Shown here piece by piece: positions 1 through 64,000 of a DNA stretch of 64,000 nt. Location: assembly GCA_964354805.1 (NCBI GenBank), contig CAYHBD010000016.1:64001-128000 (forward strand), given 5' to 3'. The notes beneath the pieces were generated by a model. The model worked only from the letters and a program-made list of their open reading frames with translations. It had not been told where the DNA came from and made no database searches. Both the position numbers and the translations under genes were made by a program. Source of the stretch: an uncultured archaeon (GTDB taxonomy: Archaea; Iainarchaeota; Iainarchaeia; Iainarchaeales; GCA-2688035). Within the stretch, counting starts at the first letter, position 1, and each line of letters begins with the position of its first letter.

Positions 1-638
1 CTGAAATGAAAAGCTTTGTTCCAAGGTGGATTAGAATAATGAGGGTGCAGCGCGATATTCCATCGCAGTTGATTGCTGCTGGCGTTCAAAAGAGCAATCT
101 GCGCCAGCTTGTGCAAATGGAAGCAGCCGCTGCAGGAATTGAGTGCAATTGCATCAGGTGCAGGGAAGCCGGCTTAAGGGCGCGCTTTGAGGACGGCACT
201 GATTTAAGCAGTGCAAAGCTTTTCGTTGAAAAATACAATGCAAGCAATGGGCAGGACTTTTTTATCTCTTTTGAGGATAAAGCAAGAAAATTTTTGTACG
301 GCTTCCTGCGCTTGCGCCAGCCTTTTGCTGTTGCAAAAGCCTGGGGGAAAAATGCTTCGCAACAGCCTTTTGCTCCCTTCCGAAAAGAGATTGATGCCAG
401 GACTGCTTTGGTCAGGGAGCTGCGGGTTTTTGGTGAACCACTGCCGTTGCATAAGCGCAGCGATGCAGCAATCCAGCACAAGGGAATTGGAAAAATGCTG
501 CTGCGCAGAGCAGAAGAGATTGCGCAAAGCGAATTGGATGCGCGCAAGCTTTCGGTTTTAAGCGGTTTCGGGGTAAAGCAGTACTATTTTGATTTGGGTT
601 TCAAGCGCGATGGCTGTTTTGTGGAAAAAAAGCTTTAA
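1..638 (+). CDS. elp3: Elp3 tRNA uridine(34) acetyltransferase, C-terminal GNAT part (5' truncated by window)
   Basis: RIMRVQRDIP, CNCIRCRE, GFLRLR, VRELRVFG, QHKGIGK.LL, SGFGVKQYY motifs. Confidence 0.93.
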   Translation, partial: EMKSFVPRWIRIMRVQRDIPSQLIAAGVQKSNLRQLVQMEAAAAGIECNCIRCREAGLRARFEDGTDLSSAKLFVEKYNASNGQDFFISFEDKARKFLYGFLRLRQPFAVAKAWGKNASQQPFAPFRKEIDARTALVRELRVFGEPLPLHKRSDAAIQHKGIGKMLLRRAEEIAQSELDARKLSVLSGFGVKQYYFDLGFKRDGCFVEKKL

Positions 639-666
639 ATAATAGAAAGGCGCCTATTTTCTTGCA

Positions 667-972
667 ATGGATATTATAGCCGAATGGCAGTTGTTTTTGG
701 AGGAGCACCCTGAGTTTTTTGAGTTATCAAAGAGCGATTTCTTCATTTCAATGCTGCAATCGCTTGTTAAGGGGGCAAAGTCGCCTGAATCAATTCATAA
801 CGATTTCCCTTTTGTTGAGTGGAATGACTTGTATTTGATTCTGGAGGCTTTGGTTAAATCAGGGGTTGTGGAGCAAATTAGAATTGGCGAAAAGAATTTT
901 TTCAAGACAACAGAAAAAGGCAAGCTGTTCCTTAAAATGTATAAAAAAACAAAGCGCTCTTTCAGCGTATAA
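667..972 (+). CDS. Small winged-helix-like hypothetical protein
   Basis: 101 aa; LEALVKSGVV...FKTTEKGK wHTH-like pattern. Confidence 0.6.
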   Translation: MDIIAEWQLFLEEHPEFFELSKSDFFISMLQSLVKGAKSPESIHNDFPFVEWNDLYLILEALVKSGVVEQIRIGEKNFFKTTEKGKLFLKMYKKTKRSFSV

Positions 973-1039
973 GCCTTTTTTTGCTAACGCAAAAAAGCCT
1001 TGGGAAAAGGGCAATTGCTTCGCAATTGCAAAAGGCTTT
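971..1039 (+). repeat. Double-hairpin intergenic repeat (REP/MITE-like), copy 1
   Basis: AAGCC-T7GC.taac.GCA6-GCCTTGGGAAAA-GCAATTGC.ttc.GCAATTGC; recurs elsewhere in window. Confidence 0.85.
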
Positions 1040-1112
1040 CTATGCAAAAAAAGCTTTGCCTTTAAAAACTTTATTAATTAGAATTCTATAAAACAAATTT
1101 TGGTGAATTTTT

Positions 1113-1463
1113 TTGAGCAGGGCATTGATTGCGGTTTTGGGCATTGGGAGAGGCACTTGGGGCCACATTGCGAGGCTTATTGCTGAAGAGCAGTGGGACC
1201 AGGCGCTGCTGGTTGGAAACGACTGGGGCAAGGAAAATTTCGCTCCAAGCAAAGAGGTTGACTGGATTATTGTAAACAACAGGGCCGGCTTCAACATTCT
1301 GAAGGATGCAATAAAGCAAAAGCTGCCTGATGTGGACGAACTGTGCATTTCCCTAATCAGTGGTTCTGGGAAAGAGCACATGGCATTGATTGCTGCTTTA
1401 AGGGAAGCAGGCAGGGAATTCAAAATCGTTGTTCTGACAGGCGAGGGAACAAAGTATTACTGA
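1113..1463 (+). CDS. Conserved hypothetical protein, possible stand-alone CARF-like Rossmann fold
   Basis: 116 aa, TTG start; LIAVLGIGRGTW and ISLISGSGKEHMAL. Confidence 0.7.
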   Translation: MSRALIAVLGIGRGTWGHIARLIAEEQWDQALLVGNDWGKENFAPSKEVDWIIVNNRAGFNILKDAIKQKLPDVDELCISLISGSGKEHMALIAALREAGREFKIVVLTGEGTKYY

Positions 1464-1479
1464 TTCCGGTTTTAATAGC

Positions 1480-1836
1480 ATGGACCTTATTTTTCTTGCA
1501 ATAGCAGTTGTCCTGATTGCCATCATTGTTTTTTTAATTAAGAAAATCTTTAAGCTGAGAGACCGGATTGATTCCCTGCGCTTTGACAAAAGCAGCCAGG
1601 CAGTAAAATACGGCAAAATGACAGAGCAGTTTATTCCGTTCACCGAGCAATTTCCTTTCCCTGCAGAGCGCTTTCGTTTCATTGGCAGCCCGATTGATGG
1701 CATTGCCTTTGACGAGGATGAAATAATTTTCTGCGAATTCAAAACAGCAGGGAGCACCCTGAGCGAAAAGCAGCGCAAAATAAAGGAATTGGTGGAAAGA
1801 AAAAAAGTGAAGTGGAAAGAATTCAATCTGCGCTAA
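1480..1836 (+). CDS. Membrane-anchored Holliday-junction-resolvase-like endonuclease (COG4741-type)
   Basis: N-terminal TM; GKMTEQF.PF, RFIGSPIDGIAF, EFKT PD-(D/E)xK motifs. Confidence 0.85.
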   Translation: MDLIFLAIAVVLIAIIVFLIKKIFKLRDRIDSLRFDKSSQAVKYGKMTEQFIPFTEQFPFPAERFRFIGSPIDGIAFDEDEIIFCEFKTAGSTLSEKQRKIKELVERKKVKWKEFNLR

Positions 1837-1926
1837 GCCTTTTTGCTCACGCAAAAATCCTTGGGAAAGACTGCCTAACGGCAAAGCCTTTTGCTTTGCA
1901 AAAGCCTTGGGACAACAGCCTTCGGC
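1835..1926 (+). repeat. Double-hairpin repeat, two tandem units
   Basis: AAGCCTTTTTGC.tcac.GCAAAAATCCTTGGG...TGCC.taac.GGCA then AAGCCTTTTGC.ttt.GCAAAAGCCTTGGG...GCCTTCGGC. Confidence 0.8.
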
Positions 1927-3278
1927 TAATCCTTTTTCTTTTCAAAAGGCGATACACCATCCCAGCAGTACAAGCACAGCTGGTTTTTTTCCTTTCCAAG
2001 GGCTTTAACAAAGTCCTCTAAAGTATTGTAAACAAGGCTGTCTGCTTCAATGTATTTTTTTATTTCTTCCACTGGCATTCTTCTTGCAGCCAGTTCTTCA
2101 TAGCTTCGCGTTGAAACCCCAAACCTGCAGGGGTGCATTAATGGCGGGCAGCTGATTCTTACATGAACCTCTTTTGCCCCTGCCTTTTTCAGCTCTTTCA
2201 CTTTCTCCCTTATCTGTGTTCCCCTCACAATAGAATCATCGCATAGCACAATTCTTTTTCCCTGAACAGCGTTTTTTAAAACACTCAGCTTTTTTTCAGC
2301 TTCTGAGTCCCTTTCCTCCTGCGTTGGCTGTGTGTAGCTCCTGTCCCCATACCTGTCAATCAGGAAAACGCTCTTCAACGGCACTTTGTTTTCCAAGTGG
2401 TATCCTTCAGCATGCCCAATGCCGCTGTTTGGAACAGGTGCAACAATATCAGCCTGCAGCTTTCCCTTATCCCTTTTCGCAAGCATTGCCCCCATATTGT
2501 TCCTTGCCTTGTCAACAGACAAGCTGTCAATAACAGAGTCAACGCTTGCAATGTAAGCCCACTCAAATGCGCAGAATGCAGTTCTGTCGCCTTTCATTTC
2601 CTTCAATGTTTTGAACCCGTTTTTGTCAATGAACAAGATTTCCCCCGGTCTTACATCCCTTTCAATTTCCATGCCCAGATTCTGCAATGCCCTGCTTTCA
2701 GAAGCAACGGCAAACTCTTTCCCGTTCTTTCCCAGAATCAATGGCTTGAATCCAAATCCGTCCCTTGCAGCAAAAATCCCTTTTGGGGTGAGAATAAGCA
2801 GGCTGTAGCTTCCCTCAATTTTCTTTGCCATTTGCTCAATGGCATCAACAAAATCGTTTCCCTGTACAACCAGCTTTGCAAGCAATTCAATCTGCGAATC
2901 CAGCCAAAAACTGTGCCCTTTTTTCTTCAGCTCTTCAATCAATTGTTCTGCATTAACAATGTTTCCGCTGAAGCAGATAGCGAAATCCCCAAGCTTGCTG
3001 TGCAGTGTCATTGGCTGCCTGTCCCTCAGGCTCACGTGCCCAATGCCAAAATTCCCCTGCAGTGTTTCAAAGTCCTCCCTTGTGAAAGTAGGGTCAACCC
3101 TGCCCTTGTGGCTCTGAATTATCACTTCCTTGCCATTGCTGGTTGCAATTCCGCAATACTGCTGGCCCCTGTGCTGCAGAAAATGCAGAGCCAGGTGAAT
3201 TCTCTTCACGCAAGGCTTATCAGAATAAAGGCCAAACAGGCCGCAATTATCTTTAGCTTTAACCAAAAAGCCCACCAT
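1926..3278 (-). CDS. purF: Amidophosphoribosyltransferase
   Basis: CGLFG after propeptide, LQHRGQ, CAFEWAY, DDSIVRGT PRT motif. Confidence 0.96.
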   Translation of the reverse strand: MVGFLVKAKDNCGLFGLYSDKPCVKRIHLALHFLQHRGQQYCGIATSNGKEVIIQSHKGRVDPTFTREDFETLQGNFGIGHVSLRDRQPMTLHSKLGDFAICFSGNIVNAEQLIEELKKKGHSFWLDSQIELLAKLVVQGNDFVDAIEQMAKKIEGSYSLLILTPKGIFAARDGFGFKPLILGKNGKEFAVASESRALQNLGMEIERDVRPGEILFIDKNGFKTLKEMKGDRTAFCAFEWAYIASVDSVIDSLSVDKARNNMGAMLAKRDKGKLQADIVAPVPNSGIGHAEGYHLENKVPLKSVFLIDRYGDRSYTQPTQEERDSEAEKKLSVLKNAVQGKRIVLCDDSIVRGTQIREKVKELKKAGAKEVHVRISCPPLMHPCRFGVSTRSYEELAARRMPVEEIKKYIEADSLVYNTLEDFVKALGKEKNQLCLYCWDGVSPFEKKKD

Positions 3279-3308
3279 AAAATAAAGAACCAGAAATATA
3301 TTTTAAAG

Positions 3309-4358
3309 CTATCCTATCCTGTACCGCAGCAATGCTGCAATGCCCCCCAAATTGAATAGCTGCTGGCCTGCCTCATGCTCGGCGTTTATTAAATGCACCT
3401 CTGCGCCCATTCTCTCCGCATCCTGCATTGCTTTTTCAGCCTGCTCCCTGTTCTGCAAAAAGAATTTATCGGCAACCAGCAATTGCTGCACTGCACCGAA
3501 TTCAATTGCTTTCTGCACCTGCAAAAAACCATACTCTGCCAGGCCGCTGTTTTTTCCAAGCTCAGCCAAAAACCTTTCCACCAACTGGGTTTCCTTAACC
3601 AGCTGCATGTTTTGCACAACCTTAACCAAAGTGCCGCCTTTCAGCATTTCCTGCAGACCTGTTACGCCAGTGCTGTTTGTTGCAGCAAAAAAGAACCGCA
3701 TTTCTTTTGGTTTTCCTTTTTCCTGCAGGAATTTTTCAAACCTGCTTCTTGTAAATCCCGGGCCAGCAACAACAACCTGCTTTGCCTTGGTTTCCTTTAT
3801 TTTTTCAGCAATCTCGGCAAAATATTTTTTTTCTGTTGATTCGTCAACAGCAAAGCGCTTCCCGCTCTTGCCGCTTGCAATAGTTGCTTTCTGCTGCAGT
3901 TCAAACTGCTTTAGCAATCCAAAAGTTGCCTGCTCGTCATCCAAAACAACAAGCAGAATATCTGGCTGCCTGCCTGCCTCAGCAGCAGCCCGTAATCTTT
4001 CAATCTGAAAGCGCAGCAGCTGCTTCTTCTGCACCTTCACTGGCGTGTGCAATGGCAGCTCCAGGCTATGGTGTGCTCCAATCTCAATCAATTCACTTGG
4101 CTTGCCTTGCACAATTGTTCCCTCAATCCTCAGCATTCCGCTGAATTTGTGGAATTCAACTGTTTCAACATTCAGTTCAACAAAAAGCTTTTCCCTTCTT
4201 GGCTTCTCCCCCTCATGCAGTGGCTTGATTTTTCTGTCAGTCTCCCCGCTAACCAAATCGCCTTTCTCAATTACCCGCTCCAAGTGCCAGAAATCATCAC
4301 TCGACTCAGGCACAACATGCAGGAAGCGATTCTTTTCATCAATTTTCAGAATTTTCAT
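3309..4358 (-). CDS. pelA: Pelota ribosome-rescue factor
   Basis: PESSDDFWHL, GAHHSLEL, VVAGPGF, LGGIAALLRY; ATG at 4358 preferred. Confidence 0.95.
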   Translation of the reverse strand: MKILKIDEKNRFLHVVPESSDDFWHLERVIEKGDLVSGETDRKIKPLHEGEKPRREKLFVELNVETVEFHKFSGMLRIEGTIVQGKPSELIEIGAHHSLELPLHTPVKVQKKQLLRFQIERLRAAAEAGRQPDILLVVLDDEQATFGLLKQFELQQKATIASGKSGKRFAVDESTEKKYFAEIAEKIKETKAKQVVVAGPGFTRSRFEKFLQEKGKPKEMRFFFAATNSTGVTGLQEMLKGGTLVKVVQNMQLVKETQLVERFLAELGKNSGLAEYGFLQVQKAIEFGAVQQLLVADKFFLQNREQAEKAMQDAERMGAEVHLINAEHEAGQQLFNLGGIAALLRYRIG

Positions 4359-4376
4359 AAAACAACTCACTCAGTT

Positions 4377-4458
4377 TCAAGCACAATGTTTTTTTTCCTT
4401 TTTTTTTGCAAAATTCAATTTTCCATTACTTTCAAGCGTAATAATATTTCTCCCTGTC
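4377..4458 (-). pseudogene. Two stacked degenerate copies of the ABCE1 3' end
   Basis: 4432-4458 reads DREKYYYA*; 4377-4410 reads KKEKKHCA*; intact gene ends DREQKEKGKYYYA*. Confidence 0.7.
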
Positions 4459-4498
4459 AATTGCTTTTCTTTTGCTTTCTTATCCTTCAATGCCTATT

Positions 4499-6283
4499 TC
4501 AAGCATAGTAATATTTTCCCTTTTCTTTTTGCTCCCTGTCAAGAACGCTGTCAAGTTTGTTCACTCTTGGCCTTTTGCTGTTCTTGTCCCTGCGCAGAGT
4601 AATCCCTAATTGCTGCAGCAGCCTGTTCATGCCCTCCTCCATTGAAAAAGGTCCTTCCGCTTTTCCGTTTCTTGCTGCTTCTCCCGAGAAAACCATTAAC
4701 CTGTCAGCAATGTAATCAAGGAAAAGCAAATCGTGGTCTACAATGAAAGCGCTTTTTCCCTTCACATCAACAACGCTTCTAATTGCCTTTGCAACAGCCA
4801 GCCTCTGCTCTACATCCAAATGCGCTGAAGGTTCATCCATTAAAATCAAATCGCTTTCCTTTAAAAGAGTTGAAGCAATTGCGCACCTTTGCAGCTCTCC
4901 CCCGCTCAATGTGTCAAGGCTTTTTTCCATTAATGCATCAATTGCGAGAGGCCTTATTACGTTGCTTTGCACGCCTGCATCGCTTAAATCAACTTTTTCC
5001 CGCAACAGCATTTCCTGTACTGTTTCCCTGCTTTCAACTGAAAGATACTGCGGTTTATACACGACTTTTAGATGCAAATCCACTTTGCAATTGTCCGGCT
5101 TTATTTCGCCTGCCAGCATTTTGACAAAGGTTGTTTTTCCTGTTGCATTGGGTCCTAAAATGCCAACCACTTCATTTCTATTAATGCTGTTTGCGTCAGC
5201 GTGCAATTCAAATCTGCCTAATTTTTTCCGCAAAGCAGGCCATTGCACTAATATGTCGCCATGCCTTGTTTTTTTGGCTTCCCTTTCGCTGAATTCAATT
5301 GCATATGACCTGAACCTGTAATTCTCTTCCTTGCTGTATCCATCCAGGTAAGTGTTTATTCCCTCTCTTGTTGTTTTCACCTGGCTCACTATTCCGAAAA
5401 CAGCAGGCTTCCCGTACATTAAGTGCACGAAATCGCTCAAATAATCAAGCAAAATCAAATCATGCTCTACAACGATTACGCTTTTCCCGCTTTCAGCAAT
5501 CTTTCTGATAAAAGCGCCAACATTCATCCTCTGCCTTATGTCCAGATAGCTGCTTGGCTCATCAAAAAAATAAACATCAGCTTCCTTTAATGCAGCTGCA
5601 GCAATCGCTGTCTTCTGCAGCTCGCCACCTGAAAGCTCGGAAACCTTCTGCTGCATTATTGGCTCAATCTGCAATTCAGCGGCAATTTCCCGCAATTTTT
5701 TCCTTTCATCAACCCTGCGCAGCAAATCAGCAACTCGTCCATGCACAATCTTTGGCAGCTTATCAACAGCCTGTGGTTTCACGCTTGCCCTTATTTTGCC
5801 TGCGCTCAATTTTTCAAAAAACGCCTGCTCTTCTTTTCCCCTGAAGAATTCAATCACTTTCTGCCAGCTTGGCTTTTCATCCGCTGTCCCAAGATTTGGA
5901 ACAAGCTCAGTGCTCAGAATGCGCAGTGCTGTTGTTTTTCCAATGCCGTTCTGCCCAACCAATCCAACAACATTCCCTTGCCTTGGCAACGGCAGCCTGT
6001 GCAGCCTGAACATATTTTTTCCAAAGCAGTGAACAGGCTGCTTTAGTGAAATCGACAAATTCACTATGCTGATTGCGTTGAATGGGCATTTTTTTTCGCA
6101 GATTAGGCAGCCTATGCACAAGTCCTCGCTGATGTTCGGCTTCTCGTTTTCAGCGTGTGAAATGCATTGCTTGGCTGCTCTGTTCACTGGGCAAACCTGC
6201 TCGCAAAGCCAATTCCCGCATTTTTTCGGATTGCATTTGTCATAGTTTATTACAGCAATCCTCTGCCTAATGTCCTGCTTCAT
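4499..6283 (-). CDS. rli: ABCE1/RLI ribosome-recycling ATPase
   Basis: N-terminal 4Fe-4S Cys motifs, two ABC domains (GQNGIGKTT, GPNATGKTT, LSGGELQ). Confidence 0.97.
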   Translation of the reverse strand: MKQDIRQRIAVINYDKCNPKKCGNWLCEQVCPVNRAAKQCISHAENEKPNISEDLCIGCLICEKKCPFNAISIVNLSISLKQPVHCFGKNMFRLHRLPLPRQGNVVGLVGQNGIGKTTALRILSTELVPNLGTADEKPSWQKVIEFFRGKEEQAFFEKLSAGKIRASVKPQAVDKLPKIVHGRVADLLRRVDERKKLREIAAELQIEPIMQQKVSELSGGELQKTAIAAAALKEADVYFFDEPSSYLDIRQRMNVGAFIRKIAESGKSVIVVEHDLILLDYLSDFVHLMYGKPAVFGIVSQVKTTREGINTYLDGYSKEENYRFRSYAIEFSEREAKKTRHGDILVQWPALRKKLGRFELHADANSINRNEVVGILGPNATGKTTFVKMLAGEIKPDNCKVDLHLKVVYKPQYLSVESRETVQEMLLREKVDLSDAGVQSNVIRPLAIDALMEKSLDTLSGGELQRCAIASTLLKESDLILMDEPSAHLDVEQRLAVAKAIRSVVDVKGKSAFIVDHDLLFLDYIADRLMVFSGEAARNGKAEGPFSMEEGMNRLLQQLGITLRRDKNSKRPRVNKLDSVLDREQKEKGKYYYA

Positions 6284-6394
6284 AGTAAAATAAGTTAAGG
6301 GAGTTGAACAAATAAATACCTTTGCCCTACTTTGGCTTCGGCTATTCCAGTTATTGCTGCTATTTAAGAAAAAGAAAAAAAGAGAGCACTGCTT

Positions 6395-7900
6395 TTACCA
6401 GTAATAGCGGTGCTCCACTGTGTAAGTTACTGTTTTGCTTCCATTTGCAGGCACTTTTACAGTGAATTCTATTGTGCTGCCTGTTTTCTTTTCAAATGCA
6501 TCGCTGTTTTTTGTTATTTCCCAGCTTGAGCCAACATATTCGTGCACTACTACCTCTGCCTCGCTATCCTTGTGGTTCCGCAGCTGTATTTCATAGCTAT
6601 GCCTATAGTAGCCTACTGCCAGGTTTGTTGACTCTGTTTGCTTTCTCTCTCCAACAATGTCAAATGCATCCCCAAGATACAGGTTCACTTCCTCGTCCTT
6701 TGCTGTGTGGTCAATCAGGTCTTCTCCAACAAACTGCAATTGGCCTTCGCTGTCAGCTTTGTATACCCTAACCTTTCCTTTTGGCAAAGGCAATCCCATT
6801 CCCTGTTGTTCGCTGTTCTTGAAATTAAGTTTTGTTTGAACCTTTGTCCCTTGCATTGCTCCATCATAGTAGAATATCTTTTTCACTGGAACGCCCTCTG
6901 CAGCCAAAAGCGCAATCTGCTTTACCTCATTGTTCATTACATCAGTTTTCCTGCCCAAAGTGTACATATGGTATTCAAACAGCCCTTCCTCTACAAACTG
7001 TTGTGGGGCAGCACCTGAAACCGCCCTGTCATATGCGTACTCCTCTTTGTACGTTTGTTCCACTACTCTGTGGACATCTCCTGCAACCAATTTCAATTTT
7101 GTGTCCGGATAGTTTGTTCCGCTCTTGTTGTCAATGCTTACCCAGCCCTTGAAATCCATTGCTGTGTCGCCTGCATTTACTTTTGCAATGTATTCCGCGT
7201 GCCATAGTATGCCGTCTGTAAGGTATGTTGTCTGGGTTTGCCTGCTTCCCTCTTTTGTTGCATACAATTTCCATATGAGCGTTGGCTTTACCCAGAGGTT
7301 TTCAGGCAGCTTTGGGAAAATGGTTCTTGCTGGATTCAGTGATACAACCCCTTCGCTTGTTTGCAAAAGAATGCCGTCACTGTAGCTTAGCAGTGTTCCT
7401 GTGTATTCTTTGGTTTTTTCGCCATCGAAGTCCAACACTGTTATTTCTTTGTCCAAGTATTTTTGCAACAGCTTTTCCCTTGAAACAAGGTCATACTCAT
7501 AGTTCTGTTCAATAACTGTCGTGTCAGAGTATTGCATGTCCTGGAAGAAAACACTGGTTGGATCGATTTTTGCTGCAACATCAGTGTATTTTACCAGGTT
7601 TACGCCCTCTTTCAGGGAAAGGTTTCTTATTTCCTTTACTAAAGCAAAATTCTGGTTGTAGATTGTCAGCTCTGTTCCCTCTTTCTGGTCACTGGTTTCT
7701 TCTGCCGCGAATCTTGCAACAACAGCCTGCGGTTTTTCGCTTGAAACAACATAGGCAACCTCCTTGATGTCTATTGCCGGTATGTCAACTCTTCTGCCGC
7801 CTGGCTGTTGCTCGATTTCAGTTGGGTTGATTAAAACAACAGCAGAGACAATTATCACTGCAATTAAAATGCCTGCAATAATGTACTGTGGCTTGTTCAA
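6395..7900 (-). CDS. DUF4139-family membrane-anchored protein
   Basis: N-terminal TM; LTIYNQNFALVKE, EQNYEYDL, PLPKGKVRVYK, GEDLIDHT. Confidence 0.85.
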   Translation of the reverse strand: MNKPQYIIAGILIAVIIVSAVVLINPTEIEQQPGGRRVDIPAIDIKEVAYVVSSEKPQAVVARFAAEETSDQKEGTELTIYNQNFALVKEIRNLSLKEGVNLVKYTDVAAKIDPTSVFFQDMQYSDTTVIEQNYEYDLVSREKLLQKYLDKEITVLDFDGEKTKEYTGTLLSYSDGILLQTSEGVVSLNPARTIFPKLPENLWVKPTLIWKLYATKEGSRQTQTTYLTDGILWHAEYIAKVNAGDTAMDFKGWVSIDNKSGTNYPDTKLKLVAGDVHRVVEQTYKEEYAYDRAVSGAAPQQFVEEGLFEYHMYTLGRKTDVMNNEVKQIALLAAEGVPVKKIFYYDGAMQGTKVQTKLNFKNSEQQGMGLPLPKGKVRVYKADSEGQLQFVGEDLIDHTAKDEEVNLYLGDAFDIVGERKQTESTNLAVGYYRHSYEIQLRNHKDSEAEVVVHEYVGSSWEITKNSDAFEKKTGSTIEFTVKVPANGSKTVTYTVEHRYYW

Positions 7901-8015
7901 ATTGAATCACCAGCAAATAATTGGCGTTTCTCCAATTTAACCTTTTCGCTTTTGTAAGTGAGCAAAATCGCAGCCAAAAACTATTTTAAACCATTTTCGC
8001 CCAAAATTCCCTATC

Positions 8016-8798
8016 ATGCGTAAAAGCAAAAACTGCAATCCAGAAATTGAAAAGCTCACCTTTACTTTCATAACTGCAATTGAAAACAGCTGCAAGGGAG
8101 TGCAAAAGGCAGCAGTTCTATTCAGCGGGGGCGTAGATTCAGCACTGGTTGCAAAAGCAGTGAGTGCGCAAGTAACCCAAACCACTTTATTTGTATCAGG
8201 CTTTTCAGGGAGCAGTGCGTTAAGCGCTGCAGAGCAGGGAGCAAAGCAACTGCGCCTGCCCCTTAGAAAAATAATTCTTTCAGAAAAAAAACTGAAAAAC
8301 GTAATTCCAAAAATTAAAAAAATAATCAAAACAAAGTCACCCCTGCATCTGCAGATTGCTTTGCCAATCTACTTTGCAATGCAGGGAACAAAAAAAGCCG
8401 GCTTCAAGCACATTTTCACAGGCATGGGAGCGGACGAACTGTTCCTCGGATACGATTACTTCAGAAGAGCATTTAACGGCAAAAATAGCGCTGCAATTAA
8501 AAAGCTGCAGAAAGAAAAGCTCGCTTCCTTCTGGAAAACGGATTTCGCCAGAGATAGCGCAATCGCAAGGGCGCTTGGATTGCGCTTGCATGTCCCCTTT
8601 CTTTTCCCCGCATTTATGAAGGCAGCGCTTGCATTCCCTGTAAAGCAGAATTTGCGTGGCAAAAACGATTTGCTGCGTAAGCACGCGCTGCGCTCCCTTG
8701 CGCTGCAATTTGGCATTCCGCAGGAAATCGCTTTCAAAAGAAAAAAAGCAGTGCAATACGACAGCGGAGTGAGCAAAGTGGTGAAGAGACTGCTTTAA
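8016..8798 (+). CDS. Asparagine synthase C-terminal (PP-loop) domain protein
   Basis: LFSGGVDS, TGMGADELFLGY, RKKKAVQYDSG. Confidence 0.85.
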   Translation: MRKSKNCNPEIEKLTFTFITAIENSCKGVQKAAVLFSGGVDSALVAKAVSAQVTQTTLFVSGFSGSSALSAAEQGAKQLRLPLRKIILSEKKLKNVIPKIKKIIKTKSPLHLQIALPIYFAMQGTKKAGFKHIFTGMGADELFLGYDYFRRAFNGKNSAAIKKLQKEKLASFWKTDFARDSAIARALGLRLHVPFLFPAFMKAALAFPVKQNLRGKNDLLRKHALRSLALQFGIPQEIAFKRKKAVQYDSGVSKVVKRLL

Positions 8799-9343
8799 GG
8801 GGCATTGCACAAGTTGTTCGCAGAAGTAGATGGTATCTTATCAACCTCACACAGATTAGACTTGTCATCCTTAACATCTATTTTGCAACTAGGGGCTGGG
8901 TCATAATTTGCACTTTTGTTAAATTGTACTTTGTCTTTTTCGTATTCAATTTTAATGCCATCGAGAGTTTTTTCACAATAGATATCAACATCAACCTGTA
9001 TATTTCCAATTACATTAACATTATCCACATGACAGTTTTCTAGCGATGCATCATCAAGTGTTGACCTAAAATACCCGCTAGTGTTATCCCCTAAAGTGGC
9101 TTTAATTGAAGCCATGTTCTTTGTGCAGCCATTTTTAAAGCCATCATCTGCTATTGCATCACTTGCACTTTTGTCAAGCAAATACCTGGCGGTCAGCCAT
9201 TCTCTTTTCAAATCAATTATTGCTTTGGCATAGTCTTTTTCGCTTTGTGCTCTAACCATTGCACTTGAATTGAATGCAACAGCAATAATTACCACTATTG
9301 CAATCGATGCGATTACTCCGCTGTAAGCTCCTTTCCTATTCAT
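8795..9343 (-). CDS. Pilin-like secreted protein (class III signal peptide)
   Basis: MNRKG followed by hydrophobic stretch; Cys-rich C-terminus. Confidence 0.7.
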   Translation of the reverse strand: MNRKGAYSGVIASIAIVVIIAVAFNSSAMVRAQSEKDYAKAIIDLKREWLTARYLLDKSASDAIADDGFKNGCTKNMASIKATLGDNTSGYFRSTLDDASLENCHVDNVNVIGNIQVDVDIYCEKTLDGIKIEYEKDKVQFNKSANYDPAPSCKIDVKDDKSNLCEVDKIPSTSANNLCNAP

Positions 9344-9660
9344 GCATCCTCACAAAAAACCTTTGGGGTTAATGTTTCCCTGCTCCTCAAATCGTTTGCT
9401 TTTGGATCTAGCAGTAATTCATAGACCGTCACGCATTCACCGTATTCTTTTCCACTAAAGTTATGGCTCTCACCTAGCTGATTTAAATAAAAGCCAGTGA
9501 TTGCTTGGTCCTCTGCCTGTTGCCTCAAAGAGCTTGAAATGTCTCCTTTCTCTGGCAGCGCATTTTGCTGAGCTGCAAGCGCTACAGCAAGCACTATAAC
9601 CAAAATTAATGCAAGAACCGCATCCATTGTAAAAAGAAAACCCTTTTTCATATCTTCCAC
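9340..9660 (-). CDS. Pilin-like protein
   Basis: KKG-FLFTMDAVLAL class III signal. Confidence 0.75.
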   Translation of the reverse strand: MEDMKKGFLFTMDAVLALILVIVLAVALAAQQNALPEKGDISSSLRQQAEDQAITGFYLNQLGESHNFSGKEYGECVTVYELLLDPKANDLRSRETLTPKVFCEDA

Positions 9661-10124
9661 ACCCTTATGCTGATTGGAATTGCTCCGGCAGAGGTGAATG
9701 TTCCCTTTTCAAAATTCTCTTTTGTTATTGGCCCATTATTTGTTACAACCAATCGTTTTGTTTCATAGAAGTCTTCCCCATTATAAGCTGTGCCGCAATT
9801 AGAATTCGCCCTAGTGCTGCTGATTTTATAACAGTACCCGCTTGGAAATAAGTTCCCAAAACTACCAATTGTACTTTCATCTATACAATTAACCAAAAAT
9901 ACCTTTGCCGGTCCACCAAGGCTTTGGATTTCGCAGGTTGTGCCATCGCTCGCAACCAACAAATCAGCAGCCGTCTCCGCCACCTGTTTCAATTCATCAT
10001 GCAATTGCTGTTCTTTTTGGCTGTATGCGTTCACTTCAATGCTGTGAATCAGCAAGGCGATTGCTGCTGTTACTGCAACCATTGAGATAATGAAATCCAA
10101 GCTGAATAACTGCCCTTTCTGCAT
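9648..10124 (-). CDS. Pilin-like protein
   Basis: MQKGQLFSLDFII class III signal. Confidence 0.8.
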   Translation of the reverse strand: MQKGQLFSLDFIISMVAVTAAIALLIHSIEVNAYSQKEQQLHDELKQVAETAADLLVASDGTTCEIQSLGGPAKVFLVNCIDESTIGSFGNLFPSGYCYKISSTRANSNCGTAYNGEDFYETKRLVVTNNGPITKENFEKGTFTSAGAIPISIRVWKI

Positions 10125-10135
10125 TTTTCAATCAC

Positions 10136-10549
10136 TTATTTTGATATTGTTATTAACTCTCCGCATTTTGCTGTGCCAGGCACGTTTGTAATTCCTGCTG
10201 GATTAACAAATTTTTTTAATACGCTCACTACTGGTTCGGCAGCATACCCTAAAGTTATAATTCCATTGCCTCTGTCAATGCTGACATCGCACGGCTGCAG
10301 CTTCTCTTCTCCGGGAACAGCTATTTTTGGAATTGTGTAAGAAATGCTTGTGCCAGCTGCCCCATCACTTAATGCAGATGAGGTTGAAATTATTGCCGCA
10401 AGCGTGTTTCCGATTGAGTCAAGCTGCTGCCTTATTGTGCTGCTTTTCTGGGTTTCAATTATTGTGCTGCCGACTGCTGCAATTGAGCCTAATACAACTA
10501 ACGCTACAACTATTGTGAGAATAAAATCCAAGCTGACCTGGCCGCGCAT
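10136..10549 (-). CDS. Pilin-like protein
   Basis: MRGQVSLDFIL class III signal. Confidence 0.8.
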   Translation of the reverse strand: MRGQVSLDFILTIVVALVVLGSIAAVGSTIIETQKSSTIRQQLDSIGNTLAAIISTSSALSDGAAGTSISYTIPKIAVPGEEKLQPCDVSIDRGNGIITLGYAAEPVVSVLKKFVNPAGITNVPGTAKCGELITISK

Positions 10550-10585
10550 TTCAGTTAAACAATATGTTTTCTCTGTTTTTAAGAA

Positions 10586-12100
10586 TTAGCCTTCTATCAA
10601 ACTGCTGCCAGTCATCTCTTTTGGCTTACTTATTCCCATTAATTCAAGAACAGTTGGCCCAATGTCCTGCAGGCCTGCTCCCTTGCGCAGTTTCGCTTTC
10701 AGCAACGCTGGCTCGTTTGAAACAAGAATAAATGGAACATCATTCACCGTGTGCGATGTCTGCCACTGCTTGCTTTTGTCTTCAAGGTTCCCGTGGTCAG
10801 CGAAAATGAACAAAACATAATCCTTTTCCAGCCCGGCTGCAACAATTCTGCCAACGCATTGGTCAACGGTTTCCGCAGCTTTCAAGCAGGCTTCCCATTT
10901 GCCAGTGTGCCCGACAAGGTCGCCGTTCACCAAATTTACTGCAATAAAATCATAACAATTTTTTCCTATTTCCTGCACTAATTTGTCTGTTACTTCAAAT
11001 GCGCTCATTTCAGGCTGCAAATCATAAGTTGCAACCTTCGGCGATGGCACAAGCATTCTGTCTTCCCCCTTGCTCGGCTCTTCAATCTGCCCGTTGAAAA
11101 AGAACGTAACATGCGCGTACTTCTCTGTTTCCGAAATGCGCAGCTGTCGCAGCCCAGCCTTGCTTATCACTTTCCCAAGAAGGTTTTTGATTTGAATGTC
11201 CTCGAACGCAACCAGTGCATTCATTGGTTTGTAGAAAGATGTCATTGCAACAAAGCAAACCTGCAATGGCTTTCTTTCCCATCCTGGAAATTCTTTTTCA
11301 ACAATTGCCTGCGTTAATTGCCTTGTCCTGTCCGTCCTGTAATTATAGAAAATGATTGAATCGTTTTCCTGCACTCCCTTGTAGCCTTTTGCTTTTCTTG
11401 GCACAATGAATTCATCCGTTTTTCCCTTGGAATAGCATTGCCCGATTTCCTTTTCAATCTCCTCAAACTCGCTTTCGCACTCTCCCCTTGCAATGCAATC
11501 GTATGCCTTTTTTGTCCTCTCCCATCGCTTGTCCCTGTCCATTGTGTAATATCTTCCGCTCAATGTCGCGATTTTTCCAACTCCGAACTGCTTAATCTTC
11601 TTCTTTAACAGCTTAATATGTTTCACGCCATCATTCACCTGGGCATCTCTGCCATCAGTGATAACATGCACAAGCACATCAGAAAATTTTTGCTTTTTGC
11701 ATAAGAGAAGCAGCGCATGCAGGTGGTTTTCATGAGCGTGGACTCCTTCGCTCTGCAGTAATCCAATCAAGTGCAGCCTTGTTTTGTTTCGCCTGCAGTT
11801 TTCAATCGCTTTAAGAAAAGCAGGATTTTTAAAAAACTCGCCTTTTGCAATCGCGTTGTTTATTCTCTCCATAGGCTGCCAAATAATTCTCCCACTGCCA
11901 ATGGTTAAATGCCCAACCTCGCTATTTCCCTGATAGCCCTTTCCCAAGCCAACTGCCTCACCGCTGCATTTAAGCAAAGTGTTTGGATATTCTTGCATCA
12001 GCCTATTAGTGTTTGGAGTTTTTGCTGCAGCAATCGCATTCTGCTCTTTCTTTGGATTAAAGCCCCAGCCGTCCCTTATTACTAAAATGACTTTTTTCAT
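10586..12100 (-). CDS. gpmI: 2,3-bisphosphoglycerate-independent phosphoglycerate mutase
   Basis: DGWG, GNSEVGH, GRYYTMDRD, ETEKYAHVTFF, ADHGN. Confidence 0.96.
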   Translation of the reverse strand: MKKVILVIRDGWGFNPKKEQNAIAAAKTPNTNRLMQEYPNTLLKCSGEAVGLGKGYQGNSEVGHLTIGSGRIIWQPMERINNAIAKGEFFKNPAFLKAIENCRRNKTRLHLIGLLQSEGVHAHENHLHALLLLCKKQKFSDVLVHVITDGRDAQVNDGVKHIKLLKKKIKQFGVGKIATLSGRYYTMDRDKRWERTKKAYDCIARGECESEFEEIEKEIGQCYSKGKTDEFIVPRKAKGYKGVQENDSIIFYNYRTDRTRQLTQAIVEKEFPGWERKPLQVCFVAMTSFYKPMNALVAFEDIQIKNLLGKVISKAGLRQLRISETEKYAHVTFFFNGQIEEPSKGEDRMLVPSPKVATYDLQPEMSAFEVTDKLVQEIGKNCYDFIAVNLVNGDLVGHTGKWEACLKAAETVDQCVGRIVAAGLEKDYVLFIFADHGNLEDKSKQWQTSHTVNDVPFILVSNEPALLKAKLRKGAGLQDIGPTVLELMGISKPKEMTGSSLIEG

Positions 12101-12468
12101 TCCACCACTTCCAATTGCAGCTGCTTTCCGCTTGCATCAAATGCCCTCACGCTTTCAAAAGAGAAAGGATAGGCAATTATTAAATGTATTTCCCCCATTG
12201 CCCTGAATGCGGCAAGGTCTCCCCTGGAAGGGGAAGCGCTTGGCCCAGGGTGCGAGTGAACGCTGCCAATTGCCCCGCTTGTATAAGGCAGCAAATCCAG
12301 CCTGATTGAGCTGAATGTTTCGCCAAATGTTGCGGGCAGAATAATAAATTCGTCAATTACGCTGCTTTTCTTCTCCCTGCGCCCAAGCAGTGCAATGAAC
12401 TCGTGCGGATAAGTGTTTTGCGCAGCAACAACAAGCGCCTGCAAGGTTTGCTTTTTTATTTTGACCAC
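12097..12468 (-). CDS. JAMM/MPN+ metalloprotease (desampylase-like)
   Basis: PHEF...HSHP....PS.GD JAMM motif. Confidence 0.9.
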   Translation of the reverse strand: MVKIKKQTLQALVVAAQNTYPHEFIALLGRREKKSSVIDEFIILPATFGETFSSIRLDLLPYTSGAIGSVHSHPGPSASPSRGDLAAFRAMGEIHLIIAYPFSFESVRAFDASGKQLQLEVVE

Positions 12469-13665
12469 TCACAGCCCCAAGTAGAATAAAATTGTGGGAA
12501 TCATTAAAAATGCCATGCTGTTTGTTCTCCGCGTGTCAGTGCTTAGAATGAGAAGGCCAATTGCAGTAGCGGTTATGTAGAAGATGATGCCTGTTGCTCC
12601 GCTGAATATTGCAACCATTGCCGTCAGGAACACAAGCACAATTGAATTTATTTTTTTGTAGTTAATCAAATGGATTTTTTTCAGCGCCTTTTTTGCAATC
12701 AAATCAGTTGCAATCGCTGCAATGCCCAATGCAATCAATGAAGCTGCAACAACGTAAAGCAATTCCTCGCTGCCGAATGGCATTATTTGTTTCATTGCCG
12801 CTGCGCTCCCTGTCCTTGTTTTCCCCCAGGCAAACAAAACAAAGAACGACAGCACCATTGTTGCTGTGTTTACGCCTCCAAGCAGCAGCAGGTAATCCGC
12901 TGTTTTTATTTTTCCAACAAATTTCCTTATTATGAACGCTGCCTGGTTTGAGCCAATCGCCGGCATTAGAGAAACAATTGCCGCCCCGACCAATGCAAGA
13001 ACGCTGCTGCGCAGCAATCTGCTTTTTTCAATGAAAAATTCACCAATATGCTGTTCCACCATGCACTGTTTTTGCCTGATGCTGTAAATCAGTGTGCTTG
13101 AGCCAAAGAATCCTGTTGAAAGGCAGAACAAGGAATTCTGCAGCGAAAAGCTGCTTTCCAATGCAATCAATCCAAGTACTCCGCTTAATGCGATTATTGC
13201 GCAGGCCCATGCTTTCTTTTGCCTGCCTTTTTCGCCCCAAATCATTATTGCAAGGACCGCAATCAACACAAAAGGGATTATTGTTGTAAGAAACTGCTTG
13301 CTTCTCTCTGTGAACAAAATAAAAATCGGGGCAATTGCTATTGCAGCCAAGCCGGCTGCCAGGCCGCCGACAATAGTCATCCTTATTGCAATAAATCCTT
13401 TTCCCTGCAGCAGCAGCCTGTGCCCAGGCAGCACTGAAAGAAAGCTTTCGCTGTCAGGCGCCCCCAAAAGAATTGATGGAACAAAGTCAACAAAGCTCTG
13501 CGTTACACTCATTGCTGCAAGCATCAGAACAAAGCCCAGATTGTTTGTTGCAGCAAAGCCAACAGCCAAAACAGCGATTGTGTTCGCGTGCAATCCCGGA
13601 ATCAGCCCGGCAATTATTCCAAGAACGCAGCCCAACAAAACAAACAGCAGCAGCTCTATTACCAT
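12469..13665 (-). CDS. TctA-family (tripartite tricarboxylate transporter permease-like) membrane protein
   Basis: GLIPGLHAN, FVPSILLGAPD, SVLPGH; multiple TM helices. Confidence 0.85.
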   Translation of the reverse strand: MVIELLLFVLLGCVLGIIAGLIPGLHANTIAVLAVGFAATNNLGFVLMLAAMSVTQSFVDFVPSILLGAPDSESFLSVLPGHRLLLQGKGFIAIRMTIVGGLAAGLAAIAIAPIFILFTERSKQFLTTIIPFVLIAVLAIMIWGEKGRQKKAWACAIIALSGVLGLIALESSFSLQNSLFCLSTGFFGSSTLIYSIRQKQCMVEQHIGEFFIEKSRLLRSSVLALVGAAIVSLMPAIGSNQAAFIIRKFVGKIKTADYLLLLGGVNTATMVLSFFVLFAWGKTRTGSAAAMKQIMPFGSEELLYVVAASLIALGIAAIATDLIAKKALKKIHLINYKKINSIVLVFLTAMVAIFSGATGIIFYITATAIGLLILSTDTRRTNSMAFLMIPTILFYLGL

Positions 13666-13722
13666 TTTTTTAACCACCTTTTTTCTTTTGGTACAGCTTT
13701 TCTTTTCCTAAAAGAAAAGGTG

Positions 13723-14082
13723 TTACCATGATTCCACTTTTGCAACAATTATTTCCAGCGCGTTTTTGTACACCTGCACTTTTCCTGACACTGCAATAAA
13801 AGCGTTTTTCGCAATCAGCTGCCTTTGCTCTTCGCTTGGGTTAAAAATAACCGCCTGCATTTTTCCAGTGCCGTCATTCAACTGAAAAAACAAATTGTTT
13901 TGCCTGCCCCAAACAGAATCAACCCTTCCCTTTAGCAGCACGCTGCTGCCTGCCATTTGCTCATTCAATTCACCGATATTCGCGGGGGCTGGCTCAAACG
14001 CAGAGGTTAGTGCGAAAAGAAGAGCAATTCCAGCGATTGCTGAAATCAAAGCAATCCTCGCAATGTTATACTGTTGCAGCAT
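13723..14082 (-). CDS. Membrane-anchored OB-fold protein
   Basis: TM then LKGRV...LNDGTG...VSGKVQVYK.ALEII. Confidence 0.8.
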   Translation of the reverse strand: MLQQYNIARIALISAIAGIALLFALTSAFEPAPANIGELNEQMAGSSVLLKGRVDSVWGRQNNLFFQLNDGTGKMQAVIFNPSEEQRQLIAKNAFIAVSGKVQVYKNALEIIVAKVESW

Positions 14083-14147
14083 TCAAAAAATTCGCTTTAA
14101 GGAAAAGGTATTAAAAGAAGCAGATAATTCGCTCTTTAACGAAGCTA

Positions 14148-14513
14148 TTAGCAGGGGATTAGTGATTCATTTAGATAAATGTTAATTGTTTCAAAATTTG
14201 TTTTATCCATAATAAGATCTTTAATTGTTCCTTCACCACTCCCGGTTAAACCTAATTCACTACATGTTAGTGTATCAGGCTCAGCAGACAAATTAAAATC
14301 AATTGTTAAGCCGCTCACTGCTGGCTTTACTTCGTCAATGTACACAAAGTAATCCAGTTTGCCTGCGTTTTCCACTACCTTAACTTTCAGCAATTCCATT
14401 GCTGTTACTGAATCATTTATGTTTGTGTAATAGCTTGCAATGGCAATGCTTCCTGCTAAAACAATCAATGCGATTATAAGCAATTCAATGCTAGTCTGCG
14501 CTCTGTCATTCAA
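14148..14513 (-). CDS. Pilin-like protein
   Basis: DRAQTSIELL class III signal. Confidence 0.8.
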   Translation of the reverse strand: MNDRAQTSIELLIIALIVLAGSIAIASYYTNINDSVTAMELLKVKVVENAGKLDYFVYIDEVKPAVSGLTIDFNLSAEPDTLTCSELGLTGSGEGTIKDLIMDKTNFETINIYLNESLIPC

Positions 14514-15051
14514 CCTTGATCACTCCAGCGCTATCTCTTGTTATAGCGTATGCCTTAAATGGTGGGAGTGGGCCTTGGATTTTCAGGCTGGCACAATTGC
14601 TCGGCACGGCGGTTTGCAGCAATGCAATTGAAGCGCTGCACTCAAAGTAAGGGGGTGATCCTATTTCCTCGCACCCCCGGGGTTTCGGTCTTTTTTCATT
14701 CATTTTGTTTACATCCACAGTAAAATTAATCTGGTTTCCACTGCATGAAATGCTTGCCTTGTTTGGAACAAGCAGGTGAATTGTTTTCTTGCTCTCGCCG
14801 CTGTTTGCAGCTGCTTCGTTTAAAGCGTTCGCCAATTTTTGGGCAGAAATTTTTGTATCGCTTACTCTTTGTACATCCTCTGCTGCAACTGTTGCGTCAT
14901 TTATCAGCGGCCAGACTGTTCCGTAAATGTAAACAAGCGTGATAACAATCAGCAGAATAAATTCAATGCTGACCTGGCCTTTTTGCCTTTTGGCAAAAAC
15001 CCCAGGGAAAAATGGCAATTGCTTCGCAATTGCTTGCCCTCTTTTGTTCAA
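14506..15051 (-). CDS. Pilin-like protein with repeat inserted in leader
   Basis: TTG at 15051 overlapping the upstream stop; MNKRGQ...KGQVSIEFIL. Confidence 0.75.
   Translation of the reverse strand: MNKRGQAIAKQLPFFPGVFAKRQKGQVSIEFILLIVITLVYIYGTVWPLINDATVAAEDVQRVSDTKISAQKLANALNEAAANSGESKKTIHLLVPNKASISCSGNQINFTVDVNKMNEKRPKPRGCEEIGSPPYFECSASIALLQTAVPSNCASLKIQGPLPPFKAYAITRDSAGVIKVE
14975..15035 (+). repeat. Double-hairpin repeat inside pilin leader
   Basis: GGCCTTTTTGCC.tttt.GGCAAAAACCCCAGGGAAAAA-GCAATTGC.ttc.GCAATTGC. Confidence 0.75.
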
Positions 15052-16031
15052 TGCAAGAAAACCCAAATCAAATCACCAACTACATTCAACGCAATGTATG
15101 CAATCAATACAGCCGGAACCATTGCAGCGCTCTCCTTCACCATTATTGCATCCTGCAATTTTCCTTCCTTGACCAATTGCTGCAATTCTTTTATTTCCTC
15201 AACTGTAACTCCGCCTGCCCTCGCGCTTGAAACAATTTCCCTTTGCTGCATTGTTTTGCTGGATCTATTAGCAACAAAGTAGTTAATTAAATTTTTTATT
15301 CCCTTTTCAGGCGCCCTTTTCGCATTTCCAGCGCTTTCAACAATTGTTTCACCAACAATCATACCCTCCTGCAAATCGCTTATCCTGATTGTTTTTCTCA
15401 TTAAAACCTTTGACATGGTGTGCAATTTGAACAAAAAATAAACCAGCCAGATTGCAGCAATCGGCAGCAACAATTGGAAAAGGGCGTCATCCTTGTTCAA
15501 AAACGCGTAGCTGCCCAATGCAGCGATAACCACAAAGCCAATGCCAAAAAAAAGCAATTGCCTTATGATTTTTTTCCCGTGTCGTTTGTCCCTATGCAGC
15601 CTTCCCAATGCGAGGAAAATCCCATATGGCAGCATTGCAAACAAGCTGAAAATGAATAAAGTTAGGAAAAAGATTGGCAGCTCAATTGCCGCAAACAAAG
15701 GAATTGAAAGAACCCCAAGCCTGCCCAGAATATTTGGATTCACTGGATTCAATGCGGCAATCCCGGTGAAAAGCTTCACGTCACCGCCTGCCCAGACACC
15801 GGCTTTGTACAAAAGCAGGGAGAACAGGAAAGCAGCAATTGCCGCAATAACGGAATTAAAGAAAAGAAAAAAATTGCTTTCAAGAAAGCCAAGCGCCAAA
15901 TAGCCAATTAAACCAAGCGCAATCATTCCATAAGTGAGCTTGTCGCTCACAATCCTCTGCTTTAAATCAGTGTAGGATGCAATAATCAGCGCAATCAGTG
16001 AAGCAAGAAAAAAGAACAAGAAAGGGGTCAA
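15048..16031 (-). CDS. A24-family prepilin peptidase (FlaK/EppA-like)
   Basis: ASYTDLKQR, WAGGDVKLF catalytic Asp motifs, LQEGMI. Confidence 0.92.
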   Translation of the reverse strand: MTPFLFFFLASLIALIIASYTDLKQRIVSDKLTYGMIALGLIGYLALGFLESNFFLFFNSVIAAIAAFLFSLLLYKAGVWAGGDVKLFTGIAALNPVNPNILGRLGVLSIPLFAAIELPIFFLTLFIFSLFAMLPYGIFLALGRLHRDKRHGKKIIRQLLFFGIGFVVIAALGSYAFLNKDDALFQLLLPIAAIWLVYFLFKLHTMSKVLMRKTIRISDLQEGMIVGETIVESAGNAKRAPEKGIKNLINYFVANRSSKTMQQREIVSSARAGGVTVEEIKELQQLVKEGKLQDAIMVKESAAMVPAVLIAYIALNVVGDLIWVFLH

Positions 16032-16043
16032 AAAAAGCCCCCC

Positions 16044-16220
16044 TTATGCAGTCTGCAGCAGTGAAGCAATTGAATTATCCCTGTAATCCAAAATCTTTGC
16101 CTGAGCCTGCAAAGCAACGCCCCTGATTGAATCAACAACAATCGCCGCAATCATTGCAAGAGTAATGCCAAACAAAGCCATAAGCAAATACTCAATCGAA
16201 ACCTGCGCTCTTTGCTCCAT
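16044..16220 (-). CDS. Small pilin (58 aa, absent from ORF track)
   Basis: Hand translation MEQRAQVSIEYLLMALFGITLAMIAAIVV...LLQTA*. Confidence 0.85.
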   Translation of the reverse strand: MEQRAQVSIEYLLMALFGITLAMIAAIVVDSIRGVALQAQAKILDYRDNSIASLLQTA

Positions 16221-16247
16221 TGCAAACCACCATTCTTTATCTAATTA

Positions 16248-16601
16248 TTATGGCGTAGCCGTTGTACAGGTTTTCTTATTGCCTAAACCGCAGCTTGCAA
16301 AGTCCGTTGTAGCAGTGGCGTTAGTCATATCTGCTTTTAGTGGCTGGCACGCATAGCAAAGCCCTGCTGCTGTTTTAACACACGGCGAAACAGGAACTGC
16401 GGGTGGTCCCACCGACGCAACGTTGCAGCTAAGTGCACTGCATGACGCGTATGTTGCTTTCATTGCGCATTTGGTGGCTGCTTCTGGGTTTTGTGTTGTT
16501 GTTGGTATTCCTGTTATTAGTGCGATTACTATTGATGCCACTAAGACTGCTCCTCCTATGAGCAGCAGGTATTCCAATGCTCCCTGGCCTTTTTTATTCA
16601 T
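16248..16601 (-). CDS. Probable major pilin
   Basis: MNKKGQGALEYLLLIGG; Cys-rich head; own AT-rich upstream region. Confidence 0.85.
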   Translation of the reverse strand: MNKKGQGALEYLLLIGGAVLVASIVIALITGIPTTTQNPEAATKCAMKATYASCSALSCNVASVGPPAVPVSPCVKTAAGLCYACQPLKADMTNATATTDFASCGLGNKKTCTTATP

Positions 16602-16781
16602 AGATTTTACTCTCCGTTTTGATGTTAATTTATTCTTTTTTCTGGTTAATAAATATTCCTTTTATGTTTTTTAACCTTTTGGGGCTGTTTCTTTTCTGTT
16701 TCTTTAACCCTTGCCGGCGTTTTCTGGTATTGCCCTTTTATTTCTCTTTTTTTTTGGGTTAATCCATGATTTTTTTGTTTC

Positions 16782-16919
16782 TTATGGTGTTGTTGCTCCT
16801 TCGCCTGCTGCTGTTGCAGCCTGCTTCAGCATTACGCCCACGATTGCGGCAATTGCAACCGCCGCCCCAATCAACAGCAGCATTTCAATTGATGCCTGCG
16901 CTTTTTCTCCCAGTTCCAT
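16782..16919 (-). CDS. Small Flp-like pilin (45 aa, absent from ORF track)
   Basis: Hand translation MELGEKAQASIEMLLLIGAAVAIAAIVGVMLKQAATAAGEGATTP*; GGTGGA RBS. Confidence 0.8.
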   Translation of the reverse strand: MELGEKAQASIEMLLLIGAAVAIAAIVGVMLKQAATAAGEGATTP

Positions 16920-16967
16920 TTCATCCACCAAACCTGTTATTTGCCCATTCACGCTTTTCCACGGCTT

Positions 16968-17915
16968 TCACGCGTGTATTCCACTGATTAATCCGCTTGA
17001 AGCGAATGCTGATAAGTAAAAGCACGCGTATGCAATCAATAATAGTATTGGCAGGTATATAATACTTTTGTTCATTTTTCCTTCCCTCACCAATGCAATC
17101 ATTATGGCGCCTGCCACGACCTCAATCAGTATGTATGATTGCAGCAAGAGAATGATTATGCTGTTTGTTGCCATCGCATCTTGGATTTGAATGCTTGATA
17201 AATTCAAGCCAATTGCTGTCTGCATTAGGAGGTTTATTACTGTTGAAATCAAGCCAATGATAATTGGCGCAATAATTGCGCCGGCTGCAATAATGAAAAT
17301 AACCTGCAGCATTGTTCCGCTTATTCTTTCCCTTGTAATCCTGTGCAGTTCCCTTACATCATCGGCTATTTCATCAAGCACATCAGCCAGGCCAGCGCCT
17401 GCTTTGATTGAATCAATTATTATTGAAACAGTTCTTTTCACCAGAACGGAATCAATGTTTCCAGCAAAGCTGCGCAGGCTGTTCTCAAGGTTTTCGCCTT
17501 CTTCCATTTTTCGCAAAACGGTTTCCAGTTCCTTGCTTATTGGGCCATAGCCTGCTGTAACGATTTCCCTTAACGCGTACTCGTATGTTCCGCCTGATTT
17601 CAGGATGTCTGCCATTTGCTTCAGCGCTTCGGGCAGCATTTCCTCTATTGCGCTTGTTCTCCTTATTGCAAGCAGGTAGGGGTATCCAAGCATCAGGTCT
17701 GCTGCAACAATGAAAATTATTGGTGAAATCAGAGCTGAAATCGGCAATTGCAACATGAATACGAGGGCAATTGTTAAGAAAGCCAATAGAATTGAAACAA
17801 GCAAAGAAATCAGCAGCCATGCCTCTGCCGCTATTTTGAAATTTATTTGATGCAGGGCCTGCTTGTACGATTGCCAGAATTTGAATCCAGTGGATTTTTC
17901 AGCCATTTCTTTCAC
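16968..17915 (-). CDS. Type II secretion F-domain (TadC-like) platform protein
   Basis: IEEMLPEALKQMADILKSG, GAGLADVLDEIADD. Confidence 0.9.
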   Translation of the reverse strand: MKEMAEKSTGFKFWQSYKQALHQINFKIAAEAWLLISLLVSILLAFLTIALVFMLQLPISALISPIIFIVAADLMLGYPYLLAIRRTSAIEEMLPEALKQMADILKSGGTYEYALREIVTAGYGPISKELETVLRKMEEGENLENSLRSFAGNIDSVLVKRTVSIIIDSIKAGAGLADVLDEIADDVRELHRITRERISGTMLQVIFIIAAGAIIAPIIIGLISTVINLLMQTAIGLNLSSIQIQDAMATNSIIILLLQSYILIEVVAGAIMIALVREGKMNKSIIYLPILLLIAYACFYLSAFASSGLISGIHA

Positions 17916-17948
17916 GCCCTTGTTTTGGATTTTTTTTAACCTCTTTTT

Positions 17949-19127
17949 TCACACCCTTGGTTGGGCTGTTTTAATGTATACGACAAAGCAAATCAAAATG
18001 AATGGGATTACCAGCAGATAAATTGCCGCAATTACCGGCAGGCTCAATGGCAGTGCCGCTAAAGCAATGCCTGTTGACTGCAGTGGGCTGTTTCTCACCG
18101 CGCCCAAAACACTGACCATTACCGGCAGAACAATTGCGCCGAAAACAAATAATACCCCGAGAAAATTCATTCTCATTCCAAATTCCCTGATTGCGCTCCT
18201 CATTTCGAATGAAACATCTTCAGCAATGTCACTCATTGCATCACTCAGGTTGCCGCCTGTTTTCAATGCCCTGATTATGTGGATTGCCGCATTCCGCAAT
18301 GCCTTGCTTTGCGTCCTTACTGCCAGATGCCTTAGCGCGTCCTGCGTATCAATGCCTTCCTCCACTTCCGTTATCACCTGGCTGAATTCTTCTGACAATG
18401 CGCCGTAGTCCGCTGTTGCAATTGTCTGTATTGTTTTGTACAATCCAATTCCCGCCCTCAGTTCTGTTGCCATGTGCCTTAATGCGAACGGCAGTTCAAC
18501 GCTTACAGCGCTGCCCCTTGCAATTGCCTTTCGTTTTGGAATAATTAACAGCACTACCGAGGAGATAAAGAATGAAAGGACTGAGATGATTATTATGAGC
18601 AAAATTCTTGTTGCAAGAGCCATATTCAGGTAAGTTAGGATTGCAATTGACAAAACCAATGAAATGAAGAAAACAATTGTTGAGGATGCAACAGTTAATG
18701 CGAGATACTGCTTGCTGCTGTACCTCATGTTCGCCGAATACAAATAGAATGCCAGCATCTCCATTTCAGGGAATTTGCCCAAAGCGTTTGCAATCGGCTT
18801 CAAAACAGCGCCCAAACTCAAATAAATTTTTGCAAGCGCCTGAATTATTTTCGATTTAACTTCACGCAGTTCTTCAATTGTTTGAATCTCAACGCCGGCA
18901 CCTTTGTCTTCGGCAATAAGACCCCGCAATTCTCCAAGAACCCCTTTTACCTCCGCAAACTCAACACCTTCAGCCCTGTATTTTTCCCGCATTCTTTTGA
19001 CTATCTTGTCAACCTTCTCCATGTCAATTTCAGAGGCAGCTTCCTCCGCTGGTGCAGCAGTTTTTCCTGCAACCGGCTTTTCATCCGCTGCAATCTTTTT
19101 CTTCAATGAAGCAACATTTTCAGGCAT
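17949..19127 (-). CDS. Type II secretion F-domain (TadB/C-like) platform protein
   Basis: ELPFALRHMATELRAGIG, TGGNLSDAM; ATG 19127 with GGAG RBS (alternative start 19154). Confidence 0.9.
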   Translation of the reverse strand: MPENVASLKKKIAADEKPVAGKTAAPAEEAASEIDMEKVDKIVKRMREKYRAEGVEFAEVKGVLGELRGLIAEDKGAGVEIQTIEELREVKSKIIQALAKIYLSLGAVLKPIANALGKFPEMEMLAFYLYSANMRYSSKQYLALTVASSTIVFFISLVLSIAILTYLNMALATRILLIIIISVLSFFISSVVLLIIPKRKAIARGSAVSVELPFALRHMATELRAGIGLYKTIQTIATADYGALSEEFSQVITEVEEGIDTQDALRHLAVRTQSKALRNAAIHIIRALKTGGNLSDAMSDIAEDVSFEMRSAIREFGMRMNFLGVLFVFGAIVLPVMVSVLGAVRNSPLQSTGIALAALPLSLPVIAAIYLLVIPFILICFVVYIKTAQPRV

Positions 19128-19188
19128 CAGTGCCAACTCCAATAAGATTTTCATTTACAAGGGCAGCAATCAATCCATCTGCATCCAT

Positions 19189-19224
19189 TCAGCGCCCCTC
19201 CAATAAAAACATTTCAACACATTT
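19189..19224 (-). pseudogene. Duplicate of pilus ATPase 3' end
   Basis: KCVEMFLLEGR* versus intact KASELFLLEGR*, 73 nt apart. Confidence 0.65.
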
Positions 19225-19261
19225 TGAGCAAAAGATTCGGCAGCTGCTGTATCCAGCCATT

Positions 19262-21031
19262 TCAGCGCCCCTCCAGCAAAAATAACTCGCTTGCCTTCTT
19301 TGTTTCAGCAATTCCCCTAATGCCCCTTGCCGCAAGCTGCTGCAGGAAAATTGTTCGCTCTCTCCACTCTTCTTCAATCTTGTTCCTGCTCAAGCCTGTG
19401 AAGTCCTGCAAAATTTTAAGGTACTTAATTGGCGCGGTTGTTTTCTCAATTGTGTCAGTAACCGGATTCCGTTCAAAAATCGTCTGGGTTTGCGGGCTTC
19501 TCAGCAGAACACCGCTGACTTCGCTGATGTTTGTAATCCTCCTGATAGTGCCCCGCTTCTTGTCATGGATTTTGTGCTCAACCATTATGATGTCAAGCCC
19601 TGATAGCATTACCTCCGGCACACTCATTGGCGGGTTGGTAACACGCACAATTGTTTCCTGCGGGCTGTTTGCGTGAACTGTTCCCATGCAACCGTCATGC
19701 CCGGTATTGAGTGCGGTGAACAGGGTGAATGCTTCATCGTGCCTTACCTCTCCCACAATTATCCTGTCAGGTCTCATTCTCAGGCTGTTTTTTGTCAAAA
19801 TATCAAGCGTCAGCTCTCCCTTTCCCTCTAATCCCGGCGGCCTTGCCTCAAGCCTAATCCAGTGGCGCAAAGGCAGATTTAACTCTGCCGTGTCTTCGAT
19901 TGTTATTATTCTTTCCCTTTCCGGAATGAAGCTGGCTAAGCAGTTCAAGGTTGTTGTTTTCCCGCTTGAGGTTCCGCCTGCTATTAGAATGTTTGCCGGC
20001 TTTGCTCCCATTCCTTCAACGCAAAGCCACAGGAAGCCAGCAACCTCTGCTGAAATAGTGCCCAGGCTGATTAAGTCAATCATGCTGTAAGGATCCTTTC
20101 TGAATTTTCTTATTGTGAGCGTTGCGCCTTCAACCGAAGCCGGTGCAATTGTTGCGTTCACCCTGCTTCCATCAGGCAGCCTTGCATCAAGCAATGGGCT
20201 GCTTATGTCTACTCTCCTTCCAACCTGCCTTGCAATCCTGTTGATTAAATCAATTACTTCCTGGTCGCTGTAGAACTCTATGTTTGAGGTCATCATTTCG
20301 TATTCCCTGTGGAACAAGTAGACAGGTTTTCTCGGGCCAATGATCATTATTTCCTCCAAGTTGTCATCTGTTACAAGTGGGTCGATTATTCCATATCCAA
20401 CCATTTCCCTTACAACGCATTCAGCGTAGAATTCAAATCTTCTCTCCGGAATGTGCAATTCTGGGCTGTTCCGCAGGATTTCAAGGATTTTTTGCGTGTA
20501 AACAGCTTTCCTCTGCTCCGGCTCCCTGATTCTGTAGGGGGAAATCGTAATCAGTCTTGTTGCAGCCTCTTTTATTGTACTAATCACTGTTTTCTCTGCT
20601 TTTGTCGGCCTTGCAACCGGAACATAATAATAAAGCAACGACTTTCCCGGAATCTGGTAAATTTTCACATCCCCGTAAGCAGTGATTTCCTTTTTTTGCG
20701 CTGCCCTCTCGATCTCTCTTTCGACATCGCTTTTCTCCGGAACCTCTTCCGCTGCTTCCCGCTCCGCAACCACTGTTCCTATGGCCTCGCTTCCCTTTGC
20801 CTCCGCTGCAATTGCCGCGGCACCGGCTTCTTCGGCAGCTGTTTCCTTTCCGGCAATCTCTTCCAGCGCCTCTATTGTTTCCTCGCCTGGCGCTGTCTCA
20901 TCTTCGCCTGCCCTAAAGCTTTTTTCCAACTCTTCGCCAAGCGATGCAGCGGGCTTTTTCTGCTGCTCTTCCTTTTTCTTTTCAGCCTTGACTTTTTTAA
21001 TCAATTCAGCCAAGTAATCCTGTTCAGGCAT
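19262..21031 (-). CDS. CpaF/TadA pilus assembly ATPase
   Basis: DARLPDGSRVNA, GGTSSGKTT, RMRPDRIIVGEVR, NTGHDG. Confidence 0.95.
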   Translation of the reverse strand: MPEQDYLAELIKKVKAEKKKEEQQKKPAASLGEELEKSFRAGEDETAPGEETIEALEEIAGKETAAEEAGAAAIAAEAKGSEAIGTVVAEREAAEEVPEKSDVEREIERAAQKKEITAYGDVKIYQIPGKSLLYYYVPVARPTKAEKTVISTIKEAATRLITISPYRIREPEQRKAVYTQKILEILRNSPELHIPERRFEFYAECVVREMVGYGIIDPLVTDDNLEEIMIIGPRKPVYLFHREYEMMTSNIEFYSDQEVIDLINRIARQVGRRVDISSPLLDARLPDGSRVNATIAPASVEGATLTIRKFRKDPYSMIDLISLGTISAEVAGFLWLCVEGMGAKPANILIAGGTSSGKTTTLNCLASFIPERERIITIEDTAELNLPLRHWIRLEARPPGLEGKGELTLDILTKNSLRMRPDRIIVGEVRHDEAFTLFTALNTGHDGCMGTVHANSPQETIVRVTNPPMSVPEVMLSGLDIIMVEHKIHDKKRGTIRRITNISEVSGVLLRSPQTQTIFERNPVTDTIEKTTAPIKYLKILQDFTGLSRNKIEEEWRERTIFLQQLAARGIRGIAETKKASELFLLEGR

Positions 21032-21167
21032 ACATTAATCCAATAAGAAATAGGCATTCTATTATATAAACTTTTTTTATGCGTTTTGGGGGATGTCATT
21101 TGCAATTTTTAAAAAATTTAAATGATATTTTTTCAATTGAATTAAATTAGAATTAAAGCGCAATTGC

Positions 21168-22895
21168 CTATTTCTTTTCCTTTATTTCCAGCAGCAATTG
21201 TTCAATGAATTTTTCCACTTTCACCGGGCCGATTACTTTTCCGCTTCTCTCCCTCACAGTAACAGTGCCTTCTTTTTCCTCTTTATCGCCGGCAACCAAA
21301 ATGTAGGGAACCTTTTGCATTTGCGCGTCCCTTACTTTTGCTGAAACCGTTTCGGTTCTGTCATCCAGTTCAACCCGCAAGCCCGCTTCCCGCATCTGCT
21401 TTACTGTTTTTTCCGCATATGCTTTGTGCCTGTCCGCTATCGCAATCAATGAAACCTGCACTGGCGCAAGCCATGAAGGAAAAGCCCCGCCATAATGTTC
21501 AATCAGTATTCCAAAGAATCTTTCCATTGAACCGTAAATTACCCTGTGCAGCATCACCGGTCTTTTTGGCTTGTCATCCCTGTCAATGTAATGCAAATCG
21601 AATTTTTCGGGCATGCTAAAATCCAGCTGGATTGTTGCGCACTGCCATGTCCTGTCCAAGGCATCCCTAATATGGAAATCGATTTTTGGGCCGTAGAATG
21701 CGCCCTCGCCTTCCTTCACTTTGAATTCAATTTTTCTTTTCTGCATTGCGTTGCCAAGCGCCTTTTCAGCTTTCTCCCAAATGGCAGCGCTGCCCATCGC
21801 GTTTTCAGGCTTTGTGCTTAATTCAACATGGTATGGAAACCCAAACGTTTTGTAAAAGTGGTCAACCAGTTCAATTATTTTGATTATTTCTTCTTCCATT
21901 TGTTCTTCAGTGCAGAAAATGTGTGCATCATCCTGGGTGAATTTCCTAACCCTGAACAATCCGTTCAAGACCCCTGATTTTTCATGCCTGTGGACTATTC
22001 CCATTTCAGCCATTCTGATCGGTAAATCCCTGTAGCTGTGCCTTTTCGTTTTGAATATGAGGATGCCTCCAGGGCAGTTCATTGGCTTTACGGCAAAATC
22101 CTCATCGTCAATTTTGGTGAAATACATGTTTTCCTTATAGTGGTCCCAGTGCCCGCTCTGCACCCACAAATCTTTTCGCAGAATAAGCGGGGTGTTTACC
22201 TCAACATATCCGGCTTTTGCATGCTCTGCTCTCCAAAAGTTTGCAAGCTCGTTCCACACAATCATTCCTTTTGGGTGGATGAAAACGCATCCAGGCGCTT
22301 CAGGCTGCATGCTGAACAGGTCAAGCTGCTTTCCAAGCAGCATGTGGTTTCTTTTCTCAGCTTCCTCTTTCCTCTGCACCCACTGCTGCAGCATTTTTTC
22401 TTCCGGAAAAGAAATTCCGTAAATCCTCTGCAGCATTTTGTTTTTCTCGCTGCCCCTCCAGTAAGCGCCTGCAACCCGCAATAATTTAATTGCTTTAATC
22501 TGCTCGCTGTTTTCAAGGTGCGGTCCTTTGCACAAGTCAGTGAATTCGCCATTGGTGTAAATGGAAACCTTTTTTCCCGGCAATTCATTGATTAATTCAA
22601 TCTTGTATTGTTGCTCTTTGAACAATTCAAGCGCTTTCTTTTTGTCAATCTCTTTTTTTTCAAATGCCTGTTTCTCTGCAATTATTTCCGCCATTTTTTT
22701 CTCAATACACTGCAGGTCGTCAGGCGTAAATGGCCTGCTTGAGTCAAAATCGTAGTAGAAGCCCTCTTCAATTGAGGGCCCGATTGCGAATTTCACATCT
22801 GGAAAAAGCAGCTTTACGGCTGCCGCCATCACATGGCTGCTGCTGTGCCAGAAGTGCTGCCTGTCCTCTTCCTTGCTCCAGTCGATTTTGCCCAT
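21168..22895 (-). CDS. thrS: Threonyl-tRNA synthetase (bacterial-type)
   Basis: HSSSH, DLCKGPH, KPMNCP, FTQDDAHIF, GAFYGPKID. Confidence 0.97.
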   Translation of the reverse strand: MGKIDWSKEEDRQHFWHSSSHVMAAAVKLLFPDVKFAIGPSIEEGFYYDFDSSRPFTPDDLQCIEKKMAEIIAEKQAFEKKEIDKKKALELFKEQQYKIELINELPGKKVSIYTNGEFTDLCKGPHLENSEQIKAIKLLRVAGAYWRGSEKNKMLQRIYGISFPEEKMLQQWVQRKEEAEKRNHMLLGKQLDLFSMQPEAPGCVFIHPKGMIVWNELANFWRAEHAKAGYVEVNTPLILRKDLWVQSGHWDHYKENMYFTKIDDEDFAVKPMNCPGGILIFKTKRHSYRDLPIRMAEMGIVHRHEKSGVLNGLFRVRKFTQDDAHIFCTEEQMEEEIIKIIELVDHFYKTFGFPYHVELSTKPENAMGSAAIWEKAEKALGNAMQKRKIEFKVKEGEGAFYGPKIDFHIRDALDRTWQCATIQLDFSMPEKFDLHYIDRDDKPKRPVMLHRVIYGSMERFFGILIEHYGGAFPSWLAPVQVSLIAIADRHKAYAEKTVKQMREAGLRVELDDRTETVSAKVRDAQMQKVPYILVAGDKEEKEGTVTVRERSGKVIGPVKVEKFIEQLLLEIKEKK

Positions 22896-23009
22896 AACTT
22901 AAGAATAAGTTGCGCTTTTTATTTAAAACTATGGGGGATGGTGGATTGCTCTCCTTATCAACTTCTATTGATTGCTTTTTAATTAATTTTACAGCATAAC
23001 TATCAGTAT

Positions 23010-24242
23010 ATGATTTCTCCTAACCTGTGCATCAGGTGCAAGGGCAAATTGCTGTGTGGCTTGAGCTACTGCCAGATTCTGCGAAAGTACAGCGAGCAGA
23101 GCAGGGCGGTTGCCGAAATTAAGGGCAATCGCTTCACTGGGAGCAGCCCGCCAAGCATTTTTGTCAGCTGGGGCAACTATCCCAATGTCCAGATCGCTCC
23201 CCTAAGTCCTACAGCTGTGATGGACAGCGCTTTGTTTGATTCTCCGGAGAAATGGTTCGGCCTGCCCCAAGAGCAAATAGTTTCCTTCAGGGAACAACTG
23301 CTTAGGAGCAACAAGCGCATCAATGTGAATGCCGCATCAAAGCCTTCTTATGATTTGTTTGAGATGCAGCAGCTGGTTATGGCTGCAAAGCCGACAGCAA
23401 TTGACGTGCAGCTGGAGCGCAAGCCAGTTCCCTTTCTTTCATTCCACGAAAGCGTTGCACCGCTTGGGCCAAGCGCCCCCTTGGTTAAAATGCGTTTGGA
23501 AGAGAACCCGAAAATAAACAGAAAAGTTGACAAAGCGGTTGCCGATACTGATTTGAAATCAAACGATGCATTGATTTTTTTATACGATGCCGGCTTTCCA
23601 ATAAGCACTCTGCAAAAGCTGTTAAGCGCGGGCACGCTCGGCATTGGAAAGAACAGGAAATTTGTCCCAACCAGGTTTTCGATTACCGCTGTTGACACAA
23701 ATATTGGAACTGAGTTAATAGAGGAAATAAAAAATTTTCAGCAAATTGGGGAAATCCAGTTTTTTTCATCGGAATATCTTGGAAACAGGTTCTTTATTCT
23801 TTTAATCCCTGCTGCTTGGGCTTTTGAGAATTTGGAGGCATGGGTTCCTGGCAGCATGTGGTATCAGGAAAAAGACCCATCAAAGATTGCGATAATGCAG
23901 GACCACGAATTTTATGATGGGAGAACGGACTATGCGGCAAATGTTGAGGGGGCTTATTATTCTGCGAGGTTGGCGGTTTGTGAGTATTTAAAAAAAATAA
24001 AGAGACAAGCAGCAGTTCTTGTTTTTCGGGAGATTACTCCCGAATATAATATTGGGCTTGGGGTTTGGGTAATCAGAGAAACTGTAAGGAACGCGCTTTC
24101 AAAGAAACCTTTAACTTTTTCTGATTTAGAGTTGGCTTTGGCTCTTGTTGAAAGAAAATTGCAGACCCCCTTCAAGCTGTGGAAAAAGGAGAGCAAACTT
24201 TTAGATTTTTTGCAACATCAGCGGCGGCTTTCTGATTTCTGA
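23010..24242 (+). CDS. nreA: Nre-family PCNA-interacting DNA repair protein
   Basis: CIRCKG.LLCG..YC, GSSPPSIFV, VPTRFSITAVD, GAYYSARL, C-terminal PIP box QRRLSDF. Confidence 0.92.
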   Translation: MISPNLCIRCKGKLLCGLSYCQILRKYSEQSRAVAEIKGNRFTGSSPPSIFVSWGNYPNVQIAPLSPTAVMDSALFDSPEKWFGLPQEQIVSFREQLLRSNKRINVNAASKPSYDLFEMQQLVMAAKPTAIDVQLERKPVPFLSFHESVAPLGPSAPLVKMRLEENPKINRKVDKAVADTDLKSNDALIFLYDAGFPISTLQKLLSAGTLGIGKNRKFVPTRFSITAVDTNIGTELIEEIKNFQQIGEIQFFSSEYLGNRFFILLIPAAWAFENLEAWVPGSMWYQEKDPSKIAIMQDHEFYDGRTDYAANVEGAYYSARLAVCEYLKKIKRQAAVLVFREITPEYNIGLGVWVIRETVRNALSKKPLTFSDLELALALVERKLQTPFKLWKKESKLLDFLQHQRRLSDF

Positions 24243-25509
24243 AAGGAACTTTCCAGCCTGAGATTTCGGGGTTAAATATGTAAACTTCTCTAATTATTGT
24301 TCCAAATGATTTCTTTTTACCAAATTCTCTGCGTTCGGTTGAGATAATGTTTGCTTGTTTTAGAATATCCAAGTAGTGCCTTAAACCGTGGGCCCACCTG
24401 CCCCCAAAGCTTTTTAATTTTGCTTCTTTGGCTAAATATTCTGCAAGTTTATAACGGTGGGTTTCCTTAAGCTGCATTATAGCCAACAAAACTTTTTTCA
24501 AGGATACTTTACTGGCTGATTTATGTGGGTAAACTCTGTCAAAAATATCTATTGCGTCATTTATTGAATTAACTGCCCCCCTATAACCATTTATGGATTC
24601 ATACAATTTTAACCATTTCTCCGTTTGTGGTTCAAACAATTGCATCCATTTTATTGTTTCATCCTTTGTTAATGAATTGCTCCAAAACCGCCAATATCTG
24701 CCACTTTGCTTTTCCATTTTGTGAAACTTTACACCTGTTTGCTCCAGAATTTGACAGATATCCTCTTGAAATTTTTTACTTGCCACACAAAATTCCACCT
24801 GGTTTTTCATTCCAACTCCAGCTTCAAAAGTTAATGCCCCAAGCGCAAATGATTTCCTCAATTCAATGGTCGATTTTTTGATAATTTGAGGTTCATTTAC
24901 CGTGTAGATTTTATTTCCATTGCAAAACCCAAATATTTTATGAAGATACCGGCCAAATATTTTATTATTGAATGCAATCGCCCACTCGTGTTCACTTTTG
25001 CTGCGAGCAGCATAGCTTAATCCAAACTCTTTTTCAACCCATTTTCCAAACGCATCTATGTTAGTTTTATGTTCATCAGTAATGCAGAAGAAATTTCCTG
25101 CTAATGTGCCATCCGCTGCATGGGCGCCAGCAATCTTGCAAAGGTTTTTTGTTAAAACTTTCGGTGCTTTAACTACTTTCTCTGGTGGCTGGTTCGTTTT
25201 AAGGAATTCTATTTTCTTTTGCACAAAGAATCGTTTTTCAGGTTTATTCGCCAAATTTAGCAATTGTTCAATAAAAACTAAAGGATAAAACTCTTTTCTG
25301 AGATAAACAATTCTTTCGGCAGTTGGCTTGGAAATACCAAATTTTTTCATTAAGTGTCTGCAAAGCTTGGCTTTGCTCAATCCTCTTGCTGCAATCTCGT
25401 CTATCAATTCACCAAGCGCCTGTTTTAATTCTTTTCCTTTCCCTGCAATCCATTTTCTCGGCGCGTCATCCAAAAGGGGGTCATGTAATGTAAATAGGTC
25501 CAACTGCAT
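24172..25509 (-). mobile_element. Free-standing HTH-LAGLIDADG-wHTH homing endonuclease gene (copy 1)
   Basis: LCKIAGAHAADG and SFALGALTFEAG motifs; no intein termini; AT-rich; paralogous to 55440-56708. Confidence 0.82.
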
Positions 25510-25556
25510 GCAAACATTGTATTTGACTCTTTTTAAGCTCCTTTGGAAAGAGTGGA

Positions 25557-25634
25557 GTTCCGCTGCTGCTTAAAAAGGAAAGCGCTCTGCTTGACAGGCT
25601 GCTGCACCAGCGAACACAGGTACAGTTTTCGTAG
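25557..25634 (+). pseudogene. Displaced old 3' end of nre
   Basis: KKESALLDRLLHQRTQVQFS* versus KKESKLLDFLQHQRRLSDF* (12/19 identical, ungapped); no start codon. Confidence 0.85.
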
Positions 25635-25709
25635 GGCTTGTGCGACTTTTATTTTACACCACTTTTTTTAAAGTTGATTGGTGTGCTGTAATATTAGTGA
25701 ATAAAATCC

Positions 25710-26504
25710 ATGAAAGTATCTGATTGGTATTTTCTCCCTGCTGGCATCATTTGGATTATTTCAAGTGGTTTTTTGGTTTTGGTTGGTTCTTTTAGTGGGG
25801 TTGAACTTTTTTCAATAATGGCTGCGTTAGCTCTTTTGTGGCGGCATTTTTCAGAGCGGGTTAGATTGGGGTTAACCTCTAAAAAGAAAGCTCGGGCAGT
25901 TTTTGTTGTCATAGTGGTATTGTCTGTCGTATATATCCTAGTTCTTTTTAATTATGAAAACACAAGAACTCAAACAATACTTGATTTCGTTAAAACTAAT
26001 TATGGTTTAAACCTAAATAGTGCTAACGCATTAACCATATCAGATTGTACCACCGACCAATGCGTCCTTGAAAAGTCAGATGCGTTTTCAAGTTTTTGTA
26101 AAAGCGTTTCTGAGGATACCCTTTGTGAGAAAGCGGGCGTTACAGATTTTTTTCTATCTAATACTTGTGCACGGTTTAAAGCAAATGTTGGGTTTGCCTG
26201 CGTTTCTTGGATGCCTGAGACTATTAATGAGAAATGGGCATGTGGAAAAATAACAGACGTAAAACTGCGTGAAGATTGTATTTTCAAAGCTTTTGAAGTG
26301 CAAGGAGACCGCTCTTTATATTGTGACCGAAAAAAAGCAATTAAGTCCAGCTCTGGGTTTAGCGTGCTTGATGTAACCGTCGAAAAAGCAAGAGAAATCT
26401 GTTACCGCTTATTAGCTATGACCGCCAATGAGAGCAGTTTCTGTAATCAGATATCAAATGAAAGCGAAAAGATGCTTTGTGTTGAGATGTCGAAAATTCA
26501 ATAA
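25710..26504 (+). CDS. Hypothetical membrane protein with Cys-rich extracellular domain
   Basis: 3 N-terminal hydrophobic segments, repeated C..I.....C motifs. Confidence 0.7.
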   Translation: MKVSDWYFLPAGIIWIISSGFLVLVGSFSGVELFSIMAALALLWRHFSERVRLGLTSKKKARAVFVVIVVLSVVYILVLFNYENTRTQTILDFVKTNYGLNLNSANALTISDCTTDQCVLEKSDAFSSFCKSVSEDTLCEKAGVTDFFLSNTCARFKANVGFACVSWMPETINEKWACGKITDVKLREDCIFKAFEVQGDRSLYCDRKKAIKSSSGFSVLDVTVEKAREICYRLLAMTANESSFCNQISNESEKMLCVEMSKIQ

Positions 26505-26624
26505 AATATGCCCCAAAGCGCGATTTAACATACCACTTGGGATCACATCTTTTGCTGCCACTCTTTTTAGCAAACTTTAAAAACTTATTTTGCTTTATTT
26601 TCTGTATATTACTTGGTTTTTTTT

Positions 26625-27257
26625 ATGCCTGATTTTATTCCAAAAAAAGTTTTTTTAACGAAGGGCACCGGCATGCATAAAGACAGGCTGGCTTCTTTCG
26701 AGATTGCTTTACGCGATGCGGGAATTGAGAAATGCAACCTGGTTTACGTTTCTTCAATTCTGCCGCCGAATTTTGAACTGATTAGCAAAGAGAAGGGCGT
26801 CCAGTTTTTGAACGCCGGCCAGATTGTTTTCTGCGTTCTTGCAAGGACTGACAGCAATGAGCCAAACAGGCTTATCTCAGCGGCAATCGGGGTTGCTGTT
26901 CCAAAGGAAAAGCAGCAATACGGTTACCTCTCAGAGCACCATGCTTTTGGTGAAACAGCGCAGAAGAGCGGAGAATACGCTGAAGACCTTGCAGCAACAA
27001 TGCTTGCCTCAACCCTTGGAGTGGAATTCGACCCGGACAAGGCATGGGATGAAAGAAAGCAGGAATACATGGCAAGCGGCAACATTTTCAAAACAACAAA
27101 CATTTGCCAAAGCGCTGAATGCAACAAAAACGGGTTGTGGACAACGGTCATAGCGGCAGCAGTGCTGCTGCTGGAAGAGAACTCCCAGCCTAAAGCCCAG
27201 GCGCCAGAGCAAGAGCAGTTGCCAAAGCCTGCTGCAACTCCGCAATTGCCGCACTAA
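26625..27257 (+). CDS. pdaD: Pyruvoyl-dependent arginine decarboxylase
   Basis: [22 protein letters not shown] self-cleavage motif, YGYLSEHH. Confidence 0.93.
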
Positions 27258-27303
27258 TTGTCGAAGAACGTCAATAAAAAATTTGTTAAATAAATTGTGC
27301 AAT

Positions 27304-27330
27304 TCAGCTTTTGAATCTCGTGAACTGTGC
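27304..27330 (-). pseudogene. Duplicate of rfcS 3' end
   Basis: AQFTRFKS* versus AQFMRFKS*, 25/27 nt identical, 66 nt apart. Confidence 0.75.
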
Positions 27331-27369
27331 TGGAATTGCAAAAACTGCTGTTTTTGTCAGCTTTAAATT

Positions 27370-28332
27370 TCAGCTTTTGAATCTCATGAACTGCGCAAGC
27401 AGCGCTTCAAGCTGGATTCTTTCATTCGCTCCTTCAACCATCCTGAAATTGTATTCCCCGATTAAGTCAACCAACGCGATTTTTGTTTTGTCAGCAACAT
27501 CTTTCTCATCTGCGTCCATTACTTCCCTGTACAACTGCAGCATTATGTCTTCTCCCGACATTCCATGCTCGAACAGCAGCTTGTCCAACAATTCCCTTGC
27601 CTGCAGGAACTTTCCTTTCAGTGCCAGCTGAATCATTTCCTGCACTTCTTTTGGCTTTGCCCTGCTGCTTACGTTGAATACAACTTCCTCTGTTATTTTG
27701 CTGTTCAACGCAGCGCTTGTCTGCAGAACATTTATTGCTTTTCGCATGTCGCCAATGCTAACGTAAACAATTGCGTCAACCGCATTTTTCTCAAGGTGCA
27801 GTTTTTCTTTCTCTGCAATTGACTGCAGCCTCTGCTGCATTTCTTTTGCAGTCAATGGCTTGAACCTGAACACAACGCAGCGTGATTGGATTGGCTCAAT
27901 TATCCTGCTGCTGTAATTGCAGCTTAAAATGAACCTGCATGTCCTCGTGTATTTTTCCATTGTTCTCCTCAGAGCCTGCTGGGCATCCGAGGTTAATGCA
28001 TCGCTTTCATCCAAAAAGATTATTTTGAAATCGCCGCCGAATGCAAGCGTTCTCGCAAAATCCTTTATCGTGTTTCTTACAACATCAATGCCCCTTTCAT
28101 CCGATGCATTCAGTTCCAAAAAATTCCTTTCAAATTGTTCGCCAAACAATTCTTTTGCCAACGCAACTGCAGCGCTGGTTTTTCCAATCCCTGCTGGCCC
28201 GGAAAAAAGCAGATTCGGTGAATTGTGTTTGCTTACATAGGCCTGCAGCCTGCTGATTATCTCCTGCTGACCAACAACGTCAGAAAGCCTGCTTGGCCTG
28301 TATTTTTCAACCCATGGAAGCTCGATTGCCAT
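27370..28332 (-). CDS. rfcS: Replication factor C small subunit
   Basis: PWVEKYRP, GPAGIGKT, ELNASDERG, AQQALRRTME, SRC. Confidence 0.97.
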   Translation of the reverse strand: MAIELPWVEKYRPSRLSDVVGQQEIISRLQAYVSKHNSPNLLFSGPAGIGKTSAAVALAKELFGEQFERNFLELNASDERGIDVVRNTIKDFARTLAFGGDFKIIFLDESDALTSDAQQALRRTMEKYTRTCRFILSCNYSSRIIEPIQSRCVVFRFKPLTAKEMQQRLQSIAEKEKLHLEKNAVDAIVYVSIGDMRKAINVLQTSAALNSKITEEVVFNVSSRAKPKEVQEMIQLALKGKFLQARELLDKLLFEHGMSGEDIMLQLYREVMDADEKDVADKTKIALVDLIGEYNFRMVEGANERIQLEALLAQFMRFKS

Positions 28333-28422
28333 AAATACCCGCACCAAAATATGTTCCTAGGAAAACTGTTTTAAACCTATTATTGCAATTATTAACTAAT
28401 CTGAGCGATTTGTTGATTTTAT

Positions 28423-29016
28423 ATGGGTGAAGGGGAAAAAGCCGGAGAGGAAAAGGGCGCTGGCCCAGCTTTTTCAACCAATCAATGGATTGTTGTTGGT
28501 TTTCTGTTTGTTTTGTTTTTTGTTTTGCTTAAAGTACTGAATGTATTAAGGGATGCGGCTAGTTCTATCCCTGTGTTGAACCTGTTTTTTCTCATCCCTG
28601 ACCCCTTCCAAAGCCCAATGTTTTTTGCTATGCCGATTGTGAGCTTTTTCATTATTTTTTTCATAATTGATTGGGCGAATCGCTATTTTGCCACCAAGCA
28701 CGCCTTGCATCCTGCCTTTATTTTATTGTTTTTTTTCCTCAGCTTTTTTGCATTCTATGTTGCGCTTTTTTGGTATCATACAGATTTTACCAGGGATAGC
28801 AACGTTAAACTTTTAATTTGCGTTTCAGATGAAATCGGCGGGCCTTTTGGAAAATGCTCTGATATAGCGAACGCATTAATCAAAGAAGGCACTTTTAATC
28901 AATACATTTTTATTAATTTCTGGGAAAGGTTGCATGCAAACGCTTTCATGTTATTCATCTGGGGCGGTGTATTCGGCTGGATAACGCGCTTTGCTGTTGA
29001 AAAAATCAAACTGTAA
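28423..29016 (+). CDS. Hypothetical membrane protein
   Basis: 197 aa, four hydrophobic segments. Confidence 0.7.
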   Translation: MGEGEKAGEEKGAGPAFSTNQWIVVGFLFVLFFVLLKVLNVLRDAASSIPVLNLFFLIPDPFQSPMFFAMPIVSFFIIFFIIDWANRYFATKHALHPAFILLFFFLSFFAFYVALFWYHTDFTRDSNVKLLICVSDEIGGPFGKCSDIANALIKEGTFNQYIFINFWERLHANAFMLFIWGGVFGWITRFAVEKIKL

Positions 29017-29185
29017 AAGCCTTTTTTTGCTTTTGCAAAAAAAAGCCTTGGCACAATGCCAAGCAATGAAACAAAAAACAAATATTCTTTAGCTTGGCAT
29101 TGTGTGGGAAAAATTGCCTTCGGCAAAGCTTTTTTTCTCACGAAAAAAGCCTTGGGAAAAATTGCCTTCGGCAAAGCCTTTTTTT
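29017..29185 (+). repeat. Cluster of double-hairpin repeat units
   Basis: AAGCC-T7GC.tttt.GCA8-GCCTTGG and twice GGGAAAAATTGCC.ttc.GGCAAAGC. Confidence 0.8.
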
Positions 29186-29210
29186 AATTCTTCTCTTCCC
29201 CAATTTTTTT

Positions 29211-30458
29211 ATGCACGCATTCGTTTCCGGCTACGGCTGCAGCTTGAACAAATCAGACACCGAGCAGATTAGGGGCTTTCTTGCAGTGCACGGTTTTCAG
29301 TTAGCCGGCAACCCCAACAAAGCTGATTTAATTGTAATAAACACCTGTGCAGTGAAAGAGCAGACCGAAGCAAAAATGCTCAAAGCAATAAAGCAATTGA
29401 ATTCCATTGCAGAGCGCAACGGAAGCAAGCTGGTTGTAGCAGGCTGCCTTCCCGCAATAAACCCGGATGCAGTCAAAGCAATTTCTGCAAAAATAATTCA
29501 AATTGGTCCATCGCTTTCCCAATTAGCTTGCTTTTTGAATTTGCCTGAAAAAGAATTTTCTCCCCTGCTTGAGGAAATCAAAGAAAATCCACTCATTTCA
29601 ATTATTCCGATTGCAAGGGGCTGCATTGGCAATTGCTCTTACTGCTGCGTTAAAAACGCGAGAGGCAGTCTCCGCAGTTATTCAATAAAGGAATTGAATG
29701 AAAAATTCAAAAAAGCAATAAAAGAAACAAAAGAAATATGGCTTACAGCACAGGACTGCGGCTGCTATGGCTTTGACCAAAACACAAATCTGCCAGCTCT
29801 GTTGAAATCTCTTTTGCAAAATAAGGGCGATTTCCGAATCAGGGTTGGAATGATTAATCCAGCGCACCTGCACTCTTTTCTCAATCAATACCTTGCCCTC
29901 TTCTCCGATGAGCGCTTGTACCGTTTTTTCCACATTCCACTGCAGAGCGGCAGCAATGCTGTCCTGCATTCAATGCTGAGGCCTTACAAAAAAGAAGCTT
30001 TTTTGTCCCTAGTTAAAAAAATCAGGCAACACTTTCCAGATGCAACAATTGCAACAGATGTAATTGCCGGCTTTCCAGGCGAAACAGAACAGCAATTCCA
30101 GGAAACGGTTTCTGTTCTCAAAAAAGCGCATCCTGACATTGTGAACATTTCGCGCTTTGGAGCAAGGCCAAACACGACCGCCGCCCTAATGCCAGGACGG
30201 TTGCATGGGCGGGAGCTGAAGAAGAGAAGCAGGATTCTAACAGCGCTTTGCAGGGAAATCGCCCTGAAAAGAAACAAGCGCTTTGTCGGCAAAAAAATGC
30301 GGATTCTTGTAACGGAAAAGGGCAGCAAAGGCAGCTTTGTTGGAAGAGCCCAGAACTACAAGCCTGTTGCAATAAAAGAAAACCGCTTAGGCGAATTTGT
30401 TAGCGTGCGGATAAATAAAGCTTTTTCAACCTATTTAAGTGGAACAGTGTTAAGCTAA
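29211..30458 (+). CDS. tRNA t6A37 methylthiotransferase (MtaB/CDKAL1-like radical SAM, TRAM domain)
   Basis: GCSLN, NTCAVK, GCIGNCSYC, QSGSN, DVIAGFPGET. Confidence 0.92.
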   Translation: MHAFVSGYGCSLNKSDTEQIRGFLAVHGFQLAGNPNKADLIVINTCAVKEQTEAKMLKAIKQLNSIAERNGSKLVVAGCLPAINPDAVKAISAKIIQIGPSLSQLACFLNLPEKEFSPLLEEIKENPLISIIPIARGCIGNCSYCCVKNARGSLRSYSIKELNEKFKKAIKETKEIWLTAQDCGCYGFDQNTNLPALLKSLLQNKGDFRIRVGMINPAHLHSFLNQYLALFSDERLYRFFHIPLQSGSNAVLHSMLRPYKKEAFLSLVKKIRQHFPDATIATDVIAGFPGETEQQFQETVSVLKKAHPDIVNISRFGARPNTTAALMPGRLHGRELKKRSRILTALCREIALKRNKRFVGKKMRILVTEKGSKGSFVGRAQNYKPVAIKENRLGEFVSVRINKAFSTYLSGTVLS

Positions 30459-30470
30459 TAGTTTTTTTTA

Positions 30471-30500
30471 TTTTCAACCTATTTAAGCGGAACTGTCTTG
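30471..30500 (+). pseudogene. Synonymously diverged duplicate of methylthiotransferase 3' end
   Basis: FSTYLSGTVL repeated 48 nt downstream; 26/30 nt, all 4 differences at third codon positions. Confidence 0.8.
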
Positions 30501-30600
30501 CCTGCAATAGTTTTTTTAATATTCTTTACTAAGTAATATTAATTCAGAAAGTAAACTTTTGGAAAAAGTTTAACCAAAAAGCTTTACCTGGGGTGTTTCA

Positions 30601-31359
30601 TTGCTTTTCGTCAATGTTTTGGAGCAGTATAAGGCGAATGCAAAAACCTTGCTGGTGTTTGCCCTATTGCTGGTTTTTGTCCTTGCTTTTGTGGCAGTGC
30701 AGCCTGTTTTTTTCAGCAGCGGCAGCGTTTTTCTGGACTACAATCTTGCGACAGCCGACTTATGGCAACTGCTTCCAGCCGCAGCATTTATTGCCCTGTT
30801 TTTGGCTTTTTACTCTTTTTTTATTTCAATCATTTTGTTCAGTGTCAGAAACAGCCTGAGCAGGCTGAGGCAGCATTACTACCTGCATGAAATGATGCAG
30901 CGCTTTACGCTGAAAATTTTTATTTTTTATTTGTTATTCTGTTTTCTGCTGTTTCTGCTTGTCACTGGCTTGCTTTTCTTGGGCGTTCAGATTGAATTAA
31001 TCAATGTCATTGTTCTTCTGGTTTCAGTTGCCCTGCTTTTTGTCCCGCAGGCAATTGTTGTTGACGAGGAAGGCTTGCGCTATGCGATTTCTAGCAATTT
31101 TGATTTCATTGCAAAAAACAAAGGCGCTGTGCTGACTGTGCTCATTGTCGGCTGCGTAATGCTTGCAGCCCTGCAATTGGTTGAGTTTGCAATAGACCAA
31201 ATTGCATTAATCGGCTCGCTTGTTTCCCTTTTCATTGCACTTGTATTCATTCTGCCGTTCATTGAAATAATGAAAACATACTTTTACATGATGCGCTTTG
31301 AGCTGATAAAGGGCCATGAGGTTGCGAGGAGGAAAAAGCCGCATCCAGCGAGGCATTAG
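30601..31359 (+). CDS. Hypothetical polytopic membrane protein
   Basis: 252 aa, about 6 TM segments. Confidence 0.75.
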   Translation: MLFVNVLEQYKANAKTLLVFALLLVFVLAFVAVQPVFFSSGSVFLDYNLATADLWQLLPAAAFIALFLAFYSFFISIILFSVRNSLSRLRQHYYLHEMMQRFTLKIFIFYLLFCFLLFLLVTGLLFLGVQIELINVIVLLVSVALLFVPQAIVVDEEGLRYAISSNFDFIAKNKGAVLTVLIVGCVMLAALQLVEFAIDQIALIGSLVSLFIALVFILPFIEIMKTYFYMMRFELIKGHEVARRKKPHPARH

Positions 31360-31472
31360 TTGCTAACAAAGCCACTTTAAAAATCTTTCTTTAACTTCCC
31401 TTATTTTTTAATTACCAAACCGTTTTTTTCAGAAAACAAACTTTTAAATAAACTTTTTTTCAGATTATTAAT

Positions 31473-31535
31473 AAGCCTTTTTCACTTCCGTGAAAAAGCC
31501 TTGGGAAAAAGGGCAATTGCTTCGCAATTGCAAAG
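31473..31535 (+). repeat. Double-hairpin repeat
   Basis: AAGCCTTTTTCAC.ttcc.GTGAAAAAGCCTTGGGAAAAAGG-GCAATTGC.ttc.GCAATTGC. Confidence 0.85.
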
Positions 31536-31557
31536 ATTTTTTATTTGGGGGGATGAA

Positions 31558-32031
31558 ATGCAGGCAGCTTTTGACAAAACTGATTTAATAATCCTAAAAA
31601 GCCTGATGCACGATGGCAGGGCAAGCTTCAGCAGCATTGCGAAGGAAACGGCTTTAACCGATGTCGCAATAAAGAAGAGGGTTGAAAGCCTGCGGAGAAG
31701 GGGCATTGTCAGCAGCATTACGGCGAACCTGAACTATAAGGCCCTCGGCTTTGAAAACCCAATTTTTGTCCAAATCCGTAGCGAGATTGGAAAAAACAAG
31801 GATTTGATTAAAAAAATGGAGAACTTTGACCACATAATCGAATTATACCAAGTGCTTGGTGAATACAACTTGCTGGCAAAAATGGTTGTGAACGATTTAA
31901 GCGCAGCGGAAAAAGTGATAAGCAAACTCGGCCTGATCGACGGCGTGCTTGATGTCAAAGCGCTGGTTGTATTGAACGAACTAAAGCAGGGCAAAGTACT
32001 GCCCTCAACAGCGCTGCAGAGAAAATTGTGA
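31558..32031 (+). CDS. Lrp/AsnC transcriptional regulator
   Basis: DKTDLIILKSL..DGRASF..IA, GEYNLL RAM domain. Confidence 0.92.
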   Translation: MQAAFDKTDLIILKSLMHDGRASFSSIAKETALTDVAIKKRVESLRRRGIVSSITANLNYKALGFENPIFVQIRSEIGKNKDLIKKMENFDHIIELYQVLGEYNLLAKMVVNDLSAAEKVISKLGLIDGVLDVKALVVLNELKQGKVLPSTALQRKL

Positions 32032-32049
32032 ATCGATTTTTTTTTTGAC

Positions 32050-32658
32050 TTATTTTATTTGGTCTGAAAGCAGCCAGGCGCACAGCATCATTGTGCTAAT
32101 GCCCAATCCAACCATTCCATGAAAGTAAAAAACCTGCGGCTCAAATATTCCGAAACCAAAAAATAGCAGTCCGACTAAAAAGCCAACTGTTCTTGCTCCG
32201 CCTGTTGCAACGCTTGAGCCTTTTGCCTTTTTTATCCTTGAAGATGCAAGAATCGAAAATGCAAAAAACCCCGCTTCCCAGAAAAAATCGTATTCTGTTT
32301 TTGGGAAAGGGTAATGCCCAAGTAGGAAAGCTGCGAAAATTCCCGCAAAAGCAAAAGACAATAGCATTTTGAGCAAATCATCAGGTTGCCTAATGTGCGG
32401 AAGTATATTATTGAATTTTCCTTCAAAAAAATATTGCTTTATTTTTTGGATTGTGTCAGACTGGAAGAAAATGAAAAGTGCTATCCATAAGCCACCCCAA
32501 ATAACACCAAACGGGTTCATGAAATGGAACAAAAAGCCTTGAAAAACCACAAAGCCAAAGCACTGCAGCAGGAAAAAGGATGCAATCGCGCCCCAGAACG
32601 ATTCAACCCTGATTTCTTCCAGATTGCCGGCTTTCATGGTTTTAATAGGATCCGCCAT
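32050..32658 (-). CDS. Hypothetical membrane protein
   Basis: 202 aa, multiple TM segments. Confidence 0.65.
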   Translation of the reverse strand: MADPIKTMKAGNLEEIRVESFWGAIASFFLLQCFGFVVFQGFLFHFMNPFGVIWGGLWIALFIFFQSDTIQKIKQYFFEGKFNNILPHIRQPDDLLKMLLSFAFAGIFAAFLLGHYPFPKTEYDFFWEAGFFAFSILASSRIKKAKGSSVATGGARTVGFLVGLLFFGFGIFEPQVFYFHGMVGLGISTMMLCAWLLSDQIK

Positions 32659-32736
32659 TTATTAAGAAAAAGCGCTTCTTTGTTTTTATAGCTTTTGCTA
32701 TACAAGATAATTGGATTTTTTTGCGGGTGCTGTTGA

Positions 32737-35055
32737 ATGATTCTGATAATTGCGGAGAAAGCTATTGCCGGGCGAAGAATTGCGGGAATTCTTGCTGGTG
32801 AAAGGCATTTGGAGAAAGCGAGCGCTGGGGCAATCTATTTTGATTTCGAGCAGAAGGGGCAGCAATACAGCGTTGTTCCATTGCGGGGGCACATTGTTGA
32901 CGTGGATTTTCCAGTTAAATACAGCCAGTGGCTTGGGACAGATTTGCGGAAGCTTGCTGAAAGCGAAATAGAATACATTGAAACAGAGAAAACAATTGCA
33001 GGCCTTTTGAAGAGAATCGCGCCCCTTGTTGAAGAGGCCATTGTTGCAACTGATGACGATAGGGAAGGGGAATCAATCGGCCTGGAAGCAATTGAAATAC
33101 TGCATAGTGTTAACAAAAAAATCCCTGTAAAGAGAATGAAGTTCAGTGCAATAATTGAACAGGAAATAAAACCGGCTTTCGCTGCCCTGCAGCCGCTGGA
33201 CAGGAACCTTGCTGAAAGCGCCAATGCAAGAAGGGAAATAGACCTTGTCTGGGGTGCTGTCCTGACAAGATTCCTCTCGCTTATTTCAGGTCAGCTTGGA
33301 AAACAGTTCCTCAGCATGGGCAGAGTTCAAGGCCCTACGCTTGGCTTGATTGTTGACAGGGAAAAGGAGAGAATGGCGTTTGAATCAAAAAAGTACTGGA
33401 TAGTGCAGGCGCTTTTTGAAAAAGACAAGCAGCAATTCATTGCATTGCACAAGAAAGGCAGGTTCTGGGAAAAGGGGGAAGCTGAGAAAGCAGCCCAGTG
33501 CAAAAAGGCAAAAGAGGGGACAGTGCAGCAGGTAAAGAAAACAAAAAAGGTTCTAAGCCGGCCTGTTCCGTTCAACACAACCCTTTTCCTGAGGGCAGCA
33601 ACAGCAATCGGCTTCAGTGCCGGAAGGGCAATGCAGATTGCCGAGACTCTTTACCAGCAGGGCTTAACCAGCTATCCGAGAACAGACAACAGCGTTTACC
33701 CGCCAGCGCTTGATTTGAGGGCAATTTTAAGCCAGCTGGCAACAGTGCACCAGTTTGCTCCAATGGCAGGGCAATTGCTTAACCAGAAAAAACTTGAAGC
33801 AAGCAAGGGCACTTTTGCAAAAGACCATCCTCCGATTCACCCTGTTGCAGCGCCATCGCGCCAGCTGCAGGCTGATGAGTGGAGAATCTACGAGCTGATT
33901 TGCAGGCGCTTTATGGCAACGCTTGCTGAAGATGCTTTAACGGAGAACCTTGCTGTTGAAATAGAGCTGGCAAAAGAACTGTTTGTTGCAAACGGGCAGC
34001 GTTATTTGAGCAAGGGCTGGAAGCTATTCTATCCTTACAGCAAGGCTGAGGAAACAATTCTGCCAGTGCTGCAGAAAGGCGACAAGGTTCTGCTTGTCAA
34101 ATTGGATATGCTGGCGAAGGAAACACTGCCGCCTCCTAGATACAGCCAGGGTGCTTTGATTAAGGAAATGTCAGATTTGAATTTGGGCACGAAAGCAACC
34201 AGGGCTGAAATAATCCAGAAGCTTTATGCAAGAAAATACATTTCAGGGCAGAAGGCAATTGAGCCAAACAAGATTGCTTTTGCAGTGATTGATTCGCTTG
34301 AGAAATACGATGGCGTTGTTGTTAAGCCAAAGATGACTGCCGATCTGGAAAAAGAGATGGATACTGTTGCTGAAGGAAAGAAAGAGAAAAAAGCTGTTGT
34401 TGACGAAAGCAGGCAGTTCCTTTCGAGCGCTTTGCAGCAGCTGTTGCAGAATAAAAACGAGATTGGTTCAATGCTGCGCGCTGCTTTGAGGGCCGATGCA
34501 ATAATCGGCAAGTGCACAAAGCCTGGATGCGATGGCGAGCTTTTGATGAGGCATGGCAGGACTGGAAAGCGTTTCCTAGGCTGCTCTGCTTATCCAAAAT
34601 GCACTAACACTTTCCCTCTGCCGCAAAAGGGCAGCATAACTGTTCTGCAAAAGCGGTGCGATGCCTGCGGCAATTTCATGATTCAAGTTGGCGGCAGAAG
34701 ATACAGGTTCAGCATGTGCATTGACCCGAACTGCAAAAGCAAGGATGAGTGGAAGAAAAAGCGCGAAGAGAGGATCAGGGCGCAGGGAGAGAAAGAAGCA
34801 GCTGAGAAAGCCGCAGAAAAGAAAGTTGTTGAAGAAGCTGCAGAAAAGAAAGCAGCTGAGAAAGGTGCTGGAAAGAAAGTTGCTGAAAAGGGTGCAGAAA
34901 AGAAAGTGGCCGAAGATGGTGCCGGAAAAATTAAAGAATTGAAAGCGCTTCCCAAAAAGAAAAAGGCAAAAAGCAGCAAGCTGAAAGAAACAGGGCAAGT
35001 AGCAGAGAAAAAGAAAAAAATCAAGGAATTTAAAACCGCGAGCCCAAGCGAGTGA
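32737..35055 (+). CDS. topA: Type IA DNA topoisomerase
   Basis: IIAEK, ATDDDREGE, GRVQGP, SYPRTD, Zn ribbons, Lys/Glu/Ala-rich tail. Confidence 0.96.
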   Translation: MILIIAEKAIAGRRIAGILAGERHLEKASAGAIYFDFEQKGQQYSVVPLRGHIVDVDFPVKYSQWLGTDLRKLAESEIEYIETEKTIAGLLKRIAPLVEEAIVATDDDREGESIGLEAIEILHSVNKKIPVKRMKFSAIIEQEIKPAFAALQPLDRNLAESANARREIDLVWGAVLTRFLSLISGQLGKQFLSMGRVQGPTLGLIVDREKERMAFESKKYWIVQALFEKDKQQFIALHKKGRFWEKGEAEKAAQCKKAKEGTVQQVKKTKKVLSRPVPFNTTLFLRAATAIGFSAGRAMQIAETLYQQGLTSYPRTDNSVYPPALDLRAILSQLATVHQFAPMAGQLLNQKKLEASKGTFAKDHPPIHPVAAPSRQLQADEWRIYELICRRFMATLAEDALTENLAVEIELAKELFVANGQRYLSKGWKLFYPYSKAEETILPVLQKGDKVLLVKLDMLAKETLPPPRYSQGALIKEMSDLNLGTKATRAEIIQKLYARKYISGQKAIEPNKIAFAVIDSLEKYDGVVVKPKMTADLEKEMDTVAEGKKEKKAVVDESRQFLSSALQQLLQNKNEIGSMLRAALRADAIIGKCTKPGCDGELLMRHGRTGKRFLGCSAYPKCTNTFPLPQKGSITVLQKRCDACGNFMIQVGGRRYRFSMCIDPNCKSKDEWKKKREERIRAQGEKEAAEKAAEKKVVEEAAEKKAAEKGAGKKVAEKGAEKKVAEDGAGKIKELKALPKKKKAKSSKLKETGQVAEKKKKIKEFKTASPSE

Positions 35056-35065
35056 GAAGGAGGAA

Positions 35066-35107
35066 GAGGGAGCATAAATCGCTTCCCTCCTGATCTAGCT
35101 TTTTTTC
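35066..35107 (+). terminator. Possible terminator after topA
   Basis: GAGGGAGC...GCTTCCCTC hairpin then T-run. Confidence 0.4.
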
Positions 35108-35163
35108 AGAGTGATGCATTGAATGCAGCCCCTGTTTTTACTTGGTGAGCCTAATCCTCCCAG

Positions 35164-35259
35164 AGCGCTGCATTAAAAAGCGAATTAATTGTTCAAATGC
35201 AGCACCCCTTCCAAAGTGTTGCATAAAAAACAAAATTAATTGTTCAAATGCAACACTTT
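35164..35259. promoter_or_regulatory. Two tandem dyad-symmetric boxes upstream of Lrp-like regulator
   Basis: GCTGCATT..AATTAATTGTTCA.AATGCAGC and AAAGTGTTGCAT..AATTAATTGTTCAA.ATGCAACACTTT. Confidence 0.55.
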
Positions 35260-35436
35260 GTCTCTCAACCGTGTTTCAAAAAACTTTCTACTCCCCCTTT
35301 TTTGTCAACCCCTCCTATTACATTGCATTAATATATGACCCTATTTGATATATATCAATTCATTTGCTTTTAGTGCCTCTTTTTGCACAGTTAATTTTTT
35401 AAAGATGTTCCATTTAATACATTTTTAGTGGTTTTT

Positions 35437-35973
35437 ATGTCAAATCAGATGCGTGTTATTGACGGCATTAGAATAGCTATTTTGGATTCTTTGCTCAAGC
35501 CGCGCAGCGTTCAGCCAAACATCAGGCAGATAAAGCACTACACCGACTTTCACAAGGCTACAATCAAGAGCAGCCTTGATTTTCTGCAGAAGGAAGGCGT
35601 TCTGCAGGGCTTTGGCCCTAAGGTTGATTTCAGAAAGCTTGGCTACAATCTGGAGGTTTTGACCCTGAGCCAGGCTGATTTAAGCGCACAAAAAGAATTT
35701 GAGAAATACCTTGAGACAATAGGCAAGGACCCGCACGTTTACTGGGCGAGCAGTGTTGTTGGTTCTGGCAACTGGAATATTTTAAGCAGGCACATCCACA
35801 GGGACATTGAATCTTTCCACGCTGAAGGCCAGAAGAGGTACAGGTCAATAGCAGGCTTCTATGACCTGGTCAAGGACACGCAGAGCTTTTTTTCAGTAGA
35901 GCCAGTTTTCAAGAACGCAAGCAGGACAAAGTCAATAATCGAATTGATTAAAAGGGACGCAGGAAAAGATTAA
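35437..35973 (+). CDS. Lrp/AsnC-like regulator
   Basis: HTH then PKVDFRKLGY linker and RAM-like domain. Confidence 0.8.
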   Translation: MSNQMRVIDGIRIAILDSLLKPRSVQPNIRQIKHYTDFHKATIKSSLDFLQKEGVLQGFGPKVDFRKLGYNLEVLTLSQADLSAQKEFEKYLETIGKDPHVYWASSVVGSGNWNILSRHIHRDIESFHAEGQKRYRSIAGFYDLVKDTQSFFSVEPVFKNASRTKSIIELIKRDAGKD

Positions 35974-36092
35974 GCAGCCCAGCATTAATTAAAAAAGGGA
36001 TAAACAGTTTATTTTTTTGAAAACGCAATTGGTTTTGCCAATGGAAATATAAATCGATTTGGGCAAAAGCATTGAATTGGCTGTTGATTGAA

Positions 36093-36896
36093 ATGGAAGT
36101 AGAGATTGATTTGGACAAAAGCGTTGAGGAAAACGCTTCTGAATACTTTGAGCGGAGCAAGAAAGCGAAGAAAAAACTGCAGGGCCTGATGCAGGCAATT
36201 GCCGAAACAGAGGAAAAATTAAGCCAGCTGCAGGCAGCGCCTGTTGAGAAAAAGCAGGCTGCAATAAAGCGGAAAATGCAGTGGTTCCAGGCATTCCACT
36301 GGTTCAAGAGCAGCGATGGCTTTCTTGTAATTGGAGGCAGGGACGCGAAAAGCAATGAAGCGATTGTAAAAAAACATCTGGACAAAGATGATTTGTTTCT
36401 GCACGCTGACATTCAGGGAGCATCAGGCTGCGTAATAAAAAGCGATGGCAAAAAAGTGCCGGAAAGCACGCTGCAGGAGGCAGCCCAGTTCTCTGCTGTC
36501 CGCAGCAAGGCATGGCAGCAGGGCCTGCCTGCAGTTGATGTTTACGCTGTTGCGGAAGAGCAGGTTTCCAAGAAAGCCCAAAGCGGCGAGTTCCTTTCAA
36601 CAGGCGCTTTCATGATTTACGGCGAAAGGCAGTGGTTCAGAAAAACAGGACTGCAATTTGCAATCGGATTGCTGAAAGAAGGCGAAACCTTTGCCGCAAT
36701 GGCAGGCCCTCCAAGCGCGGTGAAAAAACACTGCATTGTTTCCTTTGAAATAGTGCAGGGAAAGCAAAAGCCAAGCGATGTCGCAAAAAACCTGCTTGGC
36801 CTGTTTGAGAAAAAAGTGCCACAAAACGCTGTTTCGCTGGATGAAATAATTGCAGTGCTGCCTGGCGGCAGCCTTGGAATTAGGGAACGCTTTTAA
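36093..36896 (+). CDS. NFACT RNA-binding domain protein (short RqcH/NEMF-like)
   Basis: ENASEYFERSKK, GFLVIGGRDA.SNE, HADIQGA, GAFMIYG. Confidence 0.88.
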   Translation: MEVEIDLDKSVEENASEYFERSKKAKKKLQGLMQAIAETEEKLSQLQAAPVEKKQAAIKRKMQWFQAFHWFKSSDGFLVIGGRDAKSNEAIVKKHLDKDDLFLHADIQGASGCVIKSDGKKVPESTLQEAAQFSAVRSKAWQQGLPAVDVYAVAEEQVSKKAQSGEFLSTGAFMIYGERQWFRKTGLQFAIGLLKEGETFAAMAGPPSAVKKHCIVSFEIVQGKQKPSDVAKNLLGLFEKKVPQNAVSLDEIIAVLPGGSLGIRERF

Positions 36897-36942
36897 TTCT
36901 TTTTCCCATTGAATAATTTACTAAAACTTAAGGAGTGGAAAA

Positions 36943-39900
36943 ATGCCGGAGAAAAGCATTGAATTGAGGGTTGCAGACCCTGACCCAACGCATGTTGGAA
37001 GGAACATTGTCACTCTGGACAGGGAGACAAAGCAGGCGCTTAGCATTACCTCTGGCGACATTGTGGAAGTGGAAGGAACAAAAAAGACCGCCGCAATTGT
37101 CTGGCCAGCAAGGGCAGAGGATGAAAGCAAAAAGATTGTGCGGATGGACAACTTCATCAGGCACAATGCTGGCGTTGGCTTGGGCGAAAAGGTTGCCGTA
37201 AGAAAGTGCGAGCCAAAGGAGGCAAAGAAGGTTGTGCTTGCACCAAGTCAGGAAATTCGCATTATCGCCAGCGGCTTTGAGAGGATTTTGAAGAAGAACT
37301 TTTTGGGCAGGCCCCTGACTATTGGGGACAGCGTTTGGATTAGCGTTTTCGGCAGCGGCTTTGTTTACAGGGTGATTGACACCAACCCGAGAGGCATTGT
37401 GAAAGTAACTGATTTCACCCAGTTTTCTTTAAAGGAAAAGCCAGTGAAGGGCGAGCTTGAGGCAATTCCAAGGATTGCATACGAGGACATTGGCGGCCTT
37501 GACGAGCTGATTCAAAAGGTTCGAGAAATGGTTGAACTGCCGATGAAGCACCCTGAGTTGTTCAGAAGGCTTGGCATTGTTCCGCCCAAGGGCGTTTTAT
37601 TGCACGGCCCTCCCGGCTGCGGAAAAACACTGCTTGCAAAAGCTGTTGCAAACGAAACACAGGCGCACTTCATTTCAGTGAATGCCCCTGAAGTAATGTC
37701 AAAGTATGTTGGGGAAGCAGAAGAGCGCATTAGGCAGATGTTCAAGGACGCCGAAGAAAACGCGCCAAGCATTATTTTCATTGACGAGATTGATGCAATC
37801 GCGCCAAAAAGAGAGGAAGTGATTGGGGAAGTGGAGCGAAGGGTTGTTGCCCAGATTCTTGCTTTGATGGATGGCCTTGAGGCAAGGGGCAATGTCATTG
37901 TTATTGCTGCGAGTGTAACTGGTGACACTCCTGTGTTGGTTAAGAAGGGGGGTGTTATTCAACTAGCTACAATTGGGGAAGTGGTTGACCCATATTATGC
38001 GGATGGGGGGGAAGGCATCCAAAAAGACGCCAGCGACTTGGAAGTTCTTGGGATGAAAAAGTTGGTTGCCAAACACAATTTGCCTTGGACTTGCTTTGGT
38101 GGAAGCAAATTCCAGCCGGTAAAAGCGGTGTTTAGGCATAGGGTTGCTGAAATTTATGAAATTGATTTTAATGGCGGAAAAATCAAGACAACCGGCAACC
38201 ACTCAGTCTTTGTTAGAACTAGGAATGGCATTCGGGCTAAAAGAGTTGACGATTTGAGTTTGAATGATGTTTTGGTTGATTTGCCATATAAGGTTAATCG
38301 GACTACCCCTGCTAAAATGGAAGTCAGGGCGCATGAATTCGCTTTGAGTGAAACTCCAATTAAACTTCCAGTTTATGGCAGTGAAGTTCAAGAGATGTAT
38401 GCATTGGCAGTAGCAAGACAAATTAGTCCACAGCAAGTTTCTAAAACAATGGGCGTTCATGTTACAACCGCGTATGGCTGGCAGCGGGGTGACAGAAAGC
38501 CAGACTTTTGCAGGTACCACGAGGCAGGCATCCCAAACGAAGTAATTATCACGCCTGAATTGATGAAATTGTTTGGATATTATGTTGCCGAAGGTTATGC
38601 CAGATCGGAACTTGATTTCTGTTTCGGCGCCAAGGAGACGCATTTAATTGATGATGTTAGGAGTTCCATGAAATTAGTTTTCAATGTTGAACCTGATTCA
38701 ATCATTGTTACAAATAATCGTTGTAACATTGTTTATCACAAAAAACCTTTGGCAGATTTTTTTGCAAGGCATTGCGGTAAGGGTGCCCGCAACAAAAGGC
38801 TTGCCTCATTCTTTTTCGAACTACCCAAAGAATATTTCCTAAGCTTCTTGCAGGCATACATTGACGGAGATGGTTACGAAGACAAAAACGGAAGGCTGGA
38901 GGCAACATCAGTAAGCAAATCGCTTATCTGGGAACTGAACTGGCTTTGCAGGATGCACGGAATCAAATCCTATATTCACCAGTTTACCGCCAAAGAGGGA
39001 AGAACAATTAAAGGCGGAAAACCATTGAAAAAGACACTCGCATATCGCTTAGGTATCGGGAAAACCAACAATCCGTTCAGACTTTGCAAAAAAGTGCCGG
39101 CTCAAGGCTTGGCCAGAATTAAAAAAATCGCCAAAAAACAGTTTGACGGTTTCGTTTACGACCTGTGCGGTTGTGAAGAGGAAGCATTTTTTGGTGGTGA
39201 AGCCCCCATTTTGCTCCACAACACAAACAGGGTTAATTCAATTGACGAGGCATTGAGAAGGCCGGGCAGATTTGACAGGGAGATAGAGTTCCCTGTTCCT
39301 GACAAGGAAGCGAGGAAAGAGATTCTCGCAATTCATACAAGGGGAATGCCTATCCACCCGCCGCTTGATTTTGAGTATTTGCGCGAGCTGGCTGAAAAAG
39401 AGAACGGCAAGTTTTTGTCAAAGCAAACAATGGAGCAATTGGCAAAGCTGGTGAAAAAACCAGGCGATGAAAAAGAATTCTTTGCCTCTTTGGATGAAAA
39501 GGCAAAGGCAGAGGTAACAGAAGCCCTCAGGGACAAAATGCTTGAATACTTTGCTTCAATAACACACGGCTTTGTCGGGGCTGACCTTGCTGCTTTGGCA
39601 AAAGAGGCAGCAATGAAGGCGCTGAGGCGCTATCTGCCAAAGATTGATTTGGAGGATGAGAAAATCCCCCCTGAATTATTGGAATCAATGGAAGTCAACA
39701 AAAGGGATTTCATTAATGGATTGAAGGATGTTCAGCCAAGCGCACTGAGGGAAGTGACGATTGAAGTTCCGAATGTCAAATGGGGGGACATCGGTGACTT
39801 GGAGGATGTAAAAGAGGAACTGAAGCAGGCTGTTGAATGGCCTTTAAAGCACCCCGACAGCTTTAAAAAAATGGGCATAAGGCCGCCCGCCGGTGTGCTA

Positions 39901-40599
39901 TTGTTCGGGCCGCCTGGTTGCGGAAAAACACTGCTTGCAAAAGCTGTTGCAACTGAAAGCGAGGCAAACTTTATTTCGATCAAGGGCCCGGAACTTTTGT
40001 CGCTTTGGGTTGGAGAATCGGAAAGAGGAGTTCGAAAGGTTTTCAGGAGAGCGCGGCAGGTTGCCCCCTGCATTGTTTTCTTTGACGAAATTGATTCAAT
40101 TGCAGGCAGAAGAGGCATGGGCGCAGACAGCCATGTGACAGAAAGGGTTGTAAACCAGCTGCTTACAGAATTGGATGGAATTGAGCAGAACAGAAACGTT
40201 GTTTTTCTGGCTGCAACAAACAGGCCTGACCTGCTCGATCCTGGCCTGCTTAGGCCAGGCAGAATAGACAAGCTGATTAAGATTGATGCACCGGATGAAA
40301 AAGGCAGGCTTGCAATATTCAAGGTTCACACAAAGAATGTCAGCCTTGCAAAGGATGTTTCTCTTGAAGAGCTTGCAAAGAAAACAGCCGGCTTCAGCGG
40401 AGCAGACATTGAAGGGCTTGTAAGGGAGGCAGCTTTGATTGCATTGAAGGAAAACAAGCTGGTTCCAAAGCCAGTTGAAAAAACTCACCTTGAGCAAGCG
40501 CTTGCGGAAGCGAAAGCAAGCATTTCCCCAAAGGTTGAAGAAGCATACGAAGAATTCGAAGAGCACCTCAGCGAATTCAAGCCGAGCTACGTTGGTTAG
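36943..40599 (+). CDS. cdc48: CDC48/VCP AAA+ ATPase, intein-containing
   Basis: Two AAA modules (GPPGCGKT twice), RPGRFD, C-terminal HbYX-like SYVG. Confidence 0.96.
37912..39222 (+). mobile_element. Intein with LAGLIDADG endonuclease in CDC48 (437 aa)
   Basis: Interrupts VIAA|TNR; starts [14 protein letters not shown] block [17 protein letters not shown], ends LLHN before Thr. Confidence 0.93.
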
Positions 40600-40606
40600 A
40601 TGCCTC

Positions 40607-41185
40607 CTAAGGCGGGATAGGAACCATAAGCCACCCTATAATGGCTGAGAAGAAAACCGCTGCCCAAACAGAGGCGTTCCAGGCAAGAACTTTTTTTCCA
40701 TCAAGTAACCAGACCGGCAGCATGTTGAACATTGCCAGGAAAAAATTGATGTAGGCAGTGTAGAAGAATATCATGTTCAGCCAAGAGCTAAGGTTTAACA
40801 GCAGCAACAGAGAAAAAATAACCCCCAGTACAACGTTTATTGCTGGCCCTGCAACCGAAATTATTCCGTTTTGCCTTCTGTCCAAGTTTCCTAGAATGTA
40901 TGTGGCGCCAGGCATTGCAAATATGAGTCCAATTAATGATAAAAAAACTGCAAAAATGAGACCCGGCTGCCAAGCCCTGTATTCTGAGTGAAATCCAAAT
41001 TTTCTTGCGACGTTTCTGTGGGCCATTTCGTGTAAAACAAACGCTGTTCCAACACCAACCAAAGCCAGAGGAAACGCTTGGGGAAAGCCAGTTAGACCTA
41101 AAAACCCTCCGCTAAGGGCAATTGCAAACGCAACGCTCAGCGTCAGCCAGCTGATAATTAAATCGTTCCTCTCCCTTGCATTCAT
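40607..41185 (-). CDS. Site-2 protease (M50) metalloprotease
   Basis: HEMAH, AGP, FNMLPV..LDG. Confidence 0.92.
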   Translation of the reverse strand: MNARERNDLIISWLTLSVAFAIALSGGFLGLTGFPQAFPLALVGVGTAFVLHEMAHRNVARKFGFHSEYRAWQPGLIFAVFLSLIGLIFAMPGATYILGNLDRRQNGIISVAGPAINVVLGVIFSLLLLLNLSSWLNMIFFYTAYINFFLAMFNMLPVWLLDGKKVLAWNASVWAAVFFSAIIGWLMVPIPP

Positions 41186-41240
41186 AAGCCTTTTTCACTC
41201 CGTGAAAAATCCTTGGGGAAAATCGCCTTTGGCATGCAAA
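41186..41240 (+). repeat. Double-hairpin repeat
   Basis: AAGCCTTTTTCAC.tcc.GTGAAAAATCCTTGGGGAAAA-GCC.ttt.GGC. Confidence 0.75.
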
Positions 41241-41341
41241 TTTTTTATTGAAAAAGAATTAAAAACCAAGCCGCTCATTTTCTTCGTTTTTTGCCGAATT
41301 AACTGCATGGTTTTTATATCTTGCCAAAGGGTGCTTTTTTT

Positions 41342-41545
41342 ATGGCTAAAATGTTTTCTTGGTTAAGGGATTGCCTGCTGGACAGAAGGGCGCAGATTTC
41401 AGTGGAACTGATAATCATCATGGCGGCTGTTGTTGCACTGGTCCTGATGCTCGTGAGCCAGCTGCAGTCAACAGGCACTGATGCAAATAAGAAAATTGGA
41501 GAGAAAGCCGAAGATGTCTTCAAGAAAATTGAGGAAATCAAATAA
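41342..41545 (+). CDS. Small pilin-like protein
   Basis: RRAQISVELIII class III signal. Confidence 0.8.
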   Translation: MAKMFSWLRDCLLDRRAQISVELIIIMAAVVALVLMLVSQLQSTGTDANKKIGEKAEDVFKKIEEIK

Positions 41546-41560
41546 AAACAGTGTTCCAAA

Positions 41561-41974
41561 ATGCACAGCAGCAGAGGCCAGCTTAGCTTGGAGTACCTGA
41601 TTTTGTTGGCTGCTGTTCTAGCTGTTTTTGCCATGCTGCTGCCGCTTCTTAGCAGCATTTACTCGCACGGATTGTTTGCCTTGGACTCAATCAACGCAAA
41701 GCAGTTCGCTGTTTCAATGCAGCAGCACGTTGACGAAATGCAATTTCAGGCGGACGGCGCGATTGCTTCATTCAGCGTAAAACCGTTTAAAGTGTGGGGT
41801 ATCAGGAGCGATGCCAAGCAATTCCTTGTCACAGTGCCTGACCCTGAAGGGAAGCCAAAAGAATTCGCAGTAAACTTTCCAAACGAAATCGAATTGCTGC
41901 CTGCGACAGTTGCAAAAGAAACGCATTTTGTGGTGCAAAAGCAATCAGGCAGAATCCTGCTTGAATACAACTAG
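41561..41974 (+). CDS. Pilin-like protein
   Basis: SRGQLSLEYLIL. Confidence 0.8.
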   Translation: MHSSRGQLSLEYLILLAAVLAVFAMLLPLLSSIYSHGLFALDSINAKQFAVSMQQHVDEMQFQADGAIASFSVKPFKVWGIRSDAKQFLVTVPDPEGKPKEFAVNFPNEIELLPATVAKETHFVVQKQSGRILLEYN

Positions 41975-42307
41975 CTTTATTTCATGCCTCTGCATTAAGC
42001 CGTCAAAGAAAACGATTTCCGACGCAATGCCCGCCTTCCCCCCTTCTCCAACTGTTGTTTCAGTTCCGTCAAGAACGATTTTTCCGCTCACGCCGGGGAA
42101 AGCAAAGCGAAAATCCCCCTGCATTTGCCCTGCATTTAGACTGCTTCCCTGCATTTGCCAGATTGAAAGCAAATCGTTTTCCTTCTTGAAAACATGCAGG
42201 TCATTCAAATAACTGCTCTGCTGGGGCAAAGGAAAAGCAAGCAGCGATACAAGCAACGCCATTGACAGAATTGCCTCAGCGCTCAAATAAAAGCCCTTAT
42301 TTTTCAC
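41945..42307 (-). CDS. Pilin-like protein
   Basis: MKNKGFYLSAEAIL. Confidence 0.7.
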   Translation of the reverse strand: MKNKGFYLSAEAILSMALLVSLLAFPLPQQSSYLNDLHVFKKENDLLSIWQMQGSSLNAGQMQGDFRFAFPGVSGKIVLDGTETTVGEGGKAGIASEIVFFDGLMQRHEIKLVVFKQDSA

Positions 42308-42758
42308 ACACGCTCACCGCCACAAGCCCTTTCACGCCATTCAGCAAAACAAGCCTGTCCAAAGCAATACAGTTTTTGCCTGCAGGGCCCTCAAAAAAAC
42401 CCTGTTCAATCCCAAACTCATCCTTAAAAGAAACCCTGCTGACAAAAAAGCCATCTTTCTCAAATTGCTCTGCCCTGCTGAGCAGAACGCTGTCCAAATT
42501 ATTGCTCAAAACCCTGTGCTTCTCTGCATCAAACAAGGCGCTTCCAAGCAAGGGTTGCTCTGCATCATTGTTCTTAACCAGGCTGTCAGCCAAAAATATT
42601 GCGTTCCTCTGCAAATCAAATCTGTTGATTGATTCAACCTGCTGGTCCTTCAAAACGCTGGCATGCATCAAAATCAGCAAAACCATCAACAGCATTGCAA
42701 TAAAAGAAACCGCCAAATCAATAGAGAAAATAAACCCACGTTCACCGGTAATGTTCAT
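42297..42758 (-). CDS. Pilin-like protein
   Basis: ERGFIFSIDLAV. Confidence 0.75.
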   Translation of the reverse strand: MNITGERGFIFSIDLAVSFIAMLLMVLLILMHASVLKDQQVESINRFDLQRNAIFLADSLVKNNDAEQPLLGSALFDAEKHRVLSNNLDSVLLSRAEQFEKDGFFVSRVSFKDEFGIEQGFFEGPAGKNCIALDRLVLLNGVKGLVAVSVCEK

Positions 42759-43146
42759 TTGGGGTTACCTCCAGCTTGTTGCCCTGCTCTCTTTCAACAG
42801 TCTTAAGCAGGGGCGCAATGCACTGCGTTTTCTTCATTTTTTCGCCTTCGCTGCTTTCAACCACGTTTTCATTTGCACTGCAAGGCATTGCAGGCAGCAA
42901 TTCTTTCACATTGCCACTGTACAAAGCGTCTGCCCCAATGCAGCAAAACTCAGTGGCAGCTTTTGCCTTGAGTGCGGCAACGGCATCCTGCGCCTCTGTG
43001 TTCATGTTGTTCACGCTGTGCAGCATTATCGCCAACAGCGCGAGAAAAACGCAGAAGCAAGCAATTGCCTCAAGCTGTAACTGGCCTTTTTTGTTGATAC
43101 AAAAAAGCCCAGGGAAAAATTGCTTCGCTTGGCCCCTTTTGTTCAT
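42742..43146 (-). CDS. Pilin-like protein with repeat inserted in leader
   Basis: MNKRGQ...KKGQLQLEAI. Confidence 0.75.
   Translation of the reverse strand: MNKRGQAKQFFPGLFCINKKGQLQLEAIACFCVFLALLAIMLHSVNNMNTEAQDAVAALKAKAATEFCCIGADALYSGNVKELLPAMPCSANENVVESSEGEKMKKTQCIAPLLKTVEREQGNKLEVTPNEHYR
43081..43135 (+). repeat. Double-hairpin repeat inside pilin leader
   Basis: GGCCTTTTTTGT.tgat.ACAAAAAAGCCCAGGGAAAAATTGCTTCGC. Confidence 0.7.
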
Positions 43147-43706
43147 CCAACCACCGTTGCTTTGATGCTATATCCCGGTGGCAGCCTGAACACTGTTTTT
43201 GTGTTATCTCCCGCAATTTCCGCCTCAATAAAATTGTTCCGTTGCAGGCCGCCTGTGAAATCGTATTCAGCCAGAACGGTTTTGCCCTTAATGCTTACTA
43301 TGAGCGCTGTGCTGTTGTTGTTCAGAAAATCTTCAAACTGCAAGCCATCGCTTGTAGTGAATTGCATTTTTGTCTCAGCATCATATCCCTTGAATTGCAC
43401 TTTTATTTTAGAATTGTATTCTTTCTCAGTTTCCGCAAACAATAGCACCAACTTTCCGTTCACAAAAAGCTTTAATTCCTCTTGCGGAATGTTCAGCAAT
43501 ATTGCCTGCTGCAGGCTTTCCCTGACCATTGCATCTGTATTGTTTTCAATGACTGTTCTGATGAAACTGGCTTTTTCGGCTTCGAATGCAATCGTTTTCC
43601 CCTGCGCAAGAATTTTGTCAGCTTCAATGCTTTCGTTCAAAAAATTTGTTTCCAGCGCTATTGCTGAAAGCAGCAAAAGAAAGCAAAAAATGCCCTTGTT
43701 GTTCAT
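43143..43706 (-). CDS. Pilin-like/secreted protein
   Basis: MNNKG followed by hydrophobic stretch. Confidence 0.7.
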   Translation of the reverse strand: MNNKGIFCFLLLLSAIALETNFLNESIEADKILAQGKTIAFEAEKASFIRTVIENNTDAMVRESLQQAILLNIPQEELKLFVNGKLVLLFAETEKEYNSKIKVQFKGYDAETKMQFTTSDGLQFEDFLNNNSTALIVSIKGKTVLAEYDFTGGLQRNNFIEAEIAGDNTKTVFRLPPGYSIKATVVG

Positions 43707-43767
43707 CGTGCTCCCTGAAAAAATCAGGGCAAAGGAACAGATTTAAATAAGCAGGCAATTGCGTTAT

Positions 43768-44514
43768 TCAACGAAATTGTTTCTTGGCCTTGCTTGCAGT
43801 GAACCCAATCAGCAATGCAACGACCACAATTGCTGCAACCAAAGCTGCAATTTTCAGCAAAGGTGCTTCATACTGTATTGCAGGGCATTGGGCGCTTGGG
43901 CATTGTATTGCGCTGCATTGTGTTTCAGCAGCTGGTGCCGTTGGCTGCTTTTCAATGCCAATTATTTCTAAACCGTTTCCATCAGCCTCGCTTGTTTTCC
44001 CAGTTGCCGCAGGCGCGTTCTGGTCAGCCGCGGTTATGCCTATGACATTCTCGCTTTTACCTGCTTCTTTTTCTCCGCCGGCAGGTGCGGCAATGCATGG
44101 CACGGCATTGGGCGCTTCTGTTATGGTCGGCACCCTGCTTTCAGCCTGCAGCATTTGCCCTGGTGCTTGACTGCCGACTGTTAAAAGCAATCCGTACAAT
44201 AAGCCAACCATTACTACAGCGCTTATAGCCAAAACAATTAGGACATTTGCCGGCGCTTCTGTTGCGAAAATATTTTTTCCCTTTCTTGTGAGGGTGTAAT
44301 ACTTCCACTTCCTGCCTTCGTCCAGCCCTTCAATCAGCCCTGCCTGCTGCAGTATGTCCAGGTGCTGTTTTATTGTCGGCGCAGCCATGTCCAGCTTTTT
44401 GCTTAACTCTGTAAGGGTGTGGTTTCTTTCCCGCAGCAGTTTAATCATTTCAGTCCTTGTTTCACTGGCAAGGGCTTTGAATTCGTTGTTTGAAATTGCA
44501 ATAGAGCTATCCAT
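43768..44514 (-). CDS. ArsR-family wHTH regulator with two TM segments
   Basis: FKALASETR..MIKLL, HLDIL..AGLI, WKYY.LT.KG. Confidence 0.85.
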   Translation of the reverse strand: MDSSIAISNNEFKALASETRTEMIKLLRERNHTLTELSKKLDMAAPTIKQHLDILQQAGLIEGLDEGRKWKYYTLTRKGKNIFATEAPANVLIVLAISAVVMVGLLYGLLLTVGSQAPGQMLQAESRVPTITEAPNAVPCIAAPAGGEKEAGKSENVIGITAADQNAPAATGKTSEADGNGLEIIGIEKQPTAPAAETQCSAIQCPSAQCPAIQYEAPLLKIAALVAAIVVVALLIGFTASKAKKQFR

Positions 44515-44583
44515 TTCAGGCTGCACCCGATACAAAGGTATTTGCCTAAATTGCTTTAAATAGGTTTCATTTTTGTTAGGTAG

Positions 44584-44635
44584 AAGCCTTTTTGCTTCCG
44601 CAAAAAGCCTTGGGAAAAAGAGCCTTCGGCAGACC
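44584..44635 (+). repeat. Double-hairpin repeat
   Basis: AAGCCTTTTTGC.ttcc.GCAAAAAGCCTTGGGAAAAAGA-GCC.ttc.GGC. Confidence 0.85.
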
Positions 44636-44649
44636 CTTGCACATTTCTT

Positions 44650-46407
44650 TTAGCATCCTGTTCCTGCTTTCCATTGCCTCATTTTCTGCATTAGTGTCAG
44701 CATGGTTATTTCTCCTTTTTTCCACTGCCCAATAAAGCCCAGCAACTCTGGCTCCCTAATGCATTGTTGAGTGCAGTCTGTTGGGCATGTTTCAATTGTT
44801 TCGCCTGCATCGCAAGTGCCGTTGCCGCAGCAGACATTGTCTTCGTCTGTTAATCCATCAAAGTCGTTGTCTTTGCTGTCGCATACTTCTTCAAGAAACT
44901 TGATTGCGCTTAATTTTTCGTTGATTGCATATTCAATGCTTGTATCAAAAACAATTGTGCCTCTTTGGTATTTTCTGTACCATGTGCTGCCTTCTTTGTG
45001 GGGCTCTTCTAAAGGCAATCCTAACTTGTAACCATAAGTGAAGTAGTTAACCATTGGCTTGTCGTACTCGCTTGGATTGATGTAAATGTATGTGTTTTGG
45101 TTTCCAACTAAATGGGCAAAAAGCCAAATCTGGTAAGCTAGGGGGTTGTTGGCCTCTGCTTCGGAAAAGGTGCTTGCAACATAAAGTTGTTTTTTGTTGT
45201 TGTCGCCTAATCTTTTTGATTGGCGGTAATAAGCTTCAACATTGGCGTCTTGATTCCAGAAGCCGTTTTCAAACATTATCATGTCAAAACTATTTAAATT
45301 TTCTGTACTGCTGGTTAACCTATCCAAAAATGCGGTTAGGGTTATTTCCAGGTTGCCTGAGTCGGTTACTGTCCTGAATCCGTTTAATATAAGGCGGGTA
45401 TTAGGTTTTGCTGCCTTTATTTCCTTAGCAATCAATATTACATTATCAATTAATTTGTTCCTCTGGTCGTCTATGCTTCCAGTGGAAATATACTTTCCAA
45501 CATAATTAATCCAGTAGTCTGAGGGAATCCAATTATCCAAGAAAACATCATCATTCCCATACCGTGCCTGTCTTATTAATACGTATTCTACTGCGTATTC
45601 CCTTACAACAGAGTTGCTAAAGTTAAAGAACCATCTTCTTTCAGTTCCACCCCCACCTCTCCAATAAGTACATGCGGGCGTTTCATCGCACCCATATCCC
45701 CAAGGGTAAACAATAGTTTTCCCATTCCGGTAATCCTCGTCAGGGGAGTCTTTGAGAGGCTCGGTGTTGGTCTTGTTATCTTTCCAAATGGTATTCCCCC
45801 CAGAATCTGTTTGAACTCCATAACTGCATCCCCCTTCGCCAAACTCTTCTCTTTCTTGACACATTTTGTTTATATCTGCTCTTTGAATAATGTCTTTTCT
45901 AACTTTCCCGTCTCCATCGGCATCATATTTTGTGAATAGAGCATCTATGTCTGATTGATCAAGTGCAACCACATTAATTCGTTGTCGGTTTTCAGTGGCG
46001 GAAGGGTCGAAAAGGCTTTCTTTATCAAAACTACCGTGTGGGTGAATGTTGGTTGTTGAAATATAATGAAAAAAATCTAAGCCATTGTATCCGTTTCCAA
46101 TAGTAAATTCTGTTCCCTGGATTTGCTCGGCATTTCCTTCGTAATACCTTATTTCGTAAAATTTTAGGATTTCATTGAAGTTTGTGTTCCCTAACTTGCT
46201 TCCGCAGTCGATCGCGCAGTTTTCGCTGTTTTCCCCTAATCCTGGTTCGCAGTTTTGGTTGCCGCATGCGTCCAGGGTTTCTTGCAGTTGGAGTGTGGAA
46301 TGCTGTTCATTTTGTGGCGTTGTTGTTTCAGGTTGTTGGCTATGCGAATTTGAGTTTGCAAGCAACGCTATTGCAAGAATAATGATAATTATTGATTTAT
46401 GTTTCAA
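44650..46407 (-). CDS. Secreted putative glycoside hydrolase (TIM-barrel, GHL15-like) with shared C-terminal tag
   Basis: Signal peptide; DDVFLDN, MFENGFW, LGLPL...WYRKYQRG; Cys-rich repeats; QWKKGEITML tag. Confidence 0.6.
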   Translation of the reverse strand: MKHKSIIIIILAIALLANSNSHSQQPETTTPQNEQHSTLQLQETLDACGNQNCEPGLGENSENCAIDCGSKLGNTNFNEILKFYEIRYYEGNAEQIQGTEFTIGNGYNGLDFFHYISTTNIHPHGSFDKESLFDPSATENRQRINVVALDQSDIDALFTKYDADGDGKVRKDIIQRADINKMCQEREEFGEGGCSYGVQTDSGGNTIWKDNKTNTEPLKDSPDEDYRNGKTIVYPWGYGCDETPACTYWRGGGGTERRWFFNFSNSVVREYAVEYVLIRQARYGNDDVFLDNWIPSDYWINYVGKYISTGSIDDQRNKLIDNVILIAKEIKAAKPNTRLILNGFRTVTDSGNLEITLTAFLDRLTSSTENLNSFDMIMFENGFWNQDANVEAYYRQSKRLGDNNKKQLYVASTFSEAEANNPLAYQIWLFAHLVGNQNTYIYINPSEYDKPMVNYFTYGYKLGLPLEEPHKEGSTWYRKYQRGTIVFDTSIEYAINEKLSAIKFLEEVCDSKDNDFDGLTDEDNVCCGNGTCDAGETIETCPTDCTQQCIREPELLGFIGQWKKGEITMLTLMQKMRQWKAGTGC

Positions 46408-46450
46408 TTTAAATCAATCAAATAAGTGCTTTCTTTAATAAAAATTTAAT
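46408..46450 (-). promoter_or_regulatory. Shared promoter region, copy 1
   Basis: Near-identical to 51167-51210 and similar to 62116-62151; TTTTATTA TATA-like box. Confidence 0.65.
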
Positions 46451-46517
46451 TGAGGGGGCTTGTGGCTGGCAAAAGCACAGCTGGCAGTGCAGTTGTGCCC
46501 TGCAATTAAGTATTTAT

Positions 46518-47438
46518 ATGATTTTAATCAATTCATTAACTATGTTGTTTGATTTGAATTCAATGGTTTACAATTCGCTTGATTATGCGGCAAGAGAGGT
46601 TGTGCCAAAGGCATTGCAGGGGGACATGGGGGCAATTGCTGCAATCGGCATAACTGCAATTGTCCTGATTGTTGCAGTAATTTTTTTTGTTGAATTGCCT
46701 GCGTGGATTCTGGGTTTGTTCAAGCGTTTCTTTTTGCTTGCATTACTTGCTGTTTCAGCTATTTTCTTTCTTTCCAGTTTCAATGAAAAATTGCTTTTAG
46801 GGCAGGCAGACGCAGTTATTGCAGCACTTGCTGTAATTGGCGTTCTTTCTGCTGTGATTGCTTTTGCGATTTTAATAATTTCAATCAAGCGCCAGGTGTT
46901 GAGGCCAAAGGCTGAAAAAATCAGCGAACTGAAGAAAAAGATGCTTGAGGCAGCTGCAGTGGAATTTAAGGGGGATGAATCTCAGTCTTTTGCTCCTGCC
47001 GAGGAAAAGCCGGCAATAACAATTGCTGCCACAGAGCAGCCTGTGAAGATTGCACTACCCATGAGGGCAAAAATTTTATCTTTTTTCAATGAAAAAAGCG
47101 CTTTGGCTGCATTCGCTTTTGTAATTGTTTTTGAGTTGGGTGTTAGCAGTGGCTTGGCTGTTTCAATGCCTGATGAAACAATTGCATTGGCTTTCCTGGG
47201 CTTTTGCCTGCTTGCTTCGCTTGTTTTCATTAAAGTTGCTTTCCAGAATTTTTTGCACGGATTGCGTTATTTGTTCTTCGCGCTTTTTTTCGGCTCGGCT
47301 TTCGCAATCGCGTTAGGCCACTTCTGGGCAGGCATTGCATTGCAGGAACTGCTTTCACTAGCCTTTTTCAAAACAAGCAGCTTTACTGCGCTGATAGCTG
47401 CACTGGTTGCAGGCATGCTGATTGGCTCAAAAGGGTAA
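46518..47438 (+). CDS. Hypothetical polytopic membrane protein
   Basis: 306 aa, about 7 TM segments. Confidence 0.7.
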   Translation: MILINSLTMLFDLNSMVYNSLDYAAREVVPKALQGDMGAIAAIGITAIVLIVAVIFFVELPAWILGLFKRFFLLALLAVSAIFFLSSFNEKLLLGQADAVIAALAVIGVLSAVIAFAILIISIKRQVLRPKAEKISELKKKMLEAAAVEFKGDESQSFAPAEEKPAITIAATEQPVKIALPMRAKILSFFNEKSALAAFAFVIVFELGVSSGLAVSMPDETIALAFLGFCLLASLVFIKVAFQNFLHGLRYLFFALFFGSAFAIALGHFWAGIALQELLSLAFFKTSSFTALIAALVAGMLIGSKG

Positions 47439-47512
47439 GCAGCTTGTATTTTCTTTCATATTTTTTGCCCACAAATTAATCCTTCAAAATTTATAATCAA
47501 AAGAATGGGCAA

Positions 47513-48340
47513 TTACAATTCTTCCCAGTATTTCTGCATCAACAGCGCATCTCCCTCTAAGTTTGGGCTTTCTGAAATAATGCAGCCGCCTGCCTTTTTC
47601 TCTTGCAACGCTTCCAGAAGCCACTTGAAATTGAAAGTGTTTCCCTTTTCCTGCAGATTCATGTGATTTCTTTCGCCTTTTGCGCTGAAATTTATTCCGC
47701 TCACGTGCATCTGCAAATCCTGCAAGAACTTTTCCGGAATCTCTTCAATTGCGCTCAAAAAATCTGCCTTGCTTTTGAACCTGCCGTTCTCCCTCGCGTG
47801 CAAATGGCTCCAATCAACCATTGGCTGCACTCCTTTTACCTGCCTGCATATTTCCAGCGTTTCCTGCAGGCTGCCAAGCTGGCTTCTCTTTCCTGTTGTT
47901 TCAGGCGCAAGCTTTATTGCCCATTTGTTTGATTCAATTTCTTTTGCAATTTCAGCTATTTCGCCGGCAACCCTTTCCAGCACTTCCCCCTTTTCCTGCT
48001 CCTGAAAGTATGCGGGGTGAAAAGTAACAATTTTTGCGCCGGCAATTTCCCCGATTTCCGCACTGAGCAAAATCCTCTTTTTGCTATCCTCAACTTTTTT
48101 CTTTTCATTTGAATTCAGATTAATGAAGTATGGTGCATGAACCCTGAGCATTACATTGTTTCTTTCAGCTGTCTTTCTCACTTCTTTTGCTGTTGCGGCA
48201 TTCATGTGCACTCCCCTTACAAACTCCAACTCCATTGCATCCAGGCTAAGCTGCCTTATTCTTTCAATTCCAGAAACGCTGTCGGCTGCAGCAGCCGAAT
48301 GCGGCACGCCTGCTGTTCCAAAAAGCATTTTTGGCTTCAT
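47513..48340 (-). CDS. nfo: Endonuclease IV (AP endonuclease)
   Basis: FGTAG, HAPYFINLNS, PETTGK..Q.GS, DWSHLHAR, ESPNLE.DA. Confidence 0.92.
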   Translation of the reverse strand: MKPKMLFGTAGVPHSAAAADSVSGIERIRQLSLDAMELEFVRGVHMNAATAKEVRKTAERNNVMLRVHAPYFINLNSNEKKKVEDSKKRILLSAEIGEIAGAKIVTFHPAYFQEQEKGEVLERVAGEIAEIAKEIESNKWAIKLAPETTGKRSQLGSLQETLEICRQVKGVQPMVDWSHLHARENGRFKSKADFLSAIEEIPEKFLQDLQMHVSGINFSAKGERNHMNLQEKGNTFNFKWLLEALQEKKAGGCIISESPNLEGDALLMQKYWEEL

Positions 48341-48415
48341 TTAAACTTCACTAACACAATATTTCATGAATTCTTTAATAAATTCAGCCCATTCTTTTTT
48401 CTTCCATTACCGGTG

Positions 48416-51166
48416 CTATGCCGGCAGGCATCCTGTTCCTGCTTTCCATTGCTTCATTTTCTGCATTAGTGCGAGCATGCTTATTTCCCCTCTTTTCCAC
48501 TGGGGAATGTACTGGTTCATTAATGTCGGCGTGTCAACGCATTCTGGTGTTTGAGCGCAGCCGCTTTTGTCAAGCGTGCATTGTGCCGTGCATCCAAGTG
48601 TTCCTCCAAAATACCCCAAAGAAACGCAGCTTTCTCCAAAAAGGGCTGTTCCATCGCATTGTTCTCCCAAATCATCATCAACGCCGCCGTTGCCGCATGC
48701 TGTATATGATTCGCAGCCGTCACTCAAATTGCCATTGCTGTTTTGGTATCCTTCAAAGCAGCCATCGAAATGGCAGCTTCCTGCAACACAGCTGCTGAAA
48801 GCGTGCGGGTAATAGCATACATTGCTACAGCTGCCGCAGTTGAATGGGTCATTCTGCAAATTAAATGGTTCGTCTATTGGTGTGCTCCAAGTTGCTGTTG
48901 AACTAGAGCTTGTCCAGTACCGCGCGTCTCCATCATTGTCAGCGCCGTCGCATATTTCAATTCCTGGGTTGTCTTTTAGCGTGTTCCAGCTGTATTCTGC
49001 AGTGTTTACTACTCCACCAACATTGTTGTAGAATTCGTGGTCTATTATGCCAAGCGCGTTGTATTTGTTTGCAAGATATGACCACCATTTGATGGCTGTT
49101 TCATCATACCATGGTCCCCCAAAAAATTCAAAACCAAGGGTGTTGTAAAGGTTAGGGCCGTTTTCCATGTTTAGATACTGATTGTTTGTGGTATACCACC
49201 AATCGATTGGAACAACGTTTTCCCTTTTCAATAAATCCAGCGCATGCCAGCTTTTTCCAGTTTGGCCGCCGTACATAGCCTGATATGATTCAACGCCGCC
49301 GTTGTGGAACGGGCTTATCATGTCATCCCATATAAGCACTTTTGTGTCTGCGTTGTAGCTGTGGATTATGTCAACCATTTTGTTCAAAAACTTTCCAAGC
49401 ACCTGATAGTTCTCAAAGCCCCTTTTCTTTGACCTGCTATCCCTGTTGAATCCCCTGATTTCATCCATTCCAATGAAAACAAAGTCAGGTTTCTTCTCCA
49501 TTGTGCTTTTTATATTGTTTCTGTATTCATCAAGCACTGCAGGGTCTGAGAGGCTTGCATACTCATTTCTTGTTTGCTGGAAATTTACAATAAAGTCGTA
49601 GTCTATTGCAACCTCTGCACCGGGCAATATCCTGCCACCTTCAACTCTTTGAACAGTTGTTTTTTTTCCAGCCAGTGGGTTGCTGAAATTGAATTCCCCT
49701 GTTGTGCTCAACGTGTAGTCCGTGCCTTCGGTGTATTTCACTGTTCTATCCTTATTCCAAACCTGCAGCCCAGTATCTGGCGTCCTAATCACATTCCTTA
49801 GGGCTTTTGTCAGGTCAATTAATTCAAAGTCGTCAAGCCACCATGTTACTGGCTCGCAGAACATGGCCCTGCTGTAAATGGTAAATCCTGCCGCGCCATT
49901 AAAAGAAGTGAACATCAAAAAATATTGCTTCCACTCCCCGCTGTTATCCGTTATGTTGCCATTGTAGTATACACTTGCTCCCCCTATAATAAGAGTGTTC
50001 CCTGGCTCATCTTTCATAACAACAGTGAATTGCGGCTGCCTGTCATTGTTGTTTGGGTCGTTTTTTTTCGCCCAAAAAGTGAACATGTAAATCTTGTCTG
50101 ACTCAATTGGGATCTGGCTTTCTGTCAGAAAATAGCTGCTTGAATCAAGCCCCAATGTATGTTCAGCAACCATCTTTACAGAGCAGTTGCCTGAATGGCT
50201 TTGCGTGCAATCCCTTGTCCACTGTCCTCTCTGCTGCTCTATTGGATAGTTTGAATATTTCCAGCCATCCGGAACTCCGTCTCCATCTTCATCAAATTCC
50301 AAATCAGGGTTTGGCAGTTCAACCCCGCCTGCTGGCTCTGCAATGCCAGAGCTGTTGAACCTGAATGGGGCATTGTATGCCCACACACCTTCATGGAGGT
50401 TTTTTCCTTGTCCTTCTGCATATGGTGGCAAGCCCAGCTTTGTAGAAGTGAAGAAGTGCCTGTCCCTTACATACTCAGTCAGCGGGCCATTGATCCAAAT
50501 ATTGTATTTGTATTTGGCTAAGTGTTCAACCCAGGCTTCTTGTGTGCCGTAGTAGGGAGGCCAATCTTGTCTGCTGTAAGGGTCCCATATAGTGGGTTCA
50601 GTTCCTCCATAGAACCCCCTTATTTTTAAGTCAGGCCAGTCTGTTATTTTTGCATTTGGCAGAATTATGCTGCTGCCCTCTTTTTTCAGCAGCCAAGTGA
50701 GTGAAACAACGCCGTAGAATGTTCCTGCTGTCGTGTTCCCCAAAATTAGAATCTGGTTTGGCTGAATTATGAGAACATATCCTTGGTTGAATTTATCTTG
50801 TGTCAATTCGTTGTTTATGTTGATTCCTGCGCTGCTTGCGATTGCTGCTATTGCTGCATTTGTGTTCGGGTTTCCTATTACGATTCTTTTCTCTGCTGGC
50901 ATTGCAGTTATGTCAACTATTCCAAGGCTAGTTCCCAATGCCGCGCTTATTTTTTTATTTAAGTCGGTTGCTGCAAAGCTGTCTTCTGTTGCCAGGTCAG
51001 CCGCAATTTTCCAGCTGCTGTCAATGCTTACTGCTGTTGTTGAGAGAGTTTGAATGCTTTTTGGCTTTGGGATTATTGTTGCCGGGTCAATCGGCTGGGC
51101 ATAGCTGGCTGTAGCCAAAAGCAACAGGAAAAATGCGATTGCAACAATTATTGTTTTTTGCTTCAA
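48416..51166 (-). CDS. Secreted GH20-like hexosaminidase with CBM4/9-like insert and shared C-terminal tag
   Basis: IIPKPK, GYVL, GTFYGV.SL, ITDWPD..RG; IGMDE and WDDM; Cys-rich repeats; QWKRGEISML tag. Confidence 0.72.
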   Translation of the reverse strand: MKQKTIIVAIAFFLLLLATASYAQPIDPATIIPKPKSIQTLSTTAVSIDSSWKIAADLATEDSFAATDLNKKISAALGTSLGIVDITAMPAEKRIVIGNPNTNAAIAAIASSAGININNELTQDKFNQGYVLIIQPNQILILGNTTAGTFYGVVSLTWLLKKEGSSIILPNAKITDWPDLKIRGFYGGTEPTIWDPYSRQDWPPYYGTQEAWVEHLAKYKYNIWINGPLTEYVRDRHFFTSTKLGLPPYAEGQGKNLHEGVWAYNAPFRFNSSGIAEPAGGVELPNPDLEFDEDGDGVPDGWKYSNYPIEQQRGQWTRDCTQSHSGNCSVKMVAEHTLGLDSSSYFLTESQIPIESDKIYMFTFWAKKNDPNNNDRQPQFTVVMKDEPGNTLIIGGASVYYNGNITDNSGEWKQYFLMFTSFNGAAGFTIYSRAMFCEPVTWWLDDFELIDLTKALRNVIRTPDTGLQVWNKDRTVKYTEGTDYTLSTTGEFNFSNPLAGKKTTVQRVEGGRILPGAEVAIDYDFIVNFQQTRNEYASLSDPAVLDEYRNNIKSTMEKKPDFVFIGMDEIRGFNRDSRSKKRGFENYQVLGKFLNKMVDIIHSYNADTKVLIWDDMISPFHNGGVESYQAMYGGQTGKSWHALDLLKRENVVPIDWWYTTNNQYLNMENGPNLYNTLGFEFFGGPWYDETAIKWWSYLANKYNALGIIDHEFYNNVGGVVNTAEYSWNTLKDNPGIEICDGADNDGDARYWTSSSSTATWSTPIDEPFNLQNDPFNCGSCSNVCYYPHAFSSCVAGSCHFDGCFEGYQNSNGNLSDGCESYTACGNGGVDDDLGEQCDGTALFGESCVSLGYFGGTLGCTAQCTLDKSGCAQTPECVDTPTLMNQYIPQWKRGEISMLALMQKMKQWKAGTGCLPA

Positions 51167-51210
51167 TTTGAATCAATTAGAATAAGTGCTTCATTCAATA
51201 AAAATTTAAT
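51167..51210 (-). promoter_or_regulatory. Shared promoter region, copy 2
   Basis: TCAATTAGAATAAGTGCTT....AATAAAAATTTAAT on + strand. Confidence 0.65.
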
Positions 51211-51244
51211 CCTTTATTTAATTACATTTATTCACAGGATTTTT

Positions 51245-52375
51245 ATGCCAGGCAACATTTTTGCAAAAAAGGCAAGGATTCACGAGCTGTTCAAGGACGA
51301 GCGCTTCCTTTACCCCGAGTATGTTCCGGAGCGTTTGCCCCACAGGGATGCCGAGGTTGATTCCCTTGTTTTTGCACTGCAGCCTGTATTGCAGGGGAAA
51401 AAGCCACAGAATGTTTTTGTTTCCGGAAAAAGTGGAACAGGAAAAACAGCAACAGTGCGCTTTGTTCTGAACGAATTGCAGCAGTACAGTGACAGGGCAA
51501 AAGGGCTTTACATCAATTGCTTCCAGTTCAACACAAGGCATTCAGTTCTAACGCAGATTGCGAACTTTTTGGGCGAGGCAACCCCACGAAGAGGGATTGC
51601 TTCAGATGAAACATACAGCCATATGCTGAAGGCATTGCAGTCCATAAATTTTGTGCCGGTAATTGTACTGGACGAAGCAGACCAATTAATGCATGAAAAA
51701 GAGGCAAGCAAGCTGTTCTATGACCTACTGCGCGTTATTGAACAGCACCACAAGGGCTTTGGCCTGGTTTTCATTAGCAATGTTGCAGAATTCACCGCAT
51801 TGCTTGATGCAAGGGTAAAAAGCAGCCTTGCGGAGCAAACAATCTGCTTCGAGCAGTATTCACCCCAACAGCTTAAGGACATTCTGAGGGAGAGAGCCCA
51901 GTATGCTTTTTTTCCAAATGCCCTTGAGCCAGATGTAATAAATGTTGCTGCTGCCCATGCAGCAAAATTCGGCGGGGATGCAAGGATTGCAATAGAGTGC
52001 CTTTTGAAAGCAGGGAGGGAAGCTGAAAGGGAGAACGCCCTCAAGGTTACAGTGCAGCATTTGCAGAAGGTTTTCCCCCTGATTGATTCAGCCGCCTTGC
52101 AGAAAGCGATTAATTATTTGGGCGAGCACGAGAAAGCAATCCTGCAATCGATTCCTGCAAACCAGGTAATTGCAAGCGGGGATTTGTTCGCTGCCTACAA
52201 AAAAGCTGTAAAGAAGCCGTTCTCGCAAAGGCAGTTCAGGACAATGAGGGCAAACCTGGAGAGAATGCATTTGATTAATTGCAAAGAAGCCGCAAAGGGA
52301 AAAATGGGCAGGACAGTGTTTATTTCCCTTGCTTTTCCCAAAAGCAGGCTTGAGCCATCCACCACAAACAAATAA
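51245..52375 (+). CDS. cdc6: Cdc6/Orc1 replication initiator
   Basis: YVPERLPHRD, GKSGTGKT, VLDEAD, GDAR.AI, C-terminal wHTH (GRT). Confidence 0.94.
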   Translation: MPGNIFAKKARIHELFKDERFLYPEYVPERLPHRDAEVDSLVFALQPVLQGKKPQNVFVSGKSGTGKTATVRFVLNELQQYSDRAKGLYINCFQFNTRHSVLTQIANFLGEATPRRGIASDETYSHMLKALQSINFVPVIVLDEADQLMHEKEASKLFYDLLRVIEQHHKGFGLVFISNVAEFTALLDARVKSSLAEQTICFEQYSPQQLKDILRERAQYAFFPNALEPDVINVAAAHAAKFGGDARIAIECLLKAGREAERENALKVTVQHLQKVFPLIDSAALQKAINYLGEHEKAILQSIPANQVIASGDLFAAYKKAVKKPFSQRQFRTMRANLERMHLINCKEAAKGKMGRTVFISLAFPKSRLEPSTTNK

Positions 52376-52415
52376 AAACCTTATTAACCCATTAATTTTA
52401 ATCGGTGAGTAATGG

Positions 52416-53456
52416 GTGGCTAAAAAGGGTGCTGGGAAAAAGTCTGCCAAAAAAGGCAGGGCTGGGAAGAGGGCAAAGCCAGCCGCTGTTTCTAAAGTAG
52501 TTAAACGGGACATTAAGTCCTTGCAAAAAGGGTTGAAGAAAGAGATTTCCCTGACAAAAAAGGTCAGCAGGAAAGCAGGCAAGCAGGAGAACCAGCTTGA
52601 TTTGCTTGCAAAAGAGATTGAAAAGCTTAAGAAGAAAAAGAAGAGGTCTGCCCTCTCTGAATACAACAAGTTCATGAGACAGCAGATAAGGAAAGGGCTT
52701 TCTTTCAGGCAGGCTGTAAGGGAGTGGAACAAGAGGAAAAAGGCGCTTGCAAAAAAGACCAAGAAACCAACAGCATACAACGTGTTTGTTTCAATGCAGT
52801 TAAAGCAAGGCAAAACAATGAAGCAGGCTATCGCAGCATGGAACAGGCTGAAGAATCCTGCCAAGAGAAAAAGACCGGCAGGAAAAAAGTTTGCGGTTGC
52901 AAAGCCAAAAGCAAAGGCACTAAAAAAGAGGCCTGCAAAGAGAAAGGCAGCAAAGCCGAGAAAAAAGCCAGTGAAGAGGAAGGCAGCAAAGCCAAGGAAA
53001 AAGAGGGTTGTGAGGCGCAGAAGGCCTGTTAAGAGGCGGATTGTGAAGCCCAAGAGAAAGATGGTTTTAAGGCGGAAGCTGCCTGTTGTAAAGCCAAAGC
53101 GCATTGTGCGCAGGGTTACTGTTGAAAAGCCGGTTATTTTGACAAAACAAGTTTTCCCCAAAGAAGAGATTGTACTGCTTATTGAGAAAGCGATTGAAAA
53201 GCTTTCATCGGCAGAAAAGCGGGTTGTTGTAGAATCAAGGGCAATTTCAGCCCAAAAGGGCGAACTACTTTGCGATGAAGAGGTTGCGCTCAGAATGCTC
53301 AATGTTTATTTCTCTGAGATAGCGAGGTATGGCCTGAAAAGGAAGCTTACTCTTGATGAAGTGATTAACGCCTACTTTTATGCATTGCTGCGGATTGAGA
53401 GAAAGGGCATTGAAATCAATGAAATAAAGGAAGCAATGCTCAGGAAAGGAATGTAG
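52416..53456 (+). CDS. Very basic Lys/Arg-rich protein with two YABBY/HMG-like helical repeats and a helical C-domain
   Basis: SEYNKFMR..W and TAYNVFVS..W repeats; KRKAAKPRKK repeats. Confidence 0.75.
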   Translation: MAKKGAGKKSAKKGRAGKRAKPAAVSKVVKRDIKSLQKGLKKEISLTKKVSRKAGKQENQLDLLAKEIEKLKKKKKRSALSEYNKFMRQQIRKGLSFRQAVREWNKRKKALAKKTKKPTAYNVFVSMQLKQGKTMKQAIAAWNRLKNPAKRKRPAGKKFAVAKPKAKALKKRPAKRKAAKPRKKPVKRKAAKPRKKRVVRRRRPVKRRIVKPKRKMVLRRKLPVVKPKRIVRRVTVEKPVILTKQVFPKEEIVLLIEKAIEKLSSAEKRVVVESRAISAQKGELLCDEEVALRMLNVYFSEIARYGLKRKLTLDEVINAYFYALLRIERKGIEINEIKEAMLRKGM

Positions 53457-53467
53457 GTGAACAATGC

Positions 53468-53758
53468 ATGGCTGGATTGAGCAATGAAGAGATTGCGGCA
53501 AGGATTGTGCAAATCTATTTTGAGGAAGTTGCAAGGCTTGGCTTCAGGAGAAAGCTTTCGCTTGATGAAACAATAAACTCATACTATTACACTCTGCTTC
53601 GCTTGGGCAAAAAGAGAGAGGAAGAGGAAAAAGCCAAAGCGCTTGTTCTAAAGGAAGAAGCAGAACTTAAAACAGAAACAAAACAAGAAATTCTGCCGAG
53701 CCAGCAAACAGTCACAACAACAAAAACAGTTGAAACAATGACAACAAGAAAAGAGTAA
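53468..53758 (+). CDS. Hypothetical protein paralogous to C-domain of upstream gene
   Basis: EEIAARIVQIYFEEVARLGFRRKLSLDETINSYYY; AGGTGA RBS. Confidence 0.8.
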   Translation: MAGLSNEEIAARIVQIYFEEVARLGFRRKLSLDETINSYYYTLLRLGKKREEEEKAKALVLKEEAELKTETKQEILPSQQTVTTTKTVETMTTRKE

Positions 53759-53778
53759 GCGAAGAGAAATAAGTTTCT

Positions 53779-54267
53779 TTATTTCCTTTGAATTCTGGGA
53801 ACCCTGCTTGTTTTCCTGCGTTTGAATGCCAGCCTTTCATTCATTGTTGGGTTTCCTGAATATCTCCCCCTTATTGTTTCAGCATTTGGGTATCTCCAAG
53901 AATTCGGGTGCTGCATTGCGTATTCTTTACCAAAAACAGGGATTGCACCTTTGAGAAGCATTCTTCCTGCTGCACGCCTAAAGTTGATATCTTTGAAAGG
54001 CCCTTCTTCAATCGGGAACCACCTTATTTTACTGATCAGCTGCAGCGAGCGTGCATTGGACAGGAGAGGGGCCATAGCGTTTTTTACATGCTCGTTGCCT
54101 CTACATACTATAACCACATCAATGTCTGATTTCGGCACTGCCATGTTTGCTGCAACGCTTCCGCAGACAAAAACAGCTTTCAAATTCTCGCCCATGCGCT
54201 TTTGCAGTTCTGCGGCAAACTTGTGCGCTTGCTGCATTTTTTGTTTCGAAGGAGTCAACTTTGCCAT
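53779..54267 (-). CDS. Minimal nucleotidyltransferase (MNT/pol-beta fold)
   Basis: GSVA......SDIDV motif; GGAGG RBS. Confidence 0.85.
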   Translation of the reverse strand: MAKLTPSKQKMQQAHKFAAELQKRMGENLKAVFVCGSVAANMAVPKSDIDVVIVCRGNEHVKNAMAPLLSNARSLQLISKIRWFPIEEGPFKDINFRRAAGRMLLKGAIPVFGKEYAMQHPNSWRYPNAETIRGRYSGNPTMNERLAFKRRKTSRVPRIQRK

Positions 54268-54403
54268 ATGAGCCTCCTGCTTTGTTTTTTTTCTTCTTTT
54301 TAATTTATGCCCTTATTCTTCGCTTTATCGGCAGCCTCAGCTGAATTATTGTGCCCCTGTTTGGGCCATAAGAGGCAGTCGCCAAACTTGTTATATATCG
54401 TAA

Positions 54404-54847
54404 TTACCGCTTTCTCCCCATTATCATTACCGCATCTTGTATATCCCCAAAATAAGCGCCGAATTCATGTAACAGATCTTCAGTTTTGTGTAACCCCAAT
54501 GTTATCGGGTTTGTATTAATTACGCTTGTCATTTGTCCTCTCTTAACAAAATATTCCCCGCAAAGAACAGCCAGTTCGTATTTTCCTTCCCATATTTGTT
54601 TTCTCCTTTCCAAAAATTCGTCACGTTTCCTTTTGAGAACCGATAAATCTTTTTCTTCAAAGCAATCAACTGAGTATGCTTTGACATCGGTCCCAAGTTT
54701 TTCAGTAGCAGTTATCAATGCAGCAGCTTTTTGTCGCATTGTCCTCATTACGGCGATTTTCTTTGCCGTCGACAGGTTGAGGAATTTTTTTGAAAGCAAA
54801 TTTCTTGGAACTCTCCTGATGTAATTCCTTTTCTGCATAAAAATCAC
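54404..54847 (-). CDS. Hypothetical protein
   Basis: 147 aa AT-rich ORF; GTG overlaps the stop of the stranded ychF tail (alternative ATG 54838). Confidence 0.6.
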   Translation of the reverse strand: MIFMQKRNYIRRVPRNLLSKKFLNLSTAKKIAVMRTMRQKAAALITATEKLGTDVKAYSVDCFEEKDLSVLKRKRDEFLERRKQIWEGKYELAVLCGEYFVKRGQMTSVINTNPITLGLHKTEDLLHEFGAYFGDIQDAVMIMGRKR

Positions 54848-54921
54848 TAGTGGCTCAGCTGTATTTTCACGACATCGTTCATTTTCAAAGCATGTTCTTT
54901 CCCTAATTTTTGTTTGCTTCT
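54847..54921 (-). pseudogene. Displaced old 3' end of ychF
   Basis: RSKQKLGKEHALKMNDVVKIQLSH* versus RTGQKISDEYELRYDDVIKILLKH* (11/24 identical, ungapped, same stop position). Confidence 0.85.
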
Positions 54922-55000
54922 TCTTTTGAGTGCATCTATTCTATAGATGGGTTTAACTCTTTAAATTAGTTTCTAAAACGCCCTTGTCAATTTTTGTTTT

Positions 55001-55165
55001 CATCTCATCACCTCCCTTGGATTGAATTTTTTCTTAGGACTCTGCTTTTCTCGGCTTAAACCTTTCCCTGCCTTATTGCAGGTCGGCTTCGCCTAAAGGT
55101 TTAATGCCTCCAAAAGCAGCAGAGACGTCCACGAAAAAATTCATTAAATTGGAGGTGATTCGATG
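55001..55165. other. Long imperfect inverted repeat / structured element with outward-facing RBS+ATG at both ends
   Basis: ATCACCTCC/GGAGGTGAT, TGAATTTTTTC/GAAAAAATTCA, CTGCTTTT/AAAAGCAG, TTAAACCTTT/AAAGGTTTAA, two inner hairpins. Confidence 0.75.
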
Positions 55166-55306
55166 GATTTCAAAAAATTCGATTTTCCTCTTCCAACAGA
55201 GGAGGAAATAAGGGTTGTAAAAGAGATAGCAAAAGTTGCTTCAGAGGAGCTGGATGGAAGGGATATGTGGATTTTGCGGGAGTTCTTGGAGAGTGATTCC
55301 GAATGA
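55163..55306 (+). CDS. Small acidic hypothetical protein (47 aa, absent from ORF track)
   Basis: GGAGGTGA RBS; MDFKKFDFPLPTEEEIRVVKEIAKVASEELDGRDMWILREFLESDSE*. Confidence 0.6.
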   Translation: MDFKKFDFPLPTEEEIRVVKEIAKVASEELDGRDMWILREFLESDSE

Positions 55307-55439
55307 ATCACTCTTCTTCCACTTCCACAGGAAATCTTTCCGCATGCGCAGCTGACAGCGGAAGTTTTCATAAGGAAAAAGCAGCGGAAGCCCGCTCTCT
55401 TCCAAGGGTGTTTATAATGAGAAAAAAGGGGGTTTTATT

Positions 55440-56708
55440 ATGGGTGTTGAGGAGTTAGACTTTGATTTATTCGAATTGCATGATCCAAAAGACGACAAAA
55501 AGCCGTATTTTTGGACGAAAATTGGAGGCAAAGAGATTCAATCACTATTCGAAGATTTAGTTAATAATATTTGTAAAACAAAAAATGTGAATAAAAATGA
55601 GCTGGCTAAAGAATTAAGCAAAGAGCTGGGTTGCTGTGTTTCACTTTTGCAAAAATATTTTTATTCCAAAAGGGATCTTTATCCAATCCCTTTAATCAAC
55701 CGATTACTAGACCTGCTTGAGAATGAAAATAAAAAAATGCAAATGAAAAGTTTATTTTCTAAAAAGATTGAATACTTAAAGATCGGGGGCTCTAGCCAAA
55801 GACAAAGGGCGGTTAAATATTTGACGCCAGAACAGGCAAAACTTTGCGGAGCAATTGTTGCCGATGGGTGTTTAGTAAAATCTAAAGTTGGAGAGCACGG
55901 GATTGTCATTAGGGATTATTACAAGAAAGCATTAGCAAAGACAAACGCTTGGTTCAACCAAGCCCTTGGCATTTCTTCTGTTGTGAGAAAGGACAAAGGG
56001 AAACCAAGCCATTTTCTAAAAATCGATAACAAAATTGCTGCAAATTTTTTTAACAAATTTTTTGAGATACCATTTGGAAAAAAATCAGCAATTGTTAAGG
56101 AACCACAGATAATTAAACATTCCCCATACAGGCTAGACTTTGCAGAAGGGGCACTTCTGTTTGATGGAAGTGTTGAGTTGGACTACCTGGTTTCCTATGG
56201 GACAATCAGTAAAAAGTTAGCAGAAGATTTGCTCGAAATTCTAACCCTAAATGGCTTTGAAATTGAATTAAGATATTTCAAAACAACTGGTCTGTATAGA
56301 TTACGAACTAAAAGATTAACAAGGGAGCAAACAGACAAATGGATTGCCTTTTTTGGCAAAGACACTGAGAAAGGCAGTAAGCTTTATCAAATGACTTACG
56401 GCTTTCCAAATAGGGTGGGCTCTGTGGGTTATTTCATGTTTGCAATTTCAAATTTCTGCAATTTTGCAAACAGTTCAAAGATTTCAATTAAAGACGTCTT
56501 CGCCGCAATAAAAGAAAATAATTGCGTAACAAAGGCGACTTTGAAAGATATTCTAAGAATTGGAACAAGCACTCTTTACAAATATTTATGGATCCTAGAA
56601 AAAACAAACTCAATCAAAGCTGAAAAATTTAATGGCGGTGAAAATAGAGAAAACAAATATTCTTACAATCCAAATATTTGGGAATGGCGTGCGCCATCAA
56701 AGCTTTAA
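55440..56708 (+). mobile_element. Free-standing HTH-LAGLIDADG-wHTH homing endonuclease gene (copy 2)
   Basis: AKLCGAIVADG and DFAEGALLFDG motifs; shares DLF.LHDP N-terminus, YP, EPQIIK and NP.I..W..P C-terminus with copy 1. Confidence 0.85.

Positions 56709-64000: not shown

What the first reader, a model, noticed from the sequence alone, without database searches (positions are those of the whole stretch)
23010..25634. LAGLIDADG gene inserted at the nre 3' end with the old tail stranded behind it
The arrangement is nre (+) -> <- endonuclease, overlapping by 71 nt, then KKESALLDRLLHQRTQVQFS* in the nre orientation. This matches the live tail at 12/19 aa ungapped and uses host-like codons (CTG, CAC, CAG). 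The live tail retains an intact PIP box (QRRLSDF). The endonuclease has no intein termini, and no flanking intron is apparent.
Basis: partly seen in the sequence, partly recalled or inferred. Interest (0 to 1): 0.9.

Follow-up and report, generated by a model that had tools for sequence, protein, structure and literature searches.

The report
Homing endonuclease cassette replacing nreA's end
A selfish DNA-cutting gene has entered the DNA-repair gene nreA of a tiny DPANN archaeon, bringing a foreign copy of the gene's last 189 codons and leaving the last 20 native codons as a dead stub, a way of homing published so far only for yeast WHO elements and fungal mitochondria.

Summary

- **The endonuclease.** ORF 24172-25509(-) is a two-motif LAGLIDADG endonuclease. 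With an alignment, AlphaFold2 gives pLDDT 92.7, and the best fold matches are I-DmoI, I-Tsp061I and PI-PfuI. Both catalytic acidic residues are conserved in 45 of 45 homologues.
- **The uninvaded allele.** A MAG contig about 91% identical in DNA (L097) carries one. It matches the window through thrS and nre codons 1-222. It then loses similarity, and matches again exactly at the stranded tail 25572-25630 and at pdaD/rfcS.
- **What was imported.** nre codons 223-410 and the endonuclease gene came in together. Their G+C is 37-40%, against 50% for the native parts.
- **The stranded tail.** It matches the uninvaded allele's tail at 18/20 aa; the live tail matches at 13/20.
- **Tree conflict.** Trees of the 5' and 3' halves of nre disagree. 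The imported 3' module forms a 100/100 clade that the 5' half rejects.
- **Wider pattern.** In 14 of 14 informative DPANN loci the endonuclease family sits beside nre. Seven of those 14 also carry a stranded nre 3' fragment on the far side.
- **Second case.** A paralogue in this window has done the same to ychF.
- **Closest known.** Yeast WHO elements and fungal mitochondrial mobile ORFs. I found no prokaryotic report.
- **Not shown.** Cleavage activity and the target site are inferred.

The parts
23010..23675 (+). nreA codons 1-222, the native (vertically inherited) part
   Evidence: 90.5% nt identity (602/666) and about 95% aa identity to the uninvaded allele L097 1470-2135. G+C is 0.50.
23676..24242 (+). 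nreA codons 223-410 plus stop: the imported 3' module with the live PIP-box tail
   Evidence: Identity to L097 falls to about 55% aa from codon 223. G+C is 0.40. All 16 columns that separate 'clade A' from other family alleles lie at residues 230-391. The 3'-half tree gives clade A 100/100.
24172..25509 (-). Free-standing two-motif LAGLIDADG homing endonuclease gene (445 aa). The conserved core ends at about residue 424, right at the nre stop codon. The last 23 codons (24172-24242) are read-through on the antisense of the nre tail.
   Evidence: AlphaFold2 with alignment A2 gives pLDDT 92.7, with residues 426-445 below 50. Foldseek matches I-Tsp061I and I-DmoI at TM 0.65-0.68 by target length, and also PI-PfuI and the VMA inteins. 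D133 is conserved in 45/45 and E/D229 in 45/45. Most homologues cover only 95% of the query. The paralogue match ends at residue 424.
25510..25571 (-). 62-nt spacer upstream of the endonuclease start. It holds a TATA-like TTAAAAA at 25530-25536, about 24 nt before the ATG, which fits a leaderless archaeal transcript.
   Evidence: Read directly from the sequence. Promoter function is inferred, not tested.
25572..25634 (+). Stranded native nre tail (last 20 codons plus stop), with no start codon and a degenerate PIP box. Weak similarity may run back to 25527.
   Evidence: blastn to L097 2641-2699 at 81%. 18/20 aa to the P0111 tail. Profile E = 4.9e-5. G+C is 0.51. Of the nine codons that differ from L097, two change the amino acid, and both lie in the PIP box.
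25635..26562 (+). Extra 0.93 kb absent from the uninvaded allele. It carries a 264-aa membrane-protein gene (25710-26504). Whether it belongs to the same event is unknown.
   Evidence: In L097 the nre stop (2703) is followed about 10 nt later by the stretch that matches window 26563 onwards. There is a weak Pfam Saf_2TM hit, E = 6e-4, below the curated cut-off.

Best explanation
This is a homing genetic element of the tail-replacing kind. The mobile unit is a free-standing LAGLIDADG endonuclease gene together with a cleavage-resistant version of the 3' part of its host gene, nreA.

Proposed mechanism (inferred):
1. The endonuclease cuts naive nreA alleles somewhere between codons 223 and 390.
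2. The break is repaired from an element-bearing allele. The left crossover falls inside nre; here it lies at codon 222/223.
3. The donor's 3' nre module and the endonuclease gene are copied in.
4. The right end is joined at or within the recipient's own tail.
5. The recipient's last codons are therefore pushed beyond the endonuclease gene, where they are no longer translated and decay.

nreA stays whole, keeps a PCNA-binding PIP tail, and is now a chimera that the resident endonuclease should not cut.

Shown here:
- the LAGLIDADG fold and intact catalytic residues;
- the breakpoint at codon 222/223;
- the foreign origin and low G+C of the 3' module and the endonuclease gene;
- the native identity of the stranded tail;
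- the conflict between the 5' and 3' trees;
- the same architecture in distant DPANN lineages and at ychF in this window.

Inferred only:
- endonuclease activity;
- the position of the cut;
- resistance of the imported module;
- whether the right-hand junction forms by homology with a donor's stranded fragment (as proposed for WHO elements) or by end joining.
For: 1. **Enzyme.** The AlphaFold2 model has pLDDT 92.7 and pTM 0.89. The top PDB matches are all LAGLIDADG endonucleases. Motif 1, K[IL]xGAHAADG, has an invariant Asp, and motif 2, GALTFEAG, has Glu or Asp in 45/45.
2. **Uninvaded allele L097.** Its order is thrS, nre, pdaD region, rfcS, with no endonuclease gene. DNA identity to the window is 91.0% in thrS and 90.5% in nre codons 1-222, then almost none. 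It resumes at 81% at the stranded tail, 90.8% at pdaD and 87% at rfcS. The protein alignment places the breakpoint at codon 222/223.
3. **Composition.** G+C is 0.50 in native nre, 0.40 in the imported module, 0.37 in the endonuclease gene, 0.51 in the stranded tail and 0.50 in the native 3' part of L097.
4. **Tails.** Stranded tail against the P0111 tail is 18/20 aa; live tail against it is 13/20.
5. **Recombination.**
   - In the 3'-half tree, WIN, G001, G012, G013 and G011 form a 100/100 clade on a long stem.
   - In the 5'-half tree there is no such clade, and G013 joins its own genus at 93/91.
   - AU tests: on the 3' half, holding G013's nre with that of its genus-mate G022 is rejected at p = 0.0002. 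On the 5' half, holding clade A together is rejected at p = 0.018.
   - All 16 diagnostic columns lie at residues 230-391.
6. **Generality.**
   - There are more than 100 homologues at 39-67% identity in DPANN archaea.
   - In 14 of 14 informative genome loci the endonuclease gene abuts nre, 7 convergent and 7 in tandem.
   - Seven of those 14 loci, plus the window, hold a stranded nre 3' fragment of 17-76 aa. It is always on the far side of the endonuclease gene and on the nre strand (E from 2e-22 to 0.057).
   - The stranded fragments of L083 and L084 abut rfcS, as nre does in endonuclease-less genomes.
   - The stranded fragment of L084 matches its nearest endonuclease-less relative at 47/56, against 34/55 for its live tail.
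7. **Second case in this window.**
   - The paralogue 55440-56708(+) sits just past the ychF stop.
   - The native ychF tail is stranded at 54847-54963(-). It shares the final RSKQKLGKEHALKMNDVVKIQLSH with the closest relative P0227.
   - The live ychF tail matches relatives that are only about 64% identical overall.
   - The ychF protein is about 97% identical to P0227 until about residue 280 and then falls away.
8. **Assembly.** Junctions are bridged by contigs of independent runs.
Against: - No cleavage assay exists, and the target site is unknown.
- The closest endonuclease homologue is only 67% identical (G001 and P0002), so no donor has been identified.
- G001 has the same arrangement but no detectable stranded tail.
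- Stranded fragments differ in length from 17 to 76 aa, so a single fixed junction is not shown.
- Only 20 codons survive here out of the 188 that were displaced.
- 'Clade A' was recognised from similarity before the trees were built, so the AU p-values and the diagnostic columns are partly post hoc.
- L097 is a 4.9-kb MAG contig. I take it to be a close relative on its 91% DNA identity alone.
Confidence: 0.85

Rival explanations
1. There were two unrelated events. Ordinary homologous recombination (gene transfer) replaced the 3' half of nre, and a LAGLIDADG gene settled separately in the variable spacer between nre and rfcS. The stub is a by-product of a sloppy recombination, and the endonuclease did not cause it.
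For: The nre-rfcS spacer is a hot spot with different cargo in every relative: PIN/antitoxin genes, Fic, an integrase, surface proteins. Clade-A 3' modules occur without an endonuclease gene in G012, G013 and G011.
Against: - The imported nre module and the endonuclease gene are contiguous and share a low G+C of 0.37-0.40.
- The endonuclease family is found beside nre in 14 of 14 informative loci across DPANN phyla, in two orientations, and 7 of those loci also hold a stranded fragment.
- A paralogue shows the same three-part layout at a different gene, ychF.
- Endonuclease-less resistant alleles are expected from the known gain-and-loss cycle of homing endonuclease genes (named in the abstract of PMC13619312).
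Confidence: 0.07
2. The 445-aa protein is a domesticated LAGLIDADG-fold DNA-binding regulator, like WhiA, and not an active nuclease. Its association with nre is functional rather than selfish.
For: WhiA chains appear among the fold matches (8dy9_I, 3hyi). The protein has extra helical N- and C-terminal domains. A JGI record names one homologue an XRE-family regulator.
Against: - Both metal-binding acidic residues are kept in 45/45 sequences. That WhiA lacks them is from my own knowledge and was not tested here.
- The gene is patchily distributed: present in G001, not found in the 2.6 kb downstream of nre on the G012 contig (same genus), and absent from the L097 locus.
- Its orientation relative to nre flips between lineages.
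- It is always accompanied by chimeric nre genes and stubs.
Confidence: 0.05
3. An integrase-type element inserted into the 3' end of nre and carried a replacement gene end in its attachment site, as tRNA-targeting integrative elements do.
For: The duplication of a gene's 3' end flanking an insert resembles attL/attR. An integrase fragment lies downstream of nre in G012.
Against: - There is no integrase in the 1.4-kb insert.
- The two tails are only 30/57 nt identical, so they are not att repeats.
- The replaced tract is 567 nt of homologous but diverged coding sequence, with a crossover inside the gene.
Confidence: 0.02
4. The layout is an assembly chimera of two strains in the metagenome.
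For: MAG contigs can be chimeric, and G+C changes abruptly at 23676.
Against: - Contigs from separate runs and studies bridge the junctions at 100% identity.
- The same layout occurs in G001 and in seven other public MAG loci.
Confidence: 0.01

Closest known systems
WHO elements of Torulaspora and Lachancea yeasts, which target FBA1 (Coughlan et al. 2020, PMC7282813; Osborne et al. 2026, bioRxiv 10.64898/2026.08.13.744650)
   Same: - The unit is a LAGLIDADG endonuclease gene plus a resistant version of the host gene's 3' part.
- Homing replaces the 3' end of an intact, functional host gene, with no intron and no intein splicing.
[quoted passage not shown]
- The 5' and 3' parts of the host gene give contradictory trees.

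These features are stated in PMC7282813 section 10 and seen here.
   Different: - These are archaeal (DPANN) chromosomes, not yeast nuclei.
- The hosts are nreA and ychF.
- The protein shows no Hint or zinc-finger parts. It has a helical N-terminal domain and a winged-helix-like C-terminal domain, so the likeness is in mechanism, not ancestry.
- The endonuclease gene is convergent or tandem and may overlap the host's stop codon.
- No tandem clusters of older endonuclease genes were found in the spacers.
- Cleavage has not been tested.
Mobile endonuclease ORFs (mORFs) of fungal mitochondria: Allomyces macrogynus atp6, and Glomus atp6, atp9, cox2 and nad3 (Beaudet et al. 2013, PMC3630166, which cites the Allomyces case as its reference 48)
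   Same: - A LAGLIDADG (or GIY-YIG) ORF is inserted near the 3' end of a conserved gene.
- A foreign inserted C-terminus lies upstream of the ORF and the native C*-terminus downstream.
- The native copy is closest to the sister species (91-98% nt) and the inserted copy is distant (64-81%).

The contrast is the same here: 81% nt for the stranded tail against 53% (30/57 nt) for the live tail.
   Different: - Those are organellar genomes.
- The mORF is usually in phase with, and co-transcribed with, the host gene. Here it is on the opposite strand with its own promoter-like spacer.
- The imported tract here is much longer (189 codons).
Free-standing homing endonuclease genes of T-even phages (seg and mob genes, 'intronless homing'); recalled from my own knowledge, not checked here
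   Same: The endonuclease gene lies between genes, cuts the endonuclease-less allele in a neighbouring gene, and spreads together with co-converted flanking markers.
   Different: Those enzymes are GIY-YIG or HNH. No replacement gene end and no stranded fragment are part of that unit.

Membership tests
LAGLIDADG homing endonucleases (two-motif, monomeric) | Two LAGLIDADG helices, each ending in an acidic metal-binding residue | tested here: met
   Motif 1 is LCKIAGAHAADG (D133 in 45/45). Motif 2 is FALGALTFEAG (E229: E in 40, D in 5, of 45).
LAGLIDADG homing endonucleases (two-motif, monomeric) | The alpha-beta-beta-alpha-beta-beta-alpha pseudo-dimeric fold | tested here: met
   The model has pLDDT 92.7. 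Foldseek gives probability 1.00 for I-Tsp061I (TM by target 0.67), I-DmoI (0.65-0.68), PI-PfuI and the VMA inteins. Pfam-A itself gives no hit for this protein, but some homologues carry PF14528.
LAGLIDADG homing endonucleases (two-motif, monomeric) | Site-specific double-strand cleavage of the allele that lacks the gene | not testable with these tools
   This needs the purified protein and naive (L097-type) against chimeric nre substrates.
Tail-replacing homing elements (WHO-like or mORF-like) | The endonuclease gene lies immediately beside an intact host gene, not inside an intron or intein | tested here: met
   It is on the opposite strand, and its core ends at the nre stop. In 14 of 14 informative loci it abuts nre.
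Tail-replacing homing elements (WHO-like or mORF-like) | The host gene's 3' part is foreign and its 5' part native, with a discrete breakpoint | tested here: met
   About 95% aa identity falls to about 55% at codon 222/223 against L097. G+C drops from 0.50 to 0.40. The 5' and 3' trees conflict.
Tail-replacing homing elements (WHO-like or mORF-like) | The displaced native 3' fragment lies beyond the endonuclease gene and is closest to uninvaded relatives | tested here: met
   18/20 aa and 49/63 nt to the L097 tail, against 13/20 and 30/57 for the live tail. The same holds for L084 (47/56 against 34/55) and for ychF.
Tail-replacing homing elements (WHO-like or mORF-like) | Allele-specific cleavage, with the imported 3' part conferring resistance | not testable with these tools
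   Inferred only.
WHO/HO protein family (by homology) | Intein-derived Hint segments plus a C-terminal zinc finger around the LAGLIDADG core | tested here: not met
   Residues 1-110 are helical and residues 315-425 form helices plus a beta-hairpin. The well-superposed matches to inteins (rmsd 3-6) span only about 165-210 columns; the longer alignments have rmsd 16-21. This is therefore an analogue, not a member.
NreA (host gene) | [quoted passage not shown] | tested here: met
   Pfam E = 6e-91 and 2.9e-38. The tail is QRRLSDF*. The PIP motif is required for NreA function in Haloferax volcanii (PMC4929162).

The most novel reading that the evidence does not exclude
DPANN archaea harbour a widespread class of homing elements that is distinct from introns and inteins and analogous to yeast WHO elements. 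It is a family of more than 100 large LAGLIDADG endonucleases dedicated to nreA, with paralogues dedicated to ychF and possibly other genes. These spread by swapping the 3' part of the host gene. They make a DNA-repair gene evolve as a 5'/3' chimera across genera and leave resistant, endonuclease-less alleles behind. If so, tail-replacing homing arose independently in archaea and eukaryotes, and it is a general way for selfish nucleases to enter essential or conserved genes without any splicing.
Probability: 0.7. Interest if true: 0.8.

Novelty: new variant of a known kind. Interest (0 to 1): 0.75.

Why it matters
- Tail-replacing homing was named a third category of homing element only in 2020-2026, and only for yeasts. 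The older fungal mitochondrial cases are treated as curiosities. Finding the same logic in archaeal chromosomes shows that the strategy is general and has arisen more than once. The evidence is a dedicated endonuclease family found beside one host gene in 14 of 14 informative loci from several DPANN lineages.
- It explains why nreA, and ychF, have conflicting 5' and 3' histories. It also explains why the 'closest relatives' can mislead about which gene end is native.
- It warns annotators that short start-less gene-tail copies are footprints of invasion.
- It offers a set of natural, probably long-site meganucleases, each with an easily predicted pair of target (naive) and immune (chimeric) sequences.
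- It makes an arms-race hypothesis between the nuclease and its target site directly testable in vitro.

Tried and rejected
- Pfam, NCBIfam and PDB sequence searches of the endonuclease gave nothing significant. The best results were a helix-hairpin-helix hit at E = 0.027 and PI-PfuI at 0.028.
- A single-sequence AlphaFold2 model was useless, with pLDDT 40.
The live tail equals the tails of G012, G013 and G011, while the stranded tail looked like genus g5. This was resolved by the partition trees and by L097.
- No stranded nre tail was detected in G001, L073, L081, L072, L078, L079 or L082.
- No stranded fragments were found beside more distant homologues (about 30% identity) that sit next to rtcB, ilvD, aroC and gatE.
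- No decayed older endonuclease genes lie in the 0.3-1.5-kb spacers of L075, L076, L077, L083 and L084, so there are no WHO-like clusters.
- The tRNA-like element after the fourth paralogue (L004) is not a stranded copy of the tRNA-Lys in front of it.
- The contig of the closest ychF relative (P0227) could not be fetched as DNA, so the ychF breakpoint is known only at protein level.
- No nre more than 78% identical overall exists in the protein collection, so no allele from the same species was available.
- Parts of the stretch without contig cover in runs X1-X4 (for example 23535-23661 in X1-X3) are not evidence of anything.
- For L083 the nearest relative by its 5' part (P0220) matches neither tail well. 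By eye, from the alignment, its stranded fragment matches L033 at 47/60 and its live tail at 31/60.
Full report
**Observation.** The window is G000:C16:64001-128000 of a 1.38-Mb, 49-contig archaeal MAG. Homologues of its proteins are labelled Candidatus Diapherotrites or Iainarchaeum, which belong to DPANN.
- nre is 23010-24242(+), with Pfam Nre_N and Nre_C.
- A 445-aa ORF lies at 24172-25509(-) and overlaps nre by 71 nt.
- 25572-25634(+) reads KKESALLDRLLHQRTQVQFS*.
- A profile built from the tails of 29 relatives finds this stub at E = 4.9e-5. It is the only hit outside real nre genes in the window and 35 loci.

**The endonuclease.**
- Sequence-family searches were blank or marginal, and a single-sequence fold failed.
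- A database search found more than 100 homologues at 39-67% identity and 420-450 aa, all from DPANN archaea. A few carry PF14528.
- With a 45-sequence alignment (A2), AlphaFold2 gave pLDDT 92.7 and pTM 0.89.
- Foldseek returned LAGLIDADG enzymes: I-Tsp061I, I-DmoI, PI-PfuI and the endonuclease domains of VMA inteins.
- The two catalytic acidic residues, D133 and E/D229, are kept in 45/45 sequences.
- Residues 426-445 are disordered. Most homologues, and the in-genome paralogue, stop matching at about residue 424, which is the codon abutting the nre stop. The 71-nt overlap is therefore a read-through extension, and the gene proper sits just past nre.

**A misleading first comparison.** Among 40 GTDB relatives, the live tail is identical or nearly identical to the tails of the four most similar nre genes: G001, which also has the endonuclease gene in the same place, and G012, G013 and G011, which lack it. 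The stub looked more like tails of another genus.

**Recombination in nre.**
- Segment-wise identities showed that these five genes ('clade A') are set apart only in their 3' part.
- The ML tree of residues 216-410 gives clade A 100/100 support on a long stem.
- The tree of residues 1-215 has no such clade and puts G013 with its own genus at 93/91.
- AU tests reject the alternative groupings, with p = 0.0002 and 0.018.
- With 11 clade-A and 10 other alleles, all 16 diagnostic columns lie at residues 230-391.
- Caveat: the group was noticed before it was tested.

**The uninvaded allele.**
- The most similar nre anywhere, P0111 (78% overall), has a non-clade-A 3' part that ends KKESALLDRLLHQRTLPQFS.
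- Its contig, L097, has thrS, nre, then about 750 nt with no called gene, then rfcS, and no endonuclease gene.
- blastn against the window gives:
  - thrS 91.0%;
  - nre 1470-2135 against 23009-23674, 90.5%;
  - then one weak 98-nt hit;
  - then 2641-2699 against 25572-25630 (the stub), 81%;
  - then pdaD 90.8% and rfcS 87.4%.
- The protein alignment shows about 95% identity to residue 222 and about 55% after it.
- G+C is 0.50 (nre 5' part), 0.40 (nre 3' part), 0.37 (endonuclease gene), 0.51 (stub) and 0.50 (native 3' part of L097) (the drop is also visible).
- The stub differs from L097's tail in nine codons, of which two change the amino acid. Both hit the PIP box (L to Q, P to V). This fits recent release from selection.

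So nre codons 223-410 and the endonuclease gene entered together. Native codons 223-390 were lost, and the last 20 native codons were left behind.

**Generality.**
- A scan of species-representative genomes gave 26 loci.
- In all 14 informative loci where the endonuclease is at least 40% identical, nre is its neighbour. Seven are convergent and seven tandem.
- An Nre_C profile finds stranded nre 3' fragments in L083 (60 aa, E = 2e-22), L084 (57 aa), L077 (76 aa), L074 (72 aa), L076 (49 aa), L075 (28 aa, E = 0.017) and L085 (17 aa, E = 0.057).
- Every one lies on the far side of the endonuclease gene and on the nre strand.
- The fragments in L083 and L084 abut rfcS, just as nre does in endonuclease-less genomes.
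- The L084 fragment matches the nearest endonuclease-less relative at 47/56, against 34/55 for the live tail.

**A second case in the same window.**
- A 32%-identical paralogue at 55440-56708(+) abuts the ychF stop.
- Beyond its start, on the ychF strand, lies ...RSKQKLGKEHALKMNDVVKIQLSH*. Its stop codon overlaps the start of the next gene.
- This stub equals the tail of the closest ychF relative, P0227, over the final RSKQKLGKEHALKMNDVVKIQLSH.
- The live ychF tail resembles relatives that are only about 64% identical overall.
- ychF is about 97% identical to P0227 up to about residue 280 and then declines.
- I found this before consulting earlier notes. An earlier follow-up of this scan had reached the same reading for ychF.

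**Assembly.** Contigs from runs of different studies bridge the critical junctions at 100% identity. A more divergent groundwater population also carries the chimeric junction and the endonuclease gene.

**Mechanism and comparison.**
- The layout, the chimeric host gene, the conflicting trees and the stranded fragment are the defining features of yeast WHO elements (PMC7282813, section 10; 2026 preprint).
- They are also the features of fungal mitochondrial mORF 'gene hybrids' (PMC3630166).
- The archaeal protein lacks the Hint and zinc-finger parts of WHO proteins, so it is an analogue rather than a relative.
- Full-text searches found no report of such elements in archaea or bacteria. The library is limited to open-access papers and bioRxiv.
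- NreA needs its C-terminal PIP motif for repair in Haloferax (PMC4929162). That explains why a replacement tail must come with the invader.

**Open points.** These are nuclease activity, the cut site (between codons 223 and 390; the common boundary near 222-230 is my best guess), the donor lineage, and how the right-hand junction forms.

Noticed in passing
window 54847-57889: Second tail-replacing cassette. ychF (56705-57889, -) has an imported tail. A paralogous LAGLIDADG gene lies at 55440-56708(+). The native ychF tail is stranded at 54847-54963(-), and its TAG overlaps the GTG start of the next gene. The stub shares the final RSKQKLGKEHALKMNDVVKIQLSH with the closest relative P0227.
   Followed up: yes
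window 25635-26562: A 0.93-kb stretch with a 264-aa membrane-protein gene (weak Saf_2TM hit, below the curated cut-off) is absent from the otherwise collinear uninvaded contig L097. It may be a separate insertion next to the stub, or a deletion in L097.
   Followed up: partly
L042-L070 (ychF loci of relatives): Next to the RFC large-subunit gene, relatives carry one of two deeply different ychF types (57-79% or 44-47% identity to the window's). The two types are mixed within one family, which suggests whole-gene replacement at this locus.
   Followed up: no
L004 (G000:C18:1-2406): The fourth LAGLIDADG paralogue lies between tRNA-Lys (156-230) and a tRNA-Phe-like sequence (1275-1339). Rfam matches the latter only over model positions 6-65, ARAGORN does not call it, and its 5' acceptor strand does not pair with its 3' end.
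   Followed up: partly
L086, L087, L092, L093: More distant homologues (about 30% identity) in other DPANN MAGs sit right at the ends of other conserved genes: ilvD-like, aroC-like, rtcB-like (55-nt convergent overlap) and gatE-like. No stranded fragments were detected there.
   Followed up: partly
L036 (G012:C136) 1445-4040: Downstream of the endonuclease-less clade-A nre of G012 lie a restriction-like ORF, a Fic-like gene and a tyrosine-integrase-like gene. The nre-rfcS spacer is a general hot spot for mobile DNA in this family.
   Followed up: no
window 23026-25277, run X4: In a groundwater metagenome, contig pieces are about 91-93% identical to the window upstream of 23600, 98-99% identical at 23643-24423 (the imported nre module and the first part of the endonuclease gene) and 91-97% identical further into the endonuclease gene. 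This hints that the nre-proximal part of the cassette is younger than the strain divergence. The pieces are short and of low depth.
   Followed up: partly
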